Shown here in pieces: positions 1 through 64,000 of a stretch of 64,000 bases of DNA. Position numbers and translations under genes: made by a program. Source of the stretch: Coleofasciculus chthonoplastes F2-STO-03. GTDB lineage: Bacteria > Cyanobacteriota > Cyanobacteriia > Cyanobacteriales > Coleofasciculaceae. Location: contig JAVJWO010000005.1 in assembly GCA_040222015.1 (NCBI GenBank), positions 1 through 64,000 of the forward strand, read 5' to 3'. Positions within the stretch are counted from its first letter, which is position 1; each line of letters begins with the position of its first letter. Under the pieces are notes generated by a model. That model was given only the letters and a program-made list of their open reading frames with translations. It did not search any database and was not told the DNA's origin.

Positions 1-368
1 CATCAATATCTCCAAAGATAAAGTCTTATTGACATCCTTATTGACAGATGAAGACCACCGGATGAGGTATGGGATTAGCGAAGCGTTGCGCAGGGGGTAT
101 GGGGGAGGCGCTCGTCCCCCATCGGGGGGTCTGGGGGGCTGGTCCCCCAGAGACAAACTCCTATCTTTGACCCTATCTGTGACGAGAAAAAATGGGCTAA
201 AAGCAGGATAGCTCAACACAACAGAAAAGCTTGTCACCCCGTGAGGTTGCAACCCGATGTGACTAAACCCGCCCCGACTCAGGTTTATAGACTTCCCGTG
301 AAAAGTCAGAAGGTATATCAAGGGTGTTGGCGAACCCCAAATGCACGCTTTTCAGTGCGATTGATCCC

Positions 369-3041
369 TTAAATCGCCTCACCTAAAATGAGCTGTTGTC
401 GATGACTGTGTAATAACTGGAATTCCTGTTGCCCCACCTGCTCTACCATATAAATGATATCTTCAGGTCGCAGCAGAGTGCCGTCATTCCGACAACTGCC
501 AACATAGCGTAGCACGGCGGGTTGAGATGGGGCGTCTGTTTTCACCTCTATCAGTTCTAACTCAAATAAGCGATCGCGTAAATTCACTGACTTCTTTTTC
601 CCCGACTTGGTGCGCTTCTCTAACCAAATCGCCTCAGCCTGATTTACCGCCTTAACCCAATCTTGCCACTGTTGCAGCGACGCTGATCCCGCTTCGGCTA
701 CCACGTCAAGCCGATACTCCGCTTTTGCCAACAGTCGGGTTGTCGCCGGCATCTTTAAATCCGCTTCTTCAACCTTATACACCGGGATATCCGGCGGAAG
801 CTGATCCGCAAGCCGTTGCTGAAACTCCGCTACATCCATCGACTCGGTTAACTCGAAGTCAGCAATCTCGCCACTACTCGACATCCCTAATGACAACGCA
901 TTCGCGATCATAATCCGGGGTCCAGGATGATATCCGCCAGTAAAAGTAATCGGTAAGGATGCCCGTCTGACGGCACGGTCAAATAACCGGACTAAATCCA
1001 AATGACTGACTAATGTCATTTCACCCACCTTACCGTACCACACCCGCAACCGCTGCGCTTTGTGTTGATTTGGCTTAAAGTGACCTGTAAATTCGGGAAT
1101 TTGCGGCGGTTCAAAGACAATATTATGACCAAAATCCGTACCACAAATCCCACAGTGAGAACAGCCCTCAAAGGCGCAATCCGGTACAGTCGCCGCGTCT
1201 AGGGCGCGTTGTAAGTCTTCAATCAGCCAATTTTTATCAATCCCGGTATCAATATGATCCCAGGGTAAGGGAGAAAGGGTGTAGGGGCTCTTTTCACTAC
1301 TATCCTTTGCTTTATCCCCAGATGCAACTAAACCCGCCTCATCTAAGTGCGAGAGGGTTGAATCGTGAAACACATTCCATTCGCCGTTTTCGACTTGGCG
1401 ATATTTCCAGGTGAGATCAGATTCGGCGATCGCACCTTCCCAAGCCGCAAACGCTTTATCTAAACTTTCCCACCATGCATCCATTCCCGCACCCAATTCC
1501 CAAGCCCGACGCACCACCGCCCCTAAGCGTCTGTCACCCCGCCCCACAAAGTCTTCCATTGCCGAAATTCGCACATCGGTGTAATTGACTTTCACACCCT
1601 TAATCCGGCGAAAGGCATCGCGTAATAACTCTTGCTTACGGATAAACTCAGACGTAGACACCGAATGCCACTGAAACGGTGTATGCGGCTTGGGGGTAAA
1701 GTTAGAAATAGTAATATTAAAGCCAAACCGTTTACGCCCCGATGCCCGACATTCTTGCTGCAACCACTTCACCGTTTCAGCAATCCCGATCACATCCGCA
1801 TCAGTTTCACCGGGCAAGCCAATCATAAAGTAGAGTTTAACTTTATCCCATCCTTGCTCAAATGCTGTCTTCACACCCCGCAGCAATTCTTCGTTCGTCA
1901 ATCCCTTATTCACAATATCCCGCATCCGCTGGGTGCCGGCTTCTGGGGCGAAGGTTAAGCCGCTTTTGCGCGTACCGCCGATAATATTGGCAATGTTTTC
2001 ATCAAACCGATCCACCCGTTGGCTGGGGAGAGACAGGGAGATATTCTCATTTTTGAGACGATTCTTTACCTCTAATCCCACGGCGGGTAGGGATAGGTAA
2101 TCGGAACAGGAGAGGGAAAGCAGGGAGAACTCATTATATCCCGTCGCCCGCATCCCCTTTGCGATCGCATCCACGACTTTCTCCGGTTCCACATCTCTAG
2201 CAGGGCGGGTTAACATTCCCGGTTGACAAAAACGACACCCTCTGGTACAGCCGCGTCGAACTTCAATCGTCAGCCGATCATGGACGGTTTCGATATAGGG
2301 TACGAGTCCAATAGAATACTCTGGTATTGGTGTAGCGACTCGCCGCAAAATCCGCGCTGGCACATCAGGGCGATTGGGATGAACTGAACCATCCTCTGCC
2401 ATATCGTAGAATTGTGGCACATAAACCCCCGGAATCTGTGCCAAGTCTAAGAGTAATTCTTGGCGAGTTAATCCGGCGGCTTTGCCTTCTTCAATAATTA
2501 AACCCATTTCGGGGAGCAATTCTTCCCCATCCCCCAGCGCCACAACGTCTAAAAAGTCGGCGTAAGGTTCTGGGTTGGATGTCGCGGTTTGTCCGCCCGC
2601 AAAAATTAGGGGAATGTCGCTGATGCTATAATTTGCCCGTTCTTGCCAAGTGAGGGGAATTCCGGCTAACGAGAGCATTTCCAGGATATTCGTCGCCCCA
2701 AGTTCATAGCTGAGGCTGAATCCCAGGATATCAAAATCTGTGAGCGATCGCCGATTTTCGACTGTAAATAAAGGTGTCTGAGTGTCCCGCAATTTCGTGG
2801 CTAAATCTGGCGCGGGTAAATACGCGCGATCGCAAAGTTGTCGAGGTTGAGTGTTTAGGATGTTGTAGAGAATAATATGCCCTAAATTAGATGCACCCAC
2901 TTCATAGATTTCTGGGTAGGTTAATACCCAGCGCACCTTAGCCGTGTCCCAGGGTTTATGGACAGCGCCTAACTCGTTTCCCAGGTAGCGGGCTGGCTTG
3001 ATGATGTCTTTGGTCAGTAGTTTCTCTGGTGCGATCGTCAT
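369..3041 (-). CDS. B12-binding-type radical SAM protein (TIGR03960-like) fused to a C-terminal radical SAM-linked domain (TIGR03936/DUF2344-like)
   Basis: 890-aa ORF. KPARYLGNE N-terminus, CxxxCxxC (CTRGCRFC), SGLTFAPEAG motif, and C-terminal SHLDLVRLFDRAVRRA..GGYHPGPR. Confidence 0.9.
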   Translation of the reverse strand: MTIAPEKLLTKDIIKPARYLGNELGAVHKPWDTAKVRWVLTYPEIYEVGASNLGHIILYNILNTQPRQLCDRAYLPAPDLATKLRDTQTPLFTVENRRSLTDFDILGFSLSYELGATNILEMLSLAGIPLTWQERANYSISDIPLIFAGGQTATSNPEPYADFLDVVALGDGEELLPEMGLIIEEGKAAGLTRQELLLDLAQIPGVYVPQFYDMAEDGSVHPNRPDVPARILRRVATPIPEYSIGLVPYIETVHDRLTIEVRRGCTRGCRFCQPGMLTRPARDVEPEKVVDAIAKGMRATGYNEFSLLSLSCSDYLSLPAVGLEVKNRLKNENISLSLPSQRVDRFDENIANIIGGTRKSGLTFAPEAGTQRMRDIVNKGLTNEELLRGVKTAFEQGWDKVKLYFMIGLPGETDADVIGIAETVKWLQQECRASGRKRFGFNITISNFTPKPHTPFQWHSVSTSEFIRKQELLRDAFRRIKGVKVNYTDVRISAMEDFVGRGDRRLGAVVRRAWELGAGMDAWWESLDKAFAAWEGAIAESDLTWKYRQVENGEWNVFHDSTLSHLDEAGLVASGDKAKDSSEKSPYTLSPLPWDHIDTGIDKNWLIEDLQRALDAATVPDCAFEGCSHCGICGTDFGHNIVFEPPQIPEFTGHFKPNQHKAQRLRVWYGKVGEMTLVSHLDLVRLFDRAVRRASLPITFTGGYHPGPRIMIANALSLGMSSSGEIADFELTESMDVAEFQQRLADQLPPDIPVYKVEEADLKMPATTRLLAKAEYRLDVVAEAGSASLQQWQDWVKAVNQAEAIWLEKRTKSGKKKSVNLRDRLFELELIEVKTDAPSQPAVLRYVGSCRNDGTLLRPEDIIYMVEQVGQQEFQLLHSHRQQLILGEAI

Positions 3042-3298
3042 GACAACCTTGCCCCTCTGAATCGAGTTCGGTTAACCCTTACAACTCATCTATCTTACAG
3101 AAGACTAGCAATAATGCCCAATCGTCACTCGACAATAGTCCTGTGACTGTCTCCAATAAGAACAAATGAATCCGTCAGGGAAGTGTACAATTCACCGACT
3201 TTATGATATTGTTCTAGTCTCTCAATATCAGGGACATCTGCTTGACAGCTTTATCACGGTACACTACTGAGCGTTTGAGCTAGCTAATGCCAAGCCGA

Positions 3299-3673
3299 TC
3301 AAGCATAAACCATTGTCCGTCTTGGGCTGTCTTCTTTAGCTGTCAAGGTTGCCAAGAAATCATCATAACTTTCAAAGATTTCCATGGCTTGATCCAGTTG
3401 AGTTAGCTCAAAAATCATCCGCACCGAATCCCCCATACCGCAAAGGCTAAAGCGCTGGTTTCGCCGTTGCGCTAAACGCAACGCTGATACCAATACACCC
3501 AAGCCATCACTGTCAAGGGTTTCTACCTGCTGCATATCCACCAGCACTGTCGAATAGCGATCCGACAAAATAGCCGATTTCAGTTGGTGATCCAATTCAA
3601 CCGCATTAGAGGCATTAACCTGACCTGTTGGTCTAACGATTGATAATTTGGAGTCTAAAGTCGCGATTGCCAT
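3299..3673 (-). CDS. STAS-domain anti-sigma factor antagonist
   Basis: 124 aa with VLVDMQQVETLDSDGLGVL and VRMIFELTQLD motifs typical of SpoIIAA/RsbV. Confidence 0.9.
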   Translation of the reverse strand: MAIATLDSKLSIVRPTGQVNASNAVELDHQLKSAILSDRYSTVLVDMQQVETLDSDGLGVLVSALRLAQRRNQRFSLCGMGDSVRMIFELTQLDQAMEIFESYDDFLATLTAKEDSPRRTMVYA

Positions 3674-3849
3674 AGCTCACTCCTTAGATTTGTATAGGTT
3701 AAGACATTGGATTAGAGAATCCACCTAAAGATAGCGCGTCACTTCTCAAAGTTGCTACAATTTCTGCCTTAACAACGGGTTAAGGTTTTCTAGTGTGGGG
3801 TTTTACTTTCTTCAGTTTTTTAGTGTTCCGTAAAAAAAACATGAATCTT

Positions 3850-3864
3850 TGTAACCTAATATAC
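3850..3864. promoter_or_regulatory. Possible NtcA box (GTA-N8-TAC) in a divergent intergenic region
   Basis: TGTAACCTAATATAC matches GTAN8TAC. No canonically spaced -10 element was found. Confidence 0.25.
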
Positions 3865-4282
3865 TGAATATGAACACTTAGCCAAGGAAGCAATAGTCCA
3901 CCGTTTAGGCTTTACTCAAAGTTTATCCTTAACGCCAGTTCTCTTACATCTATAATAATTAATAGCTTATCTGGGGAATCTTTCTTCAGGTAGAGAATAA
4001 AACGAATCATTTTTTATAGATTATTATATTTCTTTAACGATTTTTAGTAAATCAAATCGGTGAAACTCTTAGCCGGAGAGGGGTTACCTGCGATAGACTG
4101 TCGGAAGGCATGCTTTTTCGTTGATTGGGGCAAGGTGTCTACCTAGCTATCAAGGAAATTAATAAAACTATTTTCGCTAAATAACAGTGATATAGATCAC
4201 AAAAAATAATGATTAGAATCACGCTCTCATCTAGTAATTCCCCAGAGAATTGCTATAGTATGGAATTCTGTGCAATAAGAGA

Positions 4283-4477
4283 GTGAAAACCACCTACGTT
4301 ATCCGCCATTTGGTTGAAAGAGCGCTTTATATCAGGCAACTAACTCCTGATATAGAGAATGAAATTAACTATGAATTAACTCGCTTAGGATATATTTCCG
4401 ATGCCGATTACGAAGCCCTTGAATTATTAATGGCTGAGATGGATGCGGGTAGAATCCGGTTAGTTCCTAGTGTTTAG
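4283..4477 (+). CDS. Small cyanobacterial hypothetical protein
   Basis: 64 aa, GTG start after AAGAGA. The pattern IRHLVERAL..LTPDIE..DYEALELLM..GRI resembles a common small cyanobacterial family. Confidence 0.65.
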   Translation: MKTTYVIRHLVERALYIRQLTPDIENEINYELTRLGYISDADYEALELLMAEMDAGRIRLVPSV

Positions 4478-4547
4478 AGTGTTACGTTAATCATCACCAG
4501 CTAGACGGGAAATTTTTGTAAGTGCCAAAAGCCAATTTTGGATTACC

Positions 4548-4949
4548 TTATAGAGTTGATTTCAGGGATGACTCAAACTCATGAGGATAGGTTTGCCAAA
4601 CTTCAGCAATGAAATCAGCAAGTTGATGGCGAGTATCAGAATTATCTTTTGGGTGGCGATGTAAGTCTTCCAGTTGTGCCAATATAGGAATGACCTCCGT
4701 ATCCCAAACCAGTCGCAAAAACTTTGTGGGCCAAAGTACGTCAGGTCCTTGACGCAAATCATACAATCTCAGAGATTGGGGTGTAACTTGGTTTATATCT
4801 TCATTCTCGATTGGGGTTACAGCTAGCATCAAAGGGCGCAACCAGCAAATCTGCCGCCATTCGACGACTTCTATCACCTCAGCATATAAATGGCGGTTTG
4901 CGTGTTCTAAACAAATAATCTGGTGAGGCTGAAAATTAATCTTCGTCAT
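4548..4949 (-). CDS. Cyanobacterial hypothetical protein
   Basis: 133 aa with LYAEVIEVV..CWLRPLML and LYDLRQGPDVLWP motifs. The start is uncertain because it lies in heptamer repeats. Confidence 0.65.
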   Translation of the reverse strand: MTKINFQPHQIICLEHANRHLYAEVIEVVEWRQICWLRPLMLAVTPIENEDINQVTPQSLRLYDLRQGPDVLWPTKFLRLVWDTEVIPILAQLEDLHRHPKDNSDTRHQLADFIAEVWQTYPHEFESSLKSTL

Positions 4950-5344
4950 TCGTCATTTGCCATACTCGCTTCGCTTCAAACACACTACGTTTAGTAAAGG
5001 TTTGAGGCTTATTAACATTTCACTCTACATTGCTAGTGTAGTACAAGTTTTGGATAGAGTTGTATAACTTATCGGTTATGTATCGAAGCGCTTCGCAACT
5101 TTTTCAGTTTTGGAGAAAATCAACGTAAAATCAAGGCTTACAAGTGTTGATTGGGTAAACTCCATGCCATAGAGTCGGAGCTGTAGAGGTTTTCACGTAC
5201 TGTTTAATTGGTTAAGGCTAGAGTTTTTAGCCCAAATCCATGTAGCTTTAGGTCTGGTCGAATAAGTTTAATCGATTTGAGTAGAAAACATTACGTTCCG
5301 TACCCAAATTGGCAAGCCTGTGCTAGCTTAATCATTGAGAATGT

Positions 5345-5453
5345 GTTCGGTTTCAGTGTTTGTGTTTAGTACAGATTGGCTTTTTTCCTTTCGACTTGAC
5401 AGACTTGTCTCCGATACCCTCATCTTTATACAACTTTGAGTTTGGAGACAATC
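5345..5453 (+). promoter_or_regulatory. Conserved rbp 5' UTR boxes
   Basis: TTCGG..., TTTGTGTTTAGT, TCTCCGA and TTTGGAGAC-N4-ATGTCAATTTA resemble the boxes described upstream of cyanobacterial rbp genes. GTCTCC is complementary to the RBS GGAGAC. Confidence 0.6.
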
Positions 5454-5741
5454 ATGTCAATTTACGTAGGCAACCTATCCTACGACGTTACGGCAGAAGA
5501 CCTGAGTGCTGTCTTTGCAGACTATGGTGCTGTCAAGCGGGTGCAGTTACCCACTGATCGTGAAACCGGACGTCCTCGGGGTTTTGGTTTTGTAGAGATG
5601 GAAACAGACGATGAAGAAACAGCCGCGATTGAGGCACTCGATGGGGCTGAATGGATGGGGCGCAATATGAAGGTGAATAAAGCCAGACCTCGCGAAAACA
5701 GAGGGGGGAACCGCAAAAACGGTAACTTTTCGCGTCGTTAA
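5454..5741 (+). CDS. rbp: RRM RNA-binding protein (Rbp family)
   Basis: [10 protein letters not shown] (RNP2) and RGFGFVEM (RNP1). The true start is ATG 5454, after the GGAG RBS. Confidence 0.95.
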
Positions 5742-5765
5742 TAATTCTAATTGGCTCAATTCATG

Positions 5766-5797
5766 AACCCTAACCTACTTCGTTGAGGTTAGGGTTT
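5766..5797 (+). terminator. Hairpin terminator after rbp
   Basis: AACCCTAACCT-9 nt-AGGTTAGGGTT, a perfect 11-bp stem. Confidence 0.75.
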
Positions 5798-5871
5798 GGC
5801 AGAGGGAACCTTTGACTCAATTCTTGCCGCACAATTAGTAGGTCTGGTTAGAATTAGAAAAGAGCCGGGAA

Positions 5872-6802
5872 GTCAACTGCCCCACCCACAAGGGGATGGG
5901 GCTTGTAACTAGGCGAGATTACTCTCGCCCGAAACATAGGGCGCATTGACTGACGCCTGCTCTTGCGTCCCAGGCTGGGTACAAGAGAGAATGTAATCGT
6001 CTCGGACATTAAGAGCAGCATTAAGGTCAGCGTGAGTCTGATAGCCACAATTGTGACAACAGAAGCGAGACTTGTGACGATTTGTTCGCCTGATGTGTTT
6101 GCAGACATTGCACTTTTGAGAGGTATAGCGAGGGTCTTGATGGACGAGGAGCTTACCCAACGCTTCTGCTTTGTAGGTTAAGAACTGCTCTTGCTGATAG
6201 AATGCCCAACTCCCCAGCCACTTATTCATCTTCTTGCCCCGTCGCCGATTGCGAATACTGGACAAGTCTTCAAGTACAAAAACTGCTATTTCTGGCTGGT
6301 TCGCTAGCTTCTTACTCACACAATGATTCGTGTCCTTCATGAACCGCTTCTCGCGTCCCGACATCGCTTTTAATCGACGCTTGGCGCTACGAGTGCCTTT
6401 TTGTTGGAGCTGACTACGATTGTATAAGTAGCGTCTTTGTACACCCCTGATGTTAGATGAGCTAAAAAATTGACCGTCAGAGGTAACAGCCTGATGATAC
6501 AAACCTCGGTCAATTCCTTGTATTTTTCCTTTCACCTGTGGAGGGTCAACCGTTTCAAATACTAACCTTACCCAAAATTGTTTGTTGTGTTTTGAGTAAG
6601 TTAGGGATGGAGACGGTGCGCTTCACAGTTTTACCTCTTACATCCTTGGTCTACTTAGATTAGCACAAAAAGTTATATGTTTTGACAGAGGCTAACTGTC
6701 ACCCCGATAGATTATTGGCATGGGAGCGGGGTATTGAACCCCGTCGCCTGCGGAGCCTCTCATCCCCACCTACAAGGGGATGGGGTTTTCTCGGCGATTT
6801 TT
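5872..6802 (-). mobile_element. IS200/IS605-family tnpB-only element, internally deleted
   Basis: Near-identical subterminal hairpins at both ends: CCCCACCCACAAGGGGATGGGG (~5880) and CCCCACCTACAAGGGGATGGGG (~6764). On the minus strand the left end follows TTTAT and the right end terminates ..GCAGTTGAC. No tnpA is present. Confidence 0.85.
5909..6626 (-). pseudogene. tnpB: tnpB with an internal deletion and frameshift
   Basis: GTG 6626 reads MKRTVSIP and then joins out of frame to LTYSKHNKQFWVRLVF..GIDRG. The RuvC D/E/D residues (GIDRG, LEDL, HADLNA) and the zinc finger (CNVC, CHNC) are retained. Confidence 0.85.
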
Positions 6803-6943
6803 ATAAATTTCCGGCTCAAAGCAAAAGGGAAGAATCGAGCTTAATAAATTTATTCAATTCAACTTCAATGGCACGGAAATCAGCATTTTAGAATCGCCGA
6901 AACTTGATAGACCGTAGGGTGGGCAATGCCCACCGGGAGCATA

Positions 6944-9007
6944 TCAGTGAATCGCTGCGGCTGGTGGCAGGACGAGTTTGGGTGCTCTCTTGACGCTAGA
7001 ACCATTAGAAGGCTTTTCCCCTTGACTTTGAGTCTCCTGAAGTAAAACTTCCCGAATTAATCGTGCCATCACCCGTTGGGCTAAACCGCCAGCAATTTTT
7101 TGTCCCATTTGCTGAGTTTCTGGCTTCATCAAAAATTGGGGAACGAGGGGAGCAAGTTGGAAGGGATCGAAACCGGGCGTATCTTGCAGAATTTGCCAAA
7201 TTCGTTTGATATGCTCTGCACTTTGCGGCAGTTCTACGACTTTGCTAGTGGATGCCGTTTTTTGCTGTAATCCCACTCGTTGGCGCAGAGACTCAGTCAC
7301 ATTATCAAAGGTTTTACGTCCAAACATATCTACAGCTTTGACAATTTCCTCGATCAATTGTTCCCGAATCAAAACACCGCGTTCTGAGAATAAAAATTCT
7401 AACGTTTGATTTAAAACCTTATTCAAATCGTAATCTTGAGAATTGGCGGCATTCCGCAATAAATTTTCCAGACGATTCCAGCGAAAATTGCCATCTTTGA
7501 CGAGTAAGTCTTTTAAAGAAGCGCGTAATTGTGGGGAAGAATCTGTTAATAAACGCTTCGCCACATAAGGATAAGCTTTACTGAGAACCTTGAAGTTCGG
7601 ATCAACATTAATCGCAATCCCTTCCAATGTGACCAAGGAACGAATAATTAGGGCATAGTAGGCTGGAACTCGAAATGGATATTCATACATGACTTCCGAG
7701 AGTTGGTCAGTGATACTTTTGAAATTGAGTTCGGCAACACTAGCGCCTAAGGCATTGCTAAAAACATTAGCAAGCGCTGGAATAATTGGGGTTAAATCCG
7801 TATCTTCCGACAGAAACTCTAAGTTCACATAGTCATGGGCTAAACCCGCGAAGTCCCGGTTGACTAAATGAACAACCGCCTCAATCAACCCATAACGCTG
7901 ATAGGGTTTGACTTCGCTCATCATCCCGAAATCCAGATAAGCCAGCTTGCCTTCCGGCGTGGCTAGTAAATTTCCGGGGTGGGGATCAGCATGGAAAAAT
8001 CCATGTTCCAATAGTTGACGTAGTGAACATTGCACGCCAACTTCAATTAAATACTTGGCGTCAATTCCTTGAGCCTTAATCGCTTCCAGATTAGTCAGTT
8101 TAGTACCACTGACCCACTCCATTGTCAAGACACGCCGTCCTGTATATTGCCAGTAAATTTTGGGTACATATATATCCTGAAGGTGACCGTAAAGACTGGC
8201 AAAGCGTTCAGCATTACACCCTTCTTGGGTATAATCCATTTCTTCAAAGATGCGGGTACCAAACTCATCCATAATTGCCACCAAGTCACTCCGCACTTGC
8301 TTGACATTGTTTTGTATCCACTGAGCTAAGCGGCGTAAAATATAAACGTCTAAGGCAATGCGCCGTGCTAAACCTGGTCGCTGCACTTTTACGGCAACGG
8401 TTTCCCCTGTTTTGAGTTTCCCTTTGTAAACTTGTCCCAGGGAGGCAGCGGCGACAGGTGATGAGGTCAGTTCGGCATAAATTTCTTCGGGGCGATCGCC
8501 TAGTTCTTCTTCGATAAATCGAAAAGCGACTTCATTGGGGAAGGGAGGGAGTTGATCTTGTAGCAACGCCAACTCTTCTAAGTAGAGGGGTGGTACTAAG
8601 TCAGGTCGCGTCGAAAGTGCTTGCCCGACCTTAATATACGCAGGTCCTAGTTGGGTTAAGAGTTCCCGCAACTGAATCGCTCGCCGCCGTTCTTTGATCT
8701 GTCGGCGACCTCGTATCCGATCCCACCATAAGCCTAGGGCAAAGGCAGCTGTGGGTAAAGTAATCCTGAGTAGCCGTCCTAAGACTTGTAGCGGTGCCCG
8801 TCCATATTGAGCTTCAATCGCTACTGGATCATAGCGCAGGGTTTCTGTTCGGTTTTCCGAACACTCCTGTGGTAACGCTGATACCGGGGATGGCGTCTGT
8901 TCATACTCAACCACAATTGGCTCAGGGGGTAAGGGTTCCACTGAAGGATTGAGTTCGGCTATTGAATCTCGCTGGGGGGAGGATGGGGAAATTGTTTTAA
9001 GATTCAT
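6944..9007 (-). CDS. ABC1/AarF/UbiB atypical kinase
   Basis: LGPAYIKVGQALSTRPDL, AAASLGQVYK, VAVKVQRP, FFHADPHPGN and LDFGMM motifs. Confidence 0.95.
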   Translation of the reverse strand: MNLKTISPSSPQRDSIAELNPSVEPLPPEPIVVEYEQTPSPVSALPQECSENRTETLRYDPVAIEAQYGRAPLQVLGRLLRITLPTAAFALGLWWDRIRGRRQIKERRRAIQLRELLTQLGPAYIKVGQALSTRPDLVPPLYLEELALLQDQLPPFPNEVAFRFIEEELGDRPEEIYAELTSSPVAAASLGQVYKGKLKTGETVAVKVQRPGLARRIALDVYILRRLAQWIQNNVKQVRSDLVAIMDEFGTRIFEEMDYTQEGCNAERFASLYGHLQDIYVPKIYWQYTGRRVLTMEWVSGTKLTNLEAIKAQGIDAKYLIEVGVQCSLRQLLEHGFFHADPHPGNLLATPEGKLAYLDFGMMSEVKPYQRYGLIEAVVHLVNRDFAGLAHDYVNLEFLSEDTDLTPIIPALANVFSNALGASVAELNFKSITDQLSEVMYEYPFRVPAYYALIIRSLVTLEGIAINVDPNFKVLSKAYPYVAKRLLTDSSPQLRASLKDLLVKDGNFRWNRLENLLRNAANSQDYDLNKVLNQTLEFLFSERGVLIREQLIEEIVKAVDMFGRKTFDNVTESLRQRVGLQQKTASTSKVVELPQSAEHIKRIWQILQDTPGFDPFQLAPLVPQFLMKPETQQMGQKIAGGLAQRVMARLIREVLLQETQSQGEKPSNGSSVKRAPKLVLPPAAAIH

Positions 9008-9211
9008 ATTTATTTATGATTCACCAATAGGAGCAACTCTGTAAAGAATTGTAACAAAAAAATGATTGAGATACCACGCTATTCAGTTTATCCTGATCAG
9101 GACTCATGGTTAAGCGACAAGGTTGGCTCGATCTGCACGGTAGTATCCACTTATAACGTATGACTTATTTCGTCTTTTAACCGCTTTCCCTAACTATTGG
9201 ATGAAAATGTT

Positions 9212-10981
9212 ATGTTGCTGTCGTTACGGATTCAAAATTTTGCCTTAATCGACCAACTGGAATTGGAATTTGCGGCGGGTCTAAATGTTTTGACGGGCGA
9301 AACGGGTGCTGGTAAGTCAATTATTCTGGATGCCATTGATGTCGCGTTGGGAGGAAAAGTCACCCATCGTTTGATTCGCACCGGGGAAAAACGGGCGCTG
9401 GTTGAGGCGACGTTTCGCATCGATGGGACTTTGATGGCTTGGTTGAGTGAACAGGAAATTGATTTACTTGATGAAGCGGATTTGGTCTGTAGTCGAGAGA
9501 TTACGGCTAAACAGAACTCCCTGCGATCGCGATCGCGAATTAATGGGATTTTGGTGAATCGTCGCTTGATGGAACAATTACGCGATCGCTTGGTGGAAAT
9601 TACCGCCCAAGGTCAAACGGTGCAGCTTTTTGCCTCAACTCGCCAGCGGCGACTGCTTGACTTTTACGGCGGTTTCCCGATTAAAAAGCAACTTGAGCAA
9701 GTCGCTACCGCTTATCTGGCATCTCAGGACGCTTTACAAGCCTTGCAAAAGCGCCGTCAGTCGGAACAGCAACGCCTACAACGCCTCGATTGGCTAGAGT
9801 ATCAAATTCAGGAACTGAGTGCTGCGGATCTGGCTGATCCTGATGAACTGATGGAACTTGAGCAAGAAAGTCAACGGTTAACTCATGTCGTGGAACTCCA
9901 ACAGCACAGTTATCAGGTTTATCAGTCGCTTTACCAAAATGACAGCGGTGCATTTGCCTGCGCCGATTTATTAGGGGAAGCCGAAACCACGTTGAGTGAT
10001 ATGGCGCAATACGACACCCAGTTACAACCGATCCTAGAATTGGTCAGTGGTGCTTTAGCCCAGGTGGTAGAAGCTTCTCATCAAATTAATGCGTATGGGG
10101 ATGGACTGGAAACTGATCCCGAACGCCTGCAAGAGGTTGAAGAACGCATCCAAGCGCTTAAACAAATTTGCCGGAAATATGGACCCACTTTAGCCGATGC
10201 GATCGCGCATTACGAAAAACTTGCCTCAGAATTGGCTGAACTTAGGGGTAACGGTCAATCGTTGGATGAGTTGGAAAAAATTTACCACCAATGTCAGGAA
10301 ACCTTAACAGAAAGCTGTACTCAACTCACCCAGTTACGTCGAGTCGCAGCGGAGGAACTGGAACAGCGTCTGGTGGAACAACTGAAGCCTCTAGCCATGT
10401 CCAAGGTACAATTTCAGGTGGCGATTACGCCGATCGCGCCGACAGTGGCGGGTGCGGATCAAGTCACGTTTTATTTATCTCCCAACCCAGGGGAACCGCT
10501 ACAACCGTTAGCAGCAACGGCATCGGGGGGGGAAATGAGCCGTTTTTTACTGGCATTGAAAGCCTGTTTGTCGAATAGTGGCGACCAAGGCTTGACCTTA
10601 ATTTTTGATGAAATTGACGCTGGGGTATCGGGGCGGGTAGCCAGTGCGATCGCGGAACGACTTCATCACCTGAGCCAGCAAAATCAAGTGTTGTGTGTGA
10701 CTCACCAACCCATCATCGCCGCCATGGCAGATCGGCATTTCCGCGTCGATAAACAGGTGATCGATCAAACCCTCTTACCCGAAACTAAGCAGACAAACAC
10801 GCTCGTTGATCAGGGAATTTCTGAGATTGACCTGCGTACCGTTATTCGCGTCAGTCGCCTCGATCATCATTCTCACCGCCAGGAAGAAATTGCCCAGCTA
10901 GCTGGTGGACAATCGGGTCAAGAAGCCATGACGTTTGCCAATTCACTCCTGACCCAAGCCCGTCATTGGCGTCAGAATTAA
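9212..10981 (+). CDS. recN: DNA repair protein RecN
   Basis: MLLSLRIQNFALID, Walker A GETGAGKS, SGGEMSR signature and FDEIDAGVSG. Probable start is ATG 9212. Confidence 0.97.
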   Translation: MLLSLRIQNFALIDQLELEFAAGLNVLTGETGAGKSIILDAIDVALGGKVTHRLIRTGEKRALVEATFRIDGTLMAWLSEQEIDLLDEADLVCSREITAKQNSLRSRSRINGILVNRRLMEQLRDRLVEITAQGQTVQLFASTRQRRLLDFYGGFPIKKQLEQVATAYLASQDALQALQKRRQSEQQRLQRLDWLEYQIQELSAADLADPDELMELEQESQRLTHVVELQQHSYQVYQSLYQNDSGAFACADLLGEAETTLSDMAQYDTQLQPILELVSGALAQVVEASHQINAYGDGLETDPERLQEVEERIQALKQICRKYGPTLADAIAHYEKLASELAELRGNGQSLDELEKIYHQCQETLTESCTQLTQLRRVAAEELEQRLVEQLKPLAMSKVQFQVAITPIAPTVAGADQVTFYLSPNPGEPLQPLAATASGGEMSRFLLALKACLSNSGDQGLTLIFDEIDAGVSGRVASAIAERLHHLSQQNQVLCVTHQPIIAAMADRHFRVDKQVIDQTLLPETKQTNTLVDQGISEIDLRTVIRVSRLDHHSHRQEEIAQLAGGQSGQEAMTFANSLLTQARHWRQN

Positions 10982-10989
10982 TGGAGATG

Positions 10990-11043
10990 GTCATTTGTCA
11001 TTTGTCATTCGTCATTTGTCATTCGTCATTTGTCATTTGGTCA
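10990..11043. repeat. STRR heptamer tandem repeat (GTCATTT/GTCATTC); further arrays at ~36155-36200, ~62967-62990 and ~4942-4963
   Basis: About 7 tandem copies are directly visible. Confidence 0.9.
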
Positions 11044-11105
11044 GGGCGGGTTTTGCAGCCAAGCTAAGGAAAACCATCAATATTAGTCCCTAAACCCGCC
11101 CCTAC
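11043..11105. repeat. Dispersed palindromic REP family (GTAG)GGGCGGGTTT...AAACCCGCCC(CTAC)
   Basis: Full or half copies at ~265, 11043, 19866-19928, 32230-32317, 43840, 47697-47762, 49086 and 57179-57241. Confidence 0.85.
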
Positions 11106-11147
11106 ACACAGATACACCATGGTACATTTCTACCATGACTGTCCTCT

Positions 11148-11195
11148 GCTCCCCCAGCTCCCCCAGCTCCCCCAGCTCCCCCAGCTTCCCCATCT
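11148..11195. repeat. 9-nt tandem repeat (CCCCAGCTC)n
   Basis: About 4 tandem copies. They create the spurious PQLPQL N-terminal extension of the cyclase ORF. Confidence 0.85.
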
Positions 11196-11295
11196 CCCTC
11201 ATCTTGCCAATAAAATAAACCTGAGTGGTAAAACTTTAACTGATAGAGTACTCTTATTCGTATGCCAGGAATGTTCTCTGACCCTAACGAGAAAT

Positions 11296-13923
11296 ATGAC
11301 AGCTGCATTTTCACCCAGGTCTGCGGATCACAATGGAGATACCGTTGATATAACACCAATCTATACTGACGACCAAAGAGCGCATGAACATCAACCTGCC
11401 TCTGCTGGTGCCCTAGCGGCCACAAATGGAACATTTACGGCGTTTCTTGCGCCCCTGACTCAAGACAGCTTCAAAGAAGTTGTCACGGGGGTGGAAAAGA
11501 AACTCGAAGTTGTTCATCAAACCCTGTCCATGCTCCTCGACAGCCAAGGGTTTGAGACAATTCTTCAGGAGATGCTCAATGCCATCACCTTGAAGACAGC
11601 AGAGCTTTTGGGTGCAGACCGGACAACGATATTTTTACTGGATGAAAATAAAAATGAATTATTTTCGATCGTCGCCGAGGGTGAGAATGGAAAAACCATA
11701 GAACTTCGGATTCCGGCTGATCAGGGAATTGCTGGGGAAGTGGCAACGTTTAAAAAAGTTGTCAATAATCCCTACGATTTCTTCGATGATCCGCGATCAG
11801 AAGGGTCGAAAAAACTCTATAAGACAACCGGATACCGGACGTATACGATGTTGACGCTGCCCTTGCTCAATGAGAAGGGAGACTTAGTGGCAGTGGTTCA
11901 GCTGTTGAATAAGCTAAAACCGGATCATGAGCCTGAGGATGATTTACCCTTAGAAGAAAAAATTGATAAACAGGGTTTTAGCGAAACCGATCAGAAACTT
12001 TTTGAAGAATTTGCCCCCTCCATCCGCCTGATTCTGGAGTCGTCCAAGTCATTTTACCTGGCAACTCAGCAACAGCGAGCGGCTAATGCTCTGATGAAGG
12101 CGACTGAATCCCTGAGTAAGAGCAGTTTAGACTTGGAAGAAACGCTCAAGCGGGTGATGGAGGAAGCTAAGGAGCTGATGAATGCGGATCGCTCGACCTT
12201 GTGGTTGATTGATCACGAACGCAATGATTTGTGGACGAAGATTACTCAGTCTGGCGGCTCGATGAAAGAACTGCGGGTTCCCATCGGAGCGGGTTTTGCT
12301 GGTCGAGTCGGGCTAACGGGTGAAATTCTCAATATCCCGTTTGATCTTTACAATCATCCGGATTCAGAGACATCAAGAAACATCGATCGCAATACGGGGT
12401 ATCGCACCTGTAGCTTGCTGTGTATGCCTGTCTATAACGCAGATGGCGAGTTAATTGGTGTTACCCAATTGGTGAATAAGAAGAAGAAGGGAGAGTTTCC
12501 GGCTTACGAACCAAATCCCGATAAAGAGGAACAAGACGCACCCGAATGCTGGAAGGCGAGTTTCGATCAAAGCGATGTCGCTTTTATGGAAGCCTTTAAT
12601 ATCCAAGCGGGTGTGGCGCTGCAAAATGCGAAGCTGTTTGCCACGGTTAAACAGCAGGAGCAAATGCAGAGGGATATCCTGCGGAGTCTGACCAATGGTG
12701 TAATTTCTACAGACAAAGCCGGTAAAGTTATCGCGGCGAATGAAAGTGCCAAGAAACTGTTGGGCTTTAGTAAGGGAGATACTATCGAAGGGCGATCAGT
12801 TTCCGAATTGATCAAAATTAAAGAGAAAGAGGGTAGCCTTGCCAGCTTTGCTCAATTACTACAGAATGGCTTAGATGCCAAAAGCGAGAAAGACCGCAAT
12901 CAGTACTACCCCGATCAGACGTTGCTAACGCCGAGCAATGAAGAGCATAGCGTGCATTTGTCGATTAACTCCATTGCGGATACTAGCGATCTGACCAATG
13001 TGTATGGGGCGTTGGTGGTGATGGACGACATCAGTGATGAGAAGCGCCTCAAGAGTACAATGTATCGGTACATGACTCAGGAGTTGGCAGAAGAACTGCT
13101 GAAACTGGGTGATGCCAAAATGGGAGGCGATCGCAAAGAAGTTTCGGTGCTGTTTTCTGATATTCGTAGCTACACCACTTTGACCGAAAAACTCCAAGCG
13201 GAAGAAGTGGTGGGAATGCTGAATGAGTATTTTGAATCGATGGTCGAGGCAATTTTCAAGCAGAAAGGTACTCTCGATAAATATATCGGCGATGCAATTA
13301 TGGCGGTATTTGGTTCGCCCTTACCCCTACCCGATCACGCCTGGAGAGCGGTACAAACGGCTGTGGACATGCGCCACCGATTGGCAGATTTTAATGCTAA
13401 TCGTCTGTCACAGAATAAAGAAGAAATCCGAATTGGGATTGGGATTAACTCTGACAGTGTGATTAGCGGCAATATTGGTTCGAGTAAGCGGATGGAGTTC
13501 ACCGCCATTGGCGATGGTGTCAACTTAGGCTCCCGCCTAGAAGGTGCCAGTAAGCAATATGGCTGTGACATTATTATTAGCGAATATACCTTTGCTCCCT
13601 GCCAGGATAGGATTTGGTATCGGGAACTCGATTGCATTCGGGTTAAAGGCAAGAATAAGCCTGTCAGAATTTACGAACTGGTGGGATTGCGTTCTGATCC
13701 CCTTTCTGCCGAAAAAGAGGAAATTATTGAACATTACCACAAAGGACGGGAGCATTATCTCAACCGGAAGTTTACCCGGGCGATGGGTGAATTTGGCATT
13801 ATCCTGGAAGAATTTGACAAAAATGATAAAGCAGTTGCATTACACCTGAAGCGGTGTCAACATTTTCTCCAAGAACCACCACCGGATGACTGGGATGGGG
13901 CTTACACGATGACTGAAAAGTAA
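11296..13923 (+). CDS. cyaB: GAF-GAF-PAS class III adenylate cyclase with C-terminal TPR-like helix (CyaB type)
   Basis: Two GAF domains (LGADRTTIFLLD..YRTYTML; MNADRSTLWLID..YRTCSLLCMP), a PAS domain, and cyclase motifs FSDIRSYT, KYIGDAIM and FTAIGDGVNLGSRLE. Start probably ATG 11296. Confidence 0.9.
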   Translation: MTAAFSPRSADHNGDTVDITPIYTDDQRAHEHQPASAGALAATNGTFTAFLAPLTQDSFKEVVTGVEKKLEVVHQTLSMLLDSQGFETILQEMLNAITLKTAELLGADRTTIFLLDENKNELFSIVAEGENGKTIELRIPADQGIAGEVATFKKVVNNPYDFFDDPRSEGSKKLYKTTGYRTYTMLTLPLLNEKGDLVAVVQLLNKLKPDHEPEDDLPLEEKIDKQGFSETDQKLFEEFAPSIRLILESSKSFYLATQQQRAANALMKATESLSKSSLDLEETLKRVMEEAKELMNADRSTLWLIDHERNDLWTKITQSGGSMKELRVPIGAGFAGRVGLTGEILNIPFDLYNHPDSETSRNIDRNTGYRTCSLLCMPVYNADGELIGVTQLVNKKKKGEFPAYEPNPDKEEQDAPECWKASFDQSDVAFMEAFNIQAGVALQNAKLFATVKQQEQMQRDILRSLTNGVISTDKAGKVIAANESAKKLLGFSKGDTIEGRSVSELIKIKEKEGSLASFAQLLQNGLDAKSEKDRNQYYPDQTLLTPSNEEHSVHLSINSIADTSDLTNVYGALVVMDDISDEKRLKSTMYRYMTQELAEELLKLGDAKMGGDRKEVSVLFSDIRSYTTLTEKLQAEEVVGMLNEYFESMVEAIFKQKGTLDKYIGDAIMAVFGSPLPLPDHAWRAVQTAVDMRHRLADFNANRLSQNKEEIRIGIGINSDSVISGNIGSSKRMEFTAIGDGVNLGSRLEGASKQYGCDIIISEYTFAPCQDRIWYRELDCIRVKGKNKPVRIYELVGLRSDPLSAEKEEIIEHYHKGREHYLNRKFTRAMGEFGIILEEFDKNDKAVALHLKRCQHFLQEPPPDDWDGAYTMTEK

Positions 13924-13959
13924 TTCAAGCAACTAGCACCCCAAACATGAGGACTTGTG

Positions 13960-14022
13960 CGTAGGGTGGGCAATGCCCACCTTATTTATATCTTGCGTAG
14001 GATGGGCATTGCTCACCCTACT
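13960..14022. repeat. GTAG-type REP (GTAGGGTGGGCAATGCCCACC), two copies; another copy at ~6913
   Basis: Palindromic copies directly after the cyaB stop. Confidence 0.8.
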
Positions 14023-14167
14023 TATTTATCGTTCTTAAGAGAATTATTATTCAACCGACCTTGAGTCATAATAGAGACCAGTGTCTACTGAATTCTATGT
14101 TGATGTTGGCTACAATTCAGGGAAATTCTTGCTAGCGTTAAGGTGTTAGTTGTGAGTAATCAGATAC

Positions 14168-16591
14168 GTGAAGGAAACTAGTGGGGAGTTATCTCAAAAC
14201 CAGGTTCCCTACGAGCGAAGCGAAGGGTCAAAGCTCTCTGCCTTGTGGTCGCGTCTTAAACGCATTGGTAGTTTGACCTGGAAAAATCCAGCCTTGCTAA
14301 CCAGTTTGGCGGTTACAGGTGTGTTGCTGGGGACTCGCCAGTTAGCGCTTTTGGAGCCATTGGAGCTTTATGCTTATGATCGGTTGATGCAGTTGCGACC
14401 CAACCTACCTCCTGACCCGCGTCTGTTGGTGGTTGAGGTGACAGAGGAGGATGTTAAATCCTTAGATCGGTGGCAAATCCGCAAGCAGTGGCCCATGACG
14501 GATGCTCTGATACATCAACTGCTCTCCAAACTACAGCAGTATGAACCAGCCGTGATCGGGTTAGATCTATATCGGGATCTGCCGATGCCTCCCGGTAACG
14601 CTGAATTAACTCGCCTGTTTAAAAACAGTGGTAATATTATTCCCATTTGTCGGTTGGGGGACGAAAACAAGGGCGGGACTCCCCCACCCGAAGCTGTACC
14701 TGAGGATCGAGTTGGCTTTGCCGATTTAACGATTGATGAAGGAGAAGTCGTGCGTCGGGCGTTGTTGTTTCACAATGCCGACATTCCGGAAGGGTGTACC
14801 ACCCGTCTTTCCTTTAGTTTTCAACTTGCCCGGTACTACCTTGAAGGCAAAGGAATTGAGCCACAAACGATTAAGCAAAATGGACAGGACTATTTGAAAT
14901 GGGGTGATGTGATTTTCAAACCCCTAAAACCAAAGTCCGGAGGTTACCAAAAGGCTGATGCAGGCGGCTATCAAATTTTGTTGAATTATCGGTCGGCGGA
15001 TAAACTTGCTGAAAGTGTGACCCTGACAGAGGTTCTTGAAGGTAGGCTTGATCCGAGTTTAATCAAAGACCGTATCGTCCTGATTGGGGTTTCTGATCCG
15101 GCGGAAGAGGATCTATTGTTCACGCCCTACAGTTCCGAAGGGGACGTTCTGCAAAGAATGCCGGGAGTCGTCGTTCATGGTCAAATTGTCAGTCAGCTAA
15201 TCAGTGCTGTTTTGGATCAGCGCAAACTGTTTTGGTTTATCCCAGAGTGGGGAGAAGTAATCTGGATTGGGGTTTGGTCATTGACGGGCGCTATCCTGAT
15301 ATCCATCACCCACAATATCCGGCAACTGCTCCTGGCTGAGACAGTAGCGATTGGTCTTTTGGGCAGTATATCCTTGATCGTGTTTCTGGAGGCAGGTTGG
15401 ATACCGGTGATGATACCAGCCTTGGGATTGGTGATGTCATCTACAGGGGTCTTGGCTTATAGCGCCTACCAAAATCAGCAAGAACGCGCCCATTTTGCCC
15501 ATCTACTCCAAGAACAGGAAAATAATCTCATTGCCCTTCAGGGTTTATTACAAGATAGAACCAGCTTTGCTCCAACCACTCAGGAGGATGAGGATGAAGA
15601 TGACGATCAGACTCTGATTGCAGAACAGCAAGAGGTAACCCTAAGTGAAGAAACGGCTATTGCCCCATCGCAGCAGGATGGGGATGGAGAAACGGCAATT
15701 TGGACACCTGATGCAGCTGTGAGCCAACCCGCGCCAACGGTTAAACCATCTGACAATCCCAACCTTTTAGCCGGACGCTATAAGATTAATCGGGTTCTAG
15801 GTTCTGGGGGATTTGGTCTCACCTATTTAGCTGAAGATAGCCACAGACCGGGCAAACCCAAGTGTGTGGTCAAGCATTTAAAACCAGCCCGTCGCGATGA
15901 ACGATTTCTCGCCATTGCCAGACGCCTCTTCCATACAGAAGCAGAAATCTTAGAAAAGTTGGGCAGACATCCTCACATTCCCCAGTTGCTGGCATATTTT
16001 GAAGAAAGTCGGGAATTCTATCTTGTCGAAGAATACATTAAAGGAGATTCACTCAGCGACGAGTTACCTGTAGATAAGCGCGTGCCAGAAGAGCAAGTGG
16101 TTAAGTTAATCAAAGGTCTCTTAGAAATTATGGTGTTTATCCATGAACATAATGTTATTCACCGGGATATCAAACCCAGTAACATTATTCGTCGCCAAAC
16201 CGATGGTCAATTGGTGTTAATTGATTTTGGGGCAGTTAAACAGATTCAACCTCAACAAAAACTGGATCAGGAACATGATACGCAAGAACATAATACGGTG
16301 GCGGTTGGTACTCGTGGCTATGCACCGTCAGAACAATACGCTGGACACCCGACTCTGAGCAGCGATATTTATGCGGTTGGCGTGATTGGGATTCAAGCTT
16401 TAACAGGCATTCCTCCTCATCAGTTAGTGCTGGATTCAGAGACCGGGGAAATTAGCTGGCGTCATTTGGCAAATGTGAGTGACGAGCTAGCTCAGATATT
16501 AGAAAAAATGGTGCGCTACTATTTTATGGATCGATATCAGTCTGTGACCAAAGTGTTAGAGGATTTAAGTACCTTGTCACCTCAATCTTAG
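14168..16591 (+). CDS. CHASE2-domain membrane Ser/Thr protein kinase
   Basis: CHASE2 domain (DPRLLVVEVTEED, PAVIGLDLYRD, MPGVVVHGQIVSQ), 3 TM segments, and kinase motifs GSGGFG, HRDIKPSN, DFG and GTRGYAP. Confidence 0.95.
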   Translation: MKETSGELSQNQVPYERSEGSKLSALWSRLKRIGSLTWKNPALLTSLAVTGVLLGTRQLALLEPLELYAYDRLMQLRPNLPPDPRLLVVEVTEEDVKSLDRWQIRKQWPMTDALIHQLLSKLQQYEPAVIGLDLYRDLPMPPGNAELTRLFKNSGNIIPICRLGDENKGGTPPPEAVPEDRVGFADLTIDEGEVVRRALLFHNADIPEGCTTRLSFSFQLARYYLEGKGIEPQTIKQNGQDYLKWGDVIFKPLKPKSGGYQKADAGGYQILLNYRSADKLAESVTLTEVLEGRLDPSLIKDRIVLIGVSDPAEEDLLFTPYSSEGDVLQRMPGVVVHGQIVSQLISAVLDQRKLFWFIPEWGEVIWIGVWSLTGAILISITHNIRQLLLAETVAIGLLGSISLIVFLEAGWIPVMIPALGLVMSSTGVLAYSAYQNQQERAHFAHLLQEQENNLIALQGLLQDRTSFAPTTQEDEDEDDDQTLIAEQQEVTLSEETAIAPSQQDGDGETAIWTPDAAVSQPAPTVKPSDNPNLLAGRYKINRVLGSGGFGLTYLAEDSHRPGKPKCVVKHLKPARRDERFLAIARRLFHTEAEILEKLGRHPHIPQLLAYFEESREFYLVEEYIKGDSLSDELPVDKRVPEEQVVKLIKGLLEIMVFIHEHNVIHRDIKPSNIIRRQTDGQLVLIDFGAVKQIQPQQKLDQEHDTQEHNTVAVGTRGYAPSEQYAGHPTLSSDIYAVGVIGIQALTGIPPHQLVLDSETGEISWRHLANVSDELAQILEKMVRYYFMDRYQSVTKVLEDLSTLSPQS

Positions 16592-16735
16592 AGCGAATGT
16601 CACTGACTGGTATGCTGGTGGGTTTCGACTTCGCAAGAGTCCACGATGGCGGCGTAGCACACCTTAATTGGTGGATTAGCATTGTAAAATTGTAGGGTGC
16701 GTTAGCGTAGCGTAACGCACCTTTGCCAGGATACT

Positions 16736-18196
16736 AAACTAAAATCTGCCCTATTTAATCAATTAACCGTCGATTTAGCGATTCAGTCGGGAGATATTTC
16801 TGGTGCTTTAACCCTCGCTGAAACCGGAAAAAATACCTGTTTGCGTTGGTTCTTAGGATATGAGCAGGTTCCGGAACTGGATTACCGCCAGATTCAACGT
16901 CTTTTAACGCCAACGACGGCGGCGATTTATTGGCATTTGAGTCCGAGTGCGTTAACGACATTTGTGATAGTACCGGATGACTTGCAGGTTGTTTTAACGC
17001 AGAGGAACGCAGAGGAAAACGCAGAGGAACGCAGAGGGTTTATAGAGTTAAATGACCAGCGTTCTGAATCGTTACAGCACGTTCTGGCTTGGGAAAAATG
17101 GTTAACCGAATGGAATCAACGTTATCAGGCGTATGGGAGTTCAAAGGAGAAAGCCAACGGAACCGAGAAAAAACAACATCCTTGGCGTCTTCAAATGGTG
17201 GAGAGTTTCCAGAAACTCCGGGCGATTCTGAATATCTCTGGTATTATCGAACACCTGCAAAATCAGCCGATTGAAAATCTTATCCTGATTCCCCACCGCG
17301 ACTTGCACCGCTTCCCCCTGCACTATTTTTTCCCGAATTATACCTGTACGTATCTCCCCAGTGCTTATTCTAAATTGCGGTTGATTCTGGAGGATGAGGA
17401 AAATAGGGACGATGGCGGAAACTTGCCGATTAATGACACTCTGGATAATTGTCCCCCACTCCATTCTTTATTACTGGTAGAAAATCCCAAAAGTAGACCA
17501 TTCATTCAGGGAAAAGCCACACCCTTATCCGATTTACCCTTCGCTGAAGTTGAAGCAGCATTAATTCGTCAGCTATTTTCCCAGGTTACGCTAATCGCCA
17601 ACCCAAACGCGACTCGTGAATCCCTCTGCCAATCTCTACAAACTCCTCATCATGTCTTCCACTTTACCGGACATGGAGCCTATAATTCCGGCAATCCGGC
17701 TCAATCTTGTCTATTCCTCGACGATACTGACCAACTAACATTAACTGATATTATCCATCTGAATTTGAGAGACTACTATCTGGCTTGTCTTTGTGCTTGT
17801 GAAACCGCGATGACTGGCGACGAAACCATTACTGATGAATATGTGGGATTAGTCAGCGCCTTTCTGAAAGCTGGGGTAACTTATGTGATCAGTCCCCTGT
17901 GGACAGTAGAATCAGCGGCTAGCGCTTTATTAATTGTCAAATTTTACCAGCATCTTGAGGCGGGACAATCGCCGCCAATGGCATTAAAATCGGCTCAAGG
18001 CTGGCTAAAAACAGCGACTCGTAAGCAATTAGTTGAGTGGTTAGATAGGGTAATTCCTCAACTTACCAAACACAAATCCCTTCAGCTTATTTTGCAAGAC
18101 CAGCGCGATTTATTGGATAGAATGGAAAATAATGATCCACCTTATTGTCATCCGTATTACTGGGCGGCGTTTACGATATCTGGTATTAAAGATTAG
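16736..18196 (+). pseudogene. 5'-truncated CHAT (caspase-like) protease gene
   Basis: CHAT His/Cys motifs FTGHG and LCACET, plus HPYYWAAF. The frame stays protein-like upstream of TTG 16841 (KLKSALFNQLTVDLAIQSGD..AETGKNTC) but has no start codon and hits a stop (16703) inside a REP. Confidence 0.75.
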
Positions 18197-18360
18197 GTTC
18201 GTCGTTCATCGTCGTTTGTAGTAAGGGCTTTAGCCTTTTATAAGGCTGTTAGACACCTAAACCTACTGCAATAATATCGTTATAAGAGATCCCCCCTAGC
18301 CCCCCTTAAAAAGGGAGGAACTAGAATAAAGTAGTATTATATGCTCCGACTCAAGAGTCT

Positions 18361-18801
18361 ATGATGAAAGACGCCGATGTTCTGATTCTCAAAGCCTTTC
18401 TTGCTGCCCTCTGCCAACAGCGATCGCCCCTCTCTGATACAATTAAAGAAAAACTGGCATATATTGCCCAATCCCTGGAAACCCGGATTGGAGAATTGCA
18501 CGATTTGGCAATTAGCATTCCTGCCTTGAAGATACCTTATGAATCTGCCCGTCTCTTGTTAACCGATACAGCAGCAAAAGAGAAGATAGGGTTAAAATTT
18601 CTTCCGGCTGATAACGCTGACGACGATAATAATCGAGAAACTCCTAATATCACCAGAGATATCCAGGACTTTATTGCCCAGATGGAATGTACTATAGCAA
18701 CAATTGAATCTAAATTGGATCGAACCCAACTTGAGCAAACTGCTCAAATTCTTTCTGATCCTAACCCGGTCAATTCGGCTAAGAACAAGTATAGAATATG
18801 A
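18361..18801 (+). CDS. Small helical hypothetical protein downstream of the CHAT gene
   Basis: 146-aa ORF with ATG start. Its stop overlaps the next ATG (ATGA at 18798). Confidence 0.7.
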   Translation: MMKDADVLILKAFLAALCQQRSPLSDTIKEKLAYIAQSLETRIGELHDLAISIPALKIPYESARLLLTDTAAKEKIGLKFLPADNADDDNNRETPNITRDIQDFIAQMECTIATIESKLDRTQLEQTAQILSDPNPVNSAKNKYRI

Positions 18802-19778
18802 TTAATCAAAAATCAATTTTATTTCCTATAGGATTTTACAGCCTGACGCAGTACATTGAGTAGGGCGCACCTCAGTCAGCACAGGGCGCACGTCAGTGCG
18901 CCCCTACAGCCCCGACAAAGTTTCAAGGCGCTACTTGCTTTGAACTCGGACAAATCGATATTATTCCCGATGGCTTAAACCGTAATCACTATATTTTGAT
19001 CTGCTTGTTTCCCTATGATAAAACCGACGCAGAACTGAAAGATATTATTGGCAGACTCTACCTCGATTTAATTCCTCTGTTTCACTACCGCAATAAAATA
19101 CTGTGGAGTTATGAACAAAGCCGTCAACTGAAAAGAACATTGAAGGATTTCTCGCGGGTTATCCAAAAACTGGTTGATTCCCTACCCAAACGCCTTCATG
19201 CTTCTCCCCTAAATCTGGATGAATTACAACAAGACTTAGCCCATGCTTTGTCGATATCCCATTACTACGAAACCAGTTTAGGTTATCTGCAAGAACAAGC
19301 CTCGAATCTAGAAATAAACACTCAAAACTACATCAAGCGAGTAGACGCGATCGCGCAACTCGACCCCAACGGCGACCTCACCTTCCTAGAACGATTTGGC
19401 GAGTTTGCCACAGAGAAGTATCTCAGCCACGTACAAACCGACTACCAAGCCCTCAGCGCCGGATTAAAACCCCTAGAAAATTTTATCAAAACTATTGTGG
19501 GAATTATCGAAATTGAGAAAACCAAGAATGAACGCACCCTGAATCAAACCGTCGCGATCGCGAGTGTGGGAATTAGTACTGCATCGCTGGCTGCGTCTGC
19601 CCTGACTGAACAAGCAGAAGGGATTGTCAAGAGTATTTTACCAGTCCCTACTAATCAACCGACACCCGCACTAAACCATTGGGTAAATTTCAGTTTAACC
19701 TTTGGCTTGAGCGTATTGATTGGCATCGTCAGTGCTGTAATTACTTGGAGAATTTTAGATATCGGAAGGACAAGATAA
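18798..19778 (+). pseudogene. Internally disrupted membrane protein (helical region plus 2 C-terminal TM segments)
   Basis: The coupled start MINQKSILFP (18798) runs into repeat DNA and a stop at 18861. The frame resumes at ~18912 (PTKFQGATCFELGQ..HYILICLF) and runs to 19778. Confidence 0.6.
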
Positions 19779-19945
19779 TTTCCTTGTTTGTTGAAACCTG
19801 AAGTTCTCCTCGTATAACAACAGCAGAGGGAGCTAACCTCACTTTTCACGGTATCTGGCGCCTCTGTAGGGGCGGGTTTAACTACTATCTTTTCGGTTGC
19901 ACCCATAAGTGGCTAAACCCGCCCCGACTCCCCCCATCTCTCAGA

Positions 19946-22510
19946 CTAAGAAGCCCAGAGGACTAAGCCCGGTTCATAGAGACTAGAAAGGTGTTTGTGT
20001 TTGGGAAATACCCGCAGAGACAAACCCTGTAAACCGCTGGCACTGTAACTGATATCAGCCGTATAAATACTGATATTGTGTTCGTCAGTTCCCTGGTAAT
20101 CCATCACGACTGATACACCATTAACAATTTGCCCATTGGCATTGACTGAACCTTGGTAGAGTTCGATTTGTACATCATCAGCAGTTAGTCCCGCTAAGTT
20201 GATACGGCTTTTCACCGCAACCGTTTGATTGACCATCAGATCCTTGGCAGCCGCAATGTCAATGTCTTCAACTTTAATGTTGTACCACTGTTCAAATAAG
20301 TGTTGCTTCCACTGAGCAAGTGCTTTGACCGGTTGATAACCTTCGCTCGTCATTGCCTTGTAGCGTTCGCTGGCTGGGAAATAACCCAGCATCGCATAAT
20401 CTCGCAGCATACGAGCAGTATTAAAGGTAGGACAATTAAGCCGGATTGCATCTTTCATCTTGGCAATCCAGCCACGCGGTAATCCTTCATTATCGCGATT
20501 GTAGAATAGGGGGACAATTTCCTTTTCCATTAGCTCATAAAGGGCATTGGCTTCTATCTCGTCTTCGTACTCAGGATTATCGTATTCTTCCCCATGACCG
20601 ATGGGCCACCCGGTTCGCACGTAATCGGCTTCGTCCCACCATCCATCAAGGATACTGACATTCATCAGACCATTCATAGACCCCTTCATTCCAGAGGTTC
20701 CGGATGCTTCACGGGGGCGACGGGGAGTATTTAACCAGATATCACACCCCGATACCATCAATCGGGCGATGTGAATGTCATAGTTGGGAACAAAAACGAC
20801 AGAATTCTCCAATCCGGCTTCCCGAATTGTATGGATAATGTCGCGGATTAAATCTTTTCCAGGCATGTCTTTGGGGTGAGCTTTACCGGAAATGACAAAC
20901 TGAACTTTTCGTTCTTTATTGCCTTGGATAATTTTCTTGATCCGATCCAGATCCCGCATGAATAAGTTTGCCCGCTTATATGTGGCAAACCGACGGGCAA
21001 AACCGATGGTCAAAATGCTGGGATCTAGAACCTCATGCGCCCGATCAATTTCAGCAGAGGTAGCGCCGCGATCGCGTAAATGGTATTGTAAGCGTTCCCG
21101 TACAGACATAACCATTTGAGAACGACAAGCTTGGTGATTGCGCCACAACTCCTCATCCGGAATCGAAGCCACCCGATCCCACAGGGGATCTTCTGCTTTG
21201 CGGCTTGACCAGTTCGGACCCAAATAGCGGTCATACAGTTCCTGGTTGGCTTTTGCCACCACACTACGAGCATGAACTCCATTGGTAATCGATGTAATGG
21301 GAACTTCATCGAGAGGCAGATCAGACCACAATCCATGGAACATCTTCCGCGACACGTCCCCATGCAATCGGCTGACGCCATTAATAAAACTAGAGGTTTT
21401 AATGGCTAAGGCTGCCATGCTGAAAGGAGATGCCAAATTCCCCGTATCTTCGCGTCCCAACCCCAGAAATTCTTCCCGGGACAAGCCAAAGATATTCGCA
21501 TAATGACCCACATAGTACATTGCCTTATCGGGAGGAAATAGGTCAAATCCCGCTGAGACAGGCGTATGGGTGGTGAATAGTTGGGTAGACTGAGCCAATT
21601 GTTTGGCTTCGGCAAAGCTTAACCCTTCTTCCTCCATATATCGACGGATGCGTTCCAGAATTAAAAACGCGGAGTGACCTTCGTTGAGGTGATAAACGTT
21701 GACCTTGTATCCCAAGGCTTTTAAGGCTCTAATTCCACCAATCCCTAACATCATCTCTTGGTGAATCCGCATATCCAGATCACCCCCATAAAGTCTATCG
21801 GTGATATCTTGGTCGTAGGGATTATTTGGTTCAATGTTGGTATCAAGCAGATACAAGGGAACCGTTCCCACTTGCACACGCCAGACGCGAGCATAAACAG
21901 TACGACCTGGATATTCGACGGCAACCCGCACTTCTGAACCATCAGCATTCCGCTCTAAGTGCAGCGGCATATTGTAAAAGTCATTAATCGGATAGCGCTC
22001 TTGTTGCCAACCATCTGCATTCAGGTATTGGGCGCAGTATCCTTCTTGATAAAGTAAACCGACTGCCACTAAAGGCAAACCAAGGTCAGAGGCAGATTTG
22101 AGATGATCGCCAGCCAGAACTCCCAAGCCACCGGAATATATGGGCAGGCAATCGACTAACCCATATTCGGCACAGAAGTAGGCATAGCATTCCTTTTCAT
22201 CGCTGTTGCCATGATGTTTACGATACCATGTCCGTTCCTTGAGGTAGTCGTCTAACTGTCGAGATGCCCGTTCCATTTGTGCCAGAAACCCATCATCTTC
22301 AGCCACTTCTTCCAGACGGGCTTGGCTAATCATCCCCAACGTCAAAACGGGATTATGGCGAGTGGATTCCCAGAGTTTACGGTCTAGGCGTCGGAACAAG
22401 TCTTTTGTTTCCACATTCCAGTCCCAATGCAGGTTATATGCCAGTTTGCGTAAGGGTTCCAGGGCTTCTGGCAAAGCGGGAGAAACGTTAAAAGTGCGAA
22501 TAGGCTGCAT
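19946..22510 (-). CDS. glgP: Alpha-glucan (glycogen) phosphorylase
   Basis: YSGGLGVLAGDHLKSASD, HLNEGH, FARRFATYKR and PLP site EASGTSGMK. Start is ATG 22510 (MQPIRTF). Confidence 0.97.
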   Translation of the reverse strand: MQPIRTFNVSPALPEALEPLRKLAYNLHWDWNVETKDLFRRLDRKLWESTRHNPVLTLGMISQARLEEVAEDDGFLAQMERASRQLDDYLKERTWYRKHHGNSDEKECYAYFCAEYGLVDCLPIYSGGLGVLAGDHLKSASDLGLPLVAVGLLYQEGYCAQYLNADGWQQERYPINDFYNMPLHLERNADGSEVRVAVEYPGRTVYARVWRVQVGTVPLYLLDTNIEPNNPYDQDITDRLYGGDLDMRIHQEMMLGIGGIRALKALGYKVNVYHLNEGHSAFLILERIRRYMEEEGLSFAEAKQLAQSTQLFTTHTPVSAGFDLFPPDKAMYYVGHYANIFGLSREEFLGLGREDTGNLASPFSMAALAIKTSSFINGVSRLHGDVSRKMFHGLWSDLPLDEVPITSITNGVHARSVVAKANQELYDRYLGPNWSSRKAEDPLWDRVASIPDEELWRNHQACRSQMVMSVRERLQYHLRDRGATSAEIDRAHEVLDPSILTIGFARRFATYKRANLFMRDLDRIKKIIQGNKERKVQFVISGKAHPKDMPGKDLIRDIIHTIREAGLENSVVFVPNYDIHIARLMVSGCDIWLNTPRRPREASGTSGMKGSMNGLMNVSILDGWWDEADYVRTGWPIGHGEEYDNPEYEDEIEANALYELMEKEIVPLFYNRDNEGLPRGWIAKMKDAIRLNCPTFNTARMLRDYAMLGYFPASERYKAMTSEGYQPVKALAQWKQHLFEQWYNIKVEDIDIAAAKDLMVNQTVAVKSRINLAGLTADDVQIELYQGSVNANGQIVNGVSVVMDYQGTDEHNISIYTADISYSASGLQGLSLRVFPKHKHLSSLYEPGLVLWAS

Positions 22511-22619
22511 AAAGCGACAAAATTCCAAGTCTTACACGGATAACATTGTGTACATACTTTTACACAAAGGATGAGACTTTTAATACTGTTTTTGTAACAG
22601 ACTTGGGTTTATCGATGTT

Positions 22620-22745
22620 AGTTTAACGCTAAAGTGCCATCGGCAACGGGTTGAGACGCATCCATTGCTTCAAGGTCTATTTACGCTCAAAAGCCTATAG
22701 AGACGTGCCTTGGCGCGTCTTGGAACTCGCCGTTGAGGAAAAAAG
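22620..22745. repeat. 126-bp direct repeat, copy 1 (left island boundary)
   Basis: Identical to 28677-28802 except one base (GTGCCTTGGCG vs GTGCCTTTGCG). Confidence 0.95.
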
Positions 22746-22838
22746 CGAGGAACTCCCCCACCCGAAGGTGTGCATCAGGATCAAAGTTCATTTATTATAT
22801 TAAAATCGATAAACTTTGAAGAAAGGTAAATCAGAACA

Positions 22839-23342
22839 ATGTATGAAGTCTATGGACCAGCACCCTGGATCAAGACTGATCGTTACGGGATAACCAAGAC
22901 GCTTCCACCTGAGACATCTGTAATTTGGTACAAAGCCTTGCTGCTGTGTGCCAACGGCGATGGAGAACTGACACAAGCAGAGCGGGATTGGGTAATCGGT
23001 CACGCCACAACTTATCATCCTGAGATGAATGAAAGTCAAATTGATGAACTAATGAACTATAACGGCACCGGTTCGACTGATGACATTGAAAAACTTGTGT
23101 TCAGTGATCCACTCGCCAAAAAGGGACGTTATGTCCTCGTTTATGAAGCGATCCAAGCTTCGGCGGCTGATGGCGAATACAGCGAGGGCGAAAAAGCCAC
23201 CATTCGTAAGATGGCTGGTAGGCTGGGAATTTCTGAAGCCAAGGTGACAGAACTAGAGAACCTCTATGCAGAGGAGACGGCATTGAGGGAGAAGCGTATC
23301 AAAATCTGGCATCCTGAGGGTATACCTGGTGAGGATATGTAG
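22839..23342 (+). CDS. TerB-like (tellurite-resistance fold) protein
   Basis: Two TerB-type half motifs, ANGDGELTQAERDWV and SAADGEYSEGEKATIRKMAGRLGIS. Confidence 0.75.
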   Translation: MYEVYGPAPWIKTDRYGITKTLPPETSVIWYKALLLCANGDGELTQAERDWVIGHATTYHPEMNESQIDELMNYNGTGSTDDIEKLVFSDPLAKKGRYVLVYEAIQASAADGEYSEGEKATIRKMAGRLGISEAKVTELENLYAEETALREKRIKIWHPEGIPGEDM

Positions 23343-23346
23343 CACT

Positions 23347-24354
23347 CTATCTACGAAGGGCAACGACTGCATCAATTGACGGCAGTCGCTGAGTTTCAAG
23401 CAGCTCAAAGCCTGCCCGAGTGAGTAGGGATGCAAACTCAGCCAGGGTACGCTCTCCTGGTCCCCCACTCCCCCCCGGAGCGCCATGAACCAGTAGCATC
23501 TGTAGATTCTTAATCCCGATATAAGGGTTGTTAGTGAGGTGATCCTCAATCAACTCAAAAATATAAAGCTTGTTCCCAGAGCCCATAGAGTTGCTCACAT
23601 GGTTGAGAATGTTATGGGCTTGCTCGTCTGAATAGGAGTGTAAAATGCGCTTGATCATGGCATCACCCGGAATATTGGGCAGTACCCTATGGATGTCAAC
23701 GCCGACAGTCTTTAGTCGTGGAATCGGTTCGATCCGGTTGACGACATCTGGAAAATCGAAAAGCTGCCCCTGCACATCTTGATACTGACGCAGTACTCCA
23801 GCAATGAGCATCCCATTCCCACCGGCAATTTCGGTAAGATGCTCTGATGCCGAAAAGTCGAAGCCCTGTAAAATATCCCGCACTTCGATCCGTGACATGG
23901 ATTCCATGCCTTTGTCAAAAGCTGCTGCGAGTTCTTGGTGTTCTCTTAAATAATCATAAAAAAGGCGATCGCGTCCAAGTTGGTAAATACTTTTGCCAGT
24001 ACGCAGCAACTGCTCCCAGAGATCTCGCCTTTGCTGGTGTTGGGCGGATTGAGCCAATTGACAGAATTCCTGCCATGATCTGAGGGAAAATTCCGATTCT
24101 AGGGTCAAGTGTCGCGAGACATCCGTCAGTGAAACGGTGAAATCTGACTCCATCACAAATAAGCCAAAATGGGCAAGTCCACGCAAGCAGCGATAGAGTG
24201 CCCGCTGATGTGTTCCTGTCCGCTTTACTAACTCGGATAAGGGCAAAGGATCTGCAGCAAGATAGTCAAACACCCCAAGCCCAATACAGGCTTCCGTGAA
24301 ATGTGAGACGATCCGATAGTCCAATATGCAAAACATCTGTTGATAGGGAATCAT
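23347..24354 (-). CDS. SAM-dependent O-methyltransferase family (dimerisation domain plus Rossmann fold)
   Basis: N-terminal LGVFDYLA..ELVKRTG..LYRCLRGLA, motif I EIAGGNG, LFDFPDVV, KRILHSYSD and GERTLAEF. Confidence 0.85.
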   Translation of the reverse strand: MIPYQQMFCILDYRIVSHFTEACIGLGVFDYLAADPLPLSELVKRTGTHQRALYRCLRGLAHFGLFVMESDFTVSLTDVSRHLTLESEFSLRSWQEFCQLAQSAQHQQRRDLWEQLLRTGKSIYQLGRDRLFYDYLREHQELAAAFDKGMESMSRIEVRDILQGFDFSASEHLTEIAGGNGMLIAGVLRQYQDVQGQLFDFPDVVNRIEPIPRLKTVGVDIHRVLPNIPGDAMIKRILHSYSDEQAHNILNHVSNSMGSGNKLYIFELIEDHLTNNPYIGIKNLQMLLVHGAPGGSGGPGERTLAEFASLLTRAGFELLETQRLPSIDAVVALRR

Positions 24355-24433
24355 ACGCTATAGTACCCTCTTTATAATCCTTCGGTACATTTTTATCTCC
24401 TGCTCCGGAGTTCCCTGCTCCCCCGCTAGTCAC

Positions 24434-25126
24434 TTATTTAGGTAATTGAGACAGACACAGATTTTGTACAGCCAAGAAATGCCCGATCGCATCTTCATAG
24501 GATGTGGCAAAGGACTCGTTGAGCAACCTGCGTGTGTTCTGTAAGACTTCAGGATTGATTGGCATCAATGCCTGCTGAGATTCTTGAATTGCCTTTTCCA
24601 ATGTCGTTGTTTCGCATTGGCGATCGAGAATCCCCAATACAGTTGCTTCTGAAGCAGACAACTGTACACCGGTAAAGAGCAAGCGACGCGCAGCACCTAT
24701 TCCTGTATATTTTGCCAGTCGGAATATACTCATTCCAGGCAGGTAACCTTCTTTGACTTCCGGCGCGTGGAATATTGAGCGGTTTGTTGCCACACGATAA
24801 TCGCAGGCAAGAGCCAATTGAAAATGAAAACGGGTACAAAATCCATCAATACAGGCAATAGAAGCTCCTGCAAAACTTTCCACGCGCCGTAGGAATTTTT
24901 CCCACTTGCTGCAATGGTCAATATTGGGAGGAGCTAGTTTAGTGGTTTGTTGCTGGGTACTTAGCCCCTGAAATACGATCAGCGTACAAGGGCTTTCATC
25001 TTCCAAATAATCCATCAACTCGATTAAATCCGACAGCAACATCTGATTCAGACTGCTCGAATCCGACCATTGTAAATGCACATTGGCGATGGTATCCTCT
25101 TCGGTCAAGTTTATATATTGCTTCAT
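24434..25126 (-). CDS. dpgB: DpgB-like enoyl-CoA hydratase/isomerase
   Basis: Crotonase fold. SKWEKFLRRVE resembles the DpgB (S/N)KWERALRRLE motif; also QLALACDYRVA and LPGMSIFRL. Adjacent to dpgA. Start at 25126 (alternative 25150). Confidence 0.75.
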   Translation of the reverse strand: MKQYINLTEEDTIANVHLQWSDSSSLNQMLLSDLIELMDYLEDESPCTLIVFQGLSTQQQTTKLAPPNIDHCSKWEKFLRRVESFAGASIACIDGFCTRFHFQLALACDYRVATNRSIFHAPEVKEGYLPGMSIFRLAKYTGIGAARRLLFTGVQLSASEATVLGILDRQCETTTLEKAIQESQQALMPINPEVLQNTRRLLNESFATSYEDAIGHFLAVQNLCLSQLPK

Positions 25127-25128
25127 TC

Positions 25129-26202
25129 TCAAAATTCCCCTAAGCAGCATTCAATGGTGGAGCCTGGTCCCATCGTTATCATGACAACAGAATCTCCACT
25201 TCGGGCTACACCCTCCTCCAATAGTTTTTCATGGGAGAACAGAAAAGACGCAGAAGATAAGTTACCATAATTTCGTAAAATATCCGTCGTATGGCGCACA
25301 TCATGTTCGGTAATATTTAAGGAATATTTAATCGAATCAATAACTTTGCGTCCACCGGAATGAATAATCCAGTGCTGAATATTGCGGCGTTTGCGGTCAA
25401 AACGCTGTAATAAATTATCCACAGGTGTCCTAACCTGCCAACCTAGCAGGTACGGAATTTGTTTATCCAGGTATAGAGAATATTTGCCCTCCTGAAAATC
25501 AAGTCGGATGGCGTCAATGGCGTCTGGGATAATGTGGGAACTGAAGCCAAGAATCTTGGGACCGATGGGTACTACAGGAAAGGGTTTTGCACAAATCACA
25601 GCGGCGGCGGCGCCATCCCCGAACAGGGAATTAACCACTGCAGTATTGATAGTCTCATCAATAACGTACATGGCAGAGCACACTTCCACACAAAGTAACA
25701 GACCGATTGCCTCCGGGTGGATGGCACAAAAATTAACCACTGGTTGTAAGCCGTTTAATCCCCCGTTACACCCCATGCCCACAATATCAATACGGTGAAT
25801 ATCTGAACGCATATCCAAGGCTTTGATATAGAGTGCCGTGAGGCTCGGACACAGTAGACCGGTGGTGGATACTACTGCGATGTAGTCAATATCTTGAGGG
25901 ATAAGTGCAACCTTTTTCAACACCTTTTTTATGGCGGACAATCCAATATCCAGAGCGATGCGCTGGTGTTTGTCCAGTAACTCCCCAGGACTTTCGTTGG
26001 GTATACTGCCATCCGGCTCAGGCTTGGGCAGGCAAAGATGTCGGGATTTAATATGGGAATTACTGAAGATTTTGTTGATTTTTTTATCTGTTATCCCAAA
26101 AAACTCAAGCACTTCCGATTGCGTATATTTTGGCGATGGTGTTTCTGTCGCGATCGCAATTAGCCTTGGACAAATTGAAGCGGTTGGCATAATTTGCTCC
26201 AT
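25129..26202 (-). CDS. dpgA: Type III PKS, DpgA-like (3,5-dihydroxyphenylacetyl-CoA synthase)
   Basis: Cys-His-Asn triad (DIVGMGCNG, IHSGGRKVID, YGNLSS). DpgA-like strings GELLDKH, TAVVNSLFGDG, HDVRHTT, SFLFS and TMGPGSTIE. Confidence 0.9.
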   Translation of the reverse strand: MEQIMPTASICPRLIAIATETPSPKYTQSEVLEFFGITDKKINKIFSNSHIKSRHLCLPKPEPDGSIPNESPGELLDKHQRIALDIGLSAIKKVLKKVALIPQDIDYIAVVSTTGLLCPSLTALYIKALDMRSDIHRIDIVGMGCNGGLNGLQPVVNFCAIHPEAIGLLLCVEVCSAMYVIDETINTAVVNSLFGDGAAAAVICAKPFPVVPIGPKILGFSSHIIPDAIDAIRLDFQEGKYSLYLDKQIPYLLGWQVRTPVDNLLQRFDRKRRNIQHWIIHSGGRKVIDSIKYSLNITEHDVRHTTDILRNYGNLSSASFLFSHEKLLEEGVARSGDSVVMITMGPGSTIECCLGEF

Positions 26203-26934
26203 TTACTCTGCTTGGGTTTGGCTCTGATAGAGTAGCGCTTGGGAAACCGCTTCTATACTGGCATCTCCCAGGCTAGTATTAACCGATTGCAGAGCCATTT
26301 TTGCCAGACGGATAGCCAGGGGATTGCGTCGCGCGGCAGCTTCGGCAAGGTGAATCGCATCTTCGAGAACATGATCGCTGATTTGAGACACCAGTCCCCA
26401 TTCCAAAGCTGTTGCGCTATCCACTTTCTGTCCGAAGAGAATCATTGCCTTTGCTCTAGCTTCGTTAACAATTTTTGTCAGGCGACGAATCCCTCCGGCT
26501 GCGGGAATCAACCCCAAATCGATTTCAGGGAGTGAAAACCAACTTGAGGCACTACAGATACGGAAATCACAAGCGAGAGCCAGTTCCAAACCACCTGCAA
26601 TTGCCGGTCCTTGAATCGCAGCCACCGTGGGCCATGGCGTATTCGCCCAGTTATCAAAAAGCTGTCGGCTCAGTAAATTCAACCCATCATTATAAGATTT
26701 ATTCGCCAAACTAGATATATCCGCACCACTGCAAAATACTTTCTCCCCTGCACCCGTGACTACCCCCGCACGAATTGACGGATTAGTCACAGCTGCTGCC
26801 AAATGTTCTGCGAACTGGTGGAGCATGGCATTATGGTAAGCATTAGATTTCTCTGGGCGATCGAGGATAAAGAGTGCAATGTTGTTTGATTCCCCAACCT
26901 GCTTCATTTGTACAGTACCCGAAAGTTTTGCCAT
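26203..26934 (-). CDS. Enoyl-CoA hydratase/isomerase (DpgD-like role inferred)
   Basis: LDRPEKSNA, FCSGAD, AIAGGLELALACD and LPEIDLGLIPAAGG with both catalytic Glu residues. Its stop abuts the dpgA start (TAAATG). Confidence 0.85.
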   Translation of the reverse strand: MAKLSGTVQMKQVGESNNIALFILDRPEKSNAYHNAMLHQFAEHLAAAVTNPSIRAGVVTGAGEKVFCSGADISSLANKSYNDGLNLLSRQLFDNWANTPWPTVAAIQGPAIAGGLELALACDFRICSASSWFSLPEIDLGLIPAAGGIRRLTKIVNEARAKAMILFGQKVDSATALEWGLVSQISDHVLEDAIHLAEAAARRNPLAIRLAKMALQSVNTSLGDASIEAVSQALLYQSQTQAE

Positions 26935-26985
26935 TTTCTTGAGTATTTTTTTGGCTTGTCTAATCCGAACCTAAAATCTTTAAAT

Positions 26986-28413
26986 TTATGAAGATAATAA
27001 TTGAGCAACGGCTGCTTCCATATCCCCCATTGATATTTCCGGGTCAGTAGGATAAGCTGCACGAGACCACTGCACCAAATATTGGGGACCTACATTGTCA
27101 TCTACCGAGCTACCGCCAAAGAAACCTGTGCCGATTACTGGTCCGGGAGTCAGATTGGTAGAGACACCGCTGGAGCCTTTGACCCCCTGGGTATTCACCG
27201 CAATTCGGCAGACTGGTAATGCCGCAGTATAACGGGCTACAACTACAGGGTCATTACTGTGAATCACGGCGGAGTGCCCTTTGCCAATCAGTTCAAGCAT
27301 TGCTAAAGCCGTGTCAATTGCCGCTTGTACCCCGTCAACTGTAATATATCCAATCACTGGAAACAATTTCTCTTGGCTGAGGGGTTCATCTGCACCCACG
27401 GCGTCAAGGGTAACCACCAGGCTTTTGGTATCCTCTGGTACAGAAAAACCTGCCTGCTGTGCAATCCAGAGCGCATTTTTTCCCTGAGCGGCAGGATTGA
27501 CTCCAGCGTTAGAGAAAAGATAAGCACGCAATTTTTGCTCGGCTTCTCCTGTGACAAAATATCCGCCCGATCTACCCATAGCCGCTTTGAGCTGAGGATT
27601 AATGGAATGATCGGCAAGTACCACGGATTCACAGACGCAAGGCAGTCCATTATCGAAACTGTTGCTGGCGATAATTTGTTGTGCGGCAACAGTAATGTCA
27701 GCTGACTGATGCACGAAACAGGGCACATTACCCGGTCCCATACCGATGGCGGGATTACCGGAACGGTAAGCTGCACGCACTCGGTTTGGACCACCGGTTG
27801 CCAGAATTAGGCTAACACGGGGCGATTCCATCAAACAGTTCAGGGCGAGGATACTGGGGTTATGGATGGTTTGAATCGCACCTGCGGGTGCACCAGCTTT
27901 CTCAGCCACTTCCGCCATTAAATGAATGGCGTGTATCGAGCATTCTTTAGCCGCAGGGTGAGGGGAAAAAATAACGGTATTACGAGTCATCATGCTGACT
28001 ATCGCCTTATAATACACTGTCATCACTGGATTGGTGCTGGGTATTAGAGCAGCGATAATGCCTGCGGGCTTGGGAAAGCTAATAATTTTCTGCTCATAAT
28101 CAATAACGGGATCTATAAAATCAGCAGCTTGGTATCTTTCTAGTAGACCAATTGAACAGTCAAGATTTTTTTTCACATTATCATTAACGTTACCGTAGCC
28201 AGTATCACGTACTAACCATTCAGCATAGAATTCAGCCTTCTCCTTTCCTGCATGACTCATCGCCTGAATAATTTTTTGTATCTGTGCTGTGGTATGAGTA
28301 CTAAAAATACGTGCAGCCCTTTGAGCTCTATCGATTAGCCAATCGACTTCCTGTTGAATTTGATTCGATTCTGCCTGATGACTAATAGTATTCACTGCTT
28401 TTACCTTGATCAA
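26986..28413 (-). CDS. CoA-acylating aldehyde dehydrogenase / acyl-CoA reductase (like the AdhE N-terminal domain, EutE or PduP)
   Basis: PAGIIAALIPSTNP, FSPHPAA, ILATGG, GMGPGNVP, SFDNGLPC (catalytic Cys), EKLFPV and GHSAVIHS. The start codon is uncertain. Confidence 0.9.
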   Translation of the reverse strand: MIKVKAVNTISHQAESNQIQQEVDWLIDRAQRAARIFSTHTTAQIQKIIQAMSHAGKEKAEFYAEWLVRDTGYGNVNDNVKKNLDCSIGLLERYQAADFIDPVIDYEQKIISFPKPAGIIAALIPSTNPVMTVYYKAIVSMMTRNTVIFSPHPAAKECSIHAIHLMAEVAEKAGAPAGAIQTIHNPSILALNCLMESPRVSLILATGGPNRVRAAYRSGNPAIGMGPGNVPCFVHQSADITVAAQQIIASNSFDNGLPCVCESVVLADHSINPQLKAAMGRSGGYFVTGEAEQKLRAYLFSNAGVNPAAQGKNALWIAQQAGFSVPEDTKSLVVTLDAVGADEPLSQEKLFPVIGYITVDGVQAAIDTALAMLELIGKGHSAVIHSNDPVVVARYTAALPVCRIAVNTQGVKGSSGVSTNLTPGPVIGTGFFGGSSVDDNVGPQYLVQWSRAAYPTDPEISMGDMEAAVAQLLSS

Positions 28414-28443
28414 AGCTTAGGGAAACTGGAGGACAAAATCATC

Positions 28444-28482
28444 CCAGTTGTAGAGAAAGTCATGGAAAGTCTCTACAACTGG
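28444..28482. terminator. REP-like hairpin between the glgP remnant and the first island gene
   Basis: CCAGTTGTAGAGA...TCTCTACAACTGG, a 13-bp stem. Confidence 0.6.
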
Positions 28483-28491
28483 ATCGACGAT

Positions 28492-28525
28492 TTAGGAAGC
28501 CCAAAGGACTAAGCTCGGTTCATAG
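28492..28525 (-). pseudogene. Remnant of a glgP 3' end (YEPSLVLWAS*)
   Basis: 30/34 identity to 19946-19979 (YEPGLVLWAS*). Confidence 0.9.
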
Positions 28526-28676
28526 CCAGCATTTCTCACAAGTTTTGCCATCTGAGACGTCAAAACCTTTGCCTGGAGAATGTTTTGAGCATTTTTGACC
28601 TAGCCGGAATTTTGACAGAGTGTTGAAAGCCTTATTGTACAGTTAATCCAGGTTGTATGGAACCTTTGGGCAATTG

Positions 28677-28802
28677 AGTTTAACGCTAAAGTGCCATCGG
28701 CAACGGGTTGAGACGCATCCATTGCTTCAAGGTCTATTTACGCTCAAAAGCCTATAGAGACGTGCCTTTGCGCGTCTTGGAACTCGCCGTTGAGGAAAAA
28801 AG
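28677..28802. repeat. 126-bp direct repeat, copy 2 (right island boundary)
   Basis: 125/126 identical to 22620-22745. Confidence 0.95.
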
Positions 28803-28979
28803 TCGGATATCTATAGATGACCTAGGCTCAAACCCTGTTGGGTATTGTACCTTCATCCTGAGCGTGAGTAGACTTTGCCTATCAACATGGAGACCAGCAT
28901 TGGGTATGATTAGAAAAGTTGTTGCAAAACGCAACACAATCGCCAATTCGATGATTCATACCTCTGGGAGATATTCAAG

Positions 28980-29096
28980 ATGCTGACACTCAAGATTGTG
29001 GTCTATATCGTTGTTAGTATTTTCGTTGCCTTATTCGTGTTTGGCTTCCTGTCAAACGATCCGGCTCGTAACCCCAAGCGACGGGATTTGGAGTAA
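28980..29096 (+). CDS. psbI: Photosystem II reaction centre protein I
   Basis: Translated by hand (below the ORF-track cutoff): [38 protein letters not shown], with a GGGAG RBS. Confidence 0.97.
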
Positions 29097-29216
29097 ATTA
29101 TACTTTGCTTCATCCCTGAGTTTTTCAAAGGGGCGAGGCGTATCTCGCCCCGCTGTGATTAGGCGCGGTAAGGCGGTACGCTTCGGATTTGTTCCTTCGA
29201 CCGTTATTGTTGAAAA

Positions 29217-32213
29217 ATGCCCCAACCCGTTCAGCCGCCTGAAACTCCTGCCATTATTCAATCGTTAACGACTGAGGACGCTGTTGCTCCCCTTTCGTCC
29301 TCACCTCTGAGTTCAGTACCGACTCGCCTTCCCCAGCAAACGCCAAAGGGATTAGCGACACCAACCCCACCCGAAACGTTACCGCCGGAATTTTCTGATC
29401 AGATAACACCCTCACAGGCTGCCCAGTTGGGACTACCGATTTCTGCTCGTTATTCTGCCCGAGAGAACCAAGGAACCGAGGTGTCACAGAGCAGAGATGC
29501 CAGGACAAGTGTAGCGGATGAGGATTTACCGTTAAGTCACACTGGAGACTCCCGCGATCGCACGCCGCAATCCTTGATATCCAGTCCTGTGGAATCCTTA
29601 CCCTTGGGTGGAAACAATGCAGAGGCTCCCAGTCAGAGGCTTCAAGGAAATGAGGTAAAAGGACGTGAGGACTTTTTAGACGGACAGGATAAGATACCTG
29701 CTCACCGTTCAATAAATGCGGTTCATTCACCTCAGCAAAAGTTTGTAACCACCTGCGAACCATCAGGCGAGCAGAGGAGGAATGTAGAGACGTGCCATGG
29801 CGAGTCTGAGAGCAGGTTAGCAGAAGAGATGGGAACAGCTAAGGATTTGCTACCATGCTGCACGAGTCAAACGGCAAATGCCCAGTCTGACTCGATCTCA
29901 ACTACGCTAAATCCGTCATTGACTATAGGTCAACAACCAAGGACTAATGACCAAAGAAAAGCAGAAGAGAGTTATAAGCCAGAAGGCAGAAGGCAGAGGG
30001 AAGAAGGGATTGATTCCGATGCTTTCAGCACGAACTTAACCTCTGAGACAACGAATGCGAACCCGGTAGGTTTTTCCGGTGTAACCTTGGAACTCTCAAC
30101 TATCGAACGTATCATCACTCAAGAGCGGGGAGGAGAGATCAGAGAATTTGAATTTACAAGCCCATCATCCGATATTCCAGCGTTACCTGACCCAAAGATA
30201 GTGCCGGCGCCGGATCTTCATCAGCGACAGCCGCGATCGCAAACCTCCCAGCCAACCCCTGATGCTTCCGCCTCAGAAGATACTGAACCTGCGGCTCCCG
30301 GTCCGATCACAGGGGTGCTGGAAGTAACCGCCGATCAACAGGAATATGATCAACAACGACAGGTGATTACCGCCCAAGGGGATGTCCTGTTGCGGTTTCG
30401 CGGCGCTCTGCTGGAAGCGGATCGCGTCCAAGTTAACCTACCAAATCGGATTTTGGTGGCTGAGGATAATGTGGTGTTGACCCGAGGAAATCAGGTTTTA
30501 CGAGGTCAACGCTTTGAGTATTCCTTTGTCCAGGATAGCGGTGTGATTTTTGATGCCAGTGGAGAATTATATGTGCCGACATCAGGTACTGATTTAACCA
30601 TCTTGCCCTCTCCGGCTGATCCCAATGCGCCCCAAGAACAACGACCAATTAGCGATCGCGTTCTCAGCAATCAACCCCTTCAAGACATAACCAATCCCGG
30701 CTTTTACTCCTTCTTTATCGGCGGCAGCTTTGGCACCACAACAACCGGAAATTTCTCGAATGTCGTTTCCGGTGCGCCACAGGCGGCAGGAACAATCAAC
30801 CGATTCCGCTATGAAGCCGATCGCATTGACTTTGAAGGTTCAGAAGCGATCGCTCAAAATGTGCGGATCACCAATGACCCCTTTTCCCCACCTGAACTAG
30901 AATTGCGAGCTCAAACGGCTCGATTTCGCCGGATTTCGCCCTTAGTGGATGAAATCGTTGCCACTCGCCCACGACTGGTATTTGACCAAGGGTTATCAGT
31001 ACCCACATTTCGGAATCGGGTAGTGATTGATCGTCGGGAACGGGAACCCGGTTTAATTCAGTTTGGCTTCGATGATGATGATCGGGGTGGTTTATTTATC
31101 GAGCGATCGTTTAATATTGTCAATACTCCAGGGGTACTATTTAAACTCACCCCCCAATACTTTCTCCAGAGAGCCGTCCTTGGTGAAAGAAACCCCAATA
31201 CCCCAGACAAAGATGATGATGGTCTTTTAGACCCCTCCTCCTTTGGTCTCAAAGCCCAACTAGATGCCACCTTTACCCCCCGAACCACCCTACGGGCTTC
31301 AGCCACCTTCACCAGCCTTGATCCGGATGATTTTGAAGAAGAACTCAGAGCCAGTGTGCGACTCCAACAGGTTATCGGTACCGATTTACCGCATAACTTG
31401 AATCTGGAATATAGCTTTCGCGATCGCCTCTTTAACGGTTCCTTGGGTTTTCAAACCGTACAGCAGAGTCTGGGAGCGGTGATCACATCCCCAGTAATTC
31501 GCTTAGGGGACACGGGTATCAATCTCACCTATCAAGCAGGGATTCAGGCAATTAACGCTAGGACAGACCGACAAGACTTGCTACCCCCTCCTCCACGAGA
31601 TAATAATCGTATTGATCTAACGCGCTATCAAGCCAGTGCTACGTTAAGCCGAAGTTTCACACTCTGGCGAGGTGAGGCTTTGCCCTTAACCCCCACCGAA
31701 GGGTTACGATATACACCCAGACCTGTGGTTCCTTTTTTGGCAGTGCAGGGAGTAGTCACCGGGGTTGCTAGTGCCTATAGTAGTGGCGATACCCAGGAAT
31801 CCCTCAGTGGTACAGTTGGGCTTGTGGGTCAGCTTGGGCATTTTTCCCGACCCTATCTCGACTACACTCGATTTAATCTCAGCTACACTCAGGTTGCACG
31901 GGGTAACTTATCCCCATTGCGGTTTGACCGAGTGGCTGATCGAGTTGTGCTTTCTGCTGGCATTAGCCAACAAATCTACGGTCCGTTTCTGGCTGGTTTT
32001 CAGACCTCTTTCAATTTGGACACGGGTGAGGAAATCAGTACAGATTTATTCTTGGAGTACAGCCGTCGCACCTACAGCCTTCTCCTACGCTACAATCCAG
32101 TTCAGGAGTTAGGTTCGATTAGCTTACGAATTAATGATTTTAATTGGGCAGGGAATCCGGGACTGTTTGATGGTTCCGCCATTCGCCCCGTTGTGCAGGG
32201 AGTAACTCGCTAA
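29217..32213 (+). CDS. LptD/OstA-like outer-membrane protein (DUF3769-type C-terminus) with a long disordered N-terminus
   Basis: OstA-like segment EVTADQQEYD..LEADRVQVNL..RGNQVLRG; ITNDPFSPPELELRA; beta-rich C-terminus LLRYNPVQELGSISLRINDFNW. Located next to psbI. Confidence 0.8.
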   Translation: MPQPVQPPETPAIIQSLTTEDAVAPLSSSPLSSVPTRLPQQTPKGLATPTPPETLPPEFSDQITPSQAAQLGLPISARYSARENQGTEVSQSRDARTSVADEDLPLSHTGDSRDRTPQSLISSPVESLPLGGNNAEAPSQRLQGNEVKGREDFLDGQDKIPAHRSINAVHSPQQKFVTTCEPSGEQRRNVETCHGESESRLAEEMGTAKDLLPCCTSQTANAQSDSISTTLNPSLTIGQQPRTNDQRKAEESYKPEGRRQREEGIDSDAFSTNLTSETTNANPVGFSGVTLELSTIERIITQERGGEIREFEFTSPSSDIPALPDPKIVPAPDLHQRQPRSQTSQPTPDASASEDTEPAAPGPITGVLEVTADQQEYDQQRQVITAQGDVLLRFRGALLEADRVQVNLPNRILVAEDNVVLTRGNQVLRGQRFEYSFVQDSGVIFDASGELYVPTSGTDLTILPSPADPNAPQEQRPISDRVLSNQPLQDITNPGFYSFFIGGSFGTTTTGNFSNVVSGAPQAAGTINRFRYEADRIDFEGSEAIAQNVRITNDPFSPPELELRAQTARFRRISPLVDEIVATRPRLVFDQGLSVPTFRNRVVIDRREREPGLIQFGFDDDDRGGLFIERSFNIVNTPGVLFKLTPQYFLQRAVLGERNPNTPDKDDDGLLDPSSFGLKAQLDATFTPRTTLRASATFTSLDPDDFEEELRASVRLQQVIGTDLPHNLNLEYSFRDRLFNGSLGFQTVQQSLGAVITSPVIRLGDTGINLTYQAGIQAINARTDRQDLLPPPPRDNNRIDLTRYQASATLSRSFTLWRGEALPLTPTEGLRYTPRPVVPFLAVQGVVTGVASAYSSGDTQESLSGTVGLVGQLGHFSRPYLDYTRFNLSYTQVARGNLSPLRFDRVADRVVLSAGISQQIYGPFLAGFQTSFNLDTGEEISTDLFLEYSRRTYSLLLRYNPVQELGSISLRINDFNWAGNPGLFDGSAIRPVVQGVTR

Positions 32214-32758
32214 TTAAAAAGGCACGTCTGTAGGGGCGGGTTTAGGGACTTTCGTTTGGTTATTGATGATAACGTTTATTCAAAACCCGCCCTGACCAAT
32301 GTGTAGGGGCGGGTTTGACTATTCGCGTTACACCCGACACCCCACACCCCACACCCAGTAGTACCCTCCAGCTCACCATAGTGCCATGGCACGGAAAGGA
32401 ACATGGCTCCTCCTGAATCCCGGCTCTTGGACGAGAAAGTATAATCTGAGTGGAAGCCACATTGCCCCAAAAGAAGGTTAAGCTAGATGAAAAAAGGTAA
32501 TCTCTATAACCGACTGGGTGCATATCATCGGATCTTGATAAAATAAATGACTGATTAATTCCTCTAACCAAATCTATATGGTATGATAATAAATTTTACC
32601 AACGAAAATAAGTTTAGAAATTGGGGAATTGGCAATATACCGAGAGAAAAAAGGATAGCTGAAAACAATACTCAGCTAGCTTTGAGGTTAAAAGACGAAC
32701 AAAAATTAACCCCCTTAACTTATTGTTTCTAACTCAAGCAGAAACCGGAGTACACAGA

Positions 32759-34462
32759 ATGAGTCAGGCAGATAAACTCAAATTATTGATAGTGGACGAT
32801 GAGCCTGACAATTTAGATTTATTATATAGAACGTTCCGACGAGAGTTTCGGGTTTATAAAGCGGATGGGGCAATGAGCGCTCTGAGCATTTTGGATGAAC
32901 ACGGAGAAATGGCGATCATTATCTCTGATCAACGAATGCCCGTGATGAATGGTACAGAATTCCTGGGGAAAACCGTTGATCGCTTTCCAGATACGATTCG
33001 GATTCTGTTAACCGGGTATACAGACGTTGAAGATTTAGTAGAAGCCATTAACTCTGGCAAAGTCTTTAAATATATTACCAAACCCTGGAATCCGGAAAGT
33101 CTGAAAGTCATCGTTCAACAAGCAGCCGATACGTACCGAGTCCTCAAACAACGAACCAATGAACTGAGCCGCGCGTTACGCCGCGAAGAACTCTTTAATG
33201 TGGTGACAACAGCCATTCGCGAGTCACTAGACTATAGCAGTATGTTGCAAACCGTTGTCACCACGATTGGTCAAACCTTCGAGACGACGAGTTGTATCCT
33301 GCAACCTGTGGATGGTAATCACCTGATTTCAGACTCATTTTCTTACCAAGCTGAGTCAACAAAAGATTCTGAATCGTTACCTGATGTTGAACCGATTGTG
33401 CAAAATGTGCTGGAAAACTGGAAAACTCAGCTTATTCAACAGCTCAGTGATGGTAATCATTCGGTGCATCTGGTTGTTCCTCTGATTTGGCAACAACAGC
33501 TATTGGGAGTGTTATCGCTTTATAAGCAACAGTGTGATCAGCCTTGGATGTCAGAGGACATTAAACTCATTGAAGCTGTTGCTGAACAGGCAGCCTTAGC
33601 CATTTCTCAGGCAAAACTCTACCAACGCACTCAGTTACAAGCCGAACAGATGCGGGCTGAATTGGAGGTAGCTCGCCAGATTCAAAATAATTTGTTGCGC
33701 CAAAGTTTACCTGAGGTGGAAGGGGTCAGAGTTCAAGCTCACTGCTACCCCGCACGAGAAGTTGGCGGTGATTTTTTTGAAGTCTACGTGCATCCTCAAG
33801 GCGATGTTTGGCTAGCCGTTGGTGATGTGTCGGGAAAGGGAGTGCCTGCGGCTTTATTTATGGCAAGTGCGATTTCTATCTTGCGCCGAGAATTGGCTCA
33901 AGAAATCTCTCCCGAACCGGAGGTAGTGATGCGAAACCTGAACAGTATTATGTCAGATGATCTGTTCAGTACCAATTGTTTTATCACGATGGTATTAGCG
34001 CGATATACACCAACCTCGCGACAGCTTGTCTATGCAAATGCGGGTCACATTTATCCGTTGGTTTGGGCGCATCGTTTAGTTGCCCAACAGCAATCTGCAC
34101 CGGAATCCTCTGTCACCGTCAAACCGGATTACCTGAAAACTCGGGGAATTCCCCTGGGTATTCTTCCGAAGTGGCAGGCGGACGCTGGAACGTTGACGTT
34201 ACATTCAGGAGATGTTGTGCTGCTGATCAGTGATGGGATTACAGAAGCAACGGTTAAGGATTTAAAAGACTACACCCATTCTCAAAACTCTAAAAATGGT
34301 AAATCCTTGACTAATTCAATGCTGGGGACATCGGGTCTTTGGCAACTTCTACTTCAGGAGCCAGCTCCCTTTAATTTACCCCATTTATTAGTTCGCATCC
34401 GCGAGGAGACTAACAATGTTCAGGAAGATGACCAAACAATTCTCTCTATGGAGGTTTTATAG
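32759..34462 (+). CDS. Receiver-GAF-SpoIIE (PP2C) phosphatase, RsbU-like
   Basis: REC domain (IVDDEPDN, ISDQRMP), a GAF domain, and PP2C motifs EVGGDFF, GDVSGKGVPAA, SDGITEA and EDDQT. Start is ATG 32759. Confidence 0.92.
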   Translation: MSQADKLKLLIVDDEPDNLDLLYRTFRREFRVYKADGAMSALSILDEHGEMAIIISDQRMPVMNGTEFLGKTVDRFPDTIRILLTGYTDVEDLVEAINSGKVFKYITKPWNPESLKVIVQQAADTYRVLKQRTNELSRALRREELFNVVTTAIRESLDYSSMLQTVVTTIGQTFETTSCILQPVDGNHLISDSFSYQAESTKDSESLPDVEPIVQNVLENWKTQLIQQLSDGNHSVHLVVPLIWQQQLLGVLSLYKQQCDQPWMSEDIKLIEAVAEQAALAISQAKLYQRTQLQAEQMRAELEVARQIQNNLLRQSLPEVEGVRVQAHCYPAREVGGDFFEVYVHPQGDVWLAVGDVSGKGVPAALFMASAISILRRELAQEISPEPEVVMRNLNSIMSDDLFSTNCFITMVLARYTPTSRQLVYANAGHIYPLVWAHRLVAQQQSAPESSVTVKPDYLKTRGIPLGILPKWQADAGTLTLHSGDVVLLISDGITEATVKDLKDYTHSQNSKNGKSLTNSMLGTSGLWQLLLQEPAPFNLPHLLVRIREETNNVQEDDQTILSMEVL

Positions 34463-34465
34463 TTG

Positions 34466-34891
34466 ATGAAAACGGAGCTGCATGTACCAAGTGACTTGAA
34501 GTTTTTGACAATTGTCGAAAGCTGGTTACTGGGAAGTTTGGAAGTAGCGTTAGAAGATTCAGTGGATTGGCAACGTCAATCGAGTCGGTTAAGACTGGCG
34601 TTAGTTGAAGCCTATTCCAATGTGGTGCGTCATGCTCATCGAGATCAACCCAATTTACCGATTTTGATTCGCTTGGAACTCAAAGAGCGAGACATTGCTT
34701 TGGAAATTTGGGATCACGGCAAAGGGTATGACATCACCAACTATAATCAACCTTCTCCAGAGGCGAAACAGGAAAGCGGATATGGTTGGCTGATTATGCA
34801 AAAGCTGATGGATCGAGTTGAGTATCGCTTGCAGATCAATGGTCGTAATTGTCTGAAGATGGAGACGAGCTTACCTAAGGCTGACGAATGA
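34466..34891 (+). CDS. Anti-sigma factor / RsbW-like Ser kinase (HATPase_c_2)
   Basis: LALVEAYSNVVRHA, WDHGKG and ESGYGWLIM motifs. Coupled to the upstream phosphatase gene. Confidence 0.9.
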   Translation: MKTELHVPSDLKFLTIVESWLLGSLEVALEDSVDWQRQSSRLRLALVEAYSNVVRHAHRDQPNLPILIRLELKERDIALEIWDHGKGYDITNYNQPSPEAKQESGYGWLIMQKLMDRVEYRLQINGRNCLKMETSLPKADE

Positions 34892-35163
34892 TTGATAATT
34901 TTACCCCATTTACTGAAAGCTTGTGGTATAATGCCTGCGAGGACAGCAATTGTTACAATAAATTACAAAAATACCGCTATTCCTAATTAAATCTATAAGC
35001 TTTGTTAAATTTGCTTGATATAGATGTCTGAATCTATAGGATTTTAAATAAGTCAAGCCTAAAGATCGACTTGACCTTATTTTAAGGATACCCTTGTTTC
35101 GAGGACTGGTGAGCCTCTGAAACCAAGAGTTAGCTGTTAAGTTTAGTGCAACCCATCATTCCT

Positions 35164-35400
35164 GTCAGGAACCCCATAGAAGACAGCTAGGGGCTTGATT
35201 CAAGCCCAAACCTGACCAGCCTAAGACCTACGCGGTCTACGTTATGCCTAAGCGTTAAAGCTCCTACCTTGGGGTGCGTGCCAGCCCCAAGCTCTAGAAC
35301 TCCAGCATTAAACAAGCTTACAGGGTTAAACCAGTGTGTTGGAGATAGTACCGAGGCATAACTTATGCGAGGCAAACTTCACCCTGGAAACAGGAGATAA
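35164..35400 (+). ncRNA. IscB omegaRNA (HEARO-like RNA)
   Basis: HEARO-like strings GACCAGCCTAAG, CTACGTTA, GGGTGCGTGCCAGCCCCAAGCTCT, TTAAACA..CAGTGT and CATAAC..GCGAGGCAAAC..CACCC, directly upstream of an RRXRR-type ORF. Confidence 0.8.
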
Positions 35401-35407
35401 CCAACTC

Positions 35408-35620
35408 ATGTTTGTATTCGTTGTAGACAAAAACAGAAATGCTCTTAATCCATGTCATCCTGCACGGGCTAGGAAGTTTCTCAAGTCTGGGAGGGCAGTT
35501 GTGCTGGTGCGAACTACAGGTAGTTTCAATATCTTGACAGCCAATGGTTTAGTCCAAGGTATTAACTACAAATATTGCAGTCACGTACACGGGAAAGATG
35601 GATACCAATATAGCTTCTAA
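35408..35620 (+). pseudogene. iscB: Mini-IscB: in-frame fusion of the N-terminal PLMP region and the extreme C-terminus (70 aa)
   Basis: MFVFVVDKNRNALNPCHPARARKFLKSGRAVV joined to LVRTTGSFNI..VQGINYKYC..DGYQYSF. RuvC and HNH domains are absent. Confidence 0.85.
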
Positions 35621-35720
35621 AGAAGTCCTGTCGGACTGCTATTTATGTAAGGGGACGAATTCCTCCCCATACATAAATGACAGAGGTTTCCATTCGTCCC
35701 CTTACCAACCCTAATTTTCG

Positions 35721-36152
35721 ATGAAACAGCCGTTTATCTTGTCTCCCCGCTACCGATTGGATGACGATTCTCCATGGTTGGAAGGAATTGATCCATCACG
35801 CCACTATTGGATTACCGTCAATGGTGATCCGGATATCCAGGTCGCAATTCCAGGATTAACGGTGTCATCACTCAAGGAATGGAAGCAAATATTATGGCGG
35901 TTCCGAAGTCTTCAAGGGGGCGATCGCATGGAACTGCGGCGAATTGCCAACACCTCAACCATTCAGTGTATCAGCGCCAACTGCTACGCGATCGCAGCCA
36001 AGATTGACGGCGCGGCTGTCTGGCATTTGTTTGATCAAGAAGCATTAGAGAGTTTGTTAATGACAGCTCATCCCGATTGGCTTTGTGCGCCCAGAGATAT
36101 TGAGTTGGGGCGTCAGTTGCTCGCTCGTTCCTGGCAGCAAGTGGCAGCTTAG
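35721..36152 (+). CDS. Cyanobacterial hypothetical protein
   Basis: 143 aa with LSPRYRLDD..WLEGIDP and WHLFDQEALESLLMTAHPDW motifs. Confidence 0.75.
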   Translation: MKQPFILSPRYRLDDDSPWLEGIDPSRHYWITVNGDPDIQVAIPGLTVSSLKEWKQILWRFRSLQGGDRMELRRIANTSTIQCISANCYAIAAKIDGAAVWHLFDQEALESLLMTAHPDWLCAPRDIELGRQLLARSWQQVAA

Positions 36153-36298
36153 TTGTCATTCGTCATTCGTCATTTGTCATTCGTCATTTGTCATTCGTCA
36201 TCGTCTTAAGCTGAGGAGTTCTTAATTCTGACGAAACTAATCCTTTGTTCGGGATTGAGAAGAAATATCCAACCTACATTGACACTAAATAAGGACCA

Positions 36299-37231
36299 AT
36301 GACCAATGACAAAAGCAATCAAATTAAACAAAAAGCGCGATCGCTAGGATTTCATCACTGTGGTATTGCAGGGGTAGAAGGGAATGCTGACGAGGAAGCC
36401 ACTCAACATCTGAAAACTTGGTTGGCTCAAGGCTATCATGCTGACATGGACTGGATGCAGAATCCGCGTCGCTTAGATATCCATACCTGTATGCCAGGGG
36501 TTAAATCCGTTATTTCCGTTGCCCTTAACTATTACACCCCTCACCAACGTCCTCAAGGAAACGAGTACGCGAAGATATCCCGTTATGCTTGGGGACGAGA
36601 TTATCATAAGGTGATGCACAAAAAACTCAAAGCCTTGACCCACTGGCTACAAGCCCAAGGGGAAGGAATCCAAGCTCGTTACTATGTAGACACCGGTCCA
36701 GTGCAGGATAAAGTGTGGGCAGAACGTGCTGGAATTGGTTGGATCGCAAAAAATGGTAATCTAATTACGCGAGAGTATGGCAGTTGGGTATTTTTAGGGG
36801 AAATTTTAACTAACTTATCTCTGACACCAGATACTCCCCATACCCAGCATTGCGGAACCTGTACCCGTTGCCTGGAGGCTTGTCCGACCGGAGCAATTGT
36901 TAAACCCTTTGTCGTAGATGCCAATCGTTGTATTGCTTATCATACAATTGAAAACCGAGCAGAGGAACTTCCCTCATCCATCACCCCCCATTTAGAGGGT
37001 TGGGTGGCGGGATGTGATATCTGCCAGGATGTTTGTCCTTGGAACCAACGCTTTGCTCAACCAACAGATGTAGCCGACTTTGAACCCTATCCTGGGAATG
37101 TGGCTCCCACGTTAGCGGAACTGGCGACACTTTCAGATCACCAATGGCATCAACGATTTCCGGCATCCGCGTTGCGACGCATCAAACCTCAGATGTGGCG
37201 ACGCAACGCCAAAGCCAATCAACAGAAGTAG
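36299..37231 (+). CDS. queG: tRNA epoxyqueuosine(34) reductase
   Basis: [30 protein letters not shown] and [12 protein letters not shown]e-S motifs. Confidence 0.95.
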
Positions 37232-37389
37232 ACGCACAATATCGCCATTGGACTTAAACTTGTACAGAATTTTGATAAAAAGATGAGAATTTTTTCTCAG
37301 ATCGGTAATTTGATTGCTAATCTAAGCGATAGGAAATGCTTTAGAGCATCTTAATATAGAGAATTCTATAGCCATAAGAGCGAGCCATT

Positions 37390-38499
37390 ATGTCTCAGGA
37401 TATCAATACTCACGACAACGCAAACAAGCCATCAACCACCTCCACTGCTATCCAGTCTTGGTCAGCCGAAGCCGATGCGGATAAGTTAATGGATGATTTA
37501 TTTGCAGATCTTGACCGCATCTTGGAAGGGAGTAGCAAATTACCGACGGAACCGACTAAGCCAGACTATGTATCTTTAAAGTCGATTGTGATTCCCCCCA
37601 TCACCGCGCCACCTGCTGTGATACCGACTCAAGACTTGGTGGAACAGCCATCTGGAGAGAAAAAGGAAACGCCAAAAACCCAGGTTTCAGAGACAAAGGG
37701 AACAAAGAGTAGTGGTTCCAAGAGCCAAGGCTCAGCTTGGTCTGTGGATAAATTATTATGGGTAATGGCTCTGATTTCAGTGGCTCTAACCGCACTGTTG
37801 CTACTGATTACTCAAAAACAACGGTTTGCACCCTGGTTGCCCAACTTTATCGCCTCACCGTCTGCTGACACCCAACTCCCCTCAGAAGCAGATTACGAGT
37901 TTGGAGAGTATGCTTTGGAGGCGCTAGAAGAGATTGACAGTAAAGCGAAAGAAAGACAACAAGCCGCGATCGCAGGTGGTGGAAATCCTCCAGTTTCGAC
38001 CAACTTAGGTGCGAATCCACCGGGTACAATTTTGGAAAGAATCTACTATCCGGTTTATCCACCCCAAAATTCCTGGATACCGCCTGTACCCCCCGCCAAC
38101 TCCTCGGTAGCCTCTCCGCCAGCCCCAACCCCTTCACCTCCTGCCAATCCGCCATCACCCACCCCACCACCACCTCAAGTCACGATCCAAACACCGCCAC
38201 TACCGCCTCCAACGGTTGCTCCAACCTCACCTACAGCACCAGCACCGCCAACAGCATCAGCACCGCCAACGCCACCAGCACCACCACCCCCACCTCCTGT
38301 AAACCATACTCTGGTGGGTGTGCTAGAGTCAGACCAACTTTCTGCTGCCTTATTTGAAATTGATGGGATCACTCAGCGGATTAACATTGGTGAAGCCATT
38401 GGCACAAGTGGCTGGATGTTAGTTGATGTGAACAACGGAGAAGCGATTATTCGACGGAATGGAGAAGTTCGCTCGGTTTACACAGGGCAGACATTCTAA
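37390..38499 (+). CDS. Membrane-anchored Pro-rich protein with a C-terminal PilP/GspC-like small beta domain
   Basis: Single TM segment, poly-Pro linker, and C-terminal TLVGVLE..AALFEIDG..GEAIG..GW..RRNGEVRS. Confidence 0.7.
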   Translation: MSQDINTHDNANKPSTTSTAIQSWSAEADADKLMDDLFADLDRILEGSSKLPTEPTKPDYVSLKSIVIPPITAPPAVIPTQDLVEQPSGEKKETPKTQVSETKGTKSSGSKSQGSAWSVDKLLWVMALISVALTALLLLITQKQRFAPWLPNFIASPSADTQLPSEADYEFGEYALEALEEIDSKAKERQQAAIAGGGNPPVSTNLGANPPGTILERIYYPVYPPQNSWIPPVPPANSSVASPPAPTPSPPANPPSPTPPPPQVTIQTPPLPPPTVAPTSPTAPAPPTASAPPTPPAPPPPPPVNHTLVGVLESDQLSAALFEIDGITQRINIGEAIGTSGWMLVDVNNGEAIIRRNGEVRSVYTGQTF

Positions 38500-38529
38500 A
38501 TTAGACACTCGGCAAAAAAGTGCCAACGT

Positions 38530-39366
38530 TCAAGTGCCAAACCCTAAGCGAGTACCCACATGGCAGCTTATACAGTTGCCTAGAAAATGATGCCACAAAA
38601 ACGCGATCGCGGCGGTTCCGGTACAGTGATTCGCCCCTAATACCTGAACCTCATAGTTCGCCAAGGTTTCCACCGTTGCTTGCCAGCGATCGCGACTCGC
38701 CCTTAATAGGTGCATTCCCCCAATTACGGCGTAAAACTTATCGGTTCCGGTGATTTGGGCAATATAATTGAGGGTATTAATTACACCTGAATGAGCGCAG
38801 CCTAAAATCACCACCATTCCTGCGGGTGTATCCAGAAACAAGGCTTGATCATCCACAATCAAATCCACTTGATTTTGCTGGGAATCGTGCCAAAAATCAC
38901 CCCCTGTATCTTCTAGGGGATGACACCGGGGAATTGAACCCGTCAAGTAAATACCAGGGATAACTTCTGTCGGTTTATCTGTCCAAACTAACTGATCAAT
39001 CGTCTGTTTGAGCCTATCTGCATCTTGAATCGGAGAGCCAATATTCCCTCTGGGACTAAACTTGGGTTGTAGCGCCGCCGGATGCAGAAAGAGTTTAGCA
39101 ATATTACAGTCTTCTAAGAGAGTCATTAAACCACCTGTATGATCATAATGACCATGACTCAGCGCCACCGCATCTAAATGTTGTAGTGAAATTCCCAACT
39201 GTTGAGCATTGTGGCGCAATGTTAACCCCTGCCCTGTATCAAATAAAATGCGCTGGGAGTCGGTTTCAATCAGATAAGACAACCCATGTTCTCCTAACAA
39301 TCCCCGCCCATAAGCTGTATTCTCAACTAAAACGGTAAGCTGAAAAGTATTTTGATTAGTTTGCAT
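38530..39366 (-). CDS. MBL-fold metallo-hydrolase
   Basis: GEHGLS, LFDTGQ, SHGHYDHTGG, GCAHSG, GGMHL and HCTG motifs. Start probably ATG 39366. Confidence 0.9.
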   Translation of the reverse strand: MQTNQNTFQLTVLVENTAYGRGLLGEHGLSYLIETDSQRILFDTGQGLTLRHNAQQLGISLQHLDAVALSHGHYDHTGGLMTLLEDCNIAKLFLHPAALQPKFSPRGNIGSPIQDADRLKQTIDQLVWTDKPTEVIPGIYLTGSIPRCHPLEDTGGDFWHDSQQNQVDLIVDDQALFLDTPAGMVVILGCAHSGVINTLNYIAQITGTDKFYAVIGGMHLLRASRDRWQATVETLANYEVQVLGANHCTGTAAIAFLWHHFLGNCISCHVGTRLGFGT

Positions 39367-39604
39367 AGGTTGTACCAAATCCGGGTTAGCCATCCCCGTT
39401 ATACCAAATCCGGGTTAACTACCCCCTTTATGGGTGGGGAATGGGGTGTGGGGTGTGGGGTGTCGGGTGTGGGGAATAGCAGCCAAGGGATAAAGGGGGT
39501 GACAACGGCAAATTTTGTATTATAACCTAGTCCTTGTCAAGCAGACTTTGGCAAGTGTAGCAGCGATTTTAATCGCCTCCGTCAAAAGGGGGTTACTCTC
39601 TACG

Positions 39605-41437
39605 TTAGGATTGTTTCTGCGATCGCGGAAGTTTCACCACAAACTCAGTGCCTTTTCCGGGTTGGGAACAATAGTCGAGAGTACCGCCATGTTTCTCCAC
39701 AATTTTATAACTAATTGATAATCCTAATCCCGTTCCCTTGCCAACAGGTTTAGTGGTAAAAAACGGCTCAAACACTCGTGATTTGAGTTCTGCTGGTATA
39801 CCCAAACCATTATCCCGAACCCGAATCGCCACCATTTCATCGTCTAATTGTTGAGTCAAAATCTCAATCCTTGGCTGCTTCACAAAAGCGGATTCTAAAG
39901 CATCAATCGCATTAATTAGCAGATTCATAAACACTTGATTGATTTCTCCAGCATAGCACTCGACTAAGGGCAAGTCACCATAGTCTTTAACTACCTGAAT
40001 AGCCGGACGGTTGGGATTGGCTTGCCAGCGATTTTCGAGAATTAATAGAGTATTGTCAATTCCTTCATGCAAATCAACCGTTTTCATCTCCGCTTCATCG
40101 AGTCGCGAAAAGTTCCGCAATGATTGCACAATTTTGCGAATCCGATCGGCTCCGATTTTGATCGAGTCCAGTAATTTAGGAAAGTCTCGCTGAATAAACT
40201 CCCAATCCAGTTGCTGTAATTTGGCTTGAATAATAGGATTGGAATTGGGATAGGATTGCTGATAAAGCTGTACCAGTTCCAAAACATCATCGATATAATC
40301 TTTAGCCGGATTAATATTGCCGTAAATAAAGCTAACTGGGTTATTAATTTCATGAGCCACTCCCGCCACCAGTTGTCCCAAACTGGACATTTTTTCTTGT
40401 TGGATGAGTTGAGCTTGCGTCTGTTGCAATTGTTGCAAAGCTGCTGTCAGTTCTATGGCTTTCTGGGCTTCCGATTCAGCAATTGAGCGGGTTTGGGCGT
40501 AGAGTTCCGCTTGCGTAAGCGCGATCGCCAGTTTATCGGCTACCCGTTCTAACAAGTCTACTTCGTTATCATTCCAATGTCGCGTTTTCCCACTATGACT
40601 GCAACAGATAGCGCCAATTTTCCCCGATTGAGTGTGAACGGGGACAAAAACCACCGCACGATAGTTTAATGTCTCCAGAAAAAATTGGCGTTCGACGGGA
40701 TTTTGCAACGTGAGGGTATCTTCAATACGAGTCACTTCTTTGCGGGTGATTTTGGCAATTAAGGGGGTAATGTCGGCTACGGGAACCCGACTTCCGTTTA
40801 AGGAAGGTAACTCAGGGTGTTTGACTTCAGCGATAACTTCTGCTACGGGAGGAATAGCGTCTGGTACATATAATCGGAAGACGCAGCGTTCCAATTCTAA
40901 CAAGTGATAAAGTTTATCAACGGCAGTTTCCACCACCGTATTAAAATCAAGAGAAGCGCGAATTTGACTAGCAATACTATTCAGCAGTGATTCTCGCTGT
41001 GCTAGTTGTCGATATCGGGTTTCCGAGTCTTGCAACGCTTGTTCAAATTGCTTACGTTGTGTGATATTTGTACAGGTTCCCACCAGTCGATAAATGTGCC
41101 CATTATCATCTTTGAGAGGGGTGAGTCCCGTCAGCCACCAAATCGGTTCTCCGTCTAGAGTAACGAGTTTTTCGTAATGAATGGTTTTTCCCGCCTTAAC
41201 GCATTCATCATAAAGTTCTATACAGGGCGAGGCAAATTCAGGTGGTAATACCTCGCTCAGTAAACGTCCACGCAGGTTATCTGAGGTTAACCCCAAATTT
41301 TTTTTAGCCACAGGATTAAAATCGGCGTAACGGTAATTTCCTTGAGCATCGATATCGATCACGAAAATGGGATGATCGACCTTTTCGTAGATACTGCGTA
41401 AGCCGAAGCAACTCTGTTGAGTGGAGAGAATAGACAT
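39605..41437 (-). CDS. PAS-GAF sensor histidine kinase
   Basis: PAS and GAF domains, H-box AHEINNP, N-box NLLINAIDA and G-boxes DNGLG and GKGTGLGL. Confidence 0.93.
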   Translation of the reverse strand: MSILSTQQSCFGLRSIYEKVDHPIFVIDIDAQGNYRYADFNPVAKKNLGLTSDNLRGRLLSEVLPPEFASPCIELYDECVKAGKTIHYEKLVTLDGEPIWWLTGLTPLKDDNGHIYRLVGTCTNITQRKQFEQALQDSETRYRQLAQRESLLNSIASQIRASLDFNTVVETAVDKLYHLLELERCVFRLYVPDAIPPVAEVIAEVKHPELPSLNGSRVPVADITPLIAKITRKEVTRIEDTLTLQNPVERQFFLETLNYRAVVFVPVHTQSGKIGAICCSHSGKTRHWNDNEVDLLERVADKLAIALTQAELYAQTRSIAESEAQKAIELTAALQQLQQTQAQLIQQEKMSSLGQLVAGVAHEINNPVSFIYGNINPAKDYIDDVLELVQLYQQSYPNSNPIIQAKLQQLDWEFIQRDFPKLLDSIKIGADRIRKIVQSLRNFSRLDEAEMKTVDLHEGIDNTLLILENRWQANPNRPAIQVVKDYGDLPLVECYAGEINQVFMNLLINAIDALESAFVKQPRIEILTQQLDDEMVAIRVRDNGLGIPAELKSRVFEPFFTTKPVGKGTGLGLSISYKIVEKHGGTLDYCSQPGKGTEFVVKLPRSQKQS

Positions 41438-41851
41438 GGCTGCAAGTTCCAGAACGATTTGAGCGAGCCAACTCTAAGCAATTGCGTAAGATGAGATAAG
41501 CTGTTCGGCATTTAAACCTTAATGTCAAGAATGGCTCTCATCCTTTTAGTGCGTTAAGCGAAGCCATGCCGCAGGCTTTGCATCTTGCTCGCTACTAATA
41601 CCCAATTTAAATGCATGACAGCTTAGATTCCCCTGATGAACCGAAGCGGCTATAGTAATTAATTAGATTGGCTCTTGGTCTATTCTACCACTGTTTAAAA
41701 TTCATTCAGCCAGCGTCATGTCGGATTTTAGATTAAAACTTTCAACCGTGAGTGCGGCAAAAGCTAACATGAAACCTAAGTAATGGAGATAAGCTGTAAT
41801 CGAACTCGCCCACATTGTTATCTGTCTTGATTTTTGCTGATTTGATTAATT

Positions 41852-41940
41852 AGGACTTACGCAAAGGCTCTATTTGTAGGGTGTGTTAGCGTAGCGTAAC
41901 GCACATTTACCCCCATCCGTGGTGTGTCTGCGTAAGTCCT
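41852..41940. repeat. MITE-like element with 12-bp terminal inverted repeats (AGGACTTACGCA) enclosing a GTAG REP
   Basis: AGGACTTACGCA...TGCGTAAGTCCT with internal GTAGGGTGTGTTAGCGTAGCGTAACGCAC, the same REP family as at 16692-16720. Confidence 0.75.
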
Positions 41941-42032
41941 GTTAATAATTTGATGTTGGCTAGGTAAAAACAATCAGTATATCACTGGTTTCGGCGATCC
42001 CCAAAGGGGTCCAATTTTCAGTGCCATTCATC

Positions 42033-42437
42033 CTAAGTCTCACTGACAGTTTCACGTCCGTGACGGTGTTGATGACGGTGTTGATGCTGATGTTCATGAT
42101 CATGACATTCGCTATCTTCTCTGACCAAAGAACCATTAAGATAAGCTTCAACCGCTTTATCTAGATCCGTTTCTTTAGTAATAATCGGTTCAATTCCCTT
42201 CTGTTCCAGACGGCTTACCAATTTCTTTCCCATTCCCCCAGCAATCAAAACCTGCACATCATCTAACGGGTGGGAGTTGTTGGGTTTGCTATTGTGAAAC
42301 GACTGTTCGGGGGACAATTCCAAAAGCGTTTTAGCGGTGATTTCATTATCTTTAATGTCGTAAATCCAAAACCTCTGGCAATGTCCAGCGTGTTCGGTTA
42401 TGCTGGTTTTATTTTGACTAGCGACAGCAATTTTCAT
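42033..42437 (-). CDS. NifB/NifX-family (FeMo-co-binding-like) protein with a His-rich tail
   Basis: MKIAVASQN..EHAGHCQRF..LIAGGMG; tail CHDHEHQHQHRHQHRH. True start is ATG 42437. Confidence 0.85.
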   Translation of the reverse strand: MKIAVASQNKTSITEHAGHCQRFWIYDIKDNEITAKTLLELSPEQSFHNSKPNNSHPLDDVQVLIAGGMGKKLVSRLEQKGIEPIITKETDLDKAVEAYLNGSLVREDSECHDHEHQHQHRHQHRHGRETVSET

Positions 42438-42483
42438 GGTTTTTCCTATTTTTAATGAATGGTTACTTGAACTGGCGTAAAAG

Positions 42484-42702
42484 CTACGCGGGTGGATGAT
42501 CGTGAGGTGGGCGAGTGTTGATACCGAGTAAGCGATAAATGCCGCAAAAGCCAATCGCCGCACTGAAGGCAAGCAAAGCGGCGGCAATATCTAATCCAAC
42601 GACTAAGCCCGTATCTTGATAAACACTCAACCCTGCATAAAGCAAAATTTCTGCTAAAAGTAAGCGAACAATCTGATCGAAGCGTCCGACATTGTTGAAC
42701 AT
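42484..42702 (-). CDS. DUF2892/YgaP-like small membrane protein
   Basis: MFNNVGRFDQIVR..2 TM..GFCGIYRLLGINT. Confidence 0.85.
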   Translation of the reverse strand: MFNNVGRFDQIVRLLLAEILLYAGLSVYQDTGLVVGLDIAAALLAFSAAIGFCGIYRLLGINTRPPHDHPPA

Positions 42703-43142
42703 GATACCTAATGTAAACGAACAGTAGATTTTTCGGCGTTCTAACACTCTGAACCGATTGCCTAATGGTTACGGCAATTCTGGGTTATTGGCTAAGAGTG
42801 TTTCCCGCCTTGCCTGGGAAACTTTCAGCTATTTGTTGAATATATCACTAGATAGTTGATTAAGCAAGTCAAAGCAGCCAGCTAGTAGAGACGTTGGCGA
42901 CAATACCTCTACCTTGGTGCCAGGGAAGCCTTTCCACGCCTAGATTTGGGGGCAGGTATGTGGGGTAACAGAGGTGAGAGCGATCGCGTTATCATCCACA
43001 TTTCGCACTTCAGATGAAGCATTAGATAGCGCTTACACCTCCCAATTTCCCCTAACCCCAATGTCTTTCGCACCTCCTCACTACTCACAACTTAACGAGG
43101 GATTGTTCTATAATAGTGCCAATGAATCTATATTCAGTTATT

Positions 43143-43646
43143 ATGTCTACCCATCCCCTTAAAGAAATTTCTCAAAAAACCGATTTTTAAAAAAATGATC
43201 AAGAACAAAAATCTAACGGAATACCTTTGGTGTTTATAGACACAAATGTTGTGGCGGCTTACCTGCGTGGTGAGTCCTCTAGTTCTCATCTATTTTCTGA
43301 CGAAATACTTAAGAAAGTCCATCTTGCCATCAACCCAATAGTCCTTCAAGAGCTATTATTTATCGCCGAGACTCGCAAACATCCTGAAATACTTAATGTA
43401 GTACAACAACAATTCAGGGTATTACCTATAAATCTTGACAAGGCTGATGAGTATCTTAAATACGCTGTAGATCTTCGCAACAAAATACCTCATTCAAATG
43501 ATATTTTGATGCTTAGTAGCGCAGTTGAATGCGATTACTTGGTGACTTACGATTTGGCATTAAAAGCATTAAGTTCGCGCTTGAGCTGTAAACCCCAGGT
43601 CGTTACACCTGAACAACTCCTCTCTCAACTTGGAAGTAAGGCGTGA
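43143..43646 (+). CDS. PIN-domain ribonuclease; in-frame TAA at 43188 after ATG 43143, so either a pseudogene or initiated at TTG 43227
   Basis: VFIDTNV, VLQEL, NDILM and LVTYD acidic PIN motifs. Confidence 0.75.
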
Positions 43647-43720
43647 AGGTTTATATCGATACGGGTGTTTTTATTGATTACCTCGGGTGTGCTTCTTTCA
43701 AGCTAGCTAATTTCTTATAA
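43643..43720 (+). pseudogene. Truncated second PIN-domain gene
   Basis: GTG overlaps the previous stop (GTGA). Reads MKVYIDTGVFIDYL and stops after 25 aa. Confidence 0.6.
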
Positions 43721-43954
43721 ACACTCCCGGCGGTGTAATCCCGGTTTTCAGGAAACGCACATTGGCGGAAGCCCATCCCACAACAATGTCGGCGTTCGGG
43801 ATTTAGTCAAGGTATCAGTTTGTGGCATAAGCTATCTGTAAAACCCGCCCCTACAGTCGGTTCTCTCGCCATGACAGCGAAGACAATGTATATGATGGTA
43901 TGTAATAATATGACTAATCAGTAAATAACACCGAACCGCACAGCATTACCCCTT

Positions 43955-44368
43955 ATGCCTAATCGCACAGCGACCAAATCCAAGACCAAGAAAGCCACTT
44001 CAGTATCCGATTGCGGCATCTCCCAACTCTCTCCTGTAGCGTTGACCTTGATGGCAGATTTTTTCAAGGTACTCTCGGAAGTCAGTCGGCTACAGATTGT
44101 CTGCTGCTTGAAAGCAGGTGCAAAGAACGTCACAGAGATTATTGAAGAAACCGGATTGGGACAAGCTAACGTATCGAAGCACCTCAAAATACTCAACCAA
44201 GCGGGAATCGTGTCCCGTGAACAGCAAGGGGTTTGTGTCTACTATAAAATAGCCAACCCGTTTCTGTTTGAATTGTGCGATTTGGTCTGTGATACTCTCT
44301 CGATGCAAATGGAGCAGCAAAGCCGACAAATACAGCAGCTAGCCGCGCTACGCCAAAGTCGCAGATAA
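43955..44368 (+). CDS. ArsR/SmtB-family transcriptional regulator
   Basis: FFKVLSEVSRLQIV and GQANVSKHLKIL..GIVSREQQG..VYY winged HTH. Confidence 0.92.
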   Translation: MPNRTATKSKTKKATSVSDCGISQLSPVALTLMADFFKVLSEVSRLQIVCCLKAGAKNVTEIIEETGLGQANVSKHLKILNQAGIVSREQQGVCVYYKIANPFLFELCDLVCDTLSMQMEQQSRQIQQLAALRQSRR

Positions 44369-44511
44369 ATTGACCGCCGCGATCAGGGATGCAGGGGTAT
44401 CACTATTTGTAGAGACACGATATGATGTCGTGCCCCTATTCTAGTCTTTAGCATCTGCCTCTAGAAAGATGCTATTGTAGCTAAATGCAGCGATAACTTG
44501 TTTGGTGTTAC

Positions 44512-47500
44512 TTGGAATGTAATGGTGCGGTGGCACGAAACCCGAATCAGAAAAGCCGCGATCGCATTAGCGTCCCTCGAATGGTATTGACCGCAACAAG
44601 CATCTGGGGATGTTGGACTGGCGTTGTTTTAACTCAGCCTGCGATCGCGCAAATTACTCCTGATGCTACTTTGGGTCTTGACAGGTCAAGATTAGACACC
44701 GGAAGTCCCCCGGCAGATATTCTGATTCGAGGCGGCGTCTCCCGTGATTCTCACCTGTTCCACAGCTTTGAGACGTTCAATGTGGGAGATGGACAACGAG
44801 TTTATTTCGCCAACCCTAGCGGGATTGAAACCATTTTCACTCGCGTCACTGGTGAAAACCTGACAACTATTCTAGGAACCTTAGGCGTCGATGGATCAGC
44901 GAACCTGATTCTGCTGAATCCCAATGGTATCTTTTTTGGCGAGAATGCTCAATTAGATGTGTCCGGTGCATTTCGAGCCACAACAGCAGATAGCGTTATT
45001 TTTGAGAATGGACTGGAATTCAGCGCCACAAATCCTCAACCCCCATCTCCTCTACTCACCATTAACGTTCCCATTGGTTTGCAATTTGGAACCAATCCCG
45101 GCACGATTGTCAATCAATCCATCGTTGGACTATCTGTGAAATCCGGTCAAACCTTGTCCCTAATTGGTGGAGATGTGGAGTTAGCAGGGAGTAATCTTAC
45201 CGCACCTGGGGGAAAAATTGAACTGGGTTCTGTTTTTAATGGGGAGTGGAACCTCAATTCTCCCCAATCCTCGTTCCCCAATGCTACAAGTTCGACATTA
45301 GGCACGATTCAATTGATAGAACAAGCCACCGTCGATACCAGTGGTGAAGGTGGGGGCGAAATTCTGGTGCAAGGACGACAAGTTTCCGTCCGCGATGGGT
45401 CAGAAATTAAGTCCATTACTCAAGGATCTCAACCTGGAGCTAATTTAACCATAAACGCGGCTGAGTTGGTCGAAGTCATCGGCGCTGCACCTACACCCGA
45501 TGGTGATTTAGTTCTCAGTAGCATCAAGGCAAATACAGTCGGTACTGGATCAGGGGGAGATTTAACCATTAACACAGGACTCTTAAGGGTGCAGGGTAGA
45601 GGCTTAGTTTCCACCTCAACCTTTGGTGGCGGGACAGGGGGAGATCTAACGATTCGGGCTTCAGAGGCTGTAGAACTGAGTGGTTCGGGATTTGAGGCTT
45701 TGCAACTCAGCGTTATCTTAAGGGCGTTAGCCACACCCGAATCATTGACACCCGAACTATCAGAACTATTAAAGGCATTAGGTTTACCCCCCCCACCCTT
45801 ACAAGTGTCCGATATAGAAGACTTTGTTGGAGGCGGACTTTTAGCGGGTACTCAAGGAAGTAGTGCATCAGCATCAGCCGGTCGTTTAACCATTGACACG
45901 AATCGGTTAGTGATGCGGAATGGCGCGATCGCGTCTACACCAACAGGGGGTGCTGGGAGAGGGGGAGATGTCTTAGTCAACGCTTCTGAGTCCGTTGAAA
46001 TATCCGGTTCTGCCTTTGTCACCGGGGCGTTTCAAGGAACCACAGGTGATGCAGGGAATCTCAGATTAAATACGCAACACCTAACCCTAAAAAATGGAGG
46101 ACTCCTGCAAACGATTACCTTGGCTCAAGGGGATGGGGGAAGTTTGCAAGTCAACGCCTCTGAGTCTGTGCAAATGGACAGCACTCCCATTGGCGCTCTT
46201 GCTCCCACGGGGATTTTTGCTAACAGTATCTTTGGTACAGGGACAGGCGGCGACATCACCGTGAATACACGCCAGATGACTATGCGCGAAGGGGCGCAAG
46301 TGGGCAATCAGACGGGTGCATTAACAGGATTGGGGTTAATTCCGGTGGGGGGTCCAGCTGGAGATGTTGTCATCAATGCAACTGATTTTATTGAAATTGA
46401 CGGTGTATCCCCAGATTCTCGGTTTATTAGTGGTCCGGGAACCACCAGTTTTAGTGGAGCGCCAGCCGGGGATGTCACCGTTTCTACCCGTAATCTGATC
46501 ATTCGCAATGGCGGTAATATCTCAACTACGACTCTGAGTGCGGGAGATGGAGGCACATTAACGGTTAATGTCTCCGATAAGCTGGAACTCGTCGGTACAG
46601 GAATTTCTACAGGGGGAGGAGTCACTGTCGAAATTCCCAGTAGTTTAGTCTCTTCCTCCGGACGTGCTGACTTTCCCGCCTTGCAAGCCACTGGGGACGC
46701 GGGTGTTTTAGAGGTAAATGCAGGTCAACTCATCATCCGAGATGGCGCAGAAGTTGCCGTGAATAGTCTTGGTTCAGGGAATGCGGGGACATTAGAAATT
46801 GTTGCTGATTTGATTCAATTGAATAATCAGGGAAGGATTAATGCGGCAACTGATTCGGGTCAAGGGGGTAACTTATCCCTAAAAACTCAAAGCTTGCTGA
46901 TGACTCAAGAGAGTCAGATTACCACCGATGCTGGGAATACAGATGGGGGTAATATTACCATCATCACCGATACCTTAGTCGCTCTAGAAAATAGCGATAT
47001 TACGGCGAATGCTCAACAAGGTCGAGGGGGACGAGTTAGTGTTACGGCTCAAGGTATTTTTGGCACTGAGTTTCGGGAGAAATTGACACCAGAAAGTGAT
47101 ATTACAGCCACCTCTGAATTGGGTCCTGAGTTTAGTGGTACTGTGAATATTGTGATCCAGGGTATTGACCCCTCTCAAGGATTAGTTGAGTTCCCCGAAA
47201 ATTTCACAGATACCAGCACACTTATTGCTCTTGGCTGTGCTGCTAATGAAGGGAATTACTTTGCCATAACGGGGCGCGGTGGCTTACCTGCCAACCCAAC
47301 TCAACCCCTTACCAGTGAGACAGTGTGGTCAGATGTACGCAATTTATCGGTGGCGTCTTCCCCATCGTCTGTCGCTAAAACAAAAAACAATTTCCACTTT
47401 TCCCGACCCAATCCTCAACCTCAAATTATTGAAGCACAAGGCTGGATTGTCAATGAAAAAGGTCAAGTTGAATTGGTAGCTAATTTACCGGAAGCTTCTC

Positions 47501-47541
47501 CCCAACGTCCTCGATATAAACCACAAACTTGTTCTTTTTAA
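44512..47541 (+). CDS. Filamentous haemagglutinin-like (TpsA) exoprotein
   Basis: Signal-like AIA-QITPDATLG, LFHSFETF, NPSGI and LLNPNGI secretion domain, Gly-rich beta-helix repeats, and C-terminal IIEAQGW. Start uncertain. Confidence 0.9.
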   Translation: MECNGAVARNPNQKSRDRISVPRMVLTATSIWGCWTGVVLTQPAIAQITPDATLGLDRSRLDTGSPPADILIRGGVSRDSHLFHSFETFNVGDGQRVYFANPSGIETIFTRVTGENLTTILGTLGVDGSANLILLNPNGIFFGENAQLDVSGAFRATTADSVIFENGLEFSATNPQPPSPLLTINVPIGLQFGTNPGTIVNQSIVGLSVKSGQTLSLIGGDVELAGSNLTAPGGKIELGSVFNGEWNLNSPQSSFPNATSSTLGTIQLIEQATVDTSGEGGGEILVQGRQVSVRDGSEIKSITQGSQPGANLTINAAELVEVIGAAPTPDGDLVLSSIKANTVGTGSGGDLTINTGLLRVQGRGLVSTSTFGGGTGGDLTIRASEAVELSGSGFEALQLSVILRALATPESLTPELSELLKALGLPPPPLQVSDIEDFVGGGLLAGTQGSSASASAGRLTIDTNRLVMRNGAIASTPTGGAGRGGDVLVNASESVEISGSAFVTGAFQGTTGDAGNLRLNTQHLTLKNGGLLQTITLAQGDGGSLQVNASESVQMDSTPIGALAPTGIFANSIFGTGTGGDITVNTRQMTMREGAQVGNQTGALTGLGLIPVGGPAGDVVINATDFIEIDGVSPDSRFISGPGTTSFSGAPAGDVTVSTRNLIIRNGGNISTTTLSAGDGGTLTVNVSDKLELVGTGISTGGGVTVEIPSSLVSSSGRADFPALQATGDAGVLEVNAGQLIIRDGAEVAVNSLGSGNAGTLEIVADLIQLNNQGRINAATDSGQGGNLSLKTQSLLMTQESQITTDAGNTDGGNITIITDTLVALENSDITANAQQGRGGRVSVTAQGIFGTEFREKLTPESDITATSELGPEFSGTVNIVIQGIDPSQGLVEFPENFTDTSTLIALGCAANEGNYFAITGRGGLPANPTQPLTSETVWSDVRNLSVASSPSSVAKTKNNFHFSRPNPQPQIIEAQGWIVNEKGQVELVANLPEASPQRPRYKPQTCSF

Positions 47542-47849
47542 TTCTTGGGAGGAACTCAGATCAAGCAAAAAAACTCTGCGCCCCTCTGCGTAAACCTCGG
47601 CGTCCCTCTGCGTTAAAAAAACATAATTTCGATGCGAACTTATATGACATGAACTCAAAAACCCTTGAGCGAAGTGTCAATACTGCAAATTAAGTCAGGG
47701 CGGGTTTTGTACAAACGTTATGATCAATAGCGAAACGTATAGCGCTTCGCGCCCGCCCCTACTTGTCTCAAAACCAGGTTCCTTTGAGCAAAGGATCAAC
47801 CCTCAACACTCTCTATGGATACCGTTAACTATCAAAATCAGGTCAAACT

Positions 47850-50660
47850 ATGAAGTGGGCTAGTCAAATTTTTCGGCTAAAGATTCGGTCTAGTTTGAGA
47901 CAGTATGCTTCCATTGTGATACTGTTTGGGCTAACCCTGTTTCTCGTCACCACGGTATTGCCTGCAATCTCATATCCGGTTGAATCTTTACACCTTAGTG
48001 GAGACAAGGTAGAGGGCAGTGGTTCGACAGGCTCACCAACCAGGCAGAGGGCAGAAGGACGTGTGGCTATTGCCCAAACCGATAAAATCTTATACCTTGG
48101 GGATATTAGCAACCACTTAAAACGCCAACCCCCAAACGCCAAAATTGCCAATTCCCCAACCCCCTTAGAACAAGGAATTGCCGCCTTTGAAGCGGGACGT
48201 TTTGCTGAGGCGGCTCAATTTTGGCAACAAGCCGCCCAAGAGTATGAAGCAAAGCGCGATCGCCTAAACCAAGCCCTAAGTTTAAGTTATCTCTCGTTAG
48301 CCTATCAAAATTTGGGACAAGTCCAGGACGCAGAACAAGCGATTAGCCAAAGTCTTGATCTGTTGCAACACCAAGACAATTGGGAATCAGGGGGTTTGGC
48401 GATTCTGGGTCAAGCCTTGAATACGCAGGGACGCCTGCAACTCACCAAAGGACAAGCTGAAGCCGCCTTGGATACCTGGAAACAAGCCACCGACGCTTAC
48501 AGTCGTGCGGGTGATGAAACCGGAAAACTGGGAAGCCAAATTAACCAAGCCCAAGCCTTACAAACTTTGGGACTCTATCGACGGGCGCAAACCCGCCTAG
48601 AACAGGCAAATCAACACCTCCAAGCTCAACCTGACTCCCTGCTAAAAGTTCAAGGGTTGCAGAGTTTAGGAATTGCCCTGCAAGAGTTGGGTGATCCCAA
48701 AACGTCCCAAACCCTTTTAACCCAAAGTTTAGCGATCGCTCAAAATCTTAACCCAACTCCCGATACCAGTGCGATTCTGTTGAGTTTAGGGAATGTGGCG
48801 AGAGATTTACAAGAGGATGACAAGGCTTTAGATTATTACCAGAAAGCAGCTAAAAATGCAAGCAATTCGCTGATCCAAATCAAGGCTCAATTGAACCAAC
48901 TGAGTCTGTTGATTGATAGTGAACAGAACGAGACGGCGATCGCACTATTACCGCAAATCCAAGTTAGTCTCGCCACCCTATCCCCCAGTCGGGCGGCGGT
49001 TTATGCTCAGGTAAATTTTGCAGACAGCCTGATGCGGATGGGAAGTGATGTAGAGACGTGCCATGGCACGTCTGGATGTCAATTGGTAGGGGCGGGTTTA
49101 ACCGATAATGTTACCCCAGAAACCGGAAGCGCTAAAGCGCTGACTACGAACAGTGCGATCGCGCAATTGTTAGCCAAAGCCATTCAACAAGCTAGACAGA
49201 TTCAAGACGCTAAAGCTGAATCCTACGCCATTGGACAATTAGGCAAACTTTACGAACAAAAGCAGCAGTTAGCCGAGGCGCAAAAGCTGACACAACAGGC
49301 GCTGAGTCTAGTTCAAGGCATTAATGCTGGCGATATTGCCTATTTATGGGAATGGCAACTGGGTCGAATTCAGGAAAAGCAAGGCAATATAAAGGATGCC
49401 GTCGCCGCTTATACCGTAGCCGTGGAAACCCTGCGATCGCTCCGCAGTGATTTGATTGCCCTGCCAAATTTACAATTCTACTTTCGAGAACGAGTTGAAC
49501 CCGTCTATCGTCAACTGGTGGGATTACTCCTCAAATCTGATCCGTCTCAAAAAAACCTGCAAAAAGCTCGCGAGGTGATTGAATCCCTCCAGCTTGCTGA
49601 ATTAGATAACTTTTTTCGCAACACCTGTACCCAGGCGCAATCCCAGCAAATCGATCAGGTTGATCCCACAGCAGCAGTCATTTATCCAATTATTCTGCCC
49701 GATCGTTTAGCTGTGATTCTATCATTGCCGGGACAACCCCTGCGCCATTATGAAACTCAATTACCGGAAGCAGAAGTCAACAACGCCTTTGTCCAACTCC
49801 GCAAATTCCTCAATCCTGTTCTGTCAAACAAACAACGGTTACGCTACTCCCAAGACATTTATGACTGGCTGATTCGACCCATAGAAGCCGCGTTAACCGA
49901 CAATGAGATTAAAACCCTCGTCTTTATCCTGGATGGGGCGTTGCGAAATCTGCCTATGGCAGCCCTTCATGATGGAGAACAGTATCTCATTGAAAAATAT
50001 AGTGTCGCGGTTAGTCCCGGATTGCAACTGTTAGAACCGCGTGCATTAGACCGAGAACGGCTTCAGGCATTAATTGGTGGACTCAGCGAGGAACGTGGGG
50101 GGTTTTCTGCCTTACCGGGAGTTGAGTTGGAACTGAAAAAAATCTCGGATCAAGTACCGTCTGAGATGCTGTTCAATCAGGAGTTTACCACAACCACACT
50201 TAAGCAGGAAATTAGTGATGTTCCTTTCCCCATAGTTCACCTAGCTACTCATGGTCAGTTTAGTTCCGAGGTGGAAGATACGTTTATCTTGACTTGGGAA
50301 GGGCAAGTTAATGTCAATGATTTGGATCAACTACTGCAAGTTCGAGAACGAGAGGATAGCCAACCGATTGAATTACTGGTTCTCAGTGCTTGCCAAACCG
50401 CAACCGGGGATCAACGAGCCGCCTTGGGATTAGCGGGTGTTGCTGTACGTTCCGGCGCTCGCAGCACTCTGGCAACCCTGTGGTCAGTTCGCGACGAATC
50501 AACGGCTCAACTTATGGCTGAGTTTTACCAATACCTGACTCAAGCTGAAAACAGCAAAGCGGAATCTCTGCGTCAGGCACAGCTTTCTATCTTGAAAAAT
50601 CCTAAGTACGAGCATCCTTATTACTGGGCACCGTTTGTTTTAGTAGGCAATTGGTTATAG
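47850..50660 (+). CDS. TPR-CHAT (caspase-like) protein with an N-terminal hydrophobic/signal segment
   Basis: TPR repeats, HLATHGQF and LSACQT dyad motifs, and HPYYWAPFVLVGNWL. Confidence 0.93.
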   Translation: MKWASQIFRLKIRSSLRQYASIVILFGLTLFLVTTVLPAISYPVESLHLSGDKVEGSGSTGSPTRQRAEGRVAIAQTDKILYLGDISNHLKRQPPNAKIANSPTPLEQGIAAFEAGRFAEAAQFWQQAAQEYEAKRDRLNQALSLSYLSLAYQNLGQVQDAEQAISQSLDLLQHQDNWESGGLAILGQALNTQGRLQLTKGQAEAALDTWKQATDAYSRAGDETGKLGSQINQAQALQTLGLYRRAQTRLEQANQHLQAQPDSLLKVQGLQSLGIALQELGDPKTSQTLLTQSLAIAQNLNPTPDTSAILLSLGNVARDLQEDDKALDYYQKAAKNASNSLIQIKAQLNQLSLLIDSEQNETAIALLPQIQVSLATLSPSRAAVYAQVNFADSLMRMGSDVETCHGTSGCQLVGAGLTDNVTPETGSAKALTTNSAIAQLLAKAIQQARQIQDAKAESYAIGQLGKLYEQKQQLAEAQKLTQQALSLVQGINAGDIAYLWEWQLGRIQEKQGNIKDAVAAYTVAVETLRSLRSDLIALPNLQFYFRERVEPVYRQLVGLLLKSDPSQKNLQKAREVIESLQLAELDNFFRNTCTQAQSQQIDQVDPTAAVIYPIILPDRLAVILSLPGQPLRHYETQLPEAEVNNAFVQLRKFLNPVLSNKQRLRYSQDIYDWLIRPIEAALTDNEIKTLVFILDGALRNLPMAALHDGEQYLIEKYSVAVSPGLQLLEPRALDRERLQALIGGLSEERGGFSALPGVELELKKISDQVPSEMLFNQEFTTTTLKQEISDVPFPIVHLATHGQFSSEVEDTFILTWEGQVNVNDLDQLLQVREREDSQPIELLVLSACQTATGDQRAALGLAGVAVRSGARSTLATLWSVRDESTAQLMAEFYQYLTQAENSKAESLRQAQLSILKNPKYEHPYYWAPFVLVGNWL

Positions 50661-50731
50661 TCGAACAAAGCCTTGATAGTTAATGGTTTCGGCTTTATGC
50701 AGCAAGCCATAGTTAGTCGATAAAATATTTC

Positions 50732-50746
50732 TGTAACAAACGATAC
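50732..50746. promoter_or_regulatory. Possible NtcA box
   Basis: TGTAACAAACGATAC matches GTA-N8-TAC, but the -10 spacing is non-canonical. Confidence 0.25.
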
Positions 50747-51184
50747 TTTTTATCAGCTTTGCTAACATTCCCAGCTTCCAGACGCGCTATGGCGCGTCTC
50801 TACTCCGTCTGAATCAGGATTCTCATTAAGGTGCAAGTGCAACTGAAATCTTGCGATCTAGGGAGTAAATCAGTATTATTGCGAGTCATCAACGGGGAAA
50901 ACCCGAACTTTTCGTTAATTAGCTCGTTTTGAGATAGTTTGTTCAAAATCGTGGCAGATGGCAGCTCAGGTTCATCAAAAATCCCGGATGGGGATTATCG
51001 CAGGGCAGACTTAGATGTATTTTTGTGATCAACCTTACATAGAAAGACTTATTACAACATAAATCTTCTCAATTTTTATTCCTATGGGTTGAGTAAAATC
51101 TAGGGGTGAAGACTGGCTATTATAAACAAAATTGTTTAATATTAATAGTGTCATTAGCCAAGGCATTTACTGTTCAAGAGGATT

Positions 51185-51958
51185 ATGCTCATGACTTGGC
51201 AACATTACTACACTTATATTAGCTTCTTTGTCCTCAGTCTGTTGTGGAACATCCTGCCGATTGAGGGGCTACCCGTGCAGGCGCAAGAGGTTATGCCGGG
51301 TAGAACGTTAGCCAGTCGGTCGATGGTGACGGTAAGTTTCACACCGCCATCAACGGGTGAGCCACTCTTACCCAACAATAGACAAGGAGGAGGAACTCGT
51401 GATGGTGGATGTCCTCAAGACGCCAAGGCACTTGACCCAAGGATTACCCCTGTAATGCCCACGACTCGCCAAGGATTGACTGTGGCGGAGCGCCCAACAT
51501 TTTTTGTTTACGTCCCTAAAACCACGGCGAAGCAGGCACTTTTTGTGCTTAAGGACGAAAATGAGGATTATTATTACGAAACAACCTTGCCCATACCTAA
51601 ACAAGCAGGGATTCTCAGCGTAAAGCTCCCCGATGAAGCATCCAAGCTAGAAATGGGTAAAACGTATCATTGGTCGTTTCTGATGATTTGTGGCGCACAA
51701 GTTACGCCCGATAGTCCCGGAGTCCAAGGCGTGATTAAACGGATTAAGCCGAATGGAACATTAAATCAGCTAGACGGAGAACCTCTGCTAGAACAGGCTC
51801 TCCAGTATGGGGCAAATGGTATTTGGTTTGATACTCTGACAACCCTGGCTCAACTTAGACAATCTAATCCAGAGGATTCCTCCTTTCAAGTGGCTTGGGC
51901 AGACTTATTGAAATCGGTGGGACTCGATGCGATCGCGACTCAGCCCCTGGTTAATTGA
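51185..51958 (+). CDS. DUF928 family protein
   Basis: GGGTR..C, GLTVAERPTFFVYVP, GKTYHW, GIWFDTL and W..LLKSVGL motifs. Confidence 0.88.
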   Translation: MLMTWQHYYTYISFFVLSLLWNILPIEGLPVQAQEVMPGRTLASRSMVTVSFTPPSTGEPLLPNNRQGGGTRDGGCPQDAKALDPRITPVMPTTRQGLTVAERPTFFVYVPKTTAKQALFVLKDENEDYYYETTLPIPKQAGILSVKLPDEASKLEMGKTYHWSFLMICGAQVTPDSPGVQGVIKRIKPNGTLNQLDGEPLLEQALQYGANGIWFDTLTTLAQLRQSNPEDSSFQVAWADLLKSVGLDAIATQPLVN

Positions 51959-52126
51959 TATCAGTTGGTGGGGGCGCTCTTTAATGATTTAAATAATACA
52001 GTCGCTTTTCTGAGATTAACGATTGAGACTGGGGCGAGTCGAGACAGGTTAATTCTTACCCTCCACATTTATGCAGCGACTCGCCCCTACAACCCCTGCT
52101 TAACAGACGCTTCTGGCATCGCATCT

Positions 52127-53614
52127 CTACAGTTGCAGATTCAGCGCATTGAGTTGAGCTTGGGCTTTTTGTAGAGACTCATACCATTCCTTTTGTGGAT
52201 CACTGTCTGCCACAATCCCAGCACCCACTTGCCCCCAAACCGTTGCTCCAGCTTGAGAATGGCTAGATTTACTATACAGCAACGTGCGAATCAAAATATT
52301 TAAGTCCAGGTTTCCTCGCCAATCTAAATAACCGCAAGAACCATAAAATAAATTGCGCTTGACAGGTTCGAGTTCTTCAATAATTTCCATACAGCGAACT
52401 TTAGGACAACCCGTAATGGTTCCTCCCGGAAATACACCTTGAATCAAGTCGATTGGGTCACACTTAGGGCTGAGTGTACCCATAATATTGCTAACTAAGT
52501 GCATGACGTGACTGTAGCGTTCAATGGTAAGAAGTTCATTCACTTGTACAGTTCCCCATTCACAAACTCTGCCGATATCATTGCGCTCTAAGTCAACTAA
52601 CATGATATGTTCGGCTCTTTCCTTCTTATTAGCAATTAACTCTTGGGCTAACTGCTCATCTTGAGTCGAAGTAGCGCCACGTTTTCGCGTTCCAGCAATC
52701 GGTCGAGTCTCAACTTTTGTGCCGGATAACTGAATCAATCGTTCGGGTGAACAGCTAATCATTGCCCCCCACGGCGTTTGCCAATAACTGGCAAAGGGGG
52801 AAGGATTAATCTGTTGCAACGCTCGATAAATTGACCAGCTATCCAAAGCGGTATGTGCTTCAAACCGTAACGACAAATTCGCCTGGAAGATATCGCCAGC
52901 TTGAATATATCGTTTCGCTTGCTGCACCGCTGCCATATAATCGTGCTGAGAGCTGTGGAAAATGGGAGTGATGGGATTACTTTTGTCCGGTTTGGCTGGA
53001 TGCTTTACTCCTGTCTCTCTATCCGCTTCCTCTAACTGACGTTGCAGGGAGTCGAGTTGAGTCGAATCTGTCGTCGCTAACCAGAGAATTTGCTGATGAT
53101 GATCCAGCACCGCAAAGGATTCAGGTTCATACCAGTAGGCGATGGGGAAAGGCATAAGATCATCGTTTAGGTGGGGGAGTTGCTCAATTTCCCAGGCTAA
53201 GTCATATCCCAGCCATCCTAACCAACCCCCTGTAAAGGGAAGTTCAGCAGGTAAAGGTGATTCTGGCTTTTGTACTTGAAGCAGGCGGCGCAGGAAAGGT
53301 AGAATGTTTCCCACAGGCGGTGTCCATAGTTGAGGTTGATTTTCCATTAACCGAGGAGAACCCGCACAAATCGAATATCGAGCCAGATGGGTAGGATTTG
53401 GCGTTAATGGGCTTTCTAAAAGAGTAGCAATGTGATAATTTGCTGTCAAATCGTTCCCCAGAGTTGAATCTCCTCTGGGATTGAGAAATAGCGCCTCGAA
53501 GACGTGCGAACCACTACGCTTAGCCAGAGGAAGCTGACGCCAATGCCAAGGTTGTACGGGGTTGAGGGAGGATGGTAGGGGGGCAAATAACTCAGGTGCG
53601 ATCGCGGTATTCAC
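52127..53614 (-). CDS. Chorismate-binding enzyme, anthranilate synthase component I / PabB family
   Basis: GDIFQANLS, SCSPERL, TRPIAGT, EHIMLVDLERND and FPGGTITGCPK motifs. Confidence 0.92.
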   Translation of the reverse strand: MNTAIAPELFAPLPSSLNPVQPWHWRQLPLAKRSGSHVFEALFLNPRGDSTLGNDLTANYHIATLLESPLTPNPTHLARYSICAGSPRLMENQPQLWTPPVGNILPFLRRLLQVQKPESPLPAELPFTGGWLGWLGYDLAWEIEQLPHLNDDLMPFPIAYWYEPESFAVLDHHQQILWLATTDSTQLDSLQRQLEEADRETGVKHPAKPDKSNPITPIFHSSQHDYMAAVQQAKRYIQAGDIFQANLSLRFEAHTALDSWSIYRALQQINPSPFASYWQTPWGAMISCSPERLIQLSGTKVETRPIAGTRKRGATSTQDEQLAQELIANKKERAEHIMLVDLERNDIGRVCEWGTVQVNELLTIERYSHVMHLVSNIMGTLSPKCDPIDLIQGVFPGGTITGCPKVRCMEIIEELEPVKRNLFYGSCGYLDWRGNLDLNILIRTLLYSKSSHSQAGATVWGQVGAGIVADSDPQKEWYESLQKAQAQLNALNLQL

Positions 53615-53838
53615 GTCTATTCGGTAGTAATTTTTTCTTTTGCTGCGCCTTTTGGCTACAATATTTGTATAACATCAACCCTCTATAGACAATAACAATT
53701 TAGTCAGTTTTCTGAGCAAGTAATTTTACCTATCCGTCTTCAATAAGCTAAAAGTTCGGACGTAATAGGTTTATCAAAACTTGGTGAATTGAAAAACCTG
53801 CATCTATAAAATAGTGGCGATTTTTCAGCCAAAAGGTA

Positions 53839-55923
53839 ATGAATGAATCGATAACATTTTTACAAACAGGGCTACCCGAAGGTCCAATTGTTGCGTTTAC
53901 TATCCTGCTGTTAGTCAGTTTAACCATTCCGCCGTTGTTCGAGCGCCTGGGATTGCCTGGGTTAGTCGGATTACTGTTAGCAGGAGTCCTCTTGGGTTCC
54001 AATGGATTGCAGCTATTGGATGGTGACAGCGAAACCATGAAGCTGCTCTCCGATATTGGCAAAATTTACCTGATGTTTGTGGCTGGGCTAGAAATTGACT
54101 TAGTGCAGTTTCGCAAGAAGAAACATCGGTCTTTAGTATTTGGATTGATGACCTTTATCGTACCACTCATCGTCAGTATGATGATTGGGCGATTATTTGG
54201 TTTTGGTTGGAATACTTCCCTGTTGATGGGGTCTTTATTTGCCTCCCATACTCTATTAGGGTATCCCATTGTTCAGCGCTTGGGGTTAGTTGAGAAAGAA
54301 TCTGTTATTGTTACCATTGGCGCGACAATCTTTACTGATATCAGTGCGCTGCTTGTCCTAGCCATTTGTGTTTCGATTAATGCGGGAGAGTTTTCTCTCT
54401 ATAGTTTATTCCAGCAATTGGTGGCACTAGCCATTTACACCGCCATCGTTTTATTTGGCTTTGACTGGGTGGGAAAGGAACACTTTCGGCGGACGGGAGA
54501 TGATGAGGGGAATCAATTTTTGTTCGTACTCCTAGCTGTATTTCTGGCTTCGGTGGGGGCAGAAATTATTCAAGTTGATCAGATTGTCGGTGCCTTTATG
54601 GCAGGTTTGGCGGTTAATGATGTGGTGGGAAACTCACCCGTTAAAGATAAAGTGGAGTTTGTCGGTAGTGTTTTATTTATTCCCTTTTTCTTTGTAGACA
54701 TGGGCTTACTCCTCGACATTCCCGTGTTTATCGAAAGCCTCACCACCAGTTTTTGGCTAACCCTAGCAATTGTCGTGGGATTACTGGGGAGCAAATTCCT
54801 CGCCGCCGCGATCGCAAAATTCCTCTATGATTACAGTTTGGACGAGATGATCGTAATGTGGTCCCTGTCTATCCCCCAAGTCGCCGCCACCCTAGCCGCC
54901 GCGTTGGTTGGCTTGCAGGTGGGGTTAATCACGGAAACCGTCTTTAACAGCGTCATTGTCTTGATGCTAATCACCTCAATCCTGGGTCCGTTATTAACCG
55001 GAAAATTTGCGCCGAAACTTCCTTTACCCAAAGCCAGTCCAAAAAGTAGACAGTCCAAACTTTGGTGGGAAAATCCTCGCTCTAAACCGATAGAGGAACA
55101 AGAGTCAGCTCCGTTTACGATAGTCGTACCTGTGAGCAAAAGTCAAACCAAGGGGTATTTAATGGAAATGGCAGCCCTGCTAGCGCGTCACCAATCCGGT
55201 CAAATTATACCCCTGTCCATCTCTCCAGCCCATACCTACATGGACGAACCCCAGATGCAGGTTAACCTGCGCCAAAGTCGGCGACTCTTAAACAAGGCAC
55301 TAACAGTTAGTTCAGAATTTGACGCCGAGGCAAAACCGATACTGCGAATTGAGAATGACATCGCCTCTGGAATTGTTCACACCGCCCGTGAACAAGATGC
55401 CAGTTTAATTGTCATGAGTTGGCGCAAAAATACAGGATTGCGGGCACGTTTGTTTGGTACGATTATTAATCGGGTATTTTGGGCATCTCACTGTCCAGTT
55501 GCGGTAATGCGACTCTTAGATGAACCTGTCAACCTGCGTAAAATTTTGGTACCCGCGAAGAACTTTTCGCCGCAAACCATACGCACAGTGAGGTTTGCTC
55601 AACTCCTAGCGGATACCCATCAAGGGGAGGTGAAATTACTGCACGTTTGTCCGACTAAAACGACACCTTCTGACATAGCGGCGATTGAAGACGAGTATAT
55701 CAATATGTTGAATATCACAGGAGGGCAGGTAAAATCAGAGGTGCAAGTGATTAAAGCTGACGATGTGGCGCTGGCGATTTTGAAAGTAGCTAAGTTAGCG
55801 GATATGGTCATTTTGCGCTCTTTACGTCGCCGTACTATTGCGGGGTTAGCGGTAAGCGATATTACCACACAATTGATTAAGGAACTGACCTGCTCATTAG
55901 TGTTGTTTGGAGAACCGTATTGA
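53839..55923 (+). CDS. Cation:proton antiporter (CPA2) with C-terminal universal stress domains
   Basis: Multi-TM N-terminal domain (LMFVAGLEID, ASHTLLGYP, IVGAFMAG) and two USP-like domains. Confidence 0.9.
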   Translation: MNESITFLQTGLPEGPIVAFTILLLVSLTIPPLFERLGLPGLVGLLLAGVLLGSNGLQLLDGDSETMKLLSDIGKIYLMFVAGLEIDLVQFRKKKHRSLVFGLMTFIVPLIVSMMIGRLFGFGWNTSLLMGSLFASHTLLGYPIVQRLGLVEKESVIVTIGATIFTDISALLVLAICVSINAGEFSLYSLFQQLVALAIYTAIVLFGFDWVGKEHFRRTGDDEGNQFLFVLLAVFLASVGAEIIQVDQIVGAFMAGLAVNDVVGNSPVKDKVEFVGSVLFIPFFFVDMGLLLDIPVFIESLTTSFWLTLAIVVGLLGSKFLAAAIAKFLYDYSLDEMIVMWSLSIPQVAATLAAALVGLQVGLITETVFNSVIVLMLITSILGPLLTGKFAPKLPLPKASPKSRQSKLWWENPRSKPIEEQESAPFTIVVPVSKSQTKGYLMEMAALLARHQSGQIIPLSISPAHTYMDEPQMQVNLRQSRRLLNKALTVSSEFDAEAKPILRIENDIASGIVHTAREQDASLIVMSWRKNTGLRARLFGTIINRVFWASHCPVAVMRLLDEPVNLRKILVPAKNFSPQTIRTVRFAQLLADTHQGEVKLLHVCPTKTTPSDIAAIEDEYINMLNITGGQVKSEVQVIKADDVALAILKVAKLADMVILRSLRRRTIAGLAVSDITTQLIKELTCSLVLFGEPY

Positions 55924-56106
55924 GTATTCCCAGAAACCGGGTTTGGAGTGAGAACGACAACTCTCATATCGGCATTTCATCCCCAGAAACCCAGTTTCTT
56001 GACCAATGCACTAGGTGTAGGGGAGGACGTCTGTGCATTGGTGTCAACTTAAGGTGAATCCCCACACTGTTATAGATAGGCGATATCATTGCTCATTTTA
56101 ACAGGA

Positions 56107-56212
56107 TATAGCAATAGACACATCGATTAGGACGTTCGGCACCATTGTAGAGACGCGCCATGGCGCGTCTCTACATAAATGATGTGTCCTAACAGCCATG
56201 GCGGTTGCTATA
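56107..56212. repeat. Nested palindromic (MITE/REPIN-like) element
   Basis: Outer TATAGCAA..TTGCTATA, inner TTAGGAC..GTCCTAA, and central palindrome GTAGAGACGCGCCATGGCGCGTCTCTAC. Confidence 0.75.
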
Positions 56213-56213
56213 A

Positions 56214-57095
56214 CTACTCAAGATGTGGTTCATTATTGGGTTTGAGTTGAATAAAATATTGAATCATTTGCTGATAGTCTTTGCCGGCTACAGTAGCCAC
56301 ATTATCATGATCCGCATCAGGAACCAGGAAGAGTTCTTTTGAACCTGTTATAGTATCAAATAAAACTTGGCTCATGTAAGCAGGTACAACGGGGTCATTT
56401 GTGCCATGAATTAAAAGAATCGGCATTTTAAGAGAAGGAACTTTGCTTTTCGAGTTAAACTTTTGCGTCAGCAGCAAATCAGCCGGAAATATAGCATATA
56501 TTCTCTGATGATCGACCATATCCCGCATTGAGGTAAATGTACTTTCCACAATTAAACGGCGGATGCTGGGATTTCGTACCGCTAAATCGATCGCGATCGC
56601 GCCCCCTAGAGATTGACCATATACGACAATATCCTGGGGCGGAATACCCTGTTGCTGCACCAGATAATCCCACGCCGCTTGAGCATCTTGGTACACTTGG
56701 GTTTCAGTGGGAAACTTGCCCTCACTTTGACCATAGCCTCGGTAGTCAAATAACAAGACATCCAAACCTAATTGGTGAAATTCCATTGCCCGTTCGACAT
56801 TCGCGCCGATATTCTCCCCATTCCCATGTAAATACAGCAGCACCCCGGTTTTGGGCGAGGTGGCGGGAATCCACCACCCATGGAGACGTTCTGACTGATT
56901 AGGAGACACAGGTATCCACACCTCCTGATAACTTAAGCCCAAGTCTTCTGGTGTAGTTTTAATGATCTTAGTGGGAACAAAAACTAGCCGATTTTGCCCT
57001 AACCAGATAGAGATACAGGCTAACAGATAAACGATGGCGACAATTCCCGCTAGAATTAGGAACCTCTTTCCCAGAAATAAACTATAATTATTCAT
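56214..57095 (-). CDS. Alpha/beta hydrolase with an N-terminal TM segment
   Basis: HGNGEN, DYRGYG, GQSLGG nucleophile elbow, HGTND and ADHDN. Start probably ATG 57095. Confidence 0.9.
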   Translation of the reverse strand: MNNYSLFLGKRFLILAGIVAIVYLLACISIWLGQNRLVFVPTKIIKTTPEDLGLSYQEVWIPVSPNQSERLHGWWIPATSPKTGVLLYLHGNGENIGANVERAMEFHQLGLDVLLFDYRGYGQSEGKFPTETQVYQDAQAAWDYLVQQQGIPPQDIVVYGQSLGGAIAIDLAVRNPSIRRLIVESTFTSMRDMVDHQRIYAIFPADLLLTQKFNSKSKVPSLKMPILLIHGTNDPVVPAYMSQVLFDTITGSKELFLVPDADHDNVATVAGKDYQQMIQYFIQLKPNNEPHLE

Positions 57096-57297
57096 TCCCG
57101 TAATAGTCTCCCTGGGCAAATCAAAGCGTTAAACGACTACAAACTTGATGCTATTTTTGAATCACCGTGTTTTCCAATCAGGGCGGGTTGAGTCAAGTTA
57201 TCGGTTTTCTCAATAATGTTATCGGTCAAACCCGCCCCTACAAATTATATCTCCTTGCACCTGTAGCCCCTGTCCCCAGCCCCCCGGCACCTCTGCT

Positions 57298-58755
57298 CTA
57301 TTTAAGCGGTGGTTGCTTGAGATGCCAATCCGTAGACTGTTCGTAAGCGTAAGCGACTTGAAATACCTGTTCTTCGCCCAATACTTTTCCAATTAGTTGC
57401 ATCCCAATGGGTAATCCTTGGTCATCAAATCCACAAGGAATACTCATTCCTGGTAATCCTGACAAGTTGACGGGAATTGTCATTAAGTCCGATAAGTACA
57501 TGGTTAACGGATCTGAAATTTTTTCTCCGGCTTTAAATGCAGGAGTTGGGGCGGTGGGACAAACTAAAACATCCACCTTTTCAAAGGCTTGCTCGAAGTC
57601 TTGCTTAATTAGGGTACGAACTTTTTGCGCTTTGAGGTAATAGGCGTCATAATAGCCAGCAGATAGAGCATAGGTTCCCAACATAATCCGGCGCTTGACT
57701 TCCGCCCCGAACCCGGCGGCACGAGTTTTCTTGTACATTTCCAAAAGATTTTCGGCTTCCGGCGTGCGAAACCCATATTTGACGCCATCGTAGCGAGCTA
57801 GGTTGGCTGAGGCTTCACTGGGAGCAATAATATAGTAGGCGGGCAACCCATAGCGAAATCGGGGACAAGAAATTTCTTGTACTTCAGCACCTAGGCTTTT
57901 GAGTTGATCAATGGCTTTTTGAACGGTTTTGGCAATGACGGGATCTAAGCCTTCACCAAAGGTTTCTTTAATAATGCCAATTTTAAGACCTTTGGATTTT
58001 AAATCAGGTTGCAGGGACTTGGTGTAGTCGGGAATCTCCAGCTTGAGACTGGTTGAGTCATTCGGATCATAGCCTGCGATCGCGTTAAGTAAAATCGCCG
58101 CATCTTCTACGCTTCGTCCAAACGGACCAATTTGATCCAATGACGACGCATAAGCGACTAACCCATAACGAGACACTAATCCATAAGTGGGTTTCATCCC
58201 AACAATCCCGCAGAATGATGCAGGGAGACGAATCGATCCCCCTGTATCCGAACCCAACGCTACTACACATTCGCTAGCCGCAACAGCCGCCGCCGAACCC
58301 CCAGAGGAACCCCCAGGAACGCGGGATAAGTCCCAGGGATTCGCCGTCTGTTGATAAGCAGAGGTTTCGCAGGAACTCCCCATGGCAAATTCATCCAAAT
58401 TAGTTTTGCCCACCATGACAGCCCCCGCATCCTTAAGTTTTTGAGTCACGGTAGACTCATAAGGTGGGACGAAGTTTTCCAGGATACGAGAGGCGCAGGT
58501 GGTGGGAATACCCTGAGTACACATATTATCTTTGATGCCAATCGGAATCCCCGCTAACATGCTAATGTCTTCCCCCGCTGCGATTTTGGCATCCACTTGA
58601 CGCGCCTGTTCAAGGGCATAGTCGGCTGTAATATGCAAAAAGCTATGGACTTTGGGTTCTAGCGCCTGAATGCGATCGAGGGCGTCTTGCGTGATTTCAA
58701 CACTGGTGCGTTCTTTGTCGATAAGTTGTTGGTGCAGCTCACGAATGGATGCCAT
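57298..58755 (-). CDS. gatA: Glu-tRNA(Gln)/Asp-tRNA(Asn) amidotransferase subunit A
   Basis: [34 protein letters not shown] and [10 protein letters not shown] motifs. Confidence 0.97.
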
Positions 58756-58842
58756 GCTTGTACCTATTTATACTGATTTACCATGTTTGCCTTTCGTATT
58801 TTGGCAAAAATTCACAGAAAAAGGGGTTGAGTCACCAAACCC

Positions 58843-59244
58843 CTACTTATTTTTTTGCGCCTGATAGGTCAAAAATTGTTGCAAAACTCCTACCGTTTCA
58901 AAATGGTAAGCGGGCAATAGGGGGCTGATATTAATATCGGTGCGGTAAATGCTGAAAATTACCCAGTTTTGTTGTTCAGTCTGCTGGTCAATAATTTGCT
59001 GAATTTGTGGGCGTCCCGTATCCACTAGGGATTGGCATTGACCTTTAAGGAATTCTGGATCAGGATTGAGAAACTCTAATTGCTTGGGGGTTTGAGTGCA
59101 GACTTCATCTTTGAGGTAGGTGCTGAGTTTTTCGACGGCGTACTCCTCATAGGATTCCTTACCCGGATTCGTCCACGCCAGTCCCACTCCTAGCACAACT
59201 AGCGCTGTTCCACTCAAGGCTGTAATAATTTTTAACGATTTCAT
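58843..59244 (-). CDS. DUF4359-like protein
   Basis: N-terminal TM, TNP..YEEYA, paired Cys residues, N..IFSIYRT and ETVGVLQQF. Confidence 0.75.
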   Translation of the reverse strand: MKSLKIITALSGTALVVLGVGLAWTNPGKESYEEYAVEKLSTYLKDEVCTQTPKQLEFLNPDPEFLKGQCQSLVDTGRPQIQQIIDQQTEQQNWVIFSIYRTDINISPLLPAYHFETVGVLQQFLTYQAQKNK

Positions 59245-59361
59245 GTCACTCCGTTAAGCCTCCATGGGTTATGACTTTCGCCTCTAACGTATGAGTTCCG
59301 GTAAATTGCCAAGAAATACTGGTGCAACTCACCGACTTGATGCTATACTAATAAACCGTAT

Positions 59362-59435
59362 GGCGAGCGTAGCCAAGAGGTTAAGGCAGTGGATTGTGGT
59401 TCCACCATTCGTGGGTTCGAGTCCCATCGTTCGCC
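59362..59435 (+). tRNA. trnH: tRNA-His (GTG)
   Basis: G-1 plus acceptor stem GCGAGCG/CGTTCGC; anticodon arm GTGGA-TTGTGGT-TCCAC; T-loop GGTTCGAGTCC; discriminator C; CCA not encoded. Confidence 0.97.
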
Positions 59436-59498
59436 CTAGTTTCAGAGAATGCAGTTTGCGGCTTCCTTAAACTTTCCTTATTGAAGGTAGTTTCGATC

Positions 59499-59540
59499 AA
59501 GTGATCACTCTTTGAGGTAGGGGAGAGGGAGCGATCACTT
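59499..59540. terminator. Hairpin between tRNA-His and the convergent protease gene
   Basis: AAGTGATCACTC...GAGCGATCACTT inverted repeat. Confidence 0.55.
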
Positions 59541-59971
59541 TATTCGTTGAATCGTGTTGCTTTTGGACTGACTTCAAACTGTAGCTGTGAGCGGTAAAAA
59601 CAAACGTCAAACTCCATAAAGAAGTTGACTTGTCCTAAAATTAGCGGTACATTGGTCGCTTGAGTCCAAGCGAACACAAGTTGTACAGGTTCAAATTGTG
59701 CGATCGCGGCTTGAATAACCACGGCACGAGCTTCATACTGCGCTAAGTTTCCCGTTAAGTTCAAAGTAGTTGTCTGTCGTTCCCACTCATATCCCAGTTC
59801 AACACCGATTGGATAAGGGAGTACATTCACAGTTGCCCCTGTGTCTAGTAAACCGGATGTGGCGACAGACTGTTGCTGATAGAGCAGGGTGATGGGTAAA
59901 TATGGACGAAAGCCAGCTTCACCGAGTACCACATCAGCAGAGATAAAAGGATATCGCTGGGCGTTACGCAT
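59540..59971 (-). CDS. Retropepsin-like aspartic protease
   Basis: RPYLPITL, LLDTGATVNVLP and PLILGQ..FF motifs. Confidence 0.85.
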   Translation of the reverse strand: MRNAQRYPFISADVVLGEAGFRPYLPITLLYQQQSVATSGLLDTGATVNVLPYPIGVELGYEWERQTTTLNLTGNLAQYEARAVVIQAAIAQFEPVQLVFAWTQATNVPLILGQVNFFMEFDVCFYRSQLQFEVSPKATRFNE

Positions 59972-60179
59972 TGTCTTGAGTTTTAGCCTCTTGTAGCACT
60001 TTTAGCATCCTGTCTGCTGCTTCAAATGCATTGTACGGTGACCAAACAGGATAGGATTGGTCAGGTTTGATCAGGTCTGTTTCTTGTTGGGCTAGCTCAG
60101 AGATCAAAACCTGCATGATGTAGAGCTTCTCTGCACGGTTAAGCCCTCGCAGGGTAGTGAGTAATTCGGCTGAAACCAT
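59964..60179 (-). CDS. Small partner protein overlapping the protease gene
   Basis: 71 aa (L..LNRAEKL..Q.L..EL; YPVWSPY). 8-bp overlap with the protease start. Confidence 0.75.
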   Translation of the reverse strand: MVSAELLTTLRGLNRAEKLYIMQVLISELAQQETDLIKPDQSYPVWSPYNAFEAADRMLKVLQEAKTQDNA

Positions 60180-60467
60180 GTCCCGCACTCCATGAGGTTA
60201 GGTATATCTTCCCTATCATATAGTGTTTTAGAGCTGAACGTTTGGACGGGACTTTTACAGAAGCGTTGTGTTAAAACATTTGTAAATCCGATGAGCGATC
60301 CCTTGAATTATCAAATTGAGGCTCTAATGGTGAGTAGTGATGGATATACAAAAATCTTTTGCAGTAGTTGACACCGTTAAAAAAGACTATACCGCAGTTG
60401 GGGTATAATTAGTAGTCATGCGGCAAAGCGAGCAGCTAGTGAATGTTTTGTAAATAGTTTAATCGAA

Positions 60468-60950
60468 GTGGAACCTGTAATAAAAATGCTTTGGGATGTA
60501 GAACCTCAGCAAATGTTGTATGTGACTGCTGCGGTTGCTGTCTACGCGGCAGTACTTTCCACTCTCAATTTTGTAAGGGAACAACGAAAAGATGAAATTC
60601 GGCTTAAAATCACAGCAAAAAATGCACTTTTAGACCCGCCTATGCTTTTGGTCGAATCAATCTACATTGTGAACAATAGTTCCTTTGAAATAGAAATAAC
60701 TTCTCTCGGATTTGCGCTTAATTCGCAGGATAAGTTATTCTTCTTTCCAGATGCCGAGGACTTGCATAAACTACCCGATAGTATTCCGTCTAAAAAATCA
60801 AGAGATTATCTAATTCGAGTGGATAGGATCAAGACCTTGTTGAAGTCTAATGGTATAAATAGGAAAATTAGTCTGAAACCATTTGTGACTGTAAATTCTA
60901 AGCATTTTTATGGCAAGCCTTTTTTGTTTGATCCTGAAGCAACTGTTTAA
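60468..60950 (+). CDS. AT-rich hypothetical protein with an N-terminal TM segment
   Basis: 160-aa ORF with hydrophobic segment YVTAAVAVYAAVLSTL followed by a beta-rich domain. Confidence 0.6.
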   Translation: MEPVIKMLWDVEPQQMLYVTAAVAVYAAVLSTLNFVREQRKDEIRLKITAKNALLDPPMLLVESIYIVNNSSFEIEITSLGFALNSQDKLFFFPDAEDLHKLPDSIPSKKSRDYLIRVDRIKTLLKSNGINRKISLKPFVTVNSKHFYGKPFLFDPEATV

Positions 60951-60964
60951 ATGCTTAGACAATA

Positions 60965-60995
60965 CTAAAAGGGCGCAAGCCTTGCGCCCTTTTAG
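60965..60995. terminator. Bidirectional hairpin terminator
   Basis: CTAAAAGGGCGCAAG-C-CTTGCGCCCTTTTAG between convergent genes. Confidence 0.75.
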
Positions 60996-61066
60996 TTGGG
61001 TGTACCGTTAGCACTTGAGAACCGCAATAGCAATCTTAAATAGATTTTTGCAAAAAAAAGGTTACG

Positions 61067-62902
61067 CTATAAATTACGCTCAATCGCTCGATTCAGATTC
61101 CACGCCGCACTAATTAAAGACACATGGGTAAACGCCTGGGGAAAATTACCCAAGGCTTCACCACTTGATCCCGTTTCCTCCGCATACAATCCTAAATGGT
61201 TGGCATAACTGAGCATCTGCTCAAAAATTAGTCGAGCGCTGTCAAGGCGCTTAGTGTCTACTTTTCCCGCCCTTGTCAACGCCTCAACTAGCCAGAATGT
61301 ACAGAGATTAAACGTTCCTTCTGTTCCCGAAAGACCATCCGGCGCTTCTTCTGGATTATACCGATACACTAAACTATCGGAAACCAGTCCCCCTAGTTCT
61401 GGCGGGGAATTAATCGCATCCAGAGTTTTCAACATGCGAGGATCAGTGGGAGACATAAAGAAAACCAAGGGCATAATCAGATTACTGGCATCTAGGGACG
61501 TGCTACCGTAATATTGAACAAAAGCTTGACGCTCCTCACTCCATCCCTTTGCCATAATTTCTTCATAGATGCGATCGCGTTCCTTAAGCCATCGCTGGTG
61601 ATCCGCCGGAAATGAGCGCTTTTGAGCCAACCGTAAGCCACGATCCAGCGCAACCCAACACATGAGATTAGAGTAAATATAATCCTTGCGTCCCCCGCGT
61701 GTTTCCCAGATTCCTTCATCTTGACGTTGCCAATTATCGCAAACCCAATTCAGTAACCGCCGTAGGGATCGCCACAAGTCATAGGAAATCGGGGTGCCAT
61801 ATTTGTTGAACAAATACACCGAATCCATCAATTCGCCATAAATATCAAGCTGTAACTGCTTATAAGCCCCATTGCCAATCCGAACCGGGTAAGATCCCTT
61901 ATACCCCTCAAGATGATCCAGAATCTCTTCATCAAGATTATGATAGCCATCAATACCATACATAATCTGCAACGGATCATCGGAATCCAACTCCTGACAG
62001 CGATTTTCCAAGAACCGCATGAACTGGGCGGCTTCCTCGGTAAACCCGATACGGAGTAAAGCATACAGGGTAAAGGATGCATCTCGAATCCAGATATAGC
62101 GATAATCCCAATTTCGGGAACCACCAATCATTTCGGGTAAGCTGCAAGTCGGCGCTGCTATAATTGCTCCCGTGGGTTCGTAGGTGAGTAACTTCAACGC
62201 CAGGGCGGAACGTTCCACCGTCTCACGCCATCGACCTTCATAAGTACATTTGCCCATCCAGCGTCGCCAATACGCCACCGTATCGTCAAAGAGTTGCATC
62301 GCTTCTTGATGGCGAAGTGGCAAACTACACCCCCCATCCGTGTCAGTTTCTTGTATCACAAAAACGGCGGTTTGTCCAGACTCTAACGTAAATTCGGTGA
62401 AGACACCGCATTCATCTTGTTTTAAGGGAACATCCGTCACCAATCCCAAACTCAGAGACGGCGACTTAAAACACGCCCCCGTGGATGAGAGAATCGTCTC
62501 GTGGCGATCGCGGGCATAATTAAAAGCAGGATAGCATTCTAAGCGAAACTTCATCTTGCAGCGAACGACTCTTACTTGCCGCACTAACCAGTGATACCCT
62601 TGCTGATTCACAGGCATACCCACAGGCATAAAATCAATAATCTCACCCACCCCACAAGACGCCAAGAAGCGAGTCACCAACACATTCGTTTCGGGCCAAT
62701 ATAACTGTTTATGAGTGACGCCATCCACACAGGGAGCAATCTTAAAATGACCCCCTTTCTCAGCATCCAGTAACGCGGCAAAAACACTCGGGGAATCGTG
62801 TCTGGGAAAGCAAAACCAGTCAATTGAACCCCCTAAGCCAACTAAGGCGGTGGTGTGCATATTGCCGATAATGCCGTAATTCTCGATAGATTGATATGCC
62901 AT
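61067..62902 (-). CDS. Glycoside hydrolase family 15 (trehalase/glucoamylase-like)
   Basis: [46 protein letters not shown] and GNFPQAFTH motifs. Confidence 0.93.
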
Positions 62903-62990
62903 TGAATTATGAATGTTTAATGTTCAATTTTGAAGTTTAATCCACCGTCCCTTAATTAAGGAAAAATGACAAATGACAAATGACAAATGA

Positions 62991-64000
62991 CTATTCCCCA
63001 ATTTCCGCCAATTCCAACCAACGTTCTGTGGCTGTATCAATAGTATGAGTCAAGGTTTCTAATTTCTGATAAAGTTCTTGCACCTGATCCACTTTACCAG
63101 GAGATGAATTATACAGCGCTTTCTCCACCTCTGCCTTCTCCGCTTCCAGTTGGGGAATTTTATCCTCTAATTCTTCAAACTCGCGCCGTTCCCAATTAGA
63201 AAGCCGACGCGGTTTTCCATTACCAGGCGATTGCGTTTTTAGGGTTTCCCCATTTGCCGACTTTTCTGATTTCTGTTGCATCTTAGCACTGGCTTCAGCC
63301 GCTGCTGCTGCTTCCGCTTCCTTGTAATCCAGATACACAGAATAGTTACCCGGATACTGACGCAGAATCCCTTCTAATTCTAAGGCAAAAATTTTGTTGA
63401 CGGTGCGATCTAAAAAATAGCGATCGTGAGATACCACAATCACACAGCCATTGAAATTTTCTAGATAATCTTCCAATACCGAAAGCGTTTGTACATCTAA
63501 ATCATTGGTCGGTTCGTCCAAAATTAGCACATTGGGAGCGCTCATTAAGACGCGCAACAAAAATAGGCGGCGCTTTTCTCCCCCAGACAGTTTATGAATA
63601 GGAACATATTGTTGATTCGGTGGAAACAGAAAACGCTCTAACATTTGTGATGCCGTAATCAGCGTTCCATCCCCAGCTTGCACATATTCTGCCACTTCTT
63701 TGAGGTAATCAATCACTCGTTGATTTTGATTGCTTGCCGTTAGTAAATGATCAGAATGCTGATCAAAATAGCCGATATGAATCGTTGCGCCAATGTCAAC
63801 CTCACCTGAATCTGGCTCAATCCGCCCAGTGATAATATCCATTAACGTGGATTTACCACTACCATTTTCGCCAATAATGCCAACCCGATCATCGGGACTA
63901 AATTCGTAGGTAAATTCTTGGATTAACGTGCGATCGCCGTACCCCTTGGAGACATTCTCTAACTCAATGACTTTCTTGCCAATCCGACGACTGGCTGTGG
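62991..64000 (-). CDS. ABC-F ATP-binding protein (Uup-like), 3' part; continues beyond the window
   Basis: GENGSGKS, LSGGEKRR, LDEPTNDLD, VSHDRYFL and a C-terminal coiled coil ending ERWLEL. Confidence 0.92.
   Translation of the reverse strand, partial: TASRRIGKKVIELENVSKGYGDRTLIQEFTYEFSPDDRVGIIGENGSGKSTLMDIITGRIEPDSGEVDIGATIHIGYFDQHSDHLLTASNQNQRVIDYLKEVAEYVQAGDGTLITASQMLERFLFPPNQQYVPIHKLSGGEKRRLFLLRVLMSAPNVLILDEPTNDLDVQTLSVLEDYLENFNGCVIVVSHDRYFLDRTVNKIFALELEGILRQYPGNYSVYLDYKEAEAAAAAEASAKMQQKSEKSANGETLKTQSPGNGKPRRLSNWERREFEELEDKIPQLEAEKAEVEKALYNSSPGKVDQVQELYQKLETLTHTIDTATERWLELAEIGE

Follow-up and report, generated by a model that had tools for sequence, protein, structure and literature searches.

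A candidate mobile DpgA-type polyketide cassette in Coleofasciculus chthonoplastes with a predicted reductive exit from 3,5-dihydroxyphenylacetyl-CoA

Type III polyketide synthases (PKS) of the DpgA family have been described as condensing four malonyl-CoA units, starter included, and the combined DpgA/B/D chemistry yields 3,5-dihydroxyphenylacetyl-CoA (DPA-CoA), according to the accessible portions of the relevant reports (PMC5132015, PMC8773403). All of the characterised DpgA pathways that we found in the literature run through DpgC. The Ken2-7 and VemA-F modules, as far as the consulted text describes them, retain DpgC alongside an additional TDP decarboxylase, carry out the oxidation of a benzaldehyde and supply a type I PKS (PMC5132015). 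In cyanobacteria, orphan DpgA clusters of ~5 kb have been reported from Moorea and Roseofilum, and their PKS homologues group with DpgA in the published trees (PMC6836626, PMC8086630). The accessible parts of these two reports give no product for the clusters, either list DpgA and DpgB only or suggest glycopeptide-like products, and assign no role to the aldehyde dehydrogenase (ALDH), methyltransferase and TerB-like genes.

The window analysed here (the whole 64-kb stretch of Coleofasciculus chthonoplastes F2-STO-03 DNA) contains a 5.9-kb unit of six genes, namely five minus-strand ORFs, all intact, and a convergent gene for a TerB-fold protein. A preliminary description had recognised the five genes, which are real, but overlooked the sixth; it had also regarded this cluster type as unrecognised in cyanobacteria, whereas such clusters had already been noticed as orphans in the accessible text of the above reports (PMC6836626, PMC8086630). 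The unit and its flanking repeats are laid out as follows:

22620..22745, direct repeat, left copy, 126 bp, upstream of glgP
22839..23342, plus strand, convergent gene for a TerB-fold protein (167 aa; Pfam TerB)
23347..24354, minus strand, SAM-dependent Methyltransf_2 methyltransferase (335 aa; PF00891 and PF08100)
24434..25126, minus strand, DpgB-like crotonase (~230 aa counted from ATG 25126)
25129..26202, minus strand, DpgA-family type III PKS (357 aa; NF042429, motifs C145-H281-N314)
26203..26934, minus strand, crotonase-fold enoyl-CoA hydratase, hereafter the upstream crotonase (243 aa; Pfam ECH_1, 167 bits)
26986..28413, minus strand, CoA-acylating ALDH, a putative acyl-CoA reductase (475 aa)
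28677..28802, direct repeat, right copy, 126 bp, 99% identical to the left copy

Re-examination of the ORFs and sequence bore out the co-orientation of the five genes, the TAAATG junction between upstream crotonase and PKS, and the 2-nt gap between PKS and DpgB-like genes; the remaining gaps measure 51 and 79 nt, and the TerB-like gene ends 4 nt from the methyltransferase stop codon. The likely start of the DpgB-like crotonase is the ATG at 25126, while its longest ORF begins at 25150. Synteny comparison revealed the same six genes in other cyanobacteria at 63-91% identity within unrelated flanks, and the arrangement is therefore not due to chance. Where computable, dN/dS values of the cassette genes range from 0.03 to 0.18; promoter and terminator scans of the cassette returned chance-level counts (7 vs 10.6 and 7 vs 7.1, respectively). 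The view of the cassette as a stand-alone unit is supported: no NRPS or PKS assembly-line domains were found by Pfam scanning of 17 of the 25 window ORFs of at least 250 aa (three others being cassette genes and five inspected by eye), and an NRPS query against the genome gave no match on the contig carrying the cassette.

The proposed DpgA assignment holds, as the PKS scores 436.6 bits against the NCBIfam model NF042429 (cut-off 425), which six of seven related PKSs also pass, the seventh being N-terminally short. The triad motifs C145, H281 and N314 are present in the alignment to Pks11, and this protein is the sole type III PKS match in the genome. In a tree that included DpgC-linked proxies and left out characterised DpgA and an outgroup, all ALDH-linked PKSs fell within one clade of 28 sequences (support 99). 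As anticipated, dpgC is missing genome-wide, the best match (52.6 bits) being produced by the crotonases themselves. The same holds for all five other cassette genomes tested (best match 57 bits), whereas the DpgC-like proteins of loci L007-L010 score 353-375. No HpgT-type aminotransferase is encoded in the cassette, and the DpgC-adjacent aminotransferase of L008, used as a query, retrieved a single genome match at 22% identity. Among 80 DpgA loci, DpgC occurs in 21, the cassette-type ALDH in 6, both in none and neither in 53; this mutual exclusivity is descriptive, because the 80 loci are kin and were selected by pattern.

The two crotonases differ in how they relate to the Dpg system. For the DpgB-like protein, DpgB (NF042431) is the top model among 64 NCBIfam families, at 98.8 bits below the cut-off of 140, and its gene lies directly downstream of the PKS gene, as is mostly the case for the DpgB-like homologues present in 77 of the 80 DpgA loci. 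The upstream crotonase had been called DpgD-like, a label that stands at the functional level only: with 122.5 bits against the DpgD model NF042430 (cut-off 400), which ranks 16th of 73 families, it is ruled out as a DpgD orthologue. Nevertheless, homologues sharing 42-51% identity are encoded directly upstream of dpgA in the DpgC-bearing loci L007-L010, suggesting that this enzyme is probably a functional stand-in for DpgD.

The ALDH retains C259, E348 and H380, and the catalytic Cys, His and Glu are invariant in 41 alignment rows; the general-base Glu is missing, M225 occupies the position of SucD V208 (by offset from the Cys), and the best PDB matches are acylating ALDHs (5J78). The protein falls under every curated cut-off, including those of EutH_ACDH TIGR02518 (392.8/620) and NF010378 (396.3/951). 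The 25 PKS-linked ALDHs all fall into a single clade (SH-aLRT 100), with fixed residues N79, R211, M225, V260 and P425; four of them, at 54-64% identity, cluster with this clade and not with unlinked relatives of 53-61%. The clade is nested among relatives of aminotransferase-, kinase- and microcompartment-associated ALDHs, not AdhE. The enzyme thus belongs to a dedicated PKS-linked lineage, far in the tree from the host AdhE encoded elsewhere in the genome, and the sub-cut-off scores and tree position rule out an ordinary acetaldehyde dehydrogenase (EutE/AdhE). No shell genes were found among the six genes or in the scanned flanks.

Acyl-pocket positions of this family have been given, in the text accessible to us, as L158/V331/L483 in PduP and K70/S243/T395 in SucD (PMC10249356). 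By sequence offset and not by structure, they correspond to about C86/V260/S414 in the cassette enzyme, in which F and I of 5J78 and the host AdhE are replaced within the pocket segments by D85 and S415. The pocket is hence predicted to be roomier and more polar than in acetaldehyde enzymes, a feature that is not diagnostic, since it is largely common to the unlinked sister clade. The family is described as reversible, with acyl-CoA reductases among its members (PMC12041015), and in Cphy1178 the P-H pair reportedly excludes NADP (PMC4762007), both according to partial text. The cassette ALDH keeps this pair (P151-H152), and NADH is therefore its predicted cofactor. NADH is the weaker reductant pool in a phototroph, which counts against a reductive role. 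No aryl-acetyl-CoA-reducing member of the family was found in the portions of the literature covered.

Taken together, these observations lead us to favour, with moderate confidence, a mobile stand-alone pathway in which DPA-CoA would be released reductively as 3,5-dihydroxyphenylacetaldehyde, with optional methylation; the direction, cofactor and product are deduced from context. At the family level there is strong reason to expect that DpgA would condense and cyclise four malonyl-CoA and that the crotonases would speed dehydration and aromatisation to DPA-CoA. In place of DpgC oxygenation, the gene context suggests that the ALDH would load the aryl-acetyl group on Cys259, free CoA and reduce the bound group with NAD(P)H to the aldehyde. 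Because domain and profile scans detected no thioesterase, ligase or aldehyde-generating enzyme among the cassette genes, the ALDH is their only evident thioester-cleaving enzyme. Host alcohol dehydrogenases may then yield the 2-arylethanol. More tentatively, the methyltransferase could methylate a phenol group (alternatively the ring), whether ahead of release or afterwards. The product is most likely a small free phenolic compound.

A possible but unlikely alternative is that the ALDH works oxidatively and provides a DpgA variant with its starter acyl-CoA (acetyl, propionyl or larger), from which the variant would make a ring-alkylated or chain-varied resorcinol or a pyrone. The nearest unlinked relatives do look catabolic, to judge from their neighbours: the L172 copy lies beside an amine dehydrogenase and a thiolase, and a neighbouring aminotransferase, kinase or shell-associated gene is seen in 75 of 80 metagenome ALDH loci. 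The ancestral context would thus be aldehyde-to-acyl-CoA oxidation, with which the NAD-type P-H motif and the first position of the ALDH in the usual gene order agree. Against this, DpgA takes malonyl-CoA as its starter in the accessible descriptions (PMC5132015, PMC8773403), the cassette has no aldehyde source, the host already possesses AdhE, and no release enzyme would be left.

The methyltransferase displays PF00891, the dimerisation domain PF08100, the SAM motif and the catalytic His; its SAM and His/Glu motifs are conserved in all five aligned sequences, with HS where most relatives show HD. Its lineage is isolated, comprising two representatives at 61-62% identity and one fragment, the other matches listed being at most 36% identical. 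No characterised relative exceeds ~35% identity, and O- and C-methylation are both compatible with the sequence. No orthologue was found in cassette genome G418, so that the gene looks optional. Rather improbably, the pathway may end in free 3,5-dihydroxyphenylacetate or its methyl ether or ester, released by host thioesterases or spontaneously, with the ALDH merely salvaging or detoxifying aldehyde. The text consulted names free dihydroxyphenylacetic acid among the known outputs of DpgA (PMC8773403), and no alcohol dehydrogenase is encoded in the cassette; however, the ALDH-PKS linkage is tight across deep divergence, and L006, a reduced locus lacking the crotonase and methyltransferase, still keeps the ALDH.

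The TerB-fold protein (PF05099, 29.7 against a cut-off of 24.4) is the most conserved cassette product, being 87-91% identical across all six cyanobacterial loci, and its gene has the lowest dN/dS of the six; in each of these loci its neighbours are cassette genes, not a ter operon. The structural model (pLDDT 92.9) matches PDB 2OU3 (Z 18, 35% identity over 154 residues), i.e., Npun_F6341 of COG3793, with which it shares the TerB fold and both acidic DG..E motifs; unlike Npun_F6341, it sits in a polyketide cassette with no adjoining ter genes. A search of the ESM Atlas returned only generic TerB and methyltransferase clusters. The probable role of this protein is to bind or process the aldehyde, which would pull an otherwise unfavourable reduction and shield the cell. 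Its co-inheritance and extreme conservation, together with the zinc and indole-3-carbaldehyde reportedly bound in 2OU3, would be compatible with a pathway component. Speculatively, and with low confidence, the genes for DpgA, DpgB, the acyl-CoA reductase and the TerB-fold protein may be the core of a third route away from DPA-CoA, the last protein acting as a metal-binding enzyme or carrier that takes up 3,5-dihydroxyphenylacetaldehyde and converts it, e.g., by removing the formyl group to leave orcinol, whose methylation would give orcinol ethers, or by coupling; these four genes would form the core. If so, a specific small-molecule reaction could be ascribed to a TerB-family protein, and a diffusible signal or defence compound would be shared among the cyanobacteria of mats, black-band-disease Roseofilum included. 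It is very unlikely that the ALDH instead captures a CoA intermediate before aromatisation (a hydrated cyclohexanedione), or that the non-DpgD crotonase and the TerB-fold protein redirect an intermediate to a non-aromatic or rearranged C7-C8 product: the sub-cut-off DpgB-like protein, the identity of the upstream crotonase and the unexplained conservation of the TerB-fold gene fit such a scheme, but in L007-L010 this type of crotonase is found together with DpgC, an enzyme that requires aromatic DPA-CoA.

The PKS gene is absent from all eight congeners, seven of which show an empty site. The 126-bp repeat occurs in only two copies within the 7.7-Mb genome and matches native intergenic DNA of congener G001, where a single copy (98.4%) lies at the empty site; a genome-wide repeat or an IS end is thereby ruled out. 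The cassette would have entered this strain recently, at an intergenic site beside glgP, duplicating 126 bp of host DNA. By its composition the cassette is hardly marked as foreign: GC content is 46.6% as against 45.4%, codon adaptation lies in the 2nd-24th percentile range, and there are two HIP1 sites over 5.9 kb, compared with 0.78/kb. Relatives are patchy in marine cyanobacteria and also occur in giant sulfur bacteria; the cassette-type ALDH is present in 5 of 400 genomes of the order, and the cassette is common in Roseofilum. A first metagenome scan gave no match and a second only ALDH relatives at 40-58% identity, with a DpgA-like PKS beside none of the 80 metagenome loci. Finally, it is highly improbable that the cassette acts in trans by providing an NRPS/PKS encoded elsewhere with a starter or an aldehyde: NRPS-like matches do occur on six contigs of the genome, but the insertion is strain-specific, and the flanks of L001-L006 vary between hosts and contain no NRPS.

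The closest homologues include named proteins from Roseofilum and Moorena producens, and the Moorea/Roseofilum DpgA clusters very probably belong to the same cassette family. No product was found for a set of DpgA, DpgB, aldehyde dehydrogenase and O-methyltransferase in the literature searched, which left most subscription journals uncovered. Since the cassette is passed between marine cyanobacteria and giant sulfur bacteria, and since Roseofilum commonly carries it, the compound it makes may be of importance to microbial mats and to diseased coral. At 5.9 kb the whole unit could be expressed, so that both the product and the biochemical role of the TerB-fold protein are directly testable. If the ALDH does reduce DPA-CoA, it would be the first aryl-acetyl-CoA reductase of its family and a useful biocatalyst leading from malonyl-CoA to resorcinol aldehydes and alcohols.

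Among known systems, hierridin hidABC is likewise a small cyanobacterial cluster that stands alone and combines a type III PKS, a methyltransferase and a redox enzyme, but it lacks crotonases, and HidC, according to the accessible text, belongs to a different clade of PKSs and produces long-chain alkylresorcinols (PMC8086630). The acylating ALDHs PduP, EutE/AdhE and SucD share the catalytic Cys/His/Glu and the missing general-base Glu with the cassette enzyme, which, by contrast, has no shell genes and belongs to a separate PKS-linked clade in which active-site positions show fixed changes. The kendomycin/venemycin 3,5-dihydroxybenzoate starter modules (Ken2-7, VemA-F) resemble the cassette in turning a DpgA core away from the amino acid and in having an aldehyde-handling dehydrogenase; the cassette, however, lacks DpgC, the decarboxylase and the type I PKS, and its ALDH is CoA-acylating. 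With dpgABCD plus hpgT, which supply 3,5-dihydroxyphenylglycine for glycopeptides and Xanthomonas META-B, the cassette shares a DpgA-family PKS followed by a DpgB-like crotonase, a second crotonase and the predicted DPA-CoA. It differs in lacking DpgC, a linked aminotransferase and an NRPS, in that its second crotonase is not DpgD, and in adding an acylating ALDH, a methyltransferase and a TerB-fold gene; a new branch would result if DpgC has been replaced here by a CoA-acylating ALDH that is inherited with the PKS.

The five minus-strand genes of the preliminary description are all present and intact in an ORF check, and both of its junctions were confirmed: the crotonase-PKS junction reads TAAATG, and the 2-nt gap runs from the PKS stop to the ATG at 25126. 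Pfam domains along these genes are Aldedh, ECH_1, chalcone-synthase domains, ECH_1, and Methyltransf_2 with a dimerisation domain. A sixth ORF faces them:

22839-23342, + strand, TerB-like gene, convergent, 4 nt from the methyltransferase stop

The genome is 7.7 Mb long and 99.99% complete; the window, which covers contig C5 from its start to 64 kb, also carries an aldehyde-deformylating oxygenase gene and dense HIP1 sites, and its nearest homologues are cyanobacterial.

In profile searches the PKS passed the DpgA equivalog cut-off (436.6 versus 425), as anticipated, and is the only type III PKS match in the whole genome. The assignment of both crotonases as DpgB/DpgD-like held in part: the downstream one has DpgB as its best model, yet below the cut-off (98.8 versus 140), while the upstream one is a generic enoyl-CoA hydratase, rejected as DpgD because that model ranks 16th of 73 (122.5 versus a cut-off of 400). 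Homologues of the upstream crotonase (42-51% identity) lie immediately 5' of dpgA in four loci, L007-L010, that encode DpgC-like proteins (353-375 bits, short of the cut-off of 530); three of the four carry aminotransferases and three carry NRPS. Judged from this gene order, the upstream crotonase probably replaces DpgD functionally. Two of these loci (L008, L009) are Bacteroidota NRPS clusters in which the Dpg cassette accompanies genes of the ornithine cyclodeaminase-like and carbamoyltransferase types; such hosts are unusual for Dpg peptides. In one relative a crotonase is fused to the PKS (P0162, 596 aa, PKS part 246-596), which could be a true fusion or read-through of a TAAATG-type junction. 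The absence of DpgC, claimed for the window, extends by profile search to the whole F2-STO-03 genome, and no DpgC was found in five further cassette genomes searched.

A synteny search of the genome collection, covering 80 DpgA loci, retrieved six cyanobacterial loci (PKS identity 70-81%) carrying the ALDH and the TerB-like gene. DpgC occurs in 21 of the 80, the ALDH in 6, both in none and neither in 53; the last (within L011-L074) are DpgA(-DpgB) loci, mostly from Myxococcota-type MAGs, and would represent further DPA-CoA exits. The full six-gene set occurs in the F2-STO-03 order in four of the six cyanobacterial loci. L003 is interrupted by a contig end, its methyltransferase (70%) lying on another contig, and L006 is a reduced TerB-PKS-DpgB-ALDH form whose genome, of unstated completeness, offers a best methyltransferase match of just 30%. 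Flanking genes vary by host, being alike only between two Roseofilum-like loci. A survey of 400 genomes from the order detected the ALDH in 5, and the PKS turned up in one of 60 relatives and none of eight congeners. Against L001, dN/dS ranges from 0.085 to 0.18, and against three other loci, where unsaturated, from 0.03 to 0.12 (5 of 18 comparisons are saturated); the TerB-like gene is lowest in all three loci allowing its computation. Between the DpgB-like and methyltransferase genes, L005 holds two tandem opposite-strand ORFs (9885-11295; 84% identical, no Pfam match) and L002 a 143-bp tandem duplication (9820-10102). A decaying cassette in G036 (L083:7109-12496) has a PKS frameshift near the start and a methyltransferase cut to 120 aa by internal deletion; its ALDH, crotonases and TerB-like gene are intact.

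Among the named organisms with homologues are many Roseofilum strains, Moorena producens, Ca. Kentron and Ca. Albibeggiatoa, in which ALDH WP_353570387 and DpgA WP_353570389 have accessions two apart; Symploca has a homologue of the TerB-like gene only. A 7,095-nt MMETSP record containing ALDH and PKS homologues together hints at their co-transcription in a relative. Contrary to the earlier impression of a pathway type unrecognised in cyanobacteria, a Moorea and Roseofilum PKS clade close to DpgA, with ~5-kb clusters also encoding DpgB, had been noted (PMC6836626), as had a single Moorea producens enzyme placed within the DpgA clade, whose cluster differs from the others (PMC8086630). The available text of these papers contains no product and no discussion of the ALDH, methyltransferase or TerB gene; the accessible parts of PMC9967302 and of a 2026 bioRxiv survey do not mention 'type III' for Roseofilum and 'Dpg', respectively. 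The cassette is real, conserved and mobile, and was earlier noticed solely as an orphan.

At the insertion site, direct repeats of 126 bp, differing at one base and without a further copy in the genome, bound the cassette. The flanks are joined on one contig without it in seven of eight congeners, and lie at the ends of separate contigs in the eighth. The empty site of the congener G001 has a single 126-bp copy, and the window with the cassette excised agrees with it in 285 of 300 aligned columns. This arrangement fits a recent integration that would have duplicated host DNA; loss from G001 by recombination is possible, but the cassette is absent from the remaining congeners too. An 83-bp direct repeat (90%; 5674-5755 and 11704-11786) bounds the Roseofilum cassette of L002. 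Beside the empty site of G001, in the same intergenic region, lies a 1.45-kb element (L095:2537-4037) whose 404-aa frame resembles an IS200/IS605 transposase on visual inspection and which has copies (78-85% similar) in the F2-STO-03 genome; insertions may favour this site.

Phylogenies link the ALDH to the PKS. A quick ML tree was built from 84 PKSs, including those of 48 of the 80 loci and with neither a characterised DpgA nor an outgroup. All 25 cassette-linked PKSs fall within a 28-member clade (SH-aLRT 99) whose three remaining members lack context, and the DpgC-type loci L007-L010 are the nearest rows having context. The ALDH tree, of 70 sequences, unites the 25 PKS-linked enzymes in a single clade (support 100), with the linkage of most protein-only records assigned from contigs of equal size and the labels P0034 and P0055 through similarity or genus. 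That close homologues group together is trivial; more telling are four distant linked ALDHs (54-64%), which enter this clade ahead of unlinked ones with similar identity. The clade is nested among free-standing marine relatives; further out are ALDHs adjoining class III aminotransferase, APH kinase or shell genes, at least one of which neighbours 75 of 80 metagenome ALDH loci, a setting that presumably resembles the aminoacetone-utilisation microcompartment. The closest unlinked ALDH (58%; L172:805-13701) adjoins a quinohemoprotein amine dehydrogenase operon, a thiolase and a methylmalonate-semialdehyde dehydrogenase, which suggests amine-to-acyl-CoA catabolism without a microcompartment.

As proposed, the ALDH matches CoA-acylating enzymes, passing no curated cut-off; it is 35% identical to a separate AdhE-like gene of the host. 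C259, E348 and H380 (catalytic-residue reference, PMC5311937) are invariant across 41 aligned rows. Active-site changes fixed in the linked clade are V260, adjoining the catalytic Cys (T in 38/38 comparison rows), N79 (K in 38/38), M225, which occupies the site of the lost general base, P425 and R211, with D85 mostly so. Residues that limit the pocket in PduP and SucD (PMC10249356) correspond by sequence offset to C86, V260 and S414. Since the unlinked sister clade is similar, the pocket is permissive evidence only.

DpgA converts four malonyl-CoA to DPA-CoA with help from DpgB/D, and DpgC oxidises it next (PMC5132015, PMC8773403, PMC3849588). The cassette PKS and crotonases would likewise yield DPA-CoA, an intermediate that we infer with strong confidence. 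With no DpgC, thioesterase or assembly line, the DPA thioester needs another exit, for which the ALDH would be the sole candidate within the cassette; enzymes of this family work reversibly, and some are acyl-CoA reductases (PMC12041015). Reductive release carries moderate confidence: against it, relatives appear catabolic, and the ALDH retains the Pro-His pair by which Cphy1178 excludes NADP (PMC4762007). The methyltransferase is a cassette-specific lineage with intact motifs, its sequence compatible with O- or C-methylation. Acyl-CoA reduction with NADH requires a pull, which methylation, alcohol formation, diffusion or binding by the TerB-fold protein might provide. The predicted TerB-like model (pLDDT 92.9) matches 2OU3 of Nostoc punctiforme (Z 18, 35% identity), which we take to bind zinc and an aromatic aldehyde; D41, E48, D50, D111, E118 and E140 are invariant. 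Any final product, and a role for TerB, can be suggested only weakly. Three TerB-like paralogues lie elsewhere in the genome at C6:14082 (43%), C12:26411 (32%) and C134:29660 (28%).

Compared with PduP, the cassette ALDH would have a roomier and more polar pocket by offset mapping. The cassette as a whole would parallel the Dpg pathway in its first half, yet is not a member of it.
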